From: Eledone cirrhosa
Taxonomy: Eukaryota
Direction of reading: 5' to 3'
DNA: 64,000 nt
NCBI GenBank assembly: GCA_964016885.1
Contig: OZ024740.1
Coordinates: forward strand, 5,890,001-5,954,000
Part shown: in pieces, positions 1-64,000 of the stretch
How positions within the stretch are numbered: the first letter of the stretch is position 1
How the letters are laid out: each line of letters starts with the position of its first letter
Made by a program: the position numbers and the translations under genes
The notes under the pieces: generated by a model
Told to the model about the DNA's origin: nothing
The model's database searches: none
Seen by the model: only the letters and a program-made list of their open reading frames with translations

Positions 1-110
1 ACAACAGCAACAACAACAATAACAACAGCAACAATAACAACAACAACAGCAACAACAACAATAACAACAGCAACAATAACAACAGCAACAACAACAATAA
101 CAACAACAAA
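1..110. repeat. (CAA)n-type microsatellite
   Basis: acaacagcaacaacaacaataac... Confidence 0.9.
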
Positions 111-614
111 CAGCTAACACAGTCACTTTTTGTGTTTATGGAATGTGGAGCCAGATCTGACGTGACTAAATGAATGTTGAACAACAACAGCCACAACATC
201 ACCAACAATAGCAACTACAACTACAACAACATCAACAGCAACAACAACAATTACAATAACAATGACAAATGAAATAGCAAAATGTTATTAAATTAGATTA
301 AAAAATTAGAAAAATATTTTATTTAAAACTAGATATAAAAATGTTAAAACTCATCGCTAGAACAGTCGTTAAAATAGCTAAATACTGTCAAAGACAGTGA
401 TGGGCAAACATTACTGAGAGGACAGAGACCATCTGCCTGTCACCCACCCTGTAGATCTGTTGACCACTGGCTGCTGGTCTCTGTCCTCTCAGACATTTAA
501 CTGTTTTATTGGTTGTTCTAGTGATGAGTTTTTCCCATTTTTATGTATTCAAAGACACCCTCACTTTGTCTCAGAGAGAACATTGATTTATTTTGTTTAA
601 ACATTTTACCAACC

Positions 615-2030
615 ATCAGATATCTCACAGATGTAATGTAGTTGTATATACACAGATGTCTCACAGATGTAATGTAGTTGTATATACACAGATTCCTCAC
701 AGATGTAATGTAGTTGTATATACACAGATTTCTCACAGATGTGATGTAGCTGTATATTCACAGATATCTCACAGATGTGATGTAGCTGTATACTCACAGA
801 TATCTCACAGATGTGATGTAGCTGTATATTCACAGATATCTCACAGATGTGATGTAGCTGTATACTCACAGATATCTCACAGATGTGATGTAGCTGTATA
901 CTCACAGATATCTCACAGATGTGATGTAGCTGTATATTCACAGATATCTCACAGATGTGATGTAGTTGTATATACAGAGATGTCTCACAGATGTGATGTA
1001 GCTGTATACTCACAGATATCTCACAGATGTGATGTAGCTGTATATTCACAGATATCTCACAGATGTGATGTAGCTGTATACTCACAGATATCTCACAGAT
1101 GTGATGTAGCTGTATACTCACAGATATCTCACAGATGTGATGTAGCTGTATATTCACAGATATCTCACAGATGTGATGTAGTTGTATATACAGAGATGTC
1201 TCACAGATGTGATGTAGCTGTATACTCACAGATATCTCACAGATGTGATGTAGTTGTATATACACAGATTTCTCACAGATGTGATGTAGCTGTATATTCA
1301 CAGATATCTCACAGATGTGATGTAGTTGTATATACAGAGATGTCTCACAGATGTGATGTAGCTGTATATTCACAGATATCTCACAGATGTGATGTAGTTG
1401 TATATACAGAGATGTCTCACAGATGTGATGTAGCTGTATACTCACAGATATCTCACAGATGTGATGTAGTTGTATATACACAGATTTCTCACAGATGTGA
1501 TGTAGCTGTATATTCACAGATATCTCACAGATGTGATGTAGTTGTATATACAGAGATGTCTCACAGATGTGATGTAGCTGTATATTCACAGATATCTCAC
1601 AGATGTGATGTAGTTGTATATACAGAGATGTCTCACAGATGTGATGTAGCTGTATATTCACAGATATCTCACAGATGTGATGTAGTTGTATATACAGAGA
1701 TGTCTCACAGATGTGATGTAGCTGTATACTCACAGATGTCTCACAGATGTGATGTAGTTGTATATACAGAGATGTCTCACAGATGTGATGTAGCTGTATA
1801 CTCACAGATGTCTCACAGATGTGATGTAGTTGTATATACACAGATTTCTAACAGATGTGATGTAGCTGTATATTCACAGATATCTCACAGATGTAACGTA
1901 GTTGTATATTCACAGATATCTCACAGATGTAACATAGCTGTATATACAGAGATGTCTCACATGTGTGATGTAGCTGTATACTCACAGATATCTCATAGAT
2001 GTCTCACAGATGTCATGAGACTGGATACAC
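615..2030. repeat. 36-bp minisatellite, ~39 units
   Basis: Unit tctcacagatgtgatgtag(c/t)tgtata(t/c)tcacagata, giving the 12-aa periodic ORFs; degenerate copies continue to ~2160 and at 2960-3130. Confidence 0.95.
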
Positions 2031-2159
2031 AGAGTTGAGATTTTATATACACAATTATCTTTCAGATGTGATGAGACAGGATATACAAAGGTGTCTTACA
2101 GATGTCATGAGACTGGATTCATACTGATATCTTACAACTATGGCAAAACTGATTACACA

Positions 2160-2960
2160 CAGGTGAAACTCTATATACACAGATGAGACTGTATATACAC
2201 AGATAAAACTCTATATACACAGATGAGACTGTACATACACAGATAAAACTCTATATACACAGATGAGACTGTACATACACAGATAAAACTCTATATACAC
2301 AGATGAGACTGTATATACACATATAAAACTCTATATACACAGATGAGACTGTACATACACAGATAAAACTCTATATACACAGATGAGACTGTATATACAC
2401 AGATAAAACTCTATATACACAGATGAGACTGTACATACACAGATAAAACTCTATATACACAGATGAGACTGTACATACACAGATAAAACTCTATATACAC
2501 AGATGAGACTGTATATACACAGATAAAACTCTATATACACAGATGAGACTGTATATACACAGATAAAACTCTATATACACAGATGAGACTGTATATACAC
2601 AGATAAAACTCTATATACACAGATGAGACAGTACATACACAGATAAAACTCTATATACACCGATGAGACTGTATATACACAGATAAAACTCTATATACAC
2701 AGATGAGACTGTATATACACAGATAAAACTCTATATACACAGATGAGACTGTACATACACAGATAAAACTCTATATACACAGATGAGACTGTATATACAC
2801 AGATAAAACTCTATATACACAGATGAGACTGTACATACACAGATAAAACTCTATATACACAGATGAGACTGTACATACACAGATAAAACTCTATATACAC
2901 AGATGAGACTGTATATACACCGATAAAACTCTATATACACAGATGAGACTGTATATACGC
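2160..2960. repeat. 40-bp minisatellite made of two alternating 20-mers, ~20 units
   Basis: agatgagactgta(t/c)atacac + agataaaactctatatacac. Confidence 0.95.
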
Positions 2961-3240
2961 AGATAGCTTCCAGATATAATGTGACTGGATATTCACAAAT
3001 GTCTTACAGATGTAATAAAGCTACATATACAGAGATACCTCACAGATGGAATGCGATTGAATATACACAGATGTCGCCCAGATGTAATGAGTCAGAATAC
3101 ATACAGATGTCACATAGATGTCATGAAACTGAGTAAAAGAAGGTATGTCTTAAACAGACAAAATATTAAATTGATCCTCTGTCATTCAATTATAATGTAA
3201 GCAGATGAGTAAATATTCCACAGGCACATGTACATTAACC

Positions 3241-3762
3241 TGTTGACTGCTGTGTATATTTTACACAGCTACAGTTGCTGTGTTGACTGCTGTGTATATT
3301 TTACACAGCTACAGTTGCTGTGTTGACTGCCATGTATATTTTACACAGCTAGAGTTGCTGTGTTGACTGCCGTGTATATTTTACACAGCTACAGTTGCTG
3401 TGTTGACTGCCGTGTATATTTTACACAGCTACAGTTGCTGTGTTGACTGCTGTGTATATTTTACACAGCTACAGTTGCTGTGTTGACTGCCATGTATATT
3501 TTACACAGCTACAGTTGCTGTGTTGACTGCCATGTATATTTTACACAGCTACAGTTGCTGTGTTGACTGCTGTGTATATTATACACAGCTACAGTTGCTG
3601 TGTTGACTGCTGTGTATATTTTACACAGCTACAGTTGCTGTGTTGACTGCCATGTATATTTTACATAGCTACAGTTGCTGTGTTGACTGCTGTGTATATT
3701 TTACACAGCTACAGTTGCTGTGTTGACTGCCATGTATATTTTACACAGCTACAGTTGCTGTG
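3241..3762. repeat. 40-bp minisatellite with internal hairpin, 13 units
   Basis: tgttgactgctgtgtatattttacacagctacagttgctg; gctgtgta/tacacagc is inverted within the unit. Confidence 0.95.
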
Positions 3763-4191
3763 CCAGGTTTCTTTTCAGTAAAATTACTATTTTTTAAATC
3801 AAACATTTATTAACAACACATATCTGAGTGATTGACAAATGTCACATCAATAGACTAGTAACTCCATCTAGCTTTGAAGTTATCAACTGTTGGAAAAGAG
3901 TTCAAACATGTTAGGACAAGTTATCTTGTCTACGGCACTGAAGATTTGAATGCAATACTTGGTTAAAATAACAACTACAGACTTCATAAACTGGTGTGCA
4001 CATACCGTGTGTGTCTGTGCATGTATGAAAAATACGAGAATCATGAGCCAGTTTCTGAATACATATGGCTCTTATGAATTCATACCTCATTAGTTCTGGG
4101 AGTTCACTGGAGTTTTATAGGCAACCTGTGTTTACACTAGATTTACTGCAACTAATTCAAGATAAGCTTACTATTTATGGGTCATTATTAA

Positions 4192-4485
4192 CTTTACCTT
4201 TCATCCTTACGGGATCGATAAAATAAAGTACCAGTAATACACTGGGTATTTGCTGGCCTTGTGCTTAACGTAGAAACAATTATTAAGATGAAGAATAGGG
4301 TGATGGATTGGCAGTATCGGTAGAGGGTTGGACGCCATGCTTTGCAGCAAAGAGTTACGACCCTTTATGGTCTGAGTTCAAATGCCGCTGAGGTAACTTT
4401 GCCTTTCATCCTTACGGGGTCGATAAAATAAAGTACCAGTAATACACTTGTGCCGAAAGTAGAAACAAATATTAAGATGAAGAAT
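4192..4485 (+). mobile_element. Two adjacent copies (one 5'-truncated, one near full) of a tRNA-derived SINE
   Basis: B-box-like gagttcaaatgcc; core actttgcctttcatccttacggggtcgataaaataaagtaccagtaat; tail gtagaaacaa. The second copy (~4298-4469) is bracketed by the direct repeat tattaagatgaagaat (TSD-like). Confidence 0.8.
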
Positions 4486-4750
4486 TTTAAATTAGAATAT
4501 AAAATCTAAAAGAGATGCTAGAAAGTATTTTATCTGATGCTCTAACAAATTCACTAATCTACTGTCCTGGATTGCTATTTTATTTATCTCATACGGGTGA
4601 TAGGGAAAGTTGACCCAGCAAAACATGAAATTGAGCGTCCAGAAAACAGGGAGAAATACTATAACACCATTTTATCTAGTCCTCTAACAATTCTGCCAAT
4701 TGACCCCCTTCTGTGTGTGTGTGTGTGTGTATACACATACATACAAGTGA

Positions 4751-4842
<92 letters not shown>

Positions 4843-4870
4843 TTTGCTTAAACTTTAATCTGTTATTTTA

Positions 4871-4908
<38 letters not shown>

Positions 4909-5157
4909 GGATAAATGAAACGTAATTTCATTTCTCACTCTTAGTACGGCTGTTACTTAAATATAAGTATATATACGTACATACATATATGTATACAGAC
5001 GTACAGTATTATGTATATATATACATACATGCACACATATATATATGTACGTATGGGTTTACCGAACATTTATTATAATGCTCAGTTTGTTTGTAAACAA
5101 ACAGCCCGAATTAAGCCGTACAGTGTTTAGCAACCATCGTTGCCCTTTTGTTCAACA

Positions 5158-5226
5158 CTGACAAAGGAACGATGTACTAGTTTCAAGCTTATTAGCTATC
5201 ATCAGCAACGTATACCTTCCTGCCAG
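5158..5226 (-). ncRNA. Type I minimal hammerhead ribozyme motif, inverted copy
   Basis: Minus strand reads ctggcaggaaggtatacgttg-CTGATGA-t-agct-aata-agct-t-GAAAC-ta-GTA-catcgttcctttgtcag. It differs from the + copy at the free core position N7 (U vs C) and has one stem I mismatch. Confidence 0.72.
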
Positions 5227-5518
5227 ATGATTGAACGTCTGAAAGTATATACTTTCCTTATGCATATTAACGGCTGAGCTGTCTTATTTGCATATCGAGT
5301 GAGTTAGTCGGCCGGGTGCACCGAAAACGATAAATGGATAAATGAAACAAAATTTCATTTCTCACTCTTAGTACAGCTGTTACTTAAATATAAGTATATA
5401 TACGTACATACATATATGTATACAGACGTACAGTATTATGTATATATATATACATACATTCATTCCTTTGTCAGTTAATATGCATAAGGAAAGTATATAC
5501 TTTCAGACGTTCAATCAT

Positions 5519-5587
5519 CTGGCAAGAAGGTATTCGATGCTGACGATAGCTAATAAGCTTGAAACTAGTACATCGTTCCTTTGTCAG
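5519..5587 (+). ncRNA. Type I minimal hammerhead ribozyme motif (canonical core)
   Basis: Stem I CGAUG(5535-5539)/CAUCG(5571-5575); core CUGACGA (5540-5546); stem II AGCU-AAUA-AGCU framed by U/U; GAAA (5561-5564); stem III AC-UA-GU (palindrome ACUAGU); cleavage triplet GUA (cut after 5570). Distal stem I extension 5519-5530 pairs with 5578-5587. Confidence 0.8.
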
Positions 5588-5970
5588 TGTTGAACAAAAG
5601 GGCAACGATGGTTGCTAAACACTGTACGGCTTAATTCGGGCTGTTTGTTTACAAACAAACCGAGCATGATAATAAATGTTCGGTAAACCCATACGTACAT
5701 ATATATATATGTGTGTGCATGTATGTATATATATACGTAATACTGTACGTCTGTATACATATATGTATGTACGTATATATACTTATATATATATACATAT
5801 ATATGTATAGAAATAATTTCTATAAGACTATGATTTCATATGAATGAAACAGTTCTAGTCATGTAGAAATTGTGTCTATACATAATAAAGATGCCTATGC
5901 TCTATGAATGTATTGAGTACCTTTTTTAACTGTGATTACTCTCTGACACAACTCTGGAACCTACATATTA

Positions 5971-6079
<109 letters not shown>

Positions 6080-6084
6080 GTCCG

Positions 6085-6145
6085 TCTAACCCATGCTAGC
6101 ATGGAAAATGGATGTTAAGCGATGATGATGATGATAATGATGATG
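6085..6145 (+). mobile_element. Isolated 3' tail of the same retroposon family after (GT)n
   Basis: tctaacccatgctagcatggaaaatggatgttaagcgatgatgatgatga. Confidence 0.65.
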
Positions 6146-7315
6146 TATATATACATATACACACATTCACATTTACATAATTCAGTTGTCAGACAAGATA
6201 TATAAGATAGTTTTCAGTTTGTTGAGAAACAAATTTTAAGTTTCATTTCTGTTGAATGTATTTGTTTAATGCATCAGTGTAAAATAATGCAGTTTTGTGC
6301 ACCAGTCTGCATACTAATATACATCTATATATGCAGTGTGTCAGATATGTCTAGTGGTTGCTATTTCTGTTTGTAATATCTGTCAGAAACCTTTCTAGGA
6401 GAACAGTTAAAACAAAATACAAACCACCAATAGAAAAAAAATTCCCTTAAAATATGTAGTTTTGCTGATGAGATGAAAGTTTTTTGGGGGTTATATTGGT
6501 GGGTTCTTGGTGGCTGAGGTGAGAGGATATTGTATTGGTAAGTACTGTAAAGTATGAAGTATGATTAAATTGAAGAAACATGATGGCCTGCTTTCAATAT
6601 CTAGTGTCTACCACATTACAGAGTGGACTGGGTGCTTTTTGTCACAGCATCAACACCACAGCCTCACAGTGGGTGTTTTTCATTGACATCAACACTGGTG
6701 AGACATGTCTCTACTCCTTTTCACTGCCTCTACTCCACTCCATAAGAAATGTCTAGTGAAGGAGGAGGACTTGAAGAGAGTTGTATCTGGTGGTATATTG
6801 AGGTGGACCTGGCTTTCCATGTTAGCATGGGTTGGACAAGGAAAGTAAATCAAGGATGTGGGATGGAAGTAGGGAACACATCCTTCTTCCATATTGACTG
6901 GAGCTGGAGAAGGGGTATGAATTAGGAAAGGGGAAGAGTGGGAGGTAAAGGACAGTGGGTGGGGGGTACAACATACAAAATGAAGAAACAGGGTAACAAC
7001 AACAACAACAAGATCTAAGGTGACCCTCATTGAGAATATTAGTTTAATGCTCAGGAAATGTGAAAAGAAAAATCAGTAGAAAACGTTTTGGGTTTTACCC
7101 TTCTTTGGAAGTAAGAACATGTACACACAGCAAATTGTAGGCCAGGTCTACATGGTAATAAGACACACACTTTATGTACACATATAAATACATTGCTACA
7201 CATTCATATCTGCAAATACACACATGTGGCTATGTTGAAATAAATACATGTAGACACATATGAACATACTGTCAGCCAGGCAGGCAGGTGTAAACACATG
7301 TGGCAGACAAATATA

Positions 7316-7376
<61 letters not shown>

Positions 7377-7829
7377 AGTGTGTGATTGTGAGTGTGTGTA
7401 TATGTATGTGTGTGAGTGTGTATGTGTATGTGTGTGTGAGTGTGTGTGTGAGTGTGTGTGTGAGTGTATGAGTATGAGTGTGTGTGTTTGTGTGAGTGTA
7501 TGAGTAAGAGTGTTTGTGTGAGTGTGTTTGTGTATGTGTGAGTGTGTGTGAGTGTATGAGTATGAGAGTGTGTGTTTGTGTGAATGTGTGTATCAAGGTT
7601 AAAGAAACTGGAGTTCAGTCCTGGAGGAAAGAAAGTTTGCAGAGCAAACATGAATTGTTGTTCACGGCTTAGCTTCAGATGATGTCAATCATGACAGTTT
7701 TAAACTTCAGTGTCGTGTTTATTTCCTTTTGTACGTAGGTAATTGAACAAGGAATTGTAATTAATAAATTTCTATTTCGACACAATGAAGTACAATAAAC
7801 TGTTGAACTGAAGTAAGCATGTAATAAGT

Positions 7830-7960
7830 GGTTCTACTTTTGGCACAAGGCCAGCAATTATCCCAGTGCATTACTGGTACTTTATTTTACTGACCCTGTA
7901 ATAATTGTTTCTACTTTTGTTTGGCACAAGGCCAGCAATTACCCAGTGCATTATTGGTAC
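7830..7960 (-). mobile_element. Two 3' fragments of the same SINE, reverse orientation
   Basis: ttctacttt(...)ggcacaaggccagcaatta(t)cccagtgcatta(c/t)tggtac is the reverse complement of the SINE 3' half. Confidence 0.7.
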
Positions 7961-8067
7961 CGCTCTTAAGCATGTAATAATAATTCTGTGGCCAAAACAC
8001 ACTCAATATCTCTCCATAAGTATATCTCCTATAATATAATTATGTACGATTTCTTTCCTCATTACAG

Positions 8068-8229
8068 TCTGATGTCTGAGAAGCCAAGAGGAACATATGA
8101 AGCCGAGGTATCGGTAGTTGAAATCTACAACAATGACATACGGGATCTCCTTAGTAAGGACTTCAGGATCAAACATGACTTGGTCACTTGTCCAGATGGA
8201 TCACTCAGTCTTCCTACTGTCACATTCAG
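8068..8229 (+). CDS. Internal exon of a kinesin motor-domain gene (kinesin-14 family, most similar to KIF25-like proteins)
   Basis: Translates (x)LMSEKPRGTYEAEVSVVEIYNNDIRDLLSKDFRIKHDLVTCPDGSLSLPTVTF(R), containing the kinesin V-S-x-x-E-I-Y-N-x-x-I-x-D-L-L motif; the YNNDI variant is what I recall for KIF25. Flanked by the polypyrimidine acceptor tttctttcctcattacAG (AG 8066-8067) and donor GTTAGT (8230-8235). 162 bp, phase 2-2. Confidence 0.88.
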
Positions 8230-8486
8230 GTTAGTTCTAACATTATTATAAAAACTACCTTCCATCCCTGCCCAACCAGCATTAATATCAACTCCACCCT
8301 CCACCAAGCACCAGTACCACCAACTTCCCCTCCACCAACCACCAACCACCAGTACCAGTAAGATACCAGCAAATAAGGAAGCCTCAAACACAGCATTTCT
8401 CAACCTTTTTACTCTTGTGGAACTCTTGAAATAGTTTCCTTGAAATGTCTCAGAGAACCATAAATATTATTATATACCATTATATA

Positions 8487-9147
8487 TGGATTGGTAGTAT
8501 CGGTAGAGGGTCGGACGTCATGCTTCCCAGCATAGTTACGTCCCTTTACGATCTGAGTACAAATCCCGCCGAGGTTGACTTTGCCTTTCATCCTTATGGG
8601 GTCGATAAAATAAAGTACCAGTAATGCACTGGGTAATTGCTGGCCTTGTGCCTAAAGTAGAAACAATTATATACCATTATTATATACCATTATGTCGGAC
8701 ACCATGCTTTGACGCATAGAGTTACGGCCCTTGCCATTCTGAGTTCAAATCCCGCTGAGGTTAACTTTGCCTTTCATCCTTACGGAGTCGATAAAATACA
8801 GTACCAGTAATGCACTGGGTAATTGCTGGCCTTGTGCCTAAAGTAGAAACAATTATATACCATTATACACCACTATTATATACCATTATATGCCACTATA
8901 TACCACTATTATATACAATTATATACCATTATATACTATTATATAATGGTATATAATAGGGCGGTGGATTGGCAGTATCGGTAGAAGGTCGGACGCTATG
9001 TTTTCCAGCATAGTTACGTCCCTTTACGATCTGAGTTCAAATCCCGCCGAGGTTGACTTTGCCTTTCATCCTTACGGGGTCGATAAAATAAAGTACCAGT
9101 AATGCACTGGGTAATTGCTGGCCTTGTGCCTAAAGTAGAAACAATTA
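8487..9147 (+). mobile_element. Three SINE copies in tandem (~8487-8670, ~8694-8855, ~8960-9147) separated by tataccattat repeats
   Basis: The two fuller copies start tggattgg(c/t)agtatcggtaga (A-box-like); all three carry gagt(t/a)caaatcccgc (B-box-like), the gcctttcatcctta..gg..tcgataaaata core and the gtagaaacaattat end. Confidence 0.85.
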
Positions 9148-9464
9148 TATACTATTATATACCACTATTATATACCATTATATACTATTATATACCACTA
9201 TTATATACCATGATATACCACTATTATATACCTTTATATACCACTATTATATACCTTTATATACCACTATTATATACCATTATATACCACTATTATATAC
9301 CATAATATACCACCATTAATATCCCTCTTTTACAGTTTCTAAACTTTATTGTAATAACGAAGGTGTCTCCAACAATATATCGGACGTGTTTAGTAAAATT
9401 AGGAATAGAAAGTTAAACAAAAATTAGGTAGAAATGTATTAGCTTATTTATAACTGTTTCTTGT

Positions 9465-9712
9465 GGAATCCCTAGCAACCTCTTGTGGAACCCCTAGCAA
9501 CTCTTGCAGAACCCCTAGCAACCTCTTGTGTAACCCCTAGCAAATCTTGCAGAATCCCTAGCAACCTCTTGCGTAACCCCTAGCAACTCTTGCTGAATCC
9601 CTAGCAACCCCTTGCGTAACCCCTAGCAACTCTTGCAGAAGCCCTAGCAACCACTTGCAGACCACCTAGCAACCGCTTGTGGAACCCCTAGCAACCTCTT
9701 GTGGAACCCTAG
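9465..9712. repeat. 21-22-bp subterminal tandem repeat of the MITE
   Basis: ccctagcaacctcttg(t/c)ggaa, ~11 copies. Confidence 0.9.
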
Positions 9713-9789
9713 GGTTCCAAGGGAGACCAGTTGAGAAATGCTGCTTTATATTGTAGAGAATAACTTGGGGTTACTCTCCCCCTATCTCT

Positions 9790-10150
9790 CTATAACTACC
9801 TCTCTCAATATATCACTTCCCTTCTCTCTATATACCTACCTCTCTCACTGTATCACTCCCCCTCTCTCTATATACCTACCTCTCTCACTGTATCACTCCC
9901 CCTCTCTCTATATACGTACCTCTCTCACTATATCACCTCCCCTCTCTCTATATACCTACCTCTCTCACTATATCACTCTCCCTCTCTCTATATACCTACC
10001 TCTCTCACTATATCACTCTCCCTCTCTCTATATACCTACCTCTCTCACTATATCACTCTCCCTCTCTCTATATACCTACCCCTCTCACTATATCACTCCC
10101 CCTCTCTCTATATACCTACCCCTCTCACTGTATCACTCTCCCTCTCTCTC
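9790..10150. repeat. 40-bp pyrimidine-rich minisatellite, ~9 units
   Basis: tctctcactatatcactctccctctctctatatacctacc. Confidence 0.9.
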
Positions 10151-10485
10151 GTTACCTCTATTTATGTAATTAACAAACAATTAACAATTAACCATGCCAA
10201 CATCTTTCTTCCATTGAACACACTGTAATATTTCTTTCAGATATGCACCTCTCTCTTTCCTTCTCTCTCTCTTTTTCACTCTCTCTCTTTCCCACTCTCT
10301 CTCTCTTTCCTTCTCCCTCTCTTTCCTTCTCTCTCTCTTTCGCACTCTCTCTCTTTCCTTCTCTCACTCTTTCTCCTTTTCTTTCATTCTCTCACTCTCC
10401 CTTTCTTACTTTTTTTAAACTCACTCCCTTTCTTTTCCCCCTCCTTTCTTCCTTCCTCACCCTACCCCTCACTTTCTCATCTCTC

Positions 10486-10553
<68 letters not shown>

Positions 10554-10661
10554 GTTTTATTAATGTAATTAGAGAACACATTATACCAACATGACAATAG
10601 TTTACTGCCATGCTGACAACATTTCACAATAAATTTTTCATCTAATTTTTATCATTCTCTC

Positions 10662-11025
10662 TGTGTATGTAAGTGTATGTAATTGTATGTAAGTGTATGT
10701 AAGTGTATGTAAGTGTATGTGAGTGTATGTGAGTGTATGTAAGTGTATGTAAGTGTATGTAAGTGTGAGTGAGTGTATGTGAGTGTATGTAAGTGTATGT
10801 GAGTGTATGTAAGTGTATGTAAGTGTATGTAAGTGTATGCGAGTGTATGTGAGTGTGTGTAAGTGTATGTAAGTGTATGTACGTGTATGTACGTGTATGT
10901 GAGTGTATGTAAGTGCATGTAACTGTATGTACGTGTATGTGAGTGTGTGTAAGTGTATGTAAGTGTATGTAAGTGTATGTGAGTGTATGTGAGTGTATGT
11001 AAGTGTATGTAAGTGTATGTGAGTG
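10662..11025. repeat. 10-bp minisatellite
   Basis: (a/g)agtgtatgt tandem. Confidence 0.9.
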
Positions 11026-11835
11026 TTCCTCTATTGGATTCTGTATGTGTTTCTTTGTATGTGTGTGTTGTCATACCAATGTGTGTATTGATGTGTACAC
11101 ACACTACACACGCATGTGTATATATATATGTTTCTTTGTATGTGTATGTTTAAGTGTACACACACTACACACGTGTATATGCATACATATATGTACATCA
11201 TCATCATTTTACGATATATGTATATATATATATATATGTAAGCAAGAAAGTGTTGGTAAAACCCAGTACTTCAGTATGCAGATAGGGAGCACTCAACGAA
11301 GATATAAGTTCCGGAGTTATAATAGTGACGAAATATAAGTCAATTGCATGAACTCATAATCCTTTATTTACTGCTATATATAAGTCAACCAACATAAGTC
11401 TTTTTATATGTAAACTTTCTAAGTATTCTACTCTAACCATAATTTTCAGTACTACCACATGAATTCCTCAATTTAAGAATGGCCTGTAGTATCGAATTTC
11501 ATACTATAAACCTCAATTGAATATATATCTGACCAGGAATGCTTTTGTGAAAATCAGTCATATGGAACTATTGTCATCTTGCCTGACGGTTTGAACTTTA
11601 CAACATCACCTACCTCTTTGAGGTCAAATACCAACCCTACTAGCATCAACAAACTGACCAATGAAAATTAAGATTATTCCTGCTGACAACATTAAATTAT
11701 CATTAACAAGCTCATATGTCCCAAGGCTCTGAAACCATCAACACCAAAAACACAGAGCTGGCATATCTAACAACTGACTAACTGCCTGATGAGGTCATAG
11801 CCATTCAATGGCTATCATTGAAATATATATAGAAT

Positions 11836-12707
11836 GGACCACACGTCCAAGATGGAGGCTGCAAAGCTTGCAGCATTGAGGCTGACGTTCACCACCTCCG
11901 ACTTGGCCAAGTTGACTTGGAGGCTGATTCCCGCCAGGGCAGGAACCACCGATTGAAGGTCATGCCAGACCGTCCGTACGGGCCCGCCCAACATAGCATC
12001 TTACAGATACCAAATGTTGAGAGGAGCCGTGATACTCCGGGCGATGTGGTCAATACCAAGGGCGAACAGGAGGGGTCCCAAAGGGTCGTCCTGTTGGACC
12101 CCAGTAGCGAAGGGTATGACCGTATCAGCAGCTAGGAGCATGCTCGGGGCTCCATATGACAGGTAGGCCAGCGTGTAGGCAGAGGGGTCTCGGCTGAGGC
12201 AGACCTCAAGCAGATGATCCCGGCGTAAAGAGTTAAAGGCATTCCTCATGTCAAGCTTGACAATGAGGTACCTGGAGTCCCTGGATGCCAGTACTGATGG
12301 GCAGCTGCTGAAGAACTGCCTGATTGCATGAGCGGCCCCCTCACAGCCACCGGACACGCCGACACCCAGTTGCACCAGACTAAATTCCTCACCCAGTTCG
12401 TGTGTGACGGATTTGCAGATCACCTTGGAAGCCAGCCTCTGGAAGACATTGCCCACAGCAATGGAGCGTATGCCACCCTCTTTCTTCCTGAGAGCGGTGA
12501 TGCTGGCCGAAAAAAAGAGGCACCATGAATGAGCCTATTGGTGAACGCCACAATTGCACTCAGAAGGCGGCGCCCGGCCTCAGCAGAGAGGAGGGATGTC
12601 AACTCCTTGAGGTGGTCTGGTTGGACACCATCAACAGCTCCGCAGCTGCTAGCTGGGAAGGACCTGATGGCGGACATGATATCTGCATCAGTAGCCACAA
12701 GGAGTAT
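11836..12707 (-). pseudogene. Decayed reverse-transcriptase fragment of a CRE-clade-like (RLE-type) non-LTR retrotransposon
   Basis: Pieces in shifted frames: [93 protein letters not shown] (catalytic YLDD destroyed by TAA), ISLQVNLAKSEV. These motifs fit CRE-type RTs. Confidence 0.85.
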
Positions 12708-12718
12708 GTTTCATCACT

Positions 12719-12900
<182 letters not shown>

Positions 12901-12920
12901 AAGTAGTAACACAACAGTTA

Positions 12921-12987
12921 GTTCACTATGCCGAGAACAATTGTTTCACCTTAGCGGATCTTCAACTCGGACTGGTCATGGTTAAAC
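12921..12987 (-). ncRNA. Inverted copy of the hammerhead-like motif
   Basis: Mirror arm of the palindrome. On the minus strand the proximal stem I is fully Watson-Crick (CCGAG/CUCGG), with the same core and the same stems II and III. Confidence 0.58.
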
Positions 12988-12997
12988 GGAACAGTCC

Positions 12998-13064
12998 GTT
13001 TAACCATGACCAGTCTGAGTTGAAGATCCGCTAAGGTGAAACAATTGTTCTCGGTATGGTGAAC
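12998..13064 (+). ncRNA. Type I minimal hammerhead-like motif (C3U core variant)
   Basis: Stem I CUGAG(13015-13019)/CUCGG(13050-13054), extended by GUUUAACCAUG/UAUGGUGAAC beyond a 6-nt bulge; core UUGAAGA; stem II U-CC-GCUAA-GG-U; GAAA; stem III AC-AAUU-GU (palindrome ACAAUUGU); triplet GUU. Confidence 0.6.
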
Positions 13065-13145
13065 TAACTGTTGTGTTACTACTTCTACCAAACTTGTCCC
13101 GTGGACTGAGTGCTCTACCACTACGGATATTACCTTCCAGTGTTC

Positions 13146-13223
<78 letters not shown>

Positions 13224-13656
13224 GGTACATGGAGAGGGAGGGGTGAATACCCTGTAGTGTATATAAACTTGAGAAAAAGTATTCAATATAGGCAGAGAAA
13301 AATAATTTATTGTAGATGAATTTTTAATAGTCTTAACTTCAGTTTATCTTTTCAGTTCACCAGACACTTTAAGAGTTAAAAATAATTAACTTAATTTTTC
13401 ATAGAATTATTTGAATCCATTGATCTCATTGGTTGATTGGAATAGCCCAATTATCATTGTTCGACTACAGTAGCAGATATGAAGCATCTTCTTCTACCCA
13501 TCGCATATTTCATAAGTGTGGTTCTGTGGTTGAACAATTAGCCCTAAACGTCATTGGGATTTGAATTCCTTGGTGGAGTTTGAGCATGGAACCATAACTG
13601 GTTGTGAAGGGTACAATAGGTGAAGAAGTGTTGCAGTCATCTGCTACTGCAATCAC

Positions 13657-13681
13657 ATGATGATAATGATGATGATGGTGG

Positions 13682-13712
<31 letters not shown>

Positions 13713-13864
13713 AGTGATGATGATGATGATGATGATGATGATGTTGATAGTGATGATGATGGTGATGATGATGGTGATGGTGATGGTGGTAATGATGGTG
13801 ATGATGATGATGATGATGGTGATGATGGTGATGGTGATGGTGGTAATGGTGGTGGTGGTGGTGG

Positions 13865-13905
<41 letters not shown>

Positions 13906-14190
13906 TCGATAGTGATGATGATGATGGTGATGATGATAGTGAAGACGATGGTGATGATGATGGTGATGATGATGGTGATGGTGATAGTGGTAATGATGGT
14001 GGTGATGATGATGATGATGATGATGGTGATGATGATGGTGATGGTGATAGTGATGATGACAGTGATTATGATGGTGATGATGATGATAATGATGATGATG
14101 TTGATGATGATAGTGATGGTGATGATGATAGTGATGATGATGATGATGATGATGATAGTGATAATGATGATGATGTTGATGATGATGTTG
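13657..14190. repeat. Imperfect (GAT/GGT)n trinucleotide repeat
   Basis: Direct inspection; it produces the poly-D, poly-M and poly-I ORFs. Confidence 0.95.
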
Positions 14191-14414
14191 ACAAATAAAT
14201 GCATGTTATGCAAATGAGGCTGGCCCTTTCATTAAAACGTCTGTGTTTTGTTTGACATAAGCAGCTATTACTATTGGTTCTCTTCATAGGTGGAAGGATA
14301 AGGGTATTTATCTTCTGATGAACAACCAACTACCTGTGAAACAAGAGAAGACAATCTCTTATGGTTTTTTTTCAGAGTATGAATAAAATAACAAAGTGTG
14401 TTTACACTCAATTG

Positions 14415-14515
14415 AAATCTATAGAAAAAGACATTTACCTAAGGTGTGGTGTAATAGAATCAAACCTAGGCCCTATTGTTGCACACAAATTTCCCAACCA
14501 CACAACTATGCCTCT
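14415..14515 (-). mobile_element. Degenerate tRNA-like SINE head
   Basis: Minus strand aggcatagttgtgtggttggg...ggtttgattcta...caccttaggtaaatgtctttttctatag; decayed A/B boxes. Confidence 0.4.
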
Positions 14516-14622
14516 ACCATTTTCCTATGCTTTGCTCAAGCTGGCTCCTGGAAAGCTGTCAGCCCTTTGCAGGGCTAATTCCCTGCTGTTGGTACACATT
14601 TTTTGCTGAGTGAACTGGAGCA

Positions 14623-14768
14623 ATCATCGTCATCATCATCATTGTTTAGCGTCCACTTTCCACACTAACATAGGTTAGACAGGTTGTCTCATTTGAGGCA
14701 AGTTGGGTCAGGCAACATATTGAACTGTCTCTGGCTAGATTTCTACAGCTGGATGCTCTTCTTTATGC
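14623..14768 (-). mobile_element. 3' end of a short retroposon (RTE-type tail ending in (ATG)n), contiguous with the 49-bp satellite
   Basis: Minus strand ...gcatccagctgtagaaa...aacctatgttagtgtggaaagtggacgctaaacaatgatgatgatga; homologous to 37928-38085 and to the tail at 6085-6145. Confidence 0.75.
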
Positions 14769-17700
14769 CAACCACATTTACAGTATGTGCTGGATGTTTT
14801 TTGTTGTGACTACTACACAACCACATTTACAGTGTGTGCTGGGTGCTTTTTGTCGTGACTACTACACAACCACATTTACAGTGTGTGCTGGATGTTTTTT
14901 GTTGTGACTCCTACACAACCACATTTACAGTGTGTGCTGGATGTTTTTTGTTGTGACTACTACACAACCACATTTACAGTGTGTGCTGGAAGTTTTTTGT
15001 CGTGACTACTACACAACCACATTTACAGTGTGTGCTGGGTGCTTTTTGTTGTGACTACTACACAACCACATTTACAGTGTGTGCTGGATGTTTTTTGTTG
15101 TGACTACTACACAACCACATTTACAGTGTGTGCTGGATGTTTTTTGTTGTGACTCCTACACAACCACATTTACAGTGTGTGCTGGATGTTTTTTGTTGTG
15201 ACTCCTACACAACCACATTTACAGTGTGTGCTGGATGTTTTTTGTTGTGACTCCTACACAACCACATTTACAGTGTGTGCTGGATGTTTTTTGTTGTGAC
15301 TCCTACACAACCACATTTACAGTGTGTGCTGGGTGCTTTTTGTTGTGACTACTACACAACCACATTTACAGTGTGTGCTGGGTGCTTTTTGTCGTGACAA
15401 CTACACAACCACATTTACAGTGTGTGCTGGGTGCTTTTTGTTGTGACTACTACACAACCACATTTACAGTGTGTGCTGGAAGTTTTTTGTCGTGACTCCT
15501 ACACAACCACATTTACAGTGTGTGCTGGGTGCTTTTCGTTGTGACTACTACACAACCACATTTACAGTGTGTGCTGGGTGTTTTTTCTTGTGACTACTAC
15601 ACAACCACATTTACAGTGTGTGCTGGATGTTTTTTGTTGTGATACCTACACAACCACATTTACAGTGTGTGCTGGATGTTTTTTGTTGTGACTCCTACAC
15701 AACCACATTTACAGTGAGTGCTGGGTGCTTTTTGTTGTGACTCCTACACAACCACATTTACAGTGTGTGCTGGGTGCTTTTTGTCATGGCACCTACACAA
15801 CCACATTTACAGTGTGTGCTGGATGTTTTTTGTTGTGACTCCTACACAACCAGATTTACAGTGTGTGCTGGGTGCTTTTTGTTGTGGCTCCTACACAACC
15901 ACATTTACAGTGTGTGCTGCGTGCTTTTTGTCATGGCACCTACACAACCACATTTACAGTGTGTGCTGGGTGCTTTTTGTTATGACTCCTACACAACCAC
16001 ATTTACAGTGTGTGCTGGATGTTTTTTGTTGCGACTCCTACACAACCACATTTACAGTGTGTGCTGGGTGCTTTTTTGTTGTGACTACTACACAACCACA
16101 TTTACAGTGTGTGCTGGGTGCTTTTTGTTGTGACTACTACACAACCACATTTACAGTGTGTGCTGGGTGCTTTTTTGTTGTGACTACTACACAACCACAT
16201 TTACAGTGTGTGCTGGGTGCTTTTTGTTGTGACTACTACACAACCACATTTACAGTGTGTGCTGGGTGCTTTTTTGTTGTGACTACTACACAACCACATT
16301 TACAGTGTGTGCTGGGTGCTTTTTGTTGTGACTACTAGACAACCACATTTACAGTGTGTGCTGGATGTTTTTTGCTGTGACTCCTACACAACCACATTTA
16401 CAGTGTGTGCTGGATGTTTTTTGCTGTGACTCCTACACAACCATATTTACAGTGTGTGCTGGATGTTTTTTGCTGTGACTACTACATAACCACATTTACA
16501 GTGTGTGCTGGGTGTTTTTTGTTGTTACTACTACACAACCAGATTTACAGTGTGTGCTGGATGTTTTTTGCTGTGACTACTACACAACCACATTTACAGT
16601 GAGTGCTGGATGTTTTTGTTGTGACTCCTACACAACCACATTTACAGTGTGTGCTGGGTGTTTTTCGTTGTGACTACTACACAACCATATTTACAGTGTG
16701 TGCTGGATGTTTTTTGTTGTGACTCCTACACAACCACATTTACAGTGTGTGCTGGGTGCTTTTTGTTGTGACTCCTACACAACCACATTTACAGTGTGTG
16801 CTGGGTGCTTTTTGTTGTGACTACTACACAACCACATTTACAGTGTGTGCTGGGTGCTTTTTTGTTGTGACTACTACACAACCACATTTACAGTGTGTGC
16901 TGGGTGCTTTTTTGTTGTGACTCCTACACAAACACATTTACAGTGTGTGCTGGATGTTTTTTGTTGTGACTCCTACACAACCACATTTACAGTGTGTGCT
17001 GGGTGCTTTTTTGTTGTGACTCCTACGCAACCACATTTACAGTGTGTGCTGGGTGCTTTTTGTTGTGACTACTACACAACCACATTTACAGTGTGTGCTG
17101 GGTGCTTTTTTGTTGTGACTCCTACACGACCACATTTACAGTGTGTGCTGGGTGCTTTTTTGTTGTGACTCCTACACAACCACATTTACAGTGTGTGCTG
17201 GGTGCTTTTTGTTGTGACTACTACACAACCACATTTACAGTGTGTGCTGGGTGCTTTTTTGTTGTGACTCCTACACAACCACATTTACAGTGTGTGCTGG
17301 GTGCTTTTTTGTTGTGACTCCTACACAACCACATTTACAGTGTGTGATGGGTGCTTTTTGTTGACACCTACACAACCACATTTACAGTGTGTGCTGGGTG
17401 TTTTTTGTTGTGACTACTACACAACCACATTTAAAGTGTGTGCTGGGTGCTGTTTGTTGTGACTACTACACAACCACATTTACAGTGTGTGCTGGGTGCT
17501 TTTTGTCGTGACTACTACACAACCACATTTACAGTGTGTGCTGGATGTTTTTTATTGTGACTACTACACAACCACATTTACAGTGTGTGCTGGATGTTTT
17601 TTGTCGTGACTACTACACAACCACATTTACAGTGTGTGCTGGGTGCTTTTTGTTGTGACTACTACACAACCACAGTTACAGTGTGTGCTGGGTGCTTTTT

Positions 17701-20700
17701 GTTGTGACTACTACACAACCACATTTACAGTGTGTGCTGGGTGCTTTTTGTCGTGACTACTACACAACCACATTTACAGTGTGTGCTGGGTGCTTTTTGT
17801 CGGGACTACTACACAACCACATTTACAGTGTGTGCTGGGTGCTTTTTGTTGTGACTACTACACAACCACATTTACAGTGTGTGCTGGATGCTTTTTGTTG
17901 TGACTCCTACACAACCACATTTACAGTGTGTGCTGGGTGCTTTTTGTTGTGACTACTACACAACCACATTTACAGTGTGTGCTGGATGTTTTTTGTTATG
18001 ACTCCTACACAACCACATTTACAGTGTGTGCTGGGTGCTTTTTGTTGTGACTCCTACACAACCACATTTACGGTGTGTGCTGGATGTTTTTTGTTGTGAC
18101 TACTACACAACCACATTTACAGTGTGTGCTGGATGTTTTTTGTCGTGACTACTACACAACCACATTTACAGTGTGTGCTGGGTGCTTTTTGTTGTGACTA
18201 CTACACAACCATATTTACAGTGTGTGCTGGATGTTTTTTGCTGTGACTACTACATAACCACATTTACAGTGTGTGCTGGGTGTTTTTTGTTGTTACTACT
18301 ACACAACCAGATTTACAGTGTGTGCTGGATGTTTTTTGCTGTGACTACTACACAACCACATTTACAGTGAGTGCTGGATGTTTTTGTTGTGACTCCTACA
18401 CAACCACATTTACAGTGTGTGCTGGGTGTTTTTCGTTGTGACTACTACACAACCATATTTACAGTGTGTGCTGGATGTTTTTTGTTGTGACTGCTACACA
18501 ACCACATTTACAGTGTGTGCTGGGTGCTTTTTGTTGTGACTCCTACACAACCACATTTACAGTGTGTGCTGGGTGCTTTTTGTTGTGACTACTACACAAC
18601 CACATTTACAGTGTGTGCTGGGTGCTTTTTGTTGTGACTCCTACACAACCACATTTACAGTGTGTGCTGGGTGCTTTTTGTTGTGACTACTACACAACCA
18701 CATTTACAGTGTGTGCTGGGTGCTTTTTTTGTTGTGACTCCTACAAAAGCACATTTACAGTGTGTGCTGGGTGCTTTTTTGTTGTGACTACTACACAACC
18801 ACATTTACAGTGTGTGCTGGGTGCTTTTGGTTGTGACTACTACACAACCACATTTACAGTGTGTGCTGGGTGCTTTTTGTTGTGACTCCTACACAACCAC
18901 ATTTACAGTGTGTGCTGGGTGCTTTTTTGTTGTGACTACTACACAACCACATTTACAGTGTGTGCTGGGTGCTTTTTTGTTGTGACTCCTACACAAACAC
19001 ATTTACAGTGTGTGCTGGATGTTTTTTGTTGTGACTCCTACACAACCACATTTACAGTGTGTGCTGGGTGCTTTTTTGTTGTGACTCCTACGCAACCACA
19101 TTTACAGTGTGTGCTGGGTGCTTTTTGTTGTGACTACTACACAACCACATTTACAGTGTGTGCTGGGTGCTTTTTTGTTGTGACTCCTACACGACCACAT
19201 TTACAGTGTGTGCTGGGTGCTTTTTTGTTGTGACTCCTACACAACCACATTTACAGTGTGTGCTGGGTGCTTTTTGTTGTGACTACTACACAACCACATT
19301 TACAGTGTGTGCTGGGTGCTTTTTTGTTGTGACTCCTACACAACCACATTTACAGTGTGTGCTGGGTGCTTTTTTGTTGTGACTCCTACACAACCACATT
19401 TACAGTGTGTGATGGGTGCTTTTTGTTGACACCTACACAACCACATTTACAGTGTGTGCTGGGTGTTTTTTGTTGTGACTACTACACAACCACATTTAAA
19501 GTGTGTGCTGGGTGCTGTTTGTTGTGACTACTACACAACCACATTTACAGTGTGTGCTGGGTGCTTTTTGTCGTGACTACTACACAACCACATTTACAGT
19601 GTGTGCTGGATGTTTTTTATTGTGACTACTACACAACCACATTTACAGTGTGTGCTGGATGTTTTTTGTCGTGACTACTACACAACCACATTTACAGTGT
19701 GTGCTGGGTGCTTTTTGTTGTGACTACTACACAACCACAGTTACAGTGTGTGCTGGGTGCTTTTTGTTGTGACTACTACACAACCACATTTACAGTGTGT
19801 GCTGGGTGCTTTTTGTCGTGACTACTACACAACCACATTTACAGTGTGTGCTGGGTGCTTTTTGTCGGGACTACTACACAACCACATTTACAGTGTGTGC
19901 TGGGTGCTTTTTGTTGTGACTACTACACAACCACATTTACAGTGTGTGCTGGATGCTTTTTGTTGTGACTCCTACACAACCACATTTACAGTGTGTGCTG
20001 GGTGCTTTTTGTTGTGACTACTACACAACCACATTTACAGTGTGTGCTGGATGTTTTTTGTTATGACTCCTACACAACCACATTTACAGTGTGTGCTGGG
20101 TGCTTTTTGTTGTGACTCCTACACAACCACATTTACGGTGTGTGCTGGATGTTTTTTGTTGTGACTACTACACAACCACATTTACAGTGTGTGCTGGATG
20201 TTTTTTGTCGTGACTACTACACAACCACATTTACAGTGTGTGCTGGGTGCTTTTTGTTGTGACTACTACACAACCACATTTACAGTGTGTGCTGGGTGCT
20301 TTTTGTCGTGACTACTACACAACCACATTTACAGTGTGTGCTGGGTGCTTTTTGTTGTGACTCCTACACAACCACATTTACAGTGTGTGCTGGGTGCTTT
20401 TTGTTGTGACTACTACACAACCACATTTACAGTGTGTGCTGGGTGCTTTTTGTTGTGACTACTACACAACCACATTTACAGTGTGTGCTGGGTGTTTTTT
20501 GTTGTGACTACTACACAATCACATTTACAGTGTGTGCTGGATGTTTTTTGTTGTGACACCTACATAACCACATTTACAGTGTGTGCTGGATGTTTTTGTT
20601 GTGACTCCTACACAACCATATTTACAGTGTGTGCTGGATGTGTTTTGTTGTGACTCCTACACAACCACATTTACAGTGTGTGCTGGGTGCTTTTTGTTGT

Positions 20701-23700
20701 GACTCCTACACAACCACATTTACAGTGTGTGTTGTGTGCTTTTTGTTGTGACTCCTACACAACCACATTTACAGTGTGTGCTGGGTGCTTTTTGTTGTGA
20801 TTCCTACACAACCACATTTACAGTGTTTGCTGGGTGCTTTTTGTCGTGACTACTACACAACCACATTTACAGTGTGTGCTGGGTGCTTTTTGTTGTGACT
20901 CCTACACAACCACATTTACAGTGTGTGCTGGATGCTTTTTGTTGTGACTACTACACAACCACATTTACAGTGTGTGCTGGATGTTTTTGTTGTGACTCCT
21001 ACACAACCACATTTACAGTGTGTGCTGGATGTTTTTTGTTGTGACTCCTACACAACCACATTTACAGTGTGTGCTGGATGTTTTTTGTTGTGACTCCTAC
21101 ACAACCACATTTACAGTGTGTGCTGGATGTTTTTTGTTGTGACTCCTACACAACCACATTTACAGTGTGTGCTGGATGCTTTTTGTTGTGACTCCTACAC
21201 AACCACATTTACAGTGTGTGCTGGATGTTTTTGTTGTGACTCCTACACAACCACATTTACAGTGTGTGCTGGATGTTTTTTGTTGTGACTCCTACACAAC
21301 CACATTTACAGTGTGTGCTGGATGTTTTTTTGTTGTGACTCCTACACAACCACATTTACAGTGTGTGCTGGGTGCTTTTTGTTGTGACTCCTACACAACC
21401 ACATTTACAGTGTGTGCTGGATGTTTTTTTGTTGTGACTCCTACACAACCACATTTACAGTGTGTGCTGGGTGCTTTTTGTTGTGACTCCTACACAACCA
21501 CATTTACAGTGTGTGCTGGGTGCTTTTTGTTGTGACTCCTACACAACCACATTTACAGTGTGTGCTGGATGTTTTTTGTTGCGACTACTACACAACCACA
21601 TTTACAGTGTGTGCTGGGTGCTTTTTGTTGTGACTCCTACACAACCACATTTACAGTGTGTGCTGGGTGCTTTTTGTTGTGACTCCTACACAACCACATT
21701 TACAGTGTGTGCTGGGTGCTTTTTGTTGTGACTCCTACACAACCACATTTACAGTGTGTGCTGGATGTTTTTTGTTGTGACTCCTACACAACCACATTTA
21801 CAGTGTGTGCTGGATATTTTTTGTTGCGACTACTACACAACCACATTTACAGTGTGTGCTGGGTGCTTTTTGTTGTGACTCCTACACAACCACATTTACA
21901 GTGTGTGCTGGGTGTTTTTTGTTGTGACTCCTACACAACCACATTTACAGTGTGTGCTGGATGTTTTTTGTTGCGACTCCTACACAACCACATTTACAGT
22001 GTGTGCTGGATGCTTTTTGTTGTGACTACTACACAACCACATTTACAGTGTGTGCTGGATGTTTTTGTTGTGACTCCTACACAACCACATTTACAGTGTG
22101 TGCTGGATGTTTTTTGTTGTGACTCCTACACAACCACATTTACAGTGTGTGCTGGATGTTTTTTGTTGTGACTCCTACACAACCACATTTACAGTGTGTG
22201 CTGGATGTTTTTTGTTGTGACTCCTACACAACCACATTTACAGTGTGTGCTGGATGCTTTTTGTTGTGACTCCTACACAACCACATTTACAGTGTGTGCT
22301 GGATGTTTTTGTTGTGACTCCTACACAACCACATTTACAGTGTGTGCTGGATGTTTTTTGTTGTGACTCCTACACAACCACATTTACAGTGTGTGCTGGA
22401 TGTTTTTTTGTTGTGACTCCTACACAACCACATTTACAGTGTGTGCTGGGTGCTTTTTGTTGTGACTCCTACACAACCACATTTACAGTGTGTGCTGGGT
22501 GCTTTTTGTTGTGACTACTACACAACCACAGTTACAGTGTGTGCTGGGTGCTTTTTGTTGTGACTACTACACAACCACATTTACAGTGTGTGCTGGGTGC
22601 TTTTTGTCGTGACTACTACACAACCACATTTACAGTGTGTGCTGGGTGCTTTTTGTCGGGACTACTACACAACCACATTTACAGTGTGTGCTGGGTGCTT
22701 TTTGTTGTGACTACTACACAACCACATTTACAGTGTGTGCTGGATGCTTTTTGTTGTGACTCCTACACAACCACATTTACAGTGTGTGCTGGGTGCTTTT
22801 TGTTGTGACTACTACACAACCACATTTACAGTGTGTGCTGGATGTTTTTTGTTATGACTCCTACACAACCACATTTACAGTGTGTGCTGGGTGCTTTTTG
22901 TTGTGACTACTACACAACCACATTTACAGTGTGTGCTGGGTGCTTTTTGTCGTGACTACTACACAACCACATTTACAGTGTGTGCTGGGTGCTTTTTGTT
23001 GTGACTACTACACAACCACATTTACAGTGTGTGCTGGGTGCTTTTTGTTGTGACTCCTACACAACCACATTTACAGTGTGTGCTGGGTGTTTTTTGTTGT
23101 GACTACTACACAATCACATTTACAGTGTGTGCTGGATGTTTTTTGTTGTGACACCTACATAACCACATTTACAGTGTGTGCTGGATGTTTTTGTTGTGAC
23201 TCCTACACAACCATATTTACAGTGTGTGCTGGATGTTTTTTGTTGTGACTCCTACACAACCACATTTACAGTGTGTGCTGGGTGCTTTTTGTTGTGACTC
23301 CTACACAACCACATTTACAGTGTGTGTTGTGTGCTTTTTGTTGTGACTCCTACACAACCACATTTACAGTGTGTGCTGGGTGCTTTTTGTTGTGATTCCT
23401 ACACAACCACATTTACAGTGTTTGCTGGGTGCTTTTTGTCGTGACTACTACACAACCACATTTACAGTGTGTGCTGGGTGCTTTTTGTTGTGACTCCTAC
23501 ACAACCACATTTACAGTGTGTGCTGGATGTTTTTTGTTGCGACTCCTACACAACCACATTTACAGTGTTTGCTGGATGCTTTTTGTTGTGACTACTACAC
23601 AACCACATTTACAGTGTGTGCTGGATGTTTTTGTTGTGACTCCTACACAACCACATTTACAGTGTGTGCTGGATGTTTTTTGTTGTGACTCCTACACAAC

Positions 23701-26700
23701 CACATTTACAGTGTGTGCTGGATGTTTTTTGTTGTGACTCCTACACAACCACATTTACAGTGTGTGCTGGATGTTTTTTGTTGTGACTCCTACACAACCA
23801 CATTTACAGTGTGTGCTGGATGCTTTTTGTTGTGACTCCTACACAACCACATTTACAGTGTGTGCTGGATGTTTTTGTTGTGACTCCTACACAACCACAT
23901 TTACAGTGTGTGCTGGATGTTTTTTGTTGTGACTCCTACACAACCACATTTACAGTGTGTGCTGGATGTTTTTTTGTTGTGACTCCTACACAACCACATT
24001 TACAGTGTGTGCTGGGTGCTTTTTGTTGTGACTCCTACACAACCAGATTTACAGTGTGTGCTGGGTGCTTTTTGTTGTGACTCCTACACAACCACATTTA
24101 CAGCGTGTGCTGGATGTTTTTTGTTGCGACTACTACACAACCACATTTACAGTGTGTGCTGGGTGCTTTTTTGTTGTGACTCCTACACAACCACATTTAC
24201 AGTGTGTGCTGGATATTTTTTGTTGCGACTACTACACAACCACATTTACAGTGTGTGCTGGGTGCTTTTTGTTGTGACTCCTACACAACCACATTTACAG
24301 TGTGTGCTGGGTGTTTTTTGTTGTGACTCCTACACAACCACATTTACAGTGTGTGCTGGATGTTTTTTGTTGCGACTCCTACACAACCACATTTACAGTG
24401 TGTGCTGGATGCTTTTTGTTGTGACTACTACACAACCACATTTACAGTGTGTGCTGGATGTTTTTGTTGTGACTCCTACACAACCACATTTACAGTGTGT
24501 GCTGGATGTTTTTTGTTGTGACTCCTACACAACCACATTTACAGTGTGTGCTGGATGTTTTTTGTTGTGACTCCTACACAACCACATTTACAGTGTGTGC
24601 TGGATGGTTTTTGTTGTGACTCCTACACAACCACATTTACAGTGTGTGCTGGATGCTTTTTGTTGTGACTCCTACACAACCACATTTACAGTGTGTGCTG
24701 GATGTTTTTGTTGTGACTCCTACACAACCACATTTACAGTGTGTGCTGGATGTTTTTTGTTGTGACTCCTACACAACCACATTTACAGTGTGTGCTGGAT
24801 GTTTTTTTGTTGTGACTCCTACACAACCACATTTACAGTGTGTGCTGGGTGCTTTTTGTTGTGACTCCTACACAACCACATTTACAGTGTGTGCTGGGTG
24901 CTTTTTGTTGTGACTACTACACAACCACAGTTACAGTGTGTGCTGGGTGCTTTTTGTTGTGACTACTACACAACCACATTTACAGTGTGTGCTGGGTGCT
25001 TTTTGTCGTGACTACTACACAACCACATTTACAGTGTGTGCTGGGTGCTTTTTGTTGTGACTACTACACAACCACATTTACAGTGTGTGCTGGGTGCTTT
25101 TTGTCGTGACTACTACACAACCACATTTACAGTGTGTGCTGGGTGCTTTTTGTTGTGACTACTACACAACCACATTTACAGTGTGTGCTGGGTGCTTTTT
25201 GTTGTGACTACTACACAACCACATTTACAGTGTGTGCTGGATGTTTTTGTTGTGACTCCTACACAACCACATTTACAGTGTGTGCTGGATGTTTTTTGTT
25301 GTGACTCCTACACAACCACATTTACAGTGTGTGCTGGATGTTTTTTGTTGTGACTCCTACACAACCACATTTACAGTGTGTGCTGGATGTTTTTTGTTGT
25401 GACTCCTACACAACCACATTTACAGTGTGTGCTGGATGCTTTTTGTTGTGACTCCTACACAACCACATTTACAGTGTGTGCTGGATGTTTTTGTTGTGAC
25501 TCCTACACAACCACATTTACAGTGTGTGCTGGATGTTTTTTGTTGTGACTCCTACACAACCACATTTACAGTGTGTGCTGGATGTTTTTTTGTTGCGACT
25601 ACTACACAACCACATTTACAGTGTGTGCTGGGTGCTTTTTGTTGTGACTCCTACACAACCACATTTACAGTGTGTGCTGGGTGCTTTTTGTTGTGACTAC
25701 TACACAACCACAGTTACAGTGTGTGCTGGGTGCTTTTTGTTGTGACTCCTACACAACCACATTTACAGTGTGTGCTGGATGTTTTTTGTTGTGACTCCTA
25801 CACAACCACATTTACAGTGTGTGCTGGATATTTTTTGTTGCGACTACTACACAACCACATTTACAGTGTGTGCTGGGTGCTTTTTGTTGTGACTCCTACA
25901 CAACCACATTTACAGTGTGTGCTGGGTGTTTTTTGTTGTGACTCCTACACAACCACATTTACAGTGTGTGCTGGATGTTTTTTGTTGCGACTCCTACACA
26001 ACCACATTTACAGTGTGTGCTGGATGCTTTTTGTTATGACTCCTACACAACCACATTTACAGTGTGTGCTGGATGTTTTTGTTGTGACTCCTACACAACC
26101 ACATTTACGGTGTGTGCTGGATGTTTTTTGTTGTGACTACTACACAACCACATTTACAGTGTGTGCTGGATGTTTTTTGTCGTGACTACTACACAACCAC
26201 ATTTACAGTGTGTGCTGGGTGCTTTTTGTTGTGACTACTACACAACCACATTTACAGTGTGTGCTGGATGCTTTTTGTTGTGACTCCTACACAACCACAT
26301 TTACAGTGTGTGCTGGGTGCTTTTTGTTGTGACTACTACACAACCACATTTACAGTGTGTGCTGGATGTTTTTTGTTGTGACTCCTACACAACCACATTT
26401 ACAGTGTGTGCTGGGTGTTTTTTGTTGTGACTACTACACAATCACATTTACAGTGTGTGCTGGATGTTTTTTGTTGTGACACCTACATAACCACATTTAC
26501 AGTGTGTGCTGGATGTTTTTGTTGTGACTCCTACACAACCATATTTACAGTGTGTGCTGGATGTTTTTTGTTGTGACTCCTACACAACCACATTTACAGT
26601 GTGTGCTGGGTGCTTTTTGTTGTGACTCCTACACAACCACATTTACAGTGTGTGTTGTGTGCTTTTTGTTGTGACACCTACACAACCACATTTACAGTGT

Positions 26701-29700
26701 GTGCTGGGTGCTTTTTGTTGTGATTCCTACACAACCACATTTACAGTGTTTGCTGGGTGCTTTTTGTCGTGACTACTACACAACCACATTTACAGTGTGT
26801 GCTGGGTGCTTTTTGTTGTGACTCCTACACAACCACATTTACAGTGTGTGCTGGATGTTTTTTGTTGCGACTCCTACACAACCACATTTACAGTGTGTGC
26901 TGGATGCTTTTTGTTGTGACTACTACACAACCACATTTACAGTGTGTGCTGGATGTTTTTGTTGTGACTCCTACACAACCACATTTACAGTGTGTGCTGG
27001 ATGTTTTTTGTTGTGACTCCTACACAACCACATTTACAGTGTGTGCTGGATGTTTTTTGTTGTGACTCCTACACAACCACATTTACAGTGTGTGCTGGAT
27101 GTTTTTTGTTGTGACTCCTACACAACCACATTTACAGTGTGTGCTGGATGCTTTTTGTTGTGACTCCTACACAACCACATTTACAGTGTGTGCTGGATGT
27201 TTTTGTTGTGACTCCTACACAACCACATTTACAGTGTGTGCTGGATGTTTTTTGTTGTGACTCCTACACAACCACATTTACAGTGTGTGCTGGATGTTTT
27301 TTTGTTGTGACTCCTACACAACCACATTTACAGTGTGTGCTGGGTGCTTTTTGTTGTGACTCCTACACAACCACATTTACAGTGTGTGCTGGGTGCTTTT
27401 TGTTGTGACTCCTACACAACCACATTTACAGTGTGTGCTGGATGTTTTTTGTTGCGACTACTACACAACCACATTTACAGTGTGTGCTGGGTGCTTTTTG
27501 TTGTGACTCCTACACAACCACATTTACAGTGTGTGCTGGGTGCTTTTTGTTGTGACTCCTACACAACCACATTTACAGTGTGTGCTGGGTGCTTTTTGTT
27601 GTGACTCCTACACAACCACATTTACAGTGTGTGCTGGATGTTTTTTGTTGTGACTCCTACACAACCACATTTACAGTGTGTGCTGGATATTTTTTGTTGC
27701 GACTACTACACAACCACATTTACAGTGTGTGCTGGGTGCTTTTTGTTGTGACTCCTACACAACCACATTTACAGTGTGTGCTGGGTGTTTTTTGTTGTGA
27801 CTCCTACACAACCACATTTACAGTGTGTGCTGGATGTTTTTTGTTGCGACTCCTACACAACCACATTTACAGTGTGTGCTGGATGCTTTTTGTTGTGACT
27901 ACTACACAACCACATTTACAGTGTGTGCTGGATGTTTTTGTTGTGACTCCTACACAACCACATTTACAGTGTGTGCTGGATGTTTTTTGTTGTGACTCCT
28001 ACACAACCACATTTACAGTGTGTGCTGGATGTTTTTTGTTGTGACTCCTACACAACCACATTTACAGTGTGTGCTGGATGTTTTTTGTTGTGACTCCTAC
28101 ACAACCACATTTACAGTGTGTGCTGGATGCTTTTTGTTGTGACTCCTACACAACCACATTTACAGTGTGTGCTGGATGTTTTTGTTGTGACTCCTACACA
28201 ACCACATTTACAGTGTGTGCTGGATGTTTTTTGTTGTGACTCCTACACAACCACATTTACAGTGTGTGCTGGATGTTTTTTTGTTGTGACTCCTACACAA
28301 CCACATTTACAGTGTGTGCTGGGTGCTTTTTGTTGTGACTCCTACACAACCACATTTACAGTGTGTGCTGGGTGCTTTTTGTTGTGACTCCTACACAACC
28401 ACATTTACAGTGTGTGCTGGATGTTTTTTGTTGCGACTACTACACAACCACATTTACAGTGTGTGCTGGGTGCTTTTTGTTGTGACTCCTACACAACCAC
28501 ATTTACAGTGTGTGCTGGGTGCTTTTTGTTGTGACTCCTAAACAACCACATTTACAGTGTGTGCTGGATGTTTTTTGTTGTGACTCCTACACAACCACAT
28601 TTACAGTGTGTGCTGGATATTTTTTGTTGCGACTACTACACAACCACATTTACAGTGTGTGCTGGGTGCTTTTTGTTGTGACTCCTACACAACCACATTT
28701 ACAGTGTGTGCTGGGTGTTTTTTGTTGTGACTCCTACACAACCACATTTACAGTGTGTGCTGGATGTTTTTTGTTGCGACTCCTACACAACCACATTTAC
28801 AGTGTGTGCTGGATGCTTTTTGTTGTGACTACTACACAACCACATTTACAGTGTGTGCTGGATGTTTTTGTTGTGACTCCTACACAACCACATTTACAGT
28901 GTGTGCTGGATGTTTTTTGTTGTGACTCCTACACAACCACATTTACAGTGTGTGCTAGATGTTTTTTGTTGTGACTCCTACACAACCACATTTACAGTGT
29001 GTGCTGGATGTTTTTTGTTGTGACTCCTACACAACCACATTTACAGTGTGTGCTGGATGCTTTTTGTTGTGACTCCTACACAACCACATTTACAGTGTGT
29101 GCTGGATGTTTTTGTTGTGACTCCTACACAACCACATTTACAGTGTGTGCTGGATGTTTTTTGTTGTGACTCCTACACAACCACATTTACAGTGTGTGCT
29201 GGATGTTTTTTTGTTGTGACTCCTACACAACCACATTTACAGTGTGTGCTGGGTGCTTTTTGTTGTGACTCCTACACAACCACATTTACAGTGTGTGCTG
29301 GGTGCTTTTTGTTGTGACTCCTACACAACCACATTTACAGTGTGTGCTGGATGTTTTTTGTTGCGACTACTACACAACCACATTTACAGTGTGTGCTGGG
29401 TGCTTTTTGTTGTGACTCCTACACAACCACATTTACAGTGTGTGCTGGGTGCTTTTTGTTGTGACTCCTACACAACCACATTTACAGTGTGTGCTGGGTG
29501 CTTTTTGTTGTGACTCCTACACAACCACATTTACAGTGTGTGCTGGATGTTTTTTGTTGTGACTCCTACACAACCACATTTACAGTGTGTGCTGGATATT
29601 TTTTGTTGCGACTACTACACAACCACATTTACAGTGTGTGCTGGGTGCTTTTTGTTGTGACTCCTACACAACCACATTTACAGTGTGTGCTGGATGTTTT

Positions 29701-32700
29701 TTGTTGTGACTCCTACACAACCACATTTACAGTGTGTGCTGGATGTTTTTTGTTGTGACTACTACACAACCACATTTACAGTGTGTGCTGGGTGTTTTTT
29801 GTTGTGACTACTACACAACCACATTTACAGTGTGTGCTGGATGCTTTTTGTTGTGACTCCTACACAACCACATTTACAGTGTGTGCTGGATGTTTTTTGT
29901 TGTGACTACTACACAACCACATTTACAGTGTGTGCTGGGTGTTTTTTGTTGTGACTACTACACAACCACATTTACAGTGTGTGCTGGATGTTTTTTGTTG
30001 TGACTCCTACACAATCACATTTACAGTGTGTGCTGGATGTTTTTTGTTGTGACTCCTACACAACCACATTTACAGTGTGTGCTGGATGTTTTTTGTTGTG
30101 ACTCCTACACAACCACATTTACAGTGTGTGCTGGATGTTTTTTGTTGTGACTCCTACACAACCACATTTACAGTGTGTGCTGGGTGCTTTTTGTTGTGAC
30201 TCCTACACAACCACATTTACAATGTGTGCTGGTTGCTTTTTGTTGTGACTCCTACACAACCACATTTACAGTGTGTGCTGGGTGCTTTTTTGTTGTGACT
30301 CCTACACAACCACATTTACAGTGTGTGATGGGTGCTTTTTGTTGTGACCCCTACACAACCACATTTACAGTGTGTGCTGGGTGTTTTTTGTTGTGACTAC
30401 TACACAACCACATTTACAGTGTGTGCTGGGTGCTTTTTGTTGTGACTACTACACAACCACATTTACAGTGTGTGCTGGGTGCTTTTTGTTGTGACTACTA
30501 CACAACCACATTTACAGTGTATGCTGGGTGCTTTTTGTTGTGACTACTACACAACCACATTTACAGTGTGTGCTGGGTGCTTTTTGTCGTGACTACTACA
30601 CAACCACATTTACAGTGTGTGCTGGGTGCTTTTTGTCGGGACTACTACACAACCACATTTACAGTGTGTGCTGGGTGCTTTTTGTTGTGACTACTACACA
30701 ACCACATTTACAGTGTGTGCTGGGTGTTTTTTGTTGTGACTCCTACACAACCACATTTACAGTGTGTGCTGGGTGCTTTTTGTTGTGACTACTACACAAC
30801 CACATTTACAGTGTATGCTGGGTGCTTTTTGTTGTGACTACTACACAACCACATTTACAGTGTGTGCTGGGTGCTTTTTGTCGTGACTACTACACAACCA
30901 CATTTACAGTGTGTGCTGGGTGCTTTTTGTTGTGACTACTACACAACCACATTTACAGTGTGTGCTGGATGCTTTTTGTTGTGACTCCTACACAACCACA
31001 TTTACAGTGTGTGCTGGGTGCTTTTTGTTGTGACTACTACACAACCACATTTACAGTGTGTGCTGGGTGTTTTTTGTTTTGACTACTACACAACCACATT
31101 TACAGTGTGTGCTGGGTGCTTTTTGTCGTGACTACTACACAACCACATTTACAGTGTGTGCTGGGTGCTTTTTGTTGTGACTCCTACACAACCACATTTA
31201 CAGTGTGTGCTGGATGCTTTTTGTTGTGACTCCTACACAACCACATTTACAGTGTGTGCTGGATGTTTTTGTTGTGACTCCTACACAACCACATTTACAG
31301 TGTGTGCTGGATGTTTTTTGTTGTGACTCCTACACAACCACATTTACAGTGTGTGCTGGATGTTTTTTTGTTGTGACTCCTACACAACCACATTTACAGT
31401 GTGTGCTGGGTGCTTTTTGTTGTGACTCCTACACAACCACATTTACAGTGTGTGCTGGGTGCTTTTTGTTGTGACTCCTACACAACCACATTTACAGTGT
31501 GTGCTGGATGTTTTTTGTTGCGACTACTACACAACCACATTTACAGTGTGTGCTGGGTGCTTTTTGTTGTGACTCCTACACAACCACATTTACAGTGTGT
31601 GCTGGGTGCTTTTTGTTGTGACTCCTACATAACCACATTTACAGTGTGTGCTGGGTGCTTTTTGTTGTGACTCCTACACAACCACATTTACAGTGTGTGC
31701 TGGATGTTTTTTGTTGTGACTCCTACACAACCACATTTACAGTGTGTGCTGGATATTTTTTGTTGCGACTACTACACAACCACATTTACAGTGTGTGCTG
31801 GGTGCTTTTTGTTGTGACTCCTACACAACCACATTTACAGTGTGTGCTGGATGTTTTTTGTTGTGACTCCTACACAACCACATTTACAGTGTGTGCTGGA
31901 TGTTTTTTGTTGTGACTACTACACAACCACATTTACAGTGTGTGCTGGGTGTTTTTTGTTGTGACTACTACACAACCACATTTACAGTGTGTGCTGGATG
32001 CTTTTTGTTGTGACTCCTACACAACCACATTTACAGTGTGTGCTGGATGTTTTTTGTTGTGACTACTACACAACCACATTTACAGTGTGTGCTGGGTGTT
32101 TTTTGTTGTGACTACTACACAACCACATTTACAGTGTGTGCTGGATGTTTTTTGTTGTGACTCCTACACAATCACATTTACAGTGTGTGCTGGATGTTTT
32201 TTGTTGTGACTCCTACACAACCACATTTACAGTGTGTGCTGGATGTTTTTTGTTGTGACTCCTACACAACCACATTTACAGTGTGTGCTGGGTGTTTTTT
32301 GTTGTGACTCCTACACAACCACATTTACAGTGTGTGCTGGGTGCTTTTTGTTGTGACTCCTACACAACCACATTTACAATGTGTGCTGGGTGCTTTTTGT
32401 TGTGACTCCTACACAACCACATTTACAGTGTGTGCTGGGTGCTTTTTTGTTGTGACTCCTACACAACCACATTTACAGTGTGTGATGGGTGCTTTTTGTT
32501 GTGACTCCTACACAACCACATTTACAGTGTGTGCTGGGTGTTTTTTGTTGTGACTCCTACACAACCACATTTACAGTGTGTGCTGGATGTTTTTTGTTGT
32601 GACTACTACACAACCACATTTACAGTGTGTGCTGGGTGTTTTTTGTTGTGACTACTACACAACCACATTTACAGTGTGTGCTGGATGCTTTTTGTTGTGA

Positions 32701-34568
32701 CTCCTACACAACCACATTTACAGTGTGTGCTGGATGTTTTTTGTTGTGACTACTACACAACCACATTTACAGTGTGTGCTGGGTGTTTTTTGTTGTGACT
32801 ACTACACAACCACATTTACAGTGTGTGCTGGATGTTTTTTGTTGTGACTCCTACACAATCACATTTACAGTGTGTGCTGGATGTTTTTTGTTGTGACTCC
32901 TACACAACCACATTTACAGTGTGTGCTGGATGTTTTTTGTTGTGACTCCTACACAACCACATTTACAGTGTGTGCTGGGTGTTTTTTGTTGTGACTCCTA
33001 CACAACCACATTTACAGTGTGTGCTGGGTGCTTTTTGTTGTGACTCCTACACAACCACATTTACAATGTGTGCTGGGTGCTTTTTGTTGTGACTCCTACA
33101 CAACCACATTTACAGTGTGTGCTGGGTGCTTTTTTGTTGTGACTCCTACACAACCACATTTACAGTGTGTGATGGGTGCTTTTTGTTGTGACTCCTACAC
33201 AACCACATTTACAGTGTGTGCTGGGTGTTTTTTGTTGTGACTACTACACAACCACATTTACAGTGTGTGCTGGGTGCTTTTTGTTGTGACTACTACACAA
33301 CCACATTTACAGTGTGTGCTGGGTGCTTTTTGTTGTGACTACTACACAACCACATTTACAGTGTATGCTGGGTGCTTTTTGTTGTGACTACTACACAACC
33401 ACATTTACAGTGTGTGCTGGGTGCTTTTTGTCGTGACTACTACACAACCACATTTACAGTGTGTGCTGGGTGCTTTTTGTCGGGACTACTACACAACCAC
33501 ATTTACAGTGTGTGCTGGGTGCTTTTTGTTGTGACTACTACACAACCACATTTACAGTGTGTGCTGGGTGTTTTTGTTGTGACTCCTACACAACCACATT
33601 TACAGTGTGTGCTGGGTGCTTTTTGTTGTGACTACTACACAACCACATTTACAGTGTGTGCTGGGTGCTTTTTGTCGTGACTACTACACAACCACATTTA
33701 CAGTGTGTGCTGGGTGCTTTTTGTCGGGACTACTACACAACCACATTTACAGTGTGTGCTGGGTGCTTTTTGTTGTGACTACTACACAACCACATTTACA
33801 GTGTGTGCTGGGTGTTTTTTGTTGTGACTCCTACACAACCACATTTACAGTGTGTGCTGGGTGCTTTTTGTTGTGACTACTACACAACCACATTTACAGT
33901 GTGTGCTGGATGCTTTTTGTTGTGACTCCTACACAACCACATTTACAGTGTGTGCTGGGTGCTTTTTGTTGTGACTACTACACAACCACATTTACAGTGT
34001 GTGCTGGGTGTTTTTTGTTTTGACTACTACACAACCACATTTACAGTGTGTGCTGGGTGCTTTTTGTCGTGACTACTACACAACCACATTTACAGTGTGT
34101 GCTGGGTGCTTTTTGTTGTGACTCCTACACAACCACATTTACAGTGTGTGGTGGGTGCTTTTTGTTGTGACTACTACACAACCACATTTACAGTGTGTGC
34201 TGGATGTTTTTTGTCGTGACTACTACACAACCACATTTACAGTGTGTGCTGGATTCTTTTTGTTGTGACTCCTACACAACCACATTTACAGTGTGTGCTG
34301 GGTGCTTTTTGTTGTGACTACTACACAACCACATTTACAGTGTGTGCTGGATGCTTTTTGTTGTGACTCCTACACAACCACATTTACAGTGTATGCTGGG
34401 TGCTTTTTGTTGTGACTACTACACAACCACATTTACAGTGTGTGCTGGGTGCTTTTTGTTGTGACTCCTGCACAACCATTTTACAGTGTGTGCTGGGTGC
34501 TTTTTGTTGTGACTCCTACACAACCATTTTAAAGTGTGTGGTAGGTGTTTTTGTCATGACTCCTACAT
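14769..34568. repeat. 49-bp satellite, ~400 units, ~19.8 kb
   Basis: Consensus accacatttacagtgtgtgctgg(g/a)tg(c/t)tttttgttgtgact(c/a)ctacaca; unit length varies mostly 48-50 through the T run. Confidence 0.98.
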
Positions 34569-34579
34569 GACTACCTTAC

Positions 34580-34685
34580 TATGCAAAATAAAATACCCTC
34601 TTCCAAGACAATATATCATATAGCCTGGGAATCAAACCGATGACCTTATGATCACGGGCACAATACTCTAACCACTAAACCATGT
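34580..34685 (-). mobile_element. tRNA-derived head of a second SINE family (5' half of a split element)
   Basis: Minus strand: acatggtttagtggttagagtattg (A box) ... ggtttgattccc (B box) ... ttttattttgcat. The apparent continuation ttgctccagttcactcagc lies at 14623-14605. Confidence 0.6.
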
Positions 34686-35864
34686 AAATTTAATACATAA
34701 TTCAATTCAATATGCCAACTCCCAGTTAACAAGTGCAATTCCTGCTACTTGCAGCTTATATTTAGAACTCTAAAATATCCTCCATATTCTTCATGACCAG
34801 TAATTGATTGCTTCTATTAAACACACCATTTGCTAATCACAATATTAATTCATTGAGAATAATATCCAAAAATGAGACAGGAGCTAGTCCTAATAGAATA
34901 AATAGTAAAACAGCAATTAGTGAAGCTATTAACGTCAATGCTTTTACAGCTTACGAGTGCAAAGAGGGATGTCAGTGATTGAAACTAGTTAATAATAGAG
35001 TGAGAAGAAGTAGAGCAAAGATATGTTTGTGTCATTTGGTTGGTCACTTAGGAATTAATCCTCCTTGTTGACTTAACTAATCCACTTTTATGAGAGTTAT
35101 TTTCGCTATAAAAACACTTGACTAAATCAATTATCTTAGATATAGGCAAAACAACAAGCCACGCTTATTGGAAAGATTTGTTCTGATTGCTAAGTTGATA
35201 AAAATGGTGGACAAGTGGGATAAAAGTTGTATTTTTTTGTTGTTTTTTCATTCAGAATGATATTCAATGAAGATTAGCAAATATTTTTACAATATAATAT
35301 TTCCTAATAATCTTTCTACCATTAACAAATTTGTGGTGGTTTCAACTGGAGTAGTGCATCATCTTTACCAACACTACTACTAACAACAATAACAACATCA
35401 GTATCACAACCACCATCACAAACAACCCCCAATACCATGACCACCACTATCAATAACAACACCAACATCAGCATCATAACCACCATCACCACCATTCTCA
35501 AACCATCATTACCACCACCACCATCATCATCATAATCATCAACACCCCACCACCGCCATCTTTATCATCATTATGTTTCCCTGTTGACATGAATTGGCTG
35601 TCAGTGTTCTACATCTAAATACCTGACGTCTCAAATTTCCTAATAGACAGACATGGATAGCATAGCTAAAAGATGGAGGGAGTATTTCAGTATTAAATAG
35701 ACATTTTCACATTGGCCAAAGCTTTATCAACAATCATCGTCATCAGATCAGACAAATTTCCCAGGCCAAAATAGTGAGCCAGACCCAATACTTCGGCATG
35801 TGCTCCATGGTGATACGTGGACTCCTTTTTGAATTCCATGTGTCTAACACCTGTGAACATGCTT

Positions 35865-36310
35865 CCCATGGACATACATTAAAGCTCCGACATCTGGCAA
35901 CTGACTTGGTAGACACAAGATTATTAACCATCTTTCCAACAACAACCCTGAGCACCTTTTTGAATTCCATGAGTCTAACACCCATGGACATGCTTACAAA
36001 AAGTAAATAGCACAGCTCTCATGACTTTGAGAAACATTTTTTCATGCTCAGAGTTGCTGAAACATGGAACAATCTACCTGCATCAGTTGTTAGCTGTTGG
36101 GACACTGCATCCTTTAAAACTTCCATCATTCCCGAAATTCGCCAACACTACACCTGATATTACTCATCCATACACACATATGCATGTGTATGTCTATGTG
36201 TATATCGTGACTCATACACTATTCACTTTCCTGACATTTGTACATTATTCTATGTACTATACATGAACCTTTGATGAGTTGTAGTGCACCTGAGCAGTGT
36301 ACATAATAAT
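35865..36310 (+). pseudogene. 3' end of a CR1/L2-type LINE (ORF2 C-terminus plus 3'UTR), frameshifted
   Basis: Pieces MDTL/LKLRHLATDLVDT, KIINHLSNNNPEHLFEFHESNTHGHAYK, RKHFF-like plus MLRVAETWNNLPASVVSCWDTASFK match the CR1/L2 terminal 'TRGH..K...R..FF..RV...WN.LP..VV......FK' pattern. Confidence 0.75.
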
Positions 36311-36330
36311 TTTCATTATTATAGTTATTA

Positions 36331-36520
36331 TGGCGGTGGATTGGCAGTATCGGTAGAGGGTCAAACGCCATTCTTTGACACATAGAGTTACGGCCCTTGC
36401 CATTCTGAGTTCAAATCCTGCCGAGGTTAACTTTGCCTTTCATCCTTACGGGGTCGATAAAATAAAGTACCAGTAATGTACTGGGTATTTGCTGGCCTTG
36501 TGCCAAAAGTAGAAACAATT
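36331..36520 (+). mobile_element. Full-length copy of the same tRNA-SINE
   Basis: ggcggtggattggcagtatcggtag...gagttcaaatcctgccgaggttaactttgcctttcatcc...gtagaaacaa, with TSD-like flanks ttattatagttattat / ttattataattattat. Confidence 0.85.
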
Positions 36521-36639
36521 ATTATAATTATTATGAGTGATTTGGTATGAATGTTTTGGATTTTGAGTTGTCATTGGTCTTTCATCAGATGAGTAACGCA
36601 AGTTGTGTAGAACACGACTACAAACGCAGGCATTTGTTC

Positions 36640-36900
36640 GCTAAGAATATTCCACAGAAACCCACAGTTCTTTCTCCTAATAACCATCCTAGCCAAGAAG
36701 AAATATATACGAGCATCAATAAACTTAATTTAGGTAAAGTTGCTGGAAATGATTGATTGTTCAGAGAGATTTTCAGATATGGTGAGGAAAGTCTAGAAGA
36801 AATCATACATGTACTAATTCTGGAAATATGACGTGAGGGTGATGTACCAAAGGATTGGAAAAATGCAATGATCTCTGTATAGAAAACCAGAGGCCAGCAG
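36640..36900 (+). pseudogene. Decayed RTE-type LINE fragment (start of the RT domain)
   Basis: PSQEEIYTSINKLNLGKVAGND*LFREIFRYG...LILEI*REGDVPKDWKNAMI, matching 'P..EE....I..L..GKA.G.D....E.FKYG....IW..G.VP.DWK.A.I'. Confidence 0.75.
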
Positions 36901-37179
36901 GAATAGTTCTTCTTAATGGAACAATAAGAATATGTAAAACATTCCAAAAATTCTGCATGTACACATGTACAGATACAAAAACATATGCACATGCACACAT
37001 ATAACTGAAAACATACACATACAATAACATCGATATTTACACACACATGCATGTATATCTACCTAGTTGATGTCTAAAGTTCAATTAAAGAGTCTTGTAT
37101 CTATGTTAGAAACTCTCTATTGGTAAAGATTTATAAAATTATAAAACCAGGACATACATACATATATACATGCATAAAC

Positions 37180-37735
37180 GGTGGCTGCCAACTCGTTTTC
37201 GAGTACAGCCACTACATTATATCCATGTAGGAGAATCCCTACCAATGCGCTGAACGGGTGTGACTTTTTAGTCCAGCCAGCGACTTGAAAAACTCTGGTA
37301 CAAACACTACACCTGTGACAATTATTGACACATAGTGCTGGGCCCATGGTACCATGTAACGACAAGTGCAGAGAGATCTCCAGATATAAAGCAATGCCTG
37401 TGCCGTGAAGCTTTTATAGTGAGCAAAGGCACTGCACAAAGCCAGTCCCACTCTCTTAACCAAGATGATATTTACCAAAAAGAAGAACAAGTCAACATCA
37501 TTGGATACCATCAGGGTTGCAGGTGTTATATGAGTTTTCCTTCTCCTAGAATTCTGCCTTGACAAAGGCTAAGAGGTCATCTCTCCCGGTGATTTTGGAT
37601 GGCCATTGACTCTTAAGAGCTCCTTTGCCCTTTGACAGGTTTTGTTTTTAGTCCTGCAGGATGTCCAAAGTCACCCTCCTCACCAAGAAACCTTGGTGGG
37701 GTTGCCAGTTTAGTCGCCAACGACCTGACCATGAC
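37180..37735 (-). mobile_element. Probable internally deleted RTE element (5'UTR-like part joined to C-terminal C2H2 finger and 3'UTR)
   Basis: Minus strand encodes HRCSVCTRVF/KSLAGLKSHTRSAHW* (C2H2 finger with a 1-nt frameshift) near 37240-37320. Upstream ctaggagaaggaaaactc resembles RTE 5'UTR motifs (recalled). Both flanks are TA/TG microsatellite. Confidence 0.5.
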
Positions 37736-37893
37736 ACATATATATATATGTATGTATATGTATATTTATGTATTTATATATATATATGTATGTATATATA
37801 TATGTATGTATATATATATGTATGTATATATATATATATGTATATATATATGTATGTATATGTATATGTATATGTATGTATATGTATGTATGT

Positions 37894-37927
<34 letters not shown>

Positions 37928-37929
<2 letters not shown>

Positions 37930-38153
37930 CATCATCATCATCATCATCATCAGGTTTAGCGTCCGTGTTCCACGCTTGCATGGGTTTGGACGGGGGTTTT
38001 CCCACTTGAGGCAAGAGTGGTTGTCTTGCTCGCATAGGACTGTCTGGCGGGTTTTCTACAGTTGGATGCCCTTCCTAACACCAACCACATTTACAGTGTG
38101 GGGCTGGGAGGTTTTTACCGTGTTGCCTACACGGCCACATTACAGCGTGGACT
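37928..38153 (-). mobile_element. Unamplified copy of the retroposon tail that seeded the 49-bp satellite
   Basis: Plus strand: (atc)n-gtttagcgtcc...ttctacagttggatgcccttcctaacaccaaccacatttacagtgtggggctgggaggtttttaccgtgttgcctacacggccacattacagcgtgg. Colinear with 14623-14830. Confidence 0.8.
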
Positions 38154-38300
38154 GTATATATGTATGTATATATATATATATGTATGTATATATATGTCAG
38201 GTCACCAGTTGGTGCTACTGGTAACATGTATCCCAGTACATGCATACATACATGCATACAAACATGCATACATACATAATACATACATATATATAAACAT

Positions 38301-39580
38301 ACCAGAGGTAGCAAGGCCTGTGATGTCTTGGGAGCCAGAGGTAGCAAGGCTTGTGATGTCTTGGGAGCCAGAGGTAGCAAGGCCTGTGACGTCTTGGGAG
38401 CCAGAGGTAGCAAGGCCTGTGATGTCTTGGGAGCCAGAGGTAGCAAAGCTTGTGATGTCTTGGGAGCCAGAGGTAGCAAAGCTTGTGATGTCTTGGGAGC
38501 CAGAGGTAGCAAGGCTTGTGATGTCTTGGGAGCCAGAGGTAGCAAAGCTTGTGATGTCTTGGGAGGCAGAGGTAGCAAAGCTTGTGATGTCTTCGGAGCC
38601 AGATGTAGCAAGGCCTGTGATGTCTTGGGAGCCAGAGGTAGCAAGGCTTGTGATGTCTTGGGAGCCAGAGGTAGCAAGGCCTGTGATGTCTTGGGAGCCA
38701 GAGGTAGCAAGGCCTGTGATGTCTTGGGAGCCAGAGGTAGCAAGGCCTGTGATGTCTTGGGAGCCAGAGGTAGCAAAGCTTGTGATGTCTTCGGAGCCAG
38801 AGGTAGCAAGGCCTGTGACATCATGGAGCCAGAGGTAGCAAGGCCTGTGACATCATGGAGCCAGAGGTAGCAAGGCCTGTGACGTCTTGGGAGCCAGAGG
38901 TAGCAAGGCCTGTGATGTCTTGGGAGCCAGAGGTAGCAAGGCCTGTGACATCATGGAGCCAGAGGTAGCAAGGCTTGTGATGTCTTGGGAGCCAGAGGTA
39001 GCAAGGCTTGTGATGTCTTGGGAGCCAGAGGTAGCAAAGCTTGTGATGTCTTCGGAGCCAGAGGTAGCAAGGCTTGTGATGTCATGGAGCCAGAGGTAGC
39101 AAAGCTTGTGATGTCTTGGGAGCCAGAGGTAGCAAAGCTTGTGATGTCTTCGAAGCCAGAGGTAGCAAGGCTTGTGATGTCTTGGGAGCCAGAGGTAGCA
39201 AGGCTTGTGATGTCTTCGGAGCCAGAGGTAGCAAAGCTTGTGATGTCTTGGGAGCCAGAGGTAGCAAGGCCTGTGACGTCATGGAGCCAGAGGTAGCAAA
39301 GCTTGTGATGTCTTGGGAGCCAGAGGTAGCAAGGCTTGTGATGTCTTGGGAGCCAGAGGTAGCAAGGCTTGTGATGTCTTGGGAGCCAGAGGTAGCAAGG
39401 CCTGTGACGTCATGGAGCGAGAGGTAGCAAAGCTTGTGATGTCTTCGGAGCCAGAGGTAGCAAGGCTTGTGATGTCTTGGGAGCCAGAGGTAGCAAGGCT
39501 TGTGATGTCTTCGGAGCCAGAGGTAGCAAGGCTTGTGATGTCTTGGGAGCCAGAGGTAGCAAGGCCTGTGATGTCATGGG
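38301..39580. repeat. 33-bp minisatellite, ~39 units, with occasional 32-bp variants
   Basis: gagccagaggtagcaa(g/a)gc(c/t)tgtgatgtcttgg; variant ...gacatcatgg is 1 bp shorter. Confidence 0.95.
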
Positions 39581-40254
39581 AGGCAGGAAGCAGCTGCAAC
39601 ATCATAAGACTTCTGGCCTCTTGGTCAGCGATCATTGGGGAAAGAGGTTGTGGTTTACTTTGTTCCATGCATAGGTGACATATGGGGATATTTTCTGATA
39701 ATGTAGAGTTGGTATGGTAAAGACCTCAGAAATACTGCAATATGGAGAAAATAATTAAGATATCCTGCAGAGTAGCTCAACTGTTTTCTTTCCTTGTACA
39801 CCATCTACGACTTTACAGAGTGTACTAGGTGTATTTTCTTGTTAACTCTGACACAGTGAAAGAAAGTAGTACCTCTATCAACTGCCATTCACCTCCACCT
39901 CTCTCTGTCACCTTCCCTCCCCCTCCCTCTATACCCCCTCTCCATCTATCTCCCCCCCTCCCCCTATCTCTATCTCCCTCCCTCTCCCTCCCACCATCTC
40001 TCTCCAACCCCTCCATCCCCCCTCACTCTACACCCTCTATTACCCTCTATCACCCTCCCACAATCCCCCCCTACCAAAGTCACTGCCACTTCTCTGTAAA
40101 CCATACATCTCCCCATTTCCTTCTACTGTTGTTGTTGTTTTATCCTTTTGCCCAGTTTATTGTATTTGATGTTCATCCTTAACTACAAAATATTACAACA
40201 AACATGAAACAACAAGTTTCTGATGACAGAGCAATAAGCTGCTTATAATCTCTG

Positions 40255-41292
40255 CTGGTTGGTTGGATGGTTGAATGGTAGGATGGTAGGATGGTAGGAT
40301 GGTTGCATGGTGAATGGTTGGATGGTTGGATGGTATTGTGATTGGATGGTTGGATGGTAGGATGTTAGGATGGTTGGATGGTAGGATAGTTGGATGGTAG
40401 AATGGTAGGATGGTTGTTTGGTAGGATGTTAGGATGGTTGGATGGTAGGATGGTTGGATGGTAGGATGGTAGGATGGTTGTTTGGTAGGATGTTAGGATG
40501 GTTGGATGGTAGGATGGTTGGATGGTAGAATGGTTAATTGGTAGGATAGTTGATTGGTTGGATGGAAGGATGGTAGGATGGTTGGATGGTAGGATGGTTG
40601 GATGGTTGGAGGGTGGGATGGTTGGATGGTAGGATAGTAGGATGGTAGGATGGTAGGATGGCTGGATGGTACGATGGTTGGATGGTTGGATGGTTGGATG
40701 GTAGGCTGGTAGGATGGTTAGATGGTAGGATGGATGTTTGGTAAGATGGTAGGATGGTTGTTTGGTAAGATGTTAGGATGGTTGGATGGTTGGATGGTTG
40801 GATGGTTGGATGGTTGGGTGGTTGGATGGAAGGATGGTAAGATGGTTAGATGTTAGGTTGGATGGATAGTTGGATGGTTAGATGGTAGGATGGTACGATG
40901 GTAGGATGGTTGGATGGTAGGATGGTAGGATGGTACGATGGGATGGTTGGATTGTTGGATGGTATGATGGTTGTTTGCTATGATGGTAGGATGGTTTGAT
41001 GGTAGGAAGGTTGGATGGTTAGATCGTTGATTGGTTGGATGATTGGATGGTAGGATGGTTGGAATGGTTGGTTGGATGGATGGTTGATTGGTTCTATGGT
41101 TAGATGGTTAGACGGTTAGTTGGTTGGCTGGTTGGATGGTTAGATGGTTGGTTGAATAGTTGGTTGGTTGGTTGGTTGGATGGTTGGTTGGATGGTTAAA
41201 TGGTTGCTTGGATGGTTACATGGTTGGTTAGATGGTTGGTTGGTTGGTTGGTAGATGGCTGGTTGGATGGCTGGTTGGATGGTTAGTTGGAT
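40255..41292. repeat. GG-rich tetranucleotide mosaic (GGAT/GGTT/GGTA)
   Basis: ggatggtaggatggttggat..., directly abutting the 28-bp satellite. Confidence 0.92.
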
Positions 41293-44200
41293 GTTAAGAT
41301 AGTATATAGTGTAGAGTCACATTGAGATAGTACATACTGTAGAGTCATGTTGAGATAGTATATAGTGTAGTGTCATTTTGAGATAGTATATAGTGTAGTG
41401 TTGTGTTAAGATAGTATATTGTGTAGTGTCACACTGAGATATTATATAGTGTAGTGTCATGTTGAGATAGTATATAGTGTAGCGTCATGTTGAGATAGTA
41501 TATAGTGTAGTGTCATGTTGAGATAGTATATAGTGTAGTGTCATGTTGAGATAGTATGTAGTGTAGTGTTGTGTTAAGATAGTATATAGTGTAGTGTCAT
41601 GTTGAGATAGTATATAGTGTAGTGTCATGTTGAGATAGTATAAACTGTAGTGTCACGTTGAGATAGTATATAGTGTAGTGTCATGTTGAGATAGTATATA
41701 GTGTAGTGTCATGTTGAGATTGTATATAGTGTAGTGTCTTGTTGAGATAGTATATAGTGTAGTGTCGTGTTGAGATAGTATATAGTGTAGTGTCTTGTTG
41801 AGATAGTATATAGTGTAGTGTCGTGTTGAGATAGTATATAGTGTAGTGTCGTGTTGAGATAGTATATACTGTAGTGTCATGTCGAGATAGTATATAGTGT
41901 AGTGTCGTGTTGAGATAGTATATAGTGTAGTGTCGTGTTGAGATAGTATATAGTGTAGTGTCGTGTTGAGATAGTATATAGTGTAGTGTCATGTTGAGAT
42001 AGTATATACTGTAGTGTCACGTTGAGATACTATATAGTGTAGTGTCATGTTGAGATAGTATATACTGTAGTGTCACGTTGAGATTGTATATAGTGTAGTG
42101 TCATGTTGAGATAGTATATACTGTAGTGTCATGTTGAGATAGTATATAATGTAGTGTTACACTGAGATAGTATATAGTGTAGTGTCACGTTGAGATAGTA
42201 TATACTTTAGTGTCATGTTGAGATAGTATATAGTGTAGTGTCATATTGAGATAGTATATACTGTAGTGTCATGTTGAGATAGTATATAGTGTAGTTTCGT
42301 GTTGAGATAGTATATAGTGTAGTGTCATGTTGAGATAGTATATAGTGTAGTGTCATGTTGAGATAGTATATAGTGTAGTGTCTTGTTGTGATAGTATATA
42401 CTGTAGTGTCATGTTGAGATAGTATATAGTGTAGTGTCGTGTTGAGATAGTATATAGTGTAGTGTCATGTTGAGATAGTATATAGTGTAGTGTCGTGTTG
42501 AGATAGTATATAGTGTAGTGTCGTGTTGAGATAGTATATACTGTAGTGTAATGTTGAGATAGTATATAGTGTAATGTCATGTTGAGATAGTATATAGTGT
42601 AGTGTCATGTTGAGATAGTATATAGTGTAGTGTCATGTTGAGATAGTATATAGTGTAGTGTCGTGTTGAGATAGTATATAGTGTAGTGTCATGTTGAGAT
42701 AGTATATAGTGTAGTGTCATGTTGAGATAGTATATAGTGTAGTGTCATGTTGAGGTAGTATATAGTGTAGTGTCATGTTGAGATAGTATATAGTGTGGTG
42801 TCGTGTTGAGATAGTATATAGTGTAGTGTCATGTTGAGATAGTATATAGTGTAGTGTCATGTTGAGATAGTATATAGTGTAGTGTCGTGTTGAGATAGTA
42901 TATAGTGTAGTGTCATGTTGAGATAGTATATAGTGTAGTGTCATGTTGAGATAGTATATAGTGTAGTGTCATGTTGAGATAGTATATAGTGTAGTGTCAC
43001 ACTGAGATAGTATATAGTGTAGTGTCATTTTGAAATAGTATATAGTGTAGTGTCATGTTGAGATAGTATATAGTGTAGTTTCGTGTTGAGATAGTATATA
43101 GTGTAGTGTCTTGTTGAGATAGTATATACTGTAGTGTCATGTTGAGATAGTATATAGTGTAGTGTCGTGTTGAGATAGTATATAGTGTAGTGTCATGTTG
43201 AGATAGTATATAGTGTAGTGTCGTGTTGAGATAGTATATAGTGTAGTGTCATGTTGAGATAGTATATAGTGTAGTGTCATGTTGAGATAGTATATAGTGT
43301 AGTGTCATTTTGAGATAGTATATAGTGTAATGTCATGTTGAGATAGTATATAGTGTAGTGTCATGTTGAGATAGTATATACTGTAGTGTCATGTTGAGAT
43401 AGTATATAGTGTAGTGTTACACTGAGATAGTATATAGTGTAGTGTCATGTTGAGATAGTATATACTTTAGTGTCATGTTGAGATAGTATATAGTGTAGTG
43501 TCATGTTGAGATATTATATGGTGTAGTGTTGTGTTAAGATAGTATATACTGTAGTGTTATGTTGAGATAGTATATAGTGTAGTGTCATGTTGAGATAGTA
43601 TATAGTGTAGTGCCATGTTGAGATAGTATATAGTGTAGTGTTACACTGAGATAGTATATAGTGTAGTGTCATGTTGAGATAGTATATAGTGTAGTGTCAT
43701 GTTGAGATAGTATATAGTGTAGTGTCATGTTGAGATAGTATATAGTGTAGTGTCATTTTGAGATAGTATATAGTGTAATGTGATGTTGAGATAGTATATA
43801 GTGTAGTGTCATGTTGAGATAGTATATACTGTAGTGTGATGTTGAGATAGTATATAGTGTAGTGTTACACTGAGATAGTATATAGTGTAGTGTCATGTTG
43901 AGATAGTATATACTTTAGTGTCATGTTGAGATAGTATATAGTGTAGTTTCGTGTTGAGATAGTATATAGTGTAGTGTCATGTTGAGATAGTATATAGTGT
44001 AGTGTCATGTTGAGATAGTATATAGTGTAGTGTCTTGTTGAGATAGTATATACTGTAGTGTCATGTTGAGATAGTATATAGTGTAGTGTCGTGTTGAGAT
44101 AGTATATAGTGTAGTGTCATGTTGAGATAGTATATAGTGTAGTGTCGTGTTGAGATAGTATATAGTGTAGTGTCATGTTGAGATAGTATATAGTGTAATG

Positions 44201-47200
44201 TCATGTTGAGATAGTATATAGTGTAGTGTCATTTTGAGATAGTATATAGTGTAATGTCATGTTGAGATAGTATATAGTGTAGTGTCATGTTGAGATAGTA
44301 TATACTGTAGTGTCATGTTGAGATAGTATATAGTGTAGTGTTACACTGAGATAGTATATAGTGTAATGTCATGTTGAGATAGTATATAGTGTAGTGTCAT
44401 GTTGAGATAGTATATACTGTAGTGTCATGTTGAGATAGTATATAGTGTAGTGTTACACTGAGATAGTATATAGTGTAGTGTCATGTTGAGATAGTATATA
44501 GTGTAGTGTCATGTTGAGATAGTATATAGTGTAGTGTCATGTTGAGATATTATATGGTGTAGTGTTGTGTTAAGATAGTATATACTGTAGGGTTATGTTG
44601 AGATAGTATATAGTGTAGTGTTGTGTTAAGATAGTATATTGTGTAGTGTCACACTGAGATAGTATATAGTGTAGTGTCATGTTGAGATAGTATATAATGT
44701 AGTGTCTTGTTGAGATAGTATATAGGGTAGTGTCATGTTGAGATAGTATATGGTGTAGTGTCATGTTGAGATAGTATATAGTGTAGTGTCACACAGAGAT
44801 ATTATATACTGTAGTGTCATGTTGAGATAGTATATACTTTAGTGTCATGTTGAGATAGTATATAGTGTAGTGTCATGTTGAGATAGTATATACTGTAGTG
44901 TCATGTTGAGATAGTATATAGTGTAGTGTCACACTGAGATAGTATATAGTGTAGTGTCATGTTGAGATAGTATATACTTTAGTGTCATGTTGAGATAGTA
45001 TATAGTGTAGTGTCATGTTGAGATAGTATATACTGTAGTGTCATGTTGAGATAGTATATAGTGTAGTTTCGTGTTGAGATAGTATATAGTGTAGTGTCAC
45101 ACGGAGATATTATATACTGTAGTGTCATGTTGAGATAGTATATAGTGTAGTGTCACACTGAGATAGTATATAGTGTAGTGTCATGTTGAGATAGTATATA
45201 CTTTAGTGTCATGTTGAGATAGTATATAGTGTAGTGTCATGTTGAGATAGTATATACTGTAGTGTCATGTTGAGATAGTATATAGTGTAGTTTCGTGTTG
45301 AGATAGTATATAGTGTAGTGTCATGTTGAGATAGTATATAGTGTAGTGTCATGTTGAGATAGTATATAGTGTAGTGTCTTGTTGAGATAGTATATACTGT
45401 AGTGTCATGTTGAGATAGTATATAGTGTAGTGTCGTGTTGAGATAGTATATAGTGTAGTGTCATGTTGAGATAGTATATAGTGTAGTGTCGTGTTGAGAT
45501 AGTATATAGTGTAGTGTCATGTTGAGATAGTATATAGTGTAGTGTCATGTTGAGATAGTATATAGTGTAGTGTCATTTTGAGATAGTATATAGTGTAGTG
45601 TTACACTGAGATAGTATATAGTGTAGTGTCATGTTGAGATAGTATATACTTTAGTGTCATGTTGAGATAGTATATAGTGTAGTGTCATGTTGAGATATTA
45701 TATGGTGTAGTGTTGTGTTAAGATAGTATATACTGTAGTGTTATGTTGAGATAGTATATAGTGTAGTGTTGTGTTAAGATAGTATATTGTGTAGTGTCAC
45801 ACTGAGATAGTATATAGTGTAGTGTCATGTTGAGATAGCATATAATGTAGTGTCTTGTTGAGATAGTATATAGTGTAGTGTCATGTTGAGATAGTATATA
45901 ATGTAGTGTCATGTTGAGATAGTATATAATGTAGTGTCATGTTGAGATAGTATATAGTGTAGTGTCATGTTGAGATTGTATATAGTGTTGTGTCATGTTG
46001 AGATAGTATATGGTGTAGTGTCATGTTGAGATAGTATATGGTGTAGTGTCATGTTGAGATAGTATTTTGTGTAGTGTCATATTGAAATAGTATATAATGT
46101 AGAGTCATGTTGAAATAGTATATACTGTAGTGTCATGTTGAGATAGTATATAGTGTAGTGTCGTGTTGAGATAGTATATGGTGTAGTGTCATGTTGAGAT
46201 AGTATTTTGTGTAGTGTCATTTTGAAATAGTATATAATGTAGAGTCATGTTGAAATAGTATATACTGTAGTGTCATGTTGAGATAGTATATAGTGTAGTG
46301 TCGTGTTGAGATAGTATATAGTGTAGTGTTACACTGAGATAGTATATAGTGTAGTGTCACGTTGAGATAGTATATACTTTAGTGTCATGTTGAGATAGTA
46401 TATAGTGTAGTGTCATATTGAGATAGTATATACTGTAGTGTCATGTTGAGATAGTATATAGTGTAGTTTCGTGTTGAGATAGTATATAGTGTAGTGTCAT
46501 GTTGAGATAGTATATAGTGTAGTGTCATGTTGAGATAGTATATAGTGTAGTGTCTTGTTGTGATAGTATATACTGTAGTGTCATGTTGAGATAGTATATA
46601 GTGTAGTGTCGTGTTGAGATAGTATATAGTGTAGTGTCATGTTGAGATAGTATATAGTGTAGTGTCGTGTTGAGATAGTATATAGTGTAGTGTCGTGTTG
46701 AGATAGTATATACTGTAGTGTAATGTTGAGATAGTATATAGTGTAATGTCATGTTGAGATAGTATATAGTGTAGTGTCATGTTGAGATAGTATATAGTGT
46801 AGTGTCATGTTGAGATAGTATATAGTGTAGTGTCGTGTTGAGATAGTATATAGTGTAGTGTCATGTTGAGATAGTATATAGTGTAGTGTCATGTTGAGAT
46901 AGTATATAGTGTAGTGTCATGTTGAGGTAGTATATAGTGTAGTGTCATGTTGAGATAGTATATAGTGTGGTGTCGTGTTGAGATAGTATATAGTGTAGTG
47001 TCATGTTGAGATAGTATATAGTGTAGTGTCATGTTGAGATAGTATATAGTGTAGTGTCGTGTTGAGATAGTATATAGTGTAGTGTCATGTTGAGATAGTA
47101 TATAGTGTAGTGTCATGTTGAGATAGTATATAGTGTAGTGTCATGTTGAGATAGTATATAGTGTAGTGTCACACTGAGATAGTATATAGTGTAGTGTCAT

Positions 47201-50200
47201 TTTGAAATAGTATATAGTGTAGTGTCATGTTGAGATAGTATATAGTGTAGTTTCGTGTTGAGATAGTATATAGTGTAGTGTCTTGTTGAGATAGTATATA
47301 CTGTAGTGTCATGTTGAGATAGTATATAGTGTAGTGTCGTGTTGAGATAGTATATAGTGTAGTGTCATGTTGAGATAGTATATAGTGTAGTGTCGTGTTG
47401 AGATAGTATATAGTGTAGTGTCATGTTGAGATAGTATATAGTGTAGTGTCATGTTGAGATAGTATATAGTGTAGTGTCATTTTGAGATAGTATATAGTGT
47501 AATGTCATGTTGAGATAGTATATAGTGTAGTGTCATGTTGAGATAGTATATACTGTAGTGTCATGTTGAGATAGTATATAGTGTAGTGTTACACTGAGAT
47601 AGTATATAGTGTAGTGTCATGTTGAGATAGTATATACTTTAGTGTCATGTTGAGATAGTATATAGTGTAGTGTCATGTTGAGATATTATATGGTGTAGTG
47701 TTGTGTTAAGATAGTATATACTGTAGTGTTATGTTGAGATAGTATATAGTGTAGTGTCATGTTGAGATAGTATATAGTGTAGTGCCATGTTGAGATAGTA
47801 TATAGTGTAGTGTTACACTGAGATAGTATATAGTGTAGTGTCATGTTGAGATAGTATATAGTGTAGTGTCATGTTGAGATAGTATATAGTGTAGTGTCAT
47901 GTTGAGATAGTATATAGTGTAGTGTCATGTTGAGATAGTATATAGTGTAGTGTCATTTTGAGATAGTATATAGTGTAATGTGATGTTGAGATAGTATATA
48001 GTGTAGTGTCATGTTGAGATAGTATATACTGTAGTGTGATGTTGAGATAGTATATAGTGTAGTGTTACACTGAGATAGTATATAGTGTAGTGTCATGTTG
48101 AGATAGTATATACTTTAGTGTCATGTTGAGATAGTATATAGTGTAGTTTCGTGTTGAGATAGTATATAGTGTAGTGTCATGTTGAGATAGTATATAGTGT
48201 AGTGTCATGTTGAGATAGTATATAGTGTAGTGTCTTGTTGAGATAGTATATACTGTAGTGTCATGTTGAGATAGTATATAGTGTAGTGTCGTGTTGAGAT
48301 AGTATATAGTGTAGTGTCATGTTGAGATAGTATATAGTGTAGTGTCGTGTTGAGATAGTATATAGTGTAGTGTCATGTTGAGATAGTATATAGTGTAATG
48401 TCATGTTGAGATAGTATATAGTGTAGTGTCATTTTGAGATAGTATATAGTGTAATGTCATGTTGAGATAGTATATAGTGTAGTGTCATGTTGAGATAGTA
48501 TATACTGTAGTGTCATGTTGAGATAGTATATAGTGTAGTGTTACACTGAGATAGTATATAGTGTAATGTCATGTTGAGATAGTATATAGTGTAGTGTCAT
48601 GTTGAGATAGTATATACTGTAGTGTCATGTTGAGATAGTATATAGTGTAGTGTTACACTGAGATAGTATATAGTGTAGTGTCATGTTGAGATAGTATATA
48701 GTGTAGTGTCATGTTGAGATAGTATATAGTGTAGTGTCATGTTGAGATATTATATGGTGTAGTGTTGTGTTAAGATAGTATATACTGTAGGGTTATGTTG
48801 AGATAGTATATAGTGTAGTGTTGTGTTAAGATAGTATATTGTGTAGTGTCACACTGAGATAGTATATAGTGTAGTGTCATGTTGAGATAGTATATAATGT
48901 AGTGTCTTGTTGAGATAGTATATAGGGTAGTGTCATGTTGAGATAGTATATGGTGTAGTGTCATGTTGAGATAGTATATAGTGTAGTGTCACACAGAGAT
49001 ATTATATACTGTAGTGTCATGTTGAGATAGTATATACTTTAGTGTCATGTTGAGATAGTATATAGTGTAGTGTCATGTTGAGATAGTATATACTGTAGTG
49101 TCATGTTGAGATAGTATATAGTGTAGTGTCACACTGAGATAGTATATAGTGTAGTGTCATGTTGAGATAGTATATACTTTAGTGTCATGTTGAGATAGTA
49201 TATAGTGTAGTGTCATGTTGAGATAGTATATACTGTAGTGTCATGTTGAGATAGTATATAGTGTAGTTTCGTGTTGAGATAGTATATAGTGTAGTGTCAC
49301 ACGGAGATATTATATACTGTAGTGTCATGTTGAGATAGTATATAGTGTAGTGTCACACTGAGATAGTATATAGTGTAGTGTCATGTTGAGATAGTATATA
49401 CTTTAGTGTCATGTTGAGATAGTATATAGTGTAGTGTCATGTTGAGATAGTATATACTGTAGTGTCATGTTGAGATAGTATATAGTGTAGTTTCGTGTTG
49501 AGATAGTATATAGTGTAGTGTCATGTTGAGATAGTATATAGTGTAGTGTCATGTTGAGATAGTATATAGTGTAGTGTCTTGTTGAGATAGTATATACTGT
49601 AGTGTCATGTTGAGATAGTATATAGTGTAGTGTCGTGTTGAGATAGTATATAGTGTAGTGTCATGTTGAGATAGTATATAGTGTAGTGTCGTGTTGAGAT
49701 AGTATATAGTGTAGTGTCATGTTGAGATAGTATATAGTGTAGTGTCATGTTGAGATAGTATATAGTGTAGTGTCATTTTGAGATAGTATATAGTGTAGTG
49801 TTACACTGAGATAGTATATAGTGTAGTGTCATGTTGAGATAGTATATACTTTAGTGTCATGTTGAGATAGTATATAGTGTAGTGTCATGTTGAGATATTA
49901 TATGGTGTAGTGTTGTGTTAAGATAGTATATACTGTAGTGTTATGTTGAGATAGTATATAGTGTAGTGTTGTGTTAAGATAGTATATTGTGTAGTGTCAC
50001 ACTGAGATAGTATATAGTGTAGTGTCATGTTGAGATAGCATATAATGTAGTGTCTTGTTGAGATAGTATATAGTGTAGTGTCATGTTGAGATAGTATATA
50101 ATGTAGTGTCATGTTGAGATAGTATATAATGTAGTGTCATGTTGAGATAGTATATAGTGTAGTGTCATGTTGAGATTGTATATAGTGTTGTGTCATGTTG

Positions 50201-53200
50201 AGATAGTATATGGTGTAGTGTCATGTTGAGATAGTATATGGTGTAGTGTCATGTTGAGATAGTATTTTGTGTAGTGTCATATTGAAATAGTATATAATGT
50301 AGAGTCATGTTGAAATAGTATATACTGTAGTGTCATGTTGAGATAGTATATAGTGTAGTGTCGTGTTGAGATAGTATATGGTGTAGTGTCATGTTGAGAT
50401 AGTATTTTGTGTAGTGTCATTTTGAAATAGTATATAATGTAGAGTCATGTTGAAATAGTATATACTGTAGTGTCATGTTGAGATAGTATATAGTGTAGTG
50501 TCGTGTTGAGATAGTATATAGTGTAGTGTTACACTGAGATAGTATATAGTGTAGTGTCATGTTGAGATAGTATATAGTGTTGTGTCACACTGAGATATTA
50601 TATACTGTAGTGTCATGTTGAGATAGTATATAGTGTAGTGTCATGTTGAGATAGTATATAGTGTAGTGTCGAGTTGAGATAGTATATAGTGTAGTGTCGT
50701 GTTAAGATAGTATATAGTGTAGTGTCATGTTGAGATAGTATATAGTGTAGTGTCATGTTGAGATAGTATATAGTGTTGTGTCATGTTGAGATAGTATATA
50801 GTGTAGTGTCATGTTGAGATAGTATATAGTGTAGTGTCATGTTGAGATAGTATATACTGTAGTGTCATGTTGAGATAGTATATAGTGTAGTGTCTTGTTG
50901 AGATAGTATACAGTGTAGTGTTATGTTGAGATAGTATATAGTGTAGTGTCATGTTGAGATAGTATATAGTGTAGTGTCATGTTGAGATAGTATATGGTGT
51001 AGTGTCATGTTGAGATAGTATATGGTGTAGTGTCATGTTGAGATACTATATACTGTAGTGTCATGTTGAGATAGTATATAGTGTAGTGTCATGTTGAGAT
51101 AGTATATAGTGTAGTGTCATGTTGAGATAGTATATAGTGTAGTGTCATGTTGAGATAGTATATAGTGTAGTGTCATGTTGAGATAGTATATAGTGTAGTG
51201 TCGAGTTGAGATAGTATATACTGTAGTGTCATGTTGAGATAGTATATAGTGTAGTGTCATGTTGAGATAGTATATACTGTAGTGTCATGTTGAGATAGTA
51301 TATAGTGTAGTTTCGTGTTGAGATAGTATATAGTGTAGTGTCATGTTGAGATAGTATATAGTGTAGTGTCATGTTGAGATAGTATATAGTGTAGTGTCTT
51401 GTTGAGATAGTATATACTGTAGTGTCATGTTGAGATAGTATATAGTGTAGTGTCGTGTTGAGATAGTATATAGTGTAGTGTCATGTTGAGATAGTATATA
51501 GTGTAGTGTCGTGTTGAGATAGTATATAGTGTAGTGTCATGTTGAGATAGTATATAGTGTAGTGTCATGTTGAGATAGTATATAGTGTAGTGTCATTTTG
51601 AGATAGTATATAGTGTAGTGTCATGTTGAGATAGTATATACTGTAGTGTCGTGTTGAGATAGTATATAGTGTAATGTCATGTTGAGATAGTATATAGTGT
51701 AGTGTCATGTTGAGATAGTATATACTGTAGTGTCATGTTGAGATAGTATATAGTGTAGTGTTACACTGAGATAGTATATAGTGTAGTGTCATGTTGAGAT
51801 AGTATATAGTGTAGTGTCATTTTGAGATAGTATATAGTGTAGTGTCACGTTGATATAGTATATTGTGTAGTGTCGTGTTGAGATAGTATATAGTGTACTG
51901 TCACGTTGAGATAGTATATTGTGTAGTGTCATGTTGAGATAGTATATAGTGTAGTGTCATGTTGAGATAGTATATAGTGTAGTGTCGTGTTGAGATAGTA
52001 TATAGTGTACTGTCACGTTGAGATAGTATATAGTGTAGTGACATGTTGAGATAGTATATAGTGTAGTGTCATGTTGAGATAGTATATAGTGTAGTGTCAT
52101 GTTGAGATAGTATATACTATAGAGTCATGTTGAGATAGTATATACTGTAGTGTCATGTTGAGATAGTATATAGTGTAGTGTCGTGTTGAGATAGTATATG
52201 GTGTAGTGTCGTGTTGAGATAGTATATAGTGTAGTGTCGTGTTGAGATAGTATATAGTGTAGTGTCATGTTGAGATAGTATATACTTTAGTGTCATGTTG
52301 AGATAGTATATAGTGTAGTGTCACACTGAGATAGTATATAGTGTAGTGTCACACTGAGATAGTATATAGTGTAGTGTCATGTTGAGATAGTATATAGTGT
52401 AGTGTCATGTTGAGATATTATATGGTGTAGTGTTGTGTTAAGATAGTATATACTGTAGTGTTATGTTGAGATAGTATATAGTGTAGTGTTGTGTTAAGAT
52501 AGTATATTGTGTAGTGTCACACTGAGATAGTATATAGTGTAGTGTCATGTTGAGATAGTATATAATGTAGTGTCTTGTTGAGATAGTATATAGTGTAGTG
52601 TCATGTTGAGATAGTATATGGTGTAGTGTCATGTTGAGATAGTATATAGTCTAGTGTCACGTTGAGATAGTATATAGTGTAGTGTCATGTTGAGATAGTA
52701 TATAGTGTAGTGTCGTGTTGAGATAGTATATACTGTAGTGTCATGTTGAGATAGTATATAGTGTAGTGTCTTGTTGAGATAGTATATAGTGTAGTGTCAT
52801 GTTGAGATAGTATATAGTGTAGTGTCTTGTTGAGATAGTATATACTGTAGTGTCATGTTGAGATAGTATATAGTGTAGTGTCATGTTGAGATTGTATATA
52901 GTGTAGTGTCATGTTGAGATAGTATATATTGTAGTGTCATGTTGAGATAGTATATAGTGTAGTGTCATGTTGTGATAGTATATAGTGTAGTGTCATGTTG
53001 AGATAGTATATAGTGTAGTGTCATGTTGAGATAGTATATAGTGTAGTGTCATGTTGAGATAGTATATAGTGTAGTGTCATGTTGAGATAGTATATACTGT
53101 AGTGTCGTGTTGAGATAGTATATAGTGTAGTGTCATGTTGAGATAGTATATAGTGTAGTGTCATGTTGAGATAGTATATAGTGTAGTGTCATGTTGAGAT

Positions 53201-56200
53201 AGTATATAGTGTAGTGTTGTGTTAAGATAGTATATAGTGTAGTGTCATGTTGAGATAGTATATAGTGTAGTGTCATTTTGAGATAGTATATAGTGTAATG
53301 TCATGTTGAGATAGTATATAGTGTAGTGTCATGTTGAGATAGTATATAGTGTAGTGTCGAGTTGAGATAGTATATAGTGTAGTGTCATGTTGAGATAGTA
53401 TATCGTGTAGTGTCATGTTGAGATAGTATATAGTGTAGTGTCGTGTTGAGATAGTATATAGTGTAGTGTCATGTTGAGATAGTATATAGTGTAGTGTCAT
53501 GTTGAGATAGTATATAGTGTAGTGTCTTGTTGAGATAGTATATACTGTAGTGTCATGTTGAGATAGTATATAGTGTAGTGTGGTGTTGAGATAGTATATA
53601 GTGTAGTGTCATGTTGAGATAGTATATAGTGTAGTGTCGTGTTGAGATAGTATATAGTGTAGTGTCACACTGAGATAGTATATAGTGTAGTGTCACACTG
53701 AGATAGTATATAGTGTAGTGTCATGTTGAGATAGTATATAATGTAGTGTCGTGTTGAGATAGTATATGGTGTAGTGTCGTGTTGAGATAGTATATAGTGT
53801 AGTGTCGTGTTGAGATAGTATATAGTGTAGTGTCGTGTTGAGATAGTATATAGTGTAGTGTTACACTGAGATAGTATATAGTGTAGTGTCATGTTGAGAT
53901 AGTATATACTTTAGTGTCATGTTGAGATAGTATATAGTGTAGTGTCACACTGAGATAGTATATAGTGTAGTGTCACACTGAGATAGTATATAGTGTAGTG
54001 TCATGTTGAGATAGTATATAGTGTAGTGTCATGTTGAGATATTATATGGTGTAGTGTTGTGTTAAGATAGTATATACTGTAGTGTTATGTTGAGATAGTA
54101 TATAGTGTAGTGTTGTGTTAAGATAGTATATTGTGTAGTGTCACACTGAGATAGTATATAGTGTAGTGTCATGTTGAGATAGTATATAATGTAGTGTCTT
54201 GTTGAGATAGTATATAGTGTAGTGTCATGTTGAGATAGTATATGGTGTAGTGTCATGTTGAGATAGTATATAGTGTAGTGTCACGTTGAGATAGTATATA
54301 GTGTAGTGTCATGTTGAGATTGTATATAGTGTAGTGTCGTGTTGAGATAGTATATACTGTAGTGTCATGTTGAGATAGTATATAGTGTAGTGTCTTGTTG
54401 AGATAGTATATAGTGTAGTGTCATGTTGAGATAGTATATAGTGTAGTGTCATGTTGAGATAGTATATAGTGTAGTGTCGTGTTGAGATAGTATATAGTGT
54501 ACTGTCACGTTGAGATAGTATATAGTGTAGTGACATGTTGAGATAGTATATAGTGTAGTGTCATGTTGAGATAGTATATAGTGTAGTGTCATGTTGAGAT
54601 AGTATATACTATAGAGTCATGTTGAGATAGTATATACTGTAGTGTCATGTTGAGATAGTATATAGTGTAGTGTCGTGTTGAGATAGTATATGGTGTAGTG
54701 TCGTGTTGAGATAGTATATAGTGTAGTGTCGTGTTGAGATAGTATATAGTGTAGTGTCGTGTTGAGATAGTATATAGTGTAGTGTTACACTGAGATAGTA
54801 TATAGTGTAGTGTCATGTTGAGATAGTATATACTTTAGTGTCATGTTGAGATAGTATATAGTGTAGTGTCACACTGAGATAGTATATAGTGTAGTGTCAC
54901 ACTGAGATAGTATATAGTGTAGTGTCATGTTGAGATAGTATATAGTGTAGTGTCATGTTGAGATATTATATGGTGTAGTGTTGTGTTAAGATAGTATATA
55001 CTGTAGTGTTATGTTGAGATAGTATATAGTGTAGTGTTGTGTTAAGATAGTATATTGTGTAGTGTCACACTGAGATAGTATATAGTGTAGTGTCATGTTG
55101 AGATAGTATATAATGTAGTGTCTTGTTGAGATAGTATATAGTGTAGTGTCATGTTGAGATAGTATATGGTGTAGTGTCATGTTGAGATAGTATATAGTGT
55201 AGTGTCACGTTGAGATAGTATATAGTGTAGTGTCATGTTGAGATAGTATATAGTGTAGTGTCGTGTTGAGATAGTATATACTGTAGTGTCATGTTGAGAT
55301 AGTATATAGTGTAGTGTCTTGTTGAGATAGTATATAGTGTAGTGTCATGTTGAGATAGTATATAGTGTAGTGTCTTGTTGAGATAGTATATACTGTAGTG
55401 TCATGTTGAGATAGTATATAGTGTAGTGTCATGTTGAGATTGTATATAGTGTAGTGTCATGTTGAGATAGTATATATTGTAGTGTCATGTTGAGATAGTA
55501 TATAGTGTAGTGTCATGTTGTGATAGTATATAGTGTAGTGTCATGTTGAGATAGTATATAGTGTAGTGTCATGTTGAGATAGTATATAGTGTAGTGTCAT
55601 GTTGAGATAGTATATAGTGTAGTGTCATGTTGAGATAGTATATACTGTAGTGTCGTGTTGAGATAGTATATAGTGTAGTGTCATGTTGAGATAGTATATA
55701 GTGTAGTGTCATGTTGAGATAGTATATAGTGTAGTGTCATGTTGAGATAGTATATAGTGTAGTGTTGTGTTAAGATAGTATATAGTGTAGTGTCATGTTG
55801 AGATAGTATATAGTGTAGTGTCATTTTGAGATAGTATATAGTGTAATGTCATGTTGAGATAGTATATAGTGTAGTGTCATGTTGAGATAGTATATAGTGT
55901 AGTGTCGAGTTGAGATAGTATATAGTGTAGTGTCATGTTGAGATAGTATATCGTGTAGTGTCATGTTGAGATAGTATATAGTGTAGTGTCGTGTTGAGAT
56001 AGTATATAGTGTAGTGTCATGTTGAGATAGTATATAGTGTAGTGTCATGTTGAGATAGTATATAGTGTAGTGTCTTGTTGAGATAGTATATACTGTAGTG
56101 TCATGTTGAGATAGTATATAGTGTAGTGTGGTGTTGAGATAGTATATAGTGTAGTGTCATGTTGAGATAGTATATAGTGTAGTGTCGTGTTGAGATAGTA

Positions 56201-59200
56201 TATAGTGTAGTGTCACACTGAGATAGTATATAGTGTAGTGTCACACTGAGATAGTATATAGTGTAGTGTCATGTTGAGATAGTATATAATGTAGTGTCGT
56301 GTTGAGATAGTATATGGTGTAGTGTCGTGTTGAGATAGTATATAGTGTAGTGTCGTGTTGAGATAGTATATAGTGTAGTGTCGTGTTGAGATAGTATATA
56401 GTGTAGTGTTACACTGAGATAGTATATAGTGTAGTGTCATGTTGAGATAGTATATACTTTAGTGTCATGTTGAGATAGTATATAGTGTAGTGTCACACTG
56501 AGATAGTATATAGTGTAGTGTCACACTGAGATAGTATATAGTGTAGTGTCATGTTGAGATAGTATATAGTGTAGTGTCATGTTGAGATATTATATGGTGT
56601 AGTGTTGTGTTAAGATAGTATATACTGTAGTGTTATGTTGAGATAGTATATAGTGTAGTGTTGTGTTAAGATAGTATATTGTGTAGTGTCACACTGAGAT
56701 AGTATATAGTGTAGTGTCATGTTGAGATAGTATATAATGTAGTGTCTTGTTGAGATAGTATATAGTGTAGTGTCATGTTGAGATAGTATATGGTGTAGTG
56801 TCATGTTGAGATAGTATATAGTGTAGTGTCATTTTGAGATAGTATATAGTGTAGTGTCATGTTGAGATTGTATATAGTGTAGTGTCGTGTTGAGATAGTA
56901 TATACTGTAGTGTCATGTTGAGATAGTATATAGTGTAGTGTCTTGTTGAGATAGTATATAGTGTAGTGTCATGTTGAGATAGTATATAGTGTAGTGTCTT
57001 GTTGAGATAGTATATACTGTAGTGTCATGTTGAGATAGTATATAGTGTAGTGTCGTGTTGAGATAGTATATAGTGTAGTGTCATGTTGAGATAGTATATA
57101 GTGTAGTGTCGTGTTGAGATAGTATATAGTGTAGTGTCATGTTGAGATAGTATATAGTGTAGTGTCATGTTGAGATAGTATATAGTGTAGTGTCATGTTG
57201 AGATAGTATATAGTGTAGTGTCATTTTGAGATAGTATATAGTGTAATGTCATGTTGAGATAGTATATAGTGTAGTGTCATGTTGAGATAGTATATAGTGT
57301 AGTGTCGAGTTGAGATAGTATATAGTGTAGTGTCATGTTGAGATAGTATATCGTGTAGTGTCATGTTGAGATAGTATATAGTGTAGTGTCGTGTTGAGAT
57401 AGTATATAGTGTAGTGTCATGTTGAGATAGTATATAGTGTAGTGTCATGTTGAGATAGTATATAGTGTAGTGTTGTGTTAAGATAGTATATTGTGTAGTG
57501 TCACACTGAGATAGTATATAGTGTAGTGTCATGTTGAGATAGTATATAGTGTAGTGTCATGTTGAGATAGTATATAGTGTAGTGTCATGTTGAGATATTA
57601 TATGGTGTAGTGTTGTGTTAAGATAGTATATACTGTAGTGTTATGTTGAGATAGTATATAGTGTAGTGTCACGTTGAGATTGTATATAGTGTAGTGTTGT
57701 GTTAAGATAGTATATACTGTAGTGTTATGTTGAGATAGTATATAGTGTAGTGTCATGTTGAGATAGTATATAGTGTAGTGTCATGTTGAGATAGTATATA
57801 GTGTAATGTCATGTTGAGATAGTATATAGTGTAGTGTCGTGTTGAGATAGTATATAGTGTAGTGTCACGTTGAGATAGTATATAGTGTAGTGTCATGTTG
57901 AGATTGTATATAGTGTAGTGTCTTGTTGAGATAGTATATACTGTAGTGTCATGTTGAGATAGTATATACTGCAGTGTAATGTTGAGATAGTATATAGTGT
58001 AGTGTCATGTTGAGATAGTATATAGTGTAGTGTCATTTTGAGATAGTATATACTGTAGTGTCATGTTGAGATAGTATATACTGTAGTGTCACGTTGAGAT
58101 TGTATATAGTGTAGTGTTGTGTTAAGATAGTAGATACTGTAGTGTTATGTTGAGATAGTATATAGTGTAGTGTCATGTTGAGATAGTATATAGTGTAGTG
58201 TCATGTTGAGATAGTATATAGTGTAGTGTCATGTTGAGATAGTATATACTGTAGTGTCGTGTTGAGATAGTATATAGTGTAGTGTCATGTTGAGATAGTA
58301 TATAGTGTAGTGTCATTTTGAGATAGTATATAGTGTAGTGTCATGTTGAGATAGTATATAGTGTAGTGTTGTGTTAAGATAGTATATACTGCAGTGTGAT
58401 GTTGAGATAGTATATAGTGTAGTGTCATGTTGAGATAGTATATAGTGTAGTGTCATTTTGAGATAGTATATACTGTAGTGTCATGTTGAGATAGTATATA
58501 CTGTAGTGTCACGTTGAGATTGTATATAGTGTAGTGTTGTGTTAAGATAGTATATACTGTAGTGTTATGTTGAGATAGTATATAGTGTAGTGTCATGTTG
58601 AGATAGTATATAGTGTAGTGTCATGTTGAGATAGTATATAGTGTAATGTCATGTTGAGATAGTATATAGTGTAGTGTCGTGTTGAGATAGTATATAGTGT
58701 AGTGTCACGTTGAGATAGTATATAGTGTAGTGTCATGTTGAGATAGTATATAGTGTAGTGTCATTTTGAGATAGTATATAGTGTAGTGTCATGTTGAGAT
58801 AGTATATAGTGTAGTGTCATGTTGAGATAGTATATAGTGTAGTGTCATTTTGAGATAGTATATAGTGTAGTGTCATGTTGAGATAGTATATAGTGTAGTG
58901 TCATGTTGAGATAGTATATAGTGTATGGTCACGTTGAGATAGTATATACTATAGACTCATGTTGAGATAGTATATACTGTAGTGTCATGTTGACATAGTA
59001 TATAGTGTAGTGTTACACTGAGATAGTATATAGTGTAGTGTCATGTTGAGATAGTATATAGTGTAGTGTCATGTTGAGATAGTATATAGTGTAGTGTAAT
59101 GTTGAGATAGTATATAGTGTAGTGTCATGTTGAGATAGTATATACTGTAGTGTCATGTTGAGATAGTATATACTTTAGTGTCATGTTGAGATAGTATATA

Positions 59201-62200
59201 GTGTAGTGTCGTGTTGAGATAGTATATAGTGTAGTGTCATGTTGAGATAGTATATAGTGTAGTGTCATGTTGAGATAGTATATACTGTAGTGTAATGTTG
59301 AGATAGTATATAGTGTAGTGTCATGTTGAGATAGTATATACTGTAGTGTCATGTTGAGATAGTATATACTTTAGTGTCATGTTGAGATAGTATATAGTGT
59401 AGTGTCATGTTGAGATAGTATATAGTGTAGTGTCATGTTGAGATAGTATATAGTGTAGTGTCATGTTGAGATAGTATATAGTGTAGTGTCGTGTTGAGAT
59501 AGTATATACTGTAGTGTAATGTTGAGATAGTATATAGTGTAGTGTCGTGTTGAGATAGTATATAGTGTAGTGTCATGTTGAGATAGTATATAGTGTAGTG
59601 ACACACTGAGATAGTATATAGAGTAGTGTCATGTTGAGATAGTATATAGTGTAGTGTCGTGTTGAGATAGTATATACTGTAGTGTAATGTTGAGATAGTA
59701 TATAGTGTAGTGTCGTGTTGAGATAGTATATAGTGTAGTGTCATGTTGAGATAGTATATAGTGTAGTGACACACTGAGATAGTATATACTGTAGTGTAAT
59801 GTTGAGATAGTATATAGTGTAGTGTCGTGTTGAGATAGTATATACTGTAGTGTAATGTTGAGATAGTATATAGTGTAGTGTCATGTTGAGATAGTATATA
59901 GTGTAGTGTCATGTTGAGATAGTATATAGTGTAGTGACACACTGAGATAGTATATAGAGTAGTGTCATGTTGAGATAGTATATAGTGTAGTGTCGTGTTG
60001 AGATAGTATATAGTGTAGTGTCACACTGAGATAGTATATAGTGTAGTGTCACACTGAGATAGTATATAGTGTAGTGTCATGTTGAGATAGTATATAATGT
60101 AGTGTCTTGTTGAGATAGTATATAGTGTAGTGTCACACTGAGATAGTATATAGTGTAGTGTCACACTGAGATAGTATATAGTGTAGTGTCATGTTGAGAT
60201 AGTATATAGTGTAGTGTCATGTTGAGATAGTATATAGTGTAGTGTCATGTTGAGAGAGTATATAGTGTAGTGTCATGTTGAGATAGTATATAGTGTAGTG
60301 TCATGTTGAGATAGTATATAGTGTAGTGTCGTGTTGAGATAGTATATAGTGTAGTGTCACACTGAGATAGTATATAGTGTAGTGTCATGTTGAGATAGTA
60401 TATAGTGTTGTGTCACACTGAGATATTACATACTGTAGTGTCATGTTGAGATAGTATATAGTGTAGTGTCACACTGAGATAGTATATACTGTAGTGTCAT
60501 GTTGAGATAGTATATAGTGTAGTGTCATGTTGAGATAGTATTTTGTGTAGTGTCATTTTGAAATAGTATATAATGTAGAGTCATGTTGAAATAGTATATA
60601 GTGTTGTGTCACACTGAGATATTATATACTGTAGTGTCATGTTGAGATAGTATATAGTGTAGTGTCACACTGAGATAGTATATAGTGTAGTGTCATGTTG
60701 AGATAGTATATACTGTAGTGTCATGTTGAGATAGTATATAGTGTAGTGTCATGTTGAGATAGTATATAGTGTAGTGTCATGTTGAGATAGTATATAGTGT
60801 AGTGTCATGTTGAGATAGTATATACTGTAGTGTCGTGTTGAGATAGTATATAGTGTAGTGTCATGTTGAGATAGTATATAGTGTAGTGTCATGTTGAGAT
60901 AGTATATAGTGTAGTGTCATGTTGAGATAGTATATAGTGTAGTGTTGTGTTAAGATAGTATATAGTGTAGTGTCATGTTGAGATAGTATATAGTGTAGTG
61001 TCATTTTGAGATAGTATATAGTGTAATGTCATGTTGAGATAGTATATAGTGTAGTGTCATGTTGAGATAGTATATAGTGTAGTGTCGAGTTGAGATAGTA
61101 TATAGTGTAGTGTCATGTTGAGATAGTATATCGTGTAGTGTCATGTTGAGATAGTATATAGTGTAGTGTCGTGTTGAGATAGTATATAGTGTAGTGTCAT
61201 GTTGAGATAGTATATAGTGTAGTGTCATGTTGAGATAGTATATAGTGTAGTGTTGTGTTAAGATAGTATATAGTGTAGTGTCATGTTGAGATAGTATATA
61301 GTGTAGTGTCATTTTGAGATAGTATATAGTGTAATGTCATGTTGAGATAGTATATAGTGTAGTGTCATGTTGAGATAGTATATAGTGTAGTGTCGAGTTG
61401 AGATAGTATATAGTGTAGTGTCATGTTGAGATAGTATATCGTGTAGTGTCATGTTGAGATAGTATATAGTGTAGTGTGGTGTTGAGATAGTATATAGTGT
61501 AGTGTCATGTTGAGATAGTATATAGTGTAGTGTCGTGTTGAGATAGTATATAGTGTATTGTCATGTTGAGATAGTATATAGTGTAGTGTCATTTTGAGAT
61601 AGTATATAGTGTAATGTCATGTTGAGATAGTATATAGTGTAGTGTCATGTTGAGATAGTATATAGTGTAGTGTCGAGTTGAGATAGTATATAGTGTAGTG
61701 TCATGTTGAGATAGTATATCGTGTAGTGTCATGTTGAGATAGTATATAGTGTAGTGTGGTGTTGAGATAGTATATAGTGTAGTGTCATGTTGAGATAGTA
61801 TATAGTGTAGTGTCGTGTTGAGATAGTATATAGTGTATTGTCATGTTGAGATAGTATATATTGTAGTGTCATGTTGAGATAGTATATAGTGTAGTGTCAT
61901 GTTGAGATAGTATATACTGTAGTGTCCTTGTTGAGATAGTATATAGTGTAGTGTCATGTTGAGATAGTATATAGTGTAGTGTCATTTTGAGATAGTATAT
62001 AGTGTAGTGTCATGTTGAGATAGTATATAGTGTAGTGTTGTGTTAAGATAGTATATACTGCAGTGTAATGTTGAGATAGTATATAGTGTAGTGTCATGTT
62101 GAGATAGTATATAGTGTAGTGTCATTTTGAGATAGTATATACTGTAGTGTCATGTTGAGATAGTATATACTGTAGTGTCACGTTGAGATTGTATATAGTG

Positions 62201-64000
62201 TAGTGTTGTGTTAAGATAGTATATAGTGTAGTGTCATGTTGAGATAGTATATAGTGTAGTGTCATGTTGAGATAGTATATAGTGTAGTGTCATGTTGAGA
62301 TAGTATATAGTGTAATGTCATGTTGAGATAGTATATAGTGTAGTGTCGTGTTGAGATAGTATATAGTGTAGTGTCACGTTGAGATAGTATATAGTGTAGT
62401 GTCATGTTGAGATAGTATATAGTGTAGTGTCATTTTGAGATAGTATATAGTGTAGTGTCATGTTGAGATAGTATATAGTGTAGTGTCATGTTGAGATAGT
62501 ATATAGTGTAGTGTCATTTTGAGATAGTATATAGTGTAGTGTCATGTTGAGATAGTATATAGTGTAGTGTCATGTTGAGATAGTATATAGTGTATGGTCA
62601 CGTTGAGATAGTATATACTATAGACTCATGTTGAGATAGTATATACTGTAGTGTCATGTTGACATAGTATATAGTGTAGTGTTACACTGAGATAGTATAT
62701 AGTGTAGTGTCATGTTGAGATAGTATATAGTGTAGTGTTACACTGAGATAGTATATAGTGTAGTGTCATGTTGAGATAGTATATACTGTAGTGTCATGTT
62801 GAGATAGTATATACTGTAGTGTCATGTTGAGATAGTATATACTGTAGGGTCATGTTGAGATAGTATATACTGTAGGGTCATGTTGAGATAGTATATACTG
62901 TAGTGTGATGTTAAGATGGTATATAGTGTAGTGTCATGTTGAGATAGTATATAGTGTAGTGTCATGTTGAGATAGTATATAGTGTAGTGTCATGTTGAGA
63001 TAGTATATAGTGTAGTGTTACACTGAGATAGTATATAGTGTAGTGTCATGTTGAGATAGTATATACTGTAGTGTCATGTTGAGATAGTATATAGTGTAGT
63101 GTCATGTTGAGATAGTATATAGTGTAGTGCCACGTTGAGATAGTATATAGTGTAGTGTCGTGTTGAGATAGTATATAGTGTAGTGTCATGTTGAGATAGT
63201 ATATTGTGTAGTGTCATGTTGAGATAGTATATAGTGTAGTGCCACGTTGAGATAGTATATAGTGTAGTGTCGTGTTGAGATAGTATATAGTGTAGTGTCA
63301 TGTTGAGATAGTATATAGTGTAGTGTCATGTTGAGATAGTATATAGTGTAGTGTCATGTTGAGATAGTATATAGTGTAGTGTCATGTTGAGATAGTATAG
63401 AGTGTAGTGTCATGTTGAGATAGTATATACTGTAGTGACATCTTGAGATAGTATATAGTGTAGTGACATGTTGAGATAGTATATAGTGTAGTGTCATGTT
63501 GAGATAGTATATACTGTAGTGTCATGTTGAGATAGTATATACTGTAGTGACGTGTTGAGATTGTATATAGTGTAGTGTCATGTTGAGATAGTATATAGTG
63601 TAGTGTCATGTTGAGATAGTATATACTGTAGTGTCACGTTGAGATAGTATATAGTGTAGTGTCATGTTGAGATAGTATATAGTGTAGTGTCATGTTGAGA
63701 TAGTATATAGTGTAGTGTCGTGTTGAGATAGTATATACTGTAGTGTCGTGTTGAGATAGTATATAGTGTAGTGTCATGTTGAGATAGTATATAGTGTAGT
63801 GTCATGTTGAGATAGTATATAGTGTAGTGACATGTTGAGATAGTATATAGTGTAGTGTCGTGTTGAGATAGTATATAGTGTAGTGTCGTGTTGAGATAGT
63901 ATATAGTGTAGTGTCATGTTGAGATAGTATAGAGTGTAGTGTCATGTTGAGATAGTATATACTGTAGTGACATCTTGAGATAGTATATAGTGTAGTGACA
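41290..64000. repeat. 28-bp satellite, ~810 units, runs off the window end
   Basis: Consensus gttgagatagtatatagtgtagtgtcat with recurring variants (cacactgag, cgtgttgag, tatactgtag, tgtgttaag). Confidence 0.98.

Follow-up and report, generated by a model that had tools for sequence, protein, structure and literature searches.

A high-copy canonical hammerhead retrozyme of Eledone cirrhosa, likely mobilised by Penelope-like elements and likely carrying its own snRNA-type promoter

The non-LTR retrozymes described from a coral, a mussel and the axolotl (PMC7229834, PMC7761336) are low-GC tandem repeats with units of 150-450 bp that contain a canonical type I hammerhead ribozyme and no open reading frame. 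Circular RNAs have been demonstrated for them, and the papers cited say that neither a promoter nor a motif indicating the mobiliser is known; metazoan retrozymes are described as seeming to lack promoters, and in 2020 the transcription and the inserter of animal retrozymes were both listed as open (PMC7761336). A preprint argues, from co-occurrence and pseudo-LTR (pLTR) homology in 35 species, that retrozymes are non-autonomous Penelope-like elements (PLEs) (bioRxiv 10.64898/2026.07.22.740005), and non-autonomous Chlamys such as MRC1 (PMC8557442) are likewise described as tandem hammerhead repeats parasitic on PLEs. EN+ PLEs, that is, those of the Neptune/Nematis type and PAc (PMC8557442, PMC3846280, PMC11167929), form partial tandems with an inverted 5'-truncated copy and a tail at one end only, insert into AT-rich targets and contain a hammerhead within their repeat; the tail is reported to lie between two start sites of the reverse transcriptase (RT) (PMC11167929).

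The retrozyme described here occupies positions 4903-5788 of a 64,000-nt window of the E. cirrhosa genome (contig OZ024740.1, 5,890,001-5,954,000), the window being the whole stretch of DNA that was analysed, in surroundings with a GC fraction of 0.32 (4001-6000). It shares with the coral, mussel and axolotl elements the hammerhead class, the low-GC tandem unit and the lack of an open reading frame, and differs from them in possessing a promoter-like module and the tail and inversion signature of a PLE. With EN+ PLEs it shares all of the insertion features listed above, whereas it lacks their open reading frame, has a canonical rather than a minimal hammerhead, a tail of about 50 nt rather than 30-40 nt, and an octamer-TATA module in place of a CCAAT-type promoter, and its ends show 2-5 nt of TA microhomology, whereas PAc is reported to prime without homology (PMC11167929). 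The best reading is a canonical type I retrozyme that is likely mobilised by PLEs and likely has an snRNA-type promoter of its own. On balance, we think it probable that the window holds one insertion of a high-copy non-coding retrozyme, copied into (TA)n by a PLE RT/GIY-YIG protein acting in trans, a parasitism of the kind proposed in the preprint and for Chlamys.

Two unequal arms meet head to head in the insertion. The long arm (4903-5455, minus strand) comprises a 5'-truncated partial unit (unit positions ~303-428) and one full unit, and terminates at end site 2, past the tail, inside a (TA)n target tract (4875-4902). The tail (4903-4957, minus strand), with a hairpin at 4913-4933 (fold z -2.4 over 4903-4975), is the stretch of about 50-55 nt that separates end sites 1 and 2; the site 1 motif TACTTATATTTA (4958-4969, minus strand) is read through on this arm. 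The direct repeat with a 427-bp period that had been annotated in a first pass is present (4903-5023 and 5330-5450, 98%), and its second copy of the tail-side repeat (5330-5450, minus strand) shows the tail continuing into the next unit. The short arm (5474-5788, plus strand; unit positions 65-377) has neither octamer nor tail and stops at site 1 (TACTTATAT, 5780-5788) within TA-rich DNA. The two arms align over 318 nt and are joined by a filler (5456-5473, plus strand), of which 5463-5474 duplicates 5576-5587, just past the cut site, likely through a template switch. The predicted snRNA-type promoter (5245-5293, minus strand) consists of the octamer ATGCAAAT (5293-5286), a TCAG element (5277-5274) and a TATA-like box (5252-5245), and would place a transcription start at about 5226-5220.

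The plus-strand hammerhead (5519-5588) is as first annotated, with stem I CGATG (5535-5539) and CATCG (5571-5575), core CTGACGA (5540-5546), GAAA (5561-5564), AC-TA-GT and a GTA triplet (5568-5570) with a predicted cut after A5570; stem I is extended and helix III is the palindrome ACTAGT. The minus-strand copy (5169-5226) has an extended stem I, core CTGATGA (5205-5199), GAAA (5184-5181) and a predicted cut between 5175 and 5174. The first-pass annotation was right that this second copy exists and gave N7 as its only core change; a further difference is a U.U mismatch in stem I, at pair 1.3. The 4-bp stem II that it described is present in both window copies with U.U as the basal pair. A descriptor requiring four contiguous stem I pairs, run over both strands of the 64 kb, matched the plus copy only. 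The window motif has CUGANGA, GAAA and NUH around three helices of canonical length, with the ACTAGT palindrome as helix III. By the definitions of PMC4209133, in which canonical metazoan type I motifs have a helix I of 6 bp, a helix II of 4 bp and a helix III of 1-2 bp with a palindromic loop, it is canonical metazoan type I and not, as it had been labelled, a minimal PLE hammerhead. No Rfam family reached its gathering score anywhere in the window, the plus copy had no Rfam hammerhead match, and the minus copy scored 20.1 bits with HH9 against a gathering score of 52. The other Rfam matches of the window by E value were dismissed as TA-repeat miRNA noise. The minimum-energy fold of the monomer is predicted to mispair the core, the active fold not being the lowest, which fits a dependence on dimers by analogy with the axolotl motifs (PMC7229834); among these, HHR_Amex2 also has U.U at the base of helix II and is reported to cleave at 22% per hour in monomeric form and more efficiently when dimeric (PMC7229834).

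A reading of the two hammerheads as a functional head-to-head pair is not supported; they lie on opposite strands, one per strand. Opposite-strand pairs 100-700 bp apart are reported among the minimal hammerheads of Schistosoma (PMC4209133). The fold-back of the window is an insertion by-product and no working ribozyme pair, and the locus by itself is unable to release a unit-length circle; in a transcript running through the entire insertion, the plus core is predicted to be sequestered within a long hairpin. With one hammerhead per strand, and the octamer on the minus arm only, the window copy is probably a dead-end product.

Elsewhere in the genome (3.0 Gb searched), exact matches to the 34-nt core pattern number 4,016, against none for its reversed control, so the hammerhead is not due to chance. 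Broader hammerhead patterns match 23,207 times (reversed control 0) and 28,053 times (control 2) genome-wide, a density of about one motif per ~107 kb, which makes the family a sizeable component of the genome. A 286-nt query yielded 2,174 candidates; identity among the 40 that were scored is 94-100%. Between subfamilies A, A2, B and C identity is 79-94%, and a sister family, D, stands at about 60%; judged by the 99-100% identity of its best 40 matches, subfamily B is young. Units measure 420-540 nt, follow the order promoter-like module, hammerhead, TA-rich hairpins, site 1, tail, site 2, and form tandem arrays of 2-9 units in A-C and 30 in D. The 428-nt unit contains no protein-coding region, frames of at least 150 aa in 60 loci belonging to neighbouring repeats or to mostly simple-repeat DNA, and the absence of an ORF with RT and GIY-YIG domains means that it is not an autonomous PLE. 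Copy number and geometry uphold the original proposal of a non-autonomous ~427-nt hammerhead-bearing retroelement family with partial tandems and inversions of the Penelope type. That proposal did not include the tail signature with its two end sites, and the promoter-like module and sister families had also escaped it. Four related families (A-C, D, E and F) combine a hammerhead with the octamer-TATA module; the superfamily pattern matches 33,985 times, a figure that overstates the superfamily because 15 of the first 100 matches belong to a different, unrelated repeat in which visual inspection showed no hammerhead stems. Family E is represented by loci L194, L227 and L234, with the hammerhead and the same octamer-TATA module, and family F, with repeated octamer-like motifs and a longer helix III, by L088, L093, L229-L231, L233 and L235.

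Preferential conservation of the core among copies, which had been put forward as a mark of the family, was not observed: change is flat, at about 1.0% per site in the core versus about 1.2% in stem II and flank, because inserted copies decay neutrally. When core positions were freed, the count rose from 23,207 to 25,747, about 1% per site, which points to the same neutral decay and to no large core-mutant subfamily. Variation of at least 10% across 84 loci is found in 4 of the 43 columns of the hammerhead, namely N7, loop II and the two partners of pair 1.3, and in 37 of 214 columns outside it, a comparison biased by the anchoring of the segments on part of the core. Stem I pair 1.3 (190 of 203 segments parsed), tallied by locus, is G.U in 56, A-U in 30, U.G in 23, C-G in 2, U-A in 2, U.U in 6 and a G/C mismatch in 1. 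The proposed covariation was borne out, stems covarying between subfamilies and with the 60%-identical sister family. Across 10 copies, 92.7% of the cells of the named structure are paired and 6 of its 15 pairs are changed on both sides, a result that none of 500 shuffles equalled; most double changes come from two family D rows, that is, from one lineage. In family D both helices I and II are altered on both sides, and helix II has four standard pairs, the basal U.U that replaces G10.1-C11.1 being a feature of families A-C; family D also matches HH9 along the whole length of the model (E 3e-8, 36.5 bits versus the gathering score of 52).

Insertion geometry was compared in 114 loci, 65 from position-ordered pattern lists and 49 top BLAST matches, which gave 189 arms, 184 of them away from locus edges. 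Adjacent inverted pairs are head to head in 56 of 56. Apart from 23 pairs with at least one unclassifiable end, every pair (33 of 33) has one site-1 and one site-2 end, and none has two alike; site 2 lies about 50 nt beyond site 1, and the tail is on one end only in all 33. Penelope integration is constrained by this finding that the two arms never shared one site in the 33 classifiable pairs. TA-like DNA abuts 110 of 131 site-1 and site-2 ends, and because the flanks are mostly (TA)n, target-site duplications are not legible. The 184 5' ends are scattered and show no pile-up, one falling at the cut site and seven at the predicted start, where about 5 are expected; 72 arms are unpaired, and tandems are common. 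At three loci (L033, L048 and L049) neither arm contains the other, so that the pair is not one cDNA folding back and two primings are inferred; at L140 two private variants are common to both arms. Families D and F likewise have two end sites. A 30-unit array of family D (L241-L242, G000:C1:5738000-5752700) has a 466-nt period and a short inverted arm, and its two ends are at site 1 and site 2.

The host genome contains several autonomous families with RT and GIY-YIG domains (PF01541 search, 10,597 candidates, 150 of them scored), with 95-99% identity among copies and a cysteine linker that by eye is of the Neptune/Nematis type. Their two ends lie 40-68 nt apart in (TA)n, one per arm; young autonomous PLEs here leave the same two-end pattern as the retrozyme. 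The suggested linkage of the unit to GIY-YIG/RT ORFs was not found, none of 80 loci having a pLTR homologous to the unit; the preprint relies on pLTR homology, whereas the evidence here is insertion geometry. A 12-mer near site 2 occurs, within the 1.12 Mb searched, only in the retrozyme element (20 times) and in PLE family P3 (20 times), and the likeness of the tail to two PLE families is nominal (p 0.004-0.02, failing correction for 45 tests). RT-like frames beside L013, L023 and L034 were rejected as a partner, since they looked like neighbouring or target elements. The young autonomous PLE family P1 (L081:2518-2273 on the minus strand, L092 and L093) has a hammerhead-like motif with a U3-A8 core variant (TTGAAAA), a variant reported from Schistosoma (PMC4209133), and P3 has a more degenerate version of the motif. 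In L091, L094, L098 and others a hammerhead recurs whose helix II is long and whose helix III is of the TATATA type, and at L096:2197-6853 an RT-like element forms a 1.7-kb inverted repeat (99%) that has a copy of the retrozyme family at its centre.

A tandem copy would be transcribed from the octamer-TATA module, reading through into the next unit; two hammerheads on the same strand would pair via ACUAGU and cut, and ligation would close the unit-length RNA into a circle. A PLE enzyme would then nick each of the two target strands and start two cDNAs, one from site 1 and the other from site 2. Both would run backwards across the cut sites and halt at a variable point, and the two would be joined head to head, the window fold-back being such a product. 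Since arms cross the cut sites and the predicted start, the template was a circle or an uncut multimer; with a single 5' end at a cut site, it was not a cut linear monomer. That the same element and the same PLE mobiliser use an uncut linear multimer, with the hammerhead acting late or in end-trimming and arrays growing by local duplication, is rather unlikely. The sole purified PLE is reported to have used uncut RNA, PAc inserting unprocessed RNA in vitro and hammerhead mutants having no effect (PMC11167929), and the monomer's predicted lowest-energy fold is inactive. Local duplication is also observed in long arrays (a dimer repeat in L167, 14 shared variants in the 30-unit array), so that such arrays do not prove rolling-circle copying. 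The complete set of canonical loops and stems is nevertheless preserved across 40% divergence, efficient dimer cutting would make linear multimers short-lived, and the retrozymes of three animals yield circles (PMC7229834); this analogy with the three tested animals, together with the conserved ribozyme, favours a circular template over an uncut multimer.

Two other explanations dispense with a separate retrozyme or with a PLE. The copies could be solo pLTR debris from an autonomous PLE that escaped detection, given that their insertion signature is identical to that of autonomous PLEs, that the PLE sampling covered 150 scored GIY-YIG candidates out of 10,597, and 80 loci, and that homology between retrozyme and pLTR is reported in Xenopus (bioRxiv 10.64898/2026.07.22.740005). 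Against this, the first 30 loci and the 5' flanks of 51 loci show no common non-unit upstream sequence, the tail abuts the next unit directly, and the sampled autonomous pLTRs have a different promoter (CCAAT-GAGCCAC in 6 of 7) and different hammerheads, which leaves debris improbable. A DNA transposon of the MITE or foldback kind, excising at TA targets and carrying the hammerhead as a passenger, would account for the long inverted repeat with TA flanks; it is very improbable, as the outer ends are unlike (site 1 versus site 2) and the inner ends variable, fixed terminal inverted repeats occur in 0 of 114 loci, and the covarying stems, the 72 unpaired arms and the common tandems also speak against it.

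The module just upstream of the hammerhead is a candidate promoter. In families A-C, D, E and F, ATGCAAAT is kept 40-42 nt upstream of a TATA-like box, and the extended stem I of the ribozyme begins about 25 nt after that box. Sequence comparison suggests that the octamer-TATA module is likely an snRNA-type promoter resembling that of host U6 genes: the octamer lies at -76 and -77 in the two best-scoring U6 loci of the host, and in a tandem U6 cluster ATGCTAAT lies at -78 and TATA at -31. Octamer and TATA are 45-47 nt apart in three distinct host U6 promoters, the retrozyme spacing being 3-7 nt shorter. The octamer was not at that position in two other top U6 loci, and it was absent from 17 of 17 U1/U2 upstream regions and from 7 of 7 autonomous pLTR regions checked; of twelve weaker U6 loci, six have unrelated upstream DNA and six were not located by the search pattern. 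A TCAG element near -57 is common to the U1/U2 upstream regions and is similar to one found in families A, E and F. Position-weight scores are modest (p<=0.05 in 5 of 10 for U1/U2 and 3 of 10 for U6), and subfamily C, an abundant one, deviates in its octamer and has lost 8 nt after the TATA; with these departures and the spacing unlike that of U6, the promoter reading is a lead. Newt satellite 2 is presumably a hammerhead repeat. Its snRNA-type internal promoter has reported Pol II activity (Coats et al. 1994, cited in PMC2220036), whereas the promoter here is predicted; newt satellite hammerheads are also mentioned in PMC7229834. In a tandem cluster of U1 genes, one gene has a family D copy (L271:1-613) upstream of it, and in two copies of the U6 cluster (L217 and L218) a SINE-like insertion separates the promoter module from the gene.

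The general link between retrozymes and PLEs is already in print; what the present family adds is PLE evidence at the level of insertions and a candidate snRNA-type promoter in four families. The preprint answers the mobiliser question by co-occurrence and homology only, and its main text does not contain the words tail, mollusc, cephalopod or octopus, whereas the strict one-tail geometry is mechanistic genomic evidence. A search of the literature found no account of this family, of a retrozyme tail signature or of a host-matched promoter; the family may be named in Repbase, Dfam or subscription papers, which lay outside that search. The family supplies testable priming sites and a testable promoter alongside young autonomous elements with the same target. 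A broader reading, tentative and somewhat short of probable, is a superfamily of at least four retrozyme families, SINE-like in being assembled from three borrowed parts (the promoter of an snRNA gene, a hammerhead of the canonical class and the two-site region at which Penelope elements prime) and not pLTR-derived, which would be self-transcribed, circularised and inserted by Neptune-type enzymes that prime both strands in a fixed site-1/site-2 order.

Other repeats of the window include the end of another TA-associated repeat (4839-4880), with 40 matches among the examined loci, and a SINE-like repeat (4189-4485) in two partial copies 205 bp apart. A 49-bp satellite of 404 copies (14769-34567) resembles part of a dispersed repeat at 6609-6675, and a 28-bp satellite with 811 copies and several minisatellites of 36-40 bp occupy 41291-63997 and 617-3762.

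Follow-up and report, generated by a model that had tools for sequence, protein, structure and literature searches.

A hammerhead-bearing palindrome in Eledone cirrhosa as a probable head-to-head pair of truncated Hydra-clade Penelope-like element 3' ends

INTRODUCTION

Inverted 5'-truncated copies, one-sided tails, hammerhead motifs, and (TA)n targeting have already been described for Penelope-like elements (PLEs), including those of the Hydra clade, in the accounts of insertion structure given by Craig et al. (2021; PMC8557442) and Arkhipova et al. (2013; PMC3846280). The clade description in PMC8557442 defines Hydra elements as short, with RWK and DKT motifs, a CxCx5C linker, and CxxC plus CxH but no CCHH motif, and with a hammerhead and (TA)n targets; that defining paper includes fewer than 30 families and lists Penelope-13_HM with a 5'-truncated inverted copy. 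Published readings of such inverted copies include self-priming (PMC3846280) and endonuclease resolution of an intermediate (PMC8557442), and how PLEs make inverted copies and tails is named in PMC8557442 as an open task. For a Poseidon PLE protein, the in vitro results of Frangieh et al. (2024; PMC11167929) describe cutting and extension of both target strands, initiation at two sites within the RNA between which the tail lies, and the use of uncleaved RNA. The hammerheads of animal PLEs were reported to cleave poorly in vitro and to require dimers in the survey of Cervera and De la Pena (PMC4209133), in which hammerhead pairs on opposite strands, 100 to 700 bp apart, were also noted.

Here, we describe a palindrome in a 64,000-nucleotide stretch of the Eledone cirrhosa genome (the window). 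The original prediction, made from this DNA, saw in it two back-to-back hammerhead-like motifs belonging to a second PLE or retrozyme family. We put the probability at roughly 85% that the locus is a pair of 5'-truncated 3' ends of a Hydra-clade PLE, placed head to head in (TA)n and likely arising from one insertion event.

RESULTS

Structure of the palindrome. The predicted palindrome is real: 87 of 90 positions pair between the arms (12901 to 12990 and 12995 to 13084), with mismatches at 12927/13058, 12930/13055, and 12969/13016, and the segment from 12901 to 13148 has a predicted folding energy of -177.6 kcal/mol (z, -26). Two of its proposed boundaries needed revision (Table 1). The four nucleotides described as a spacer between the arms are left-arm sequence, and the element, first given as ending at 13084, runs on through a 65-nt tail to 13149. 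In terms of the two fixed 3' ends of the family described below, one arm ends at A and the other, which carries the 65-nt tail, at B (an A+B pair). The public contigs, all from one sample, contain loose ends matching 13087 and 13149 with TA repeats next to them; none of the contigs in the three sets from that sample spanned the palindrome. In comparison with published PLE inverted insertions, a target-site duplication is unreadable here, the flanks being microsatellites.

The full-length copies at loci L047 and L205 show that the tail runs on into the ORF leader. The bulged hairpin at the start of the tail has the same predicted fold in all eight full-length copies compared, and no clear twin of it was seen behind end B in these eight by folding only, which is a weak test. 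As originally stated, the palindrome shares no similarity with a 5-kb element lying elsewhere in the window (best window match, E = 0.53).

Table 1. Features of the palindrome and its flanks. Coordinates are those of the window; element positions are numbered so that C3 of the hammerhead core is position 3.
Feature	Coordinates	Strand	Basis
Left (TA)n target microsatellite with embedded (CA)n run	12718..12900	.	Repeat annotation; TA adjoins most family arms
Inverted tail-less arm, 5'-truncated element 3' end, -26 to +67, fixed end A	12901..12994	-	
Left-arm type I hammerhead, from the core up to the predicted cut; U3, G8, GUU	12936..12965	-	Descriptor search
Head-to-head junction, blunt, without insert; tail-less arm exceeds tailed arm by 4 nt	12994..12995	.	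Sister copies compared
Direct tailed arm, -22 to +132, fixed end B	12995..13149	+	Family 3'-end clusters; public contigs
Right-arm type I hammerhead, from the core up to the predicted cut; U3, G8, GUU	13020..13049	+	Descriptor search
PLE "tail," 65 nt, bounded by two fixed 3' ends	13085..13149	+	3' ends at +65 to +71 and +129 to +135; loci L047 and L205
Predicted bulged 8-bp hairpin at tail start	13091..13110	+	Fold prediction
Right flank, (CT)n then (TA)n	13150..13220	.	Repeat annotation

Several other features were seen in the window. A fragment of another reverse transcriptase (RT; 11850 to 12717, minus strand; RVT_1, E = 2.5e-6) directly abuts the left TA repeat. A kinesin motor-domain exon was found at 8072 to 8230 on the plus strand (PF00225; E = 5e-5, below the curated cutoff); the palindrome may sit in an intron of a kinesin-domain gene, and RNA made there would form a 90-bp double strand. 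Two satellites occupy 14769 to 34567 (49-bp unit, 404 copies) and 41291 to 63997 (28-bp unit, 811 copies), and a short dispersed SINE-like repeat is present in several copies (4250 to 4480, 7830 to 7970, and 8490 to 9145).

Hammerhead motifs. A type I hammerhead descriptor that permitted U3 matched three motifs in the window, at 13020 to 13049 (+), 12965 to 12936 (-), and 5540 to 5570 (+), the last of which is unrelated to the palindrome motifs; 200 dinucleotide shuffles of the 17.7-kb nonsatellite part of the window gave a mean of 0.01. An Rfam scan identified no hammerhead at E values of ≤1, just matches to miRNA-type hairpins under the gathering score. As first described, each arm contains one type I fold with a UUGAAGA core, a CC/GG stem II of 2 bp, GAAA, the palindromic stem III ACAAUUGU, and a GUU triplet. 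The family matches the hammerhead core consensus (C3UGANGA...GAAA...UH with three stems), from which the window locus deviates at position 3.

C3U is not a family feature: C3 is the family state, with 700 exact matches compared to 17 with U3 in the same context, and it was found in 116 of 129 sample arms. The window locus belongs to a sub-lineage with 22 matches; U3 is present on both of its arms and absent from all 10 other members read, which have C3. A U3 subfamily was considered and rejected, as 15 of the 17 U3 matches (13 besides the window's two) were examined and span several subfamily backgrounds, and only one (L006) of nine other U3 pairs with position 3 covered in both arms has U3 on both. 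Nor is this the U3-A8 variant of Schistosoma PLEs reported in PMC4209133, since G8 is retained. The GUU triplet had been taken as a weakness peculiar to this copy, and it is family-wide (173 of 176 arms) and also occurs in 10 of the 25 published Hydra-clade hammerheads tabulated in PMC8557442.

The three arm differences do all fall within stem I strands. All 10 sister copies have C at 13016, T at 13055, and G at 13058, and the last two states also occur in each of 14 copies taken without selection; these are the family states. The pairing gained by the change at 12930 is therefore derived and not ancestral. The right arm has one change, at a CpG (13016), and the left arm has two, one of which improves pairing.

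Among the genomic copies collected, conservation of the stems was found and covariation was not. Pairing is present in 91% to 100% of arms in stem II, in stem III, and at the innermost three positions of stem I, figures to be read with positions +16 to +59 having been partly fixed by the search patterns. No compensatory double change was detected within the family, where divergence and hence power are low. Subfamily changes affect N7, loop II, and the outer 5' strand of stem I. Single copies decay alike in the core (36/765; 4.7%) and the tail (277/5,411; 5.1%), so that the arm differences do not support selection. Together, the stem conservation and the equal decay of core and tail suggest that the hammerhead is under constraint as long as it is in a source element and drifts neutrally once it is part of an inserted stub, or so it looks from the copies compared.

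C3U lowers hammerhead activity. The window hammerheads are thus predicted to be inactive, with U3 weakening the core and the arms pairing in read-through RNA, for which a 90-bp hairpin blocking both motifs is predicted. As the two motifs are on opposite strands, no tandem dimer is possible within one RNA.

Copy number and coding capacity of the family. In the 3.0-Gb genome, a 27-mer and a 24-mer from the arm had 5,403 and 6,748 exact matches, respectively, and the reversed controls had none. The longer copies include the end of an ORF upstream of the motif, with an RT thumb and a GIY-YIG-type C terminus. A search for Penelope-type ORFs next to the palindrome had been proposed; such an ORF is present in longer genomic copies but not in the window, where tblastn with the family ORF found no fragment. 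Locus L047 is a complete pLTR-ORF-pLTR unit flanked by TA repeats, and L205 is a partial tandem with a 722-amino-acid open frame and a frameshift near its end. In both, the ORF has ~700 codons. Tandem hammerheads are spaced 2,577 to 2,584 bp apart (unit, ~2.58 kb), and the family hammerhead, CUGA(A/G)GA...GAAA...GUU, is located ~170 nt 3' of the stop codon. None of the copies read has a fully intact ORF; even the best of them contains a frameshift near the C terminus. A 732-amino-acid open frame at L206 was rejected as simple repeats fused to a fragment.

A protein search with the ORF retrieved 97 relatives with 34% to 50% identity, only one of which is named ("reverse transcriptase domain"). 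The domain names used here rest on motifs and alignment, and when the ORF was compared with Pfam and PDB, neither an RT nor a GIY-YIG match was obtained.

Three further observations concern the full-length copies and other hammerheads. (i) In L047, no stop interrupts the frame between the tail and the likely start codon, which in L047-like copies is preceded by an in-frame ATG two codons ahead of a TGA. (ii) A short repeated ACCACT...TCTAC motif is present at both fixed ends of full-length copies (e.g., L047, 3885 to 3965, and L205) and is a candidate initiation signal. (iii) Hammerheads of other, unrelated families were seen at L208, L209, and L210 (positions 45 and 514, minus strand), those at L210 forming a 469-bp tandem pair.

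Clade placement. The family has a short (<3-kb) unit with a single ORF combining an RT with a GIY-YIG domain at the C terminus, as in the Hydra clade. The L205 frame has RWR at residue 36, with R and not K in the third position, and DKT at residue 112; the family ORF also has YRDD and the linker CSCxKPEAC. The pattern CGLC...E...N...CPH surrounds the conserved E and N in three copies (L002, L028, and L047), and no further Cys pair was seen by eye in the endonuclease core. From its first residues, the ORF is colinear with the published Hydra-1_Obim protein in a by-eye comparison. Judged by these motifs and this comparison, the family is most probably a Hydra-clade PLE.

The hammerhead differs from that of Hydra-1_Obim, indicating a separate family. 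The original phrase "second PLE/retrozyme family" is half right: this is a separate hammerhead-bearing family of the PLE system and not a retrozyme. The family is new and the clade is known, and the window locus is an ordinary decayed stub. The family was not found in the literature searched, to which Repbase and Dfam do not belong. In passages of an Octopus vulgaris repeat annotation (PMC13282606), Penelope-like families are named, with mention of neither hammerheads nor Hydra.

Insertion anatomy across copies. From the sites listed first on one contig (C1) in two pattern searches, 120 regions were taken; after removal of 5 duplicates, 115 loci remained. The 3' ends of 185 arms form two clusters, A (+65 to +71) and B (+129 to +135), 65 nt apart, and the same two 3' ends followed by TA repeats were seen in public contigs (one sample, possibly the assembly source). 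TA repeats occur within 40 nt of the 3' end in 160 of the 185 arms, compared to 19% of control positions. In 28 of the 185 arms, a (CT)n run separates the end of the element from the TA repeat, as it does in the window at 13150 to 13178; it possibly reflects initiation slippage.

A head-to-head junction was found in 64 of the 115 loci. Of 66 junctions, 62 could be typed, and 56 of these join a tailed to a tail-less arm (A+B), with 4 B+B and 2 A+A (P = 1e-11 versus random pairing). The arms of a pair are concordant at 339 of 358 subfamily sites (500 shuffles: mean, 57%; maximum, 72%) and have 18 rare variants in common, where a mean of 1.5 is expected. Arms generally share variants, and U3 on both window arms is therefore one case of a general pattern.

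Of the 56 A+B pairs, 13 have a tail-less arm that exceeds its partner by >10 nt, 22 have a tailed arm that does so, and 21 have arms within 10 nt of each other. Sixteen further regions were chosen for long spacing and contained 11 clean A+B pairs, with the tail-less arm longer in four (by 171, 537, 920, and 20 nt), the tailed arm longer in five, and equal arms in two. An A+A pair, a tandem containing a B+B junction, two rearranged loci, and a nonpair made up the other five regions. Long arms pair with long arms (5/7 versus 0/49; P = 5e-6), and the overall rank correlation of arm 5' ends is weak (rho = 0.20; P = 0.14).

Junctions and 5' ends vary from locus to locus, and single arms are common. 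For 5'-end mapping, 98 arms were selected with a search pattern lying 3' of the cleavage site; 65 of them start between -19 and +29, none starts at the cleavage site (+33), and two start within +30 to +36. Partial tandems (pLTR), inverted 5'-truncated copies, and one-sided tails were all encountered (L047, L205, L240, and L246 to L248).

DISCUSSION

Origin of the paired arms. Insertion of the two arms in a single event is likely. The A+B rule, the shared variants, and the fact that either arm can be the longer one favor, we infer, copying from both cut target ends. The behavior of the Poseidon PLE protein in vitro (PMC11167929) speaks for the same route. We lean slightly toward a mechanism in which both ends of the cut target prime at A and B and the two cDNAs are then joined. 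The GIY-YIG endonuclease of the element would cut both strands of a TA repeat, and each free end would prime reverse transcription on element RNA, probably on the same molecule, one at start A and the other at start B. Both cDNAs would halt just 5' of the hammerhead, with end-to-end joining to follow. The U3 would already have been in the template or would have been copied from arm to arm. The hammerhead itself is a part of the parent element's pLTR, where it looks constrained in source elements. That the arms are separate cDNAs of one uncleaved RNA molecule, begun at two fixed starts and end joined, has about an even chance of being correct. The stop of the arms near the hammerhead could reflect either RT stalling or an RNA 5' end at that place, which DNA cannot tell apart.

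It is possible, if rather unlikely, that a tailed cDNA instead folds back and copies itself, with the endonuclease resolving the hairpin at end A and with central deletions or conversion following later. Such a snap-back is close to the proposals outlined by Arkhipova et al. (PMC3846280) and Craig et al. (PMC8557442), and it accounts for the A+B rule, for rare variants common to the two arms (U3 among them), and for near-equal arms (21 of 56 pairs within 10 nt and 5 of 16 long pairs within 25 nt); alignment overlaps at 20 of 56 junctions also speak for it. However, it predicts that the tailed arm is never shorter, and the tail-less arm exceeds the tailed one in 13 of 56 pairs, in 4 of the 11 long pairs, and, by 4 nt, here, so that later deletions are needed; in addition, ends A and B are also found on single copies and tandems. 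Palindromes can lose their centers after insertion. Such a loss could give rise to arm asymmetry after a snap-back, just as arm-to-arm conversion could produce shared variants.

Amplification of a nonautonomous, retrozyme-like miniature as a short hammerhead unit via circular RNA is very improbable. Most arms are indeed short (65 of 98 start at -19 to +29), and retrozymes are derived from PLE pLTRs in the account of bioRxiv 10.64898/2026.07.22.740005. However, 5' ends and junctions change with each locus, no short head-to-tail arrays of a fixed unit were present in the loci read, lengths are continuous up to full-length coding copies, and no arm begins at the cleavage site (0/98 at +33; 2/98 at +30 to +36). 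The retrozyme part of the original prediction is not supported, as longer copies continue into the RT and GIY-YIG ORF and form pLTR-ORF-pLTR units. A MITE or DNA-transposon TIR with a chance hammerhead look-alike would fit the inverted geometry beside TA dinucleotides but is hardly credible, given that the center is remade at each locus, the tail is on one arm, many copies are single arms, and an RT-endonuclease ORF has this sequence as its 3' untranslated region. A DNA transposon with fixed TIRs and a target-site duplication was rejected for its locus-specific junctions and arm lengths and frequent single arms.

The window locus is ordinary, and its value lies in leading to a very abundant Hydra-clade family whose paired arms carry markers bearing on the origin of PLE inverted copies and tails. 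With its high copy number, the family offers natural junctions by the thousand, marked by subfamily and private variants, on which this model of the PLE inverted-repeat structure can be tested. The data also indicate that the 5' ends of inserted copies are not determined by hammerhead cleavage, in agreement with the in vitro results for Poseidon_Ac in PMC11167929.

Comparison with known systems. The family resembles the Hydra-clade elements Hydra-1_Obim and Penelope-13_HM, as presented in PMC8557442, in its length of <3 kb, single ORF, RW(K/R), DKT, CxCx5C, and CxxC/CxH motifs, and (TA)n targets; it also shares with the clade a type I hammerhead that lies close to the 3' end, has a palindromic stem III, and in many cases carries GUU. 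It differs from entries in the same paper in several respects: (i) the hammerhead and pLTR sequences are not those of Hydra-1_Obim; (ii) stem II has 2 bp, compared to 3 to 7 bp in the published Hydra table; (iii) the tail is 65 nt long, compared to 30 to 40 nt; and (iv) there are thousands of copies, whereas the table notes only four copies of Hydra-1_Obim ending at one site.

The head-to-head inverted 5'-truncated copy with a tail on a single arm is like that of Adineta Pen2 and Pen3 as depicted in PMC3846280 and in the scheme of PMC8557442, although in the window, unlike in the copies shown in PMC3846280, both arms are short stubs without an ORF. From the description of Poseidon_Ac (PAc) of Anolis in PMC11167929, the family shares with that element a pLTR hammerhead followed downstream by a pair of fixed ends with the tail between them, AT-rich targets, and a genome with no sign of cleaved RNA as a template. 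PAc belongs to another clade, and its ORF begins inside the hammerhead, whereas the likely start in the present family is ~150 nt past the tail.

A type I hammerhead and a connection to PLEs are also properties of the animal non-LTR retrozymes covered in PMC7229834 and bioRxiv 10.64898/2026.07.22.740005. Retrozymes are described there as noncoding tandem units of 150 to 450 bp, whereas the present family has a coding 2.58-kb unit that is variably truncated. The 5-kb element in the window (4900 to 5810) has a noncoding unit of ~427 bp with a canonical CUGACGA hammerhead (5540 to 5570) and a GUA triplet. Both tandem and inverted arrangements of it occurred in the 15 loci read, one of which (L223) has a distant Hydra-like ORF fragment nearby. 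This element fits the description of a retrozyme better than the palindrome family does.
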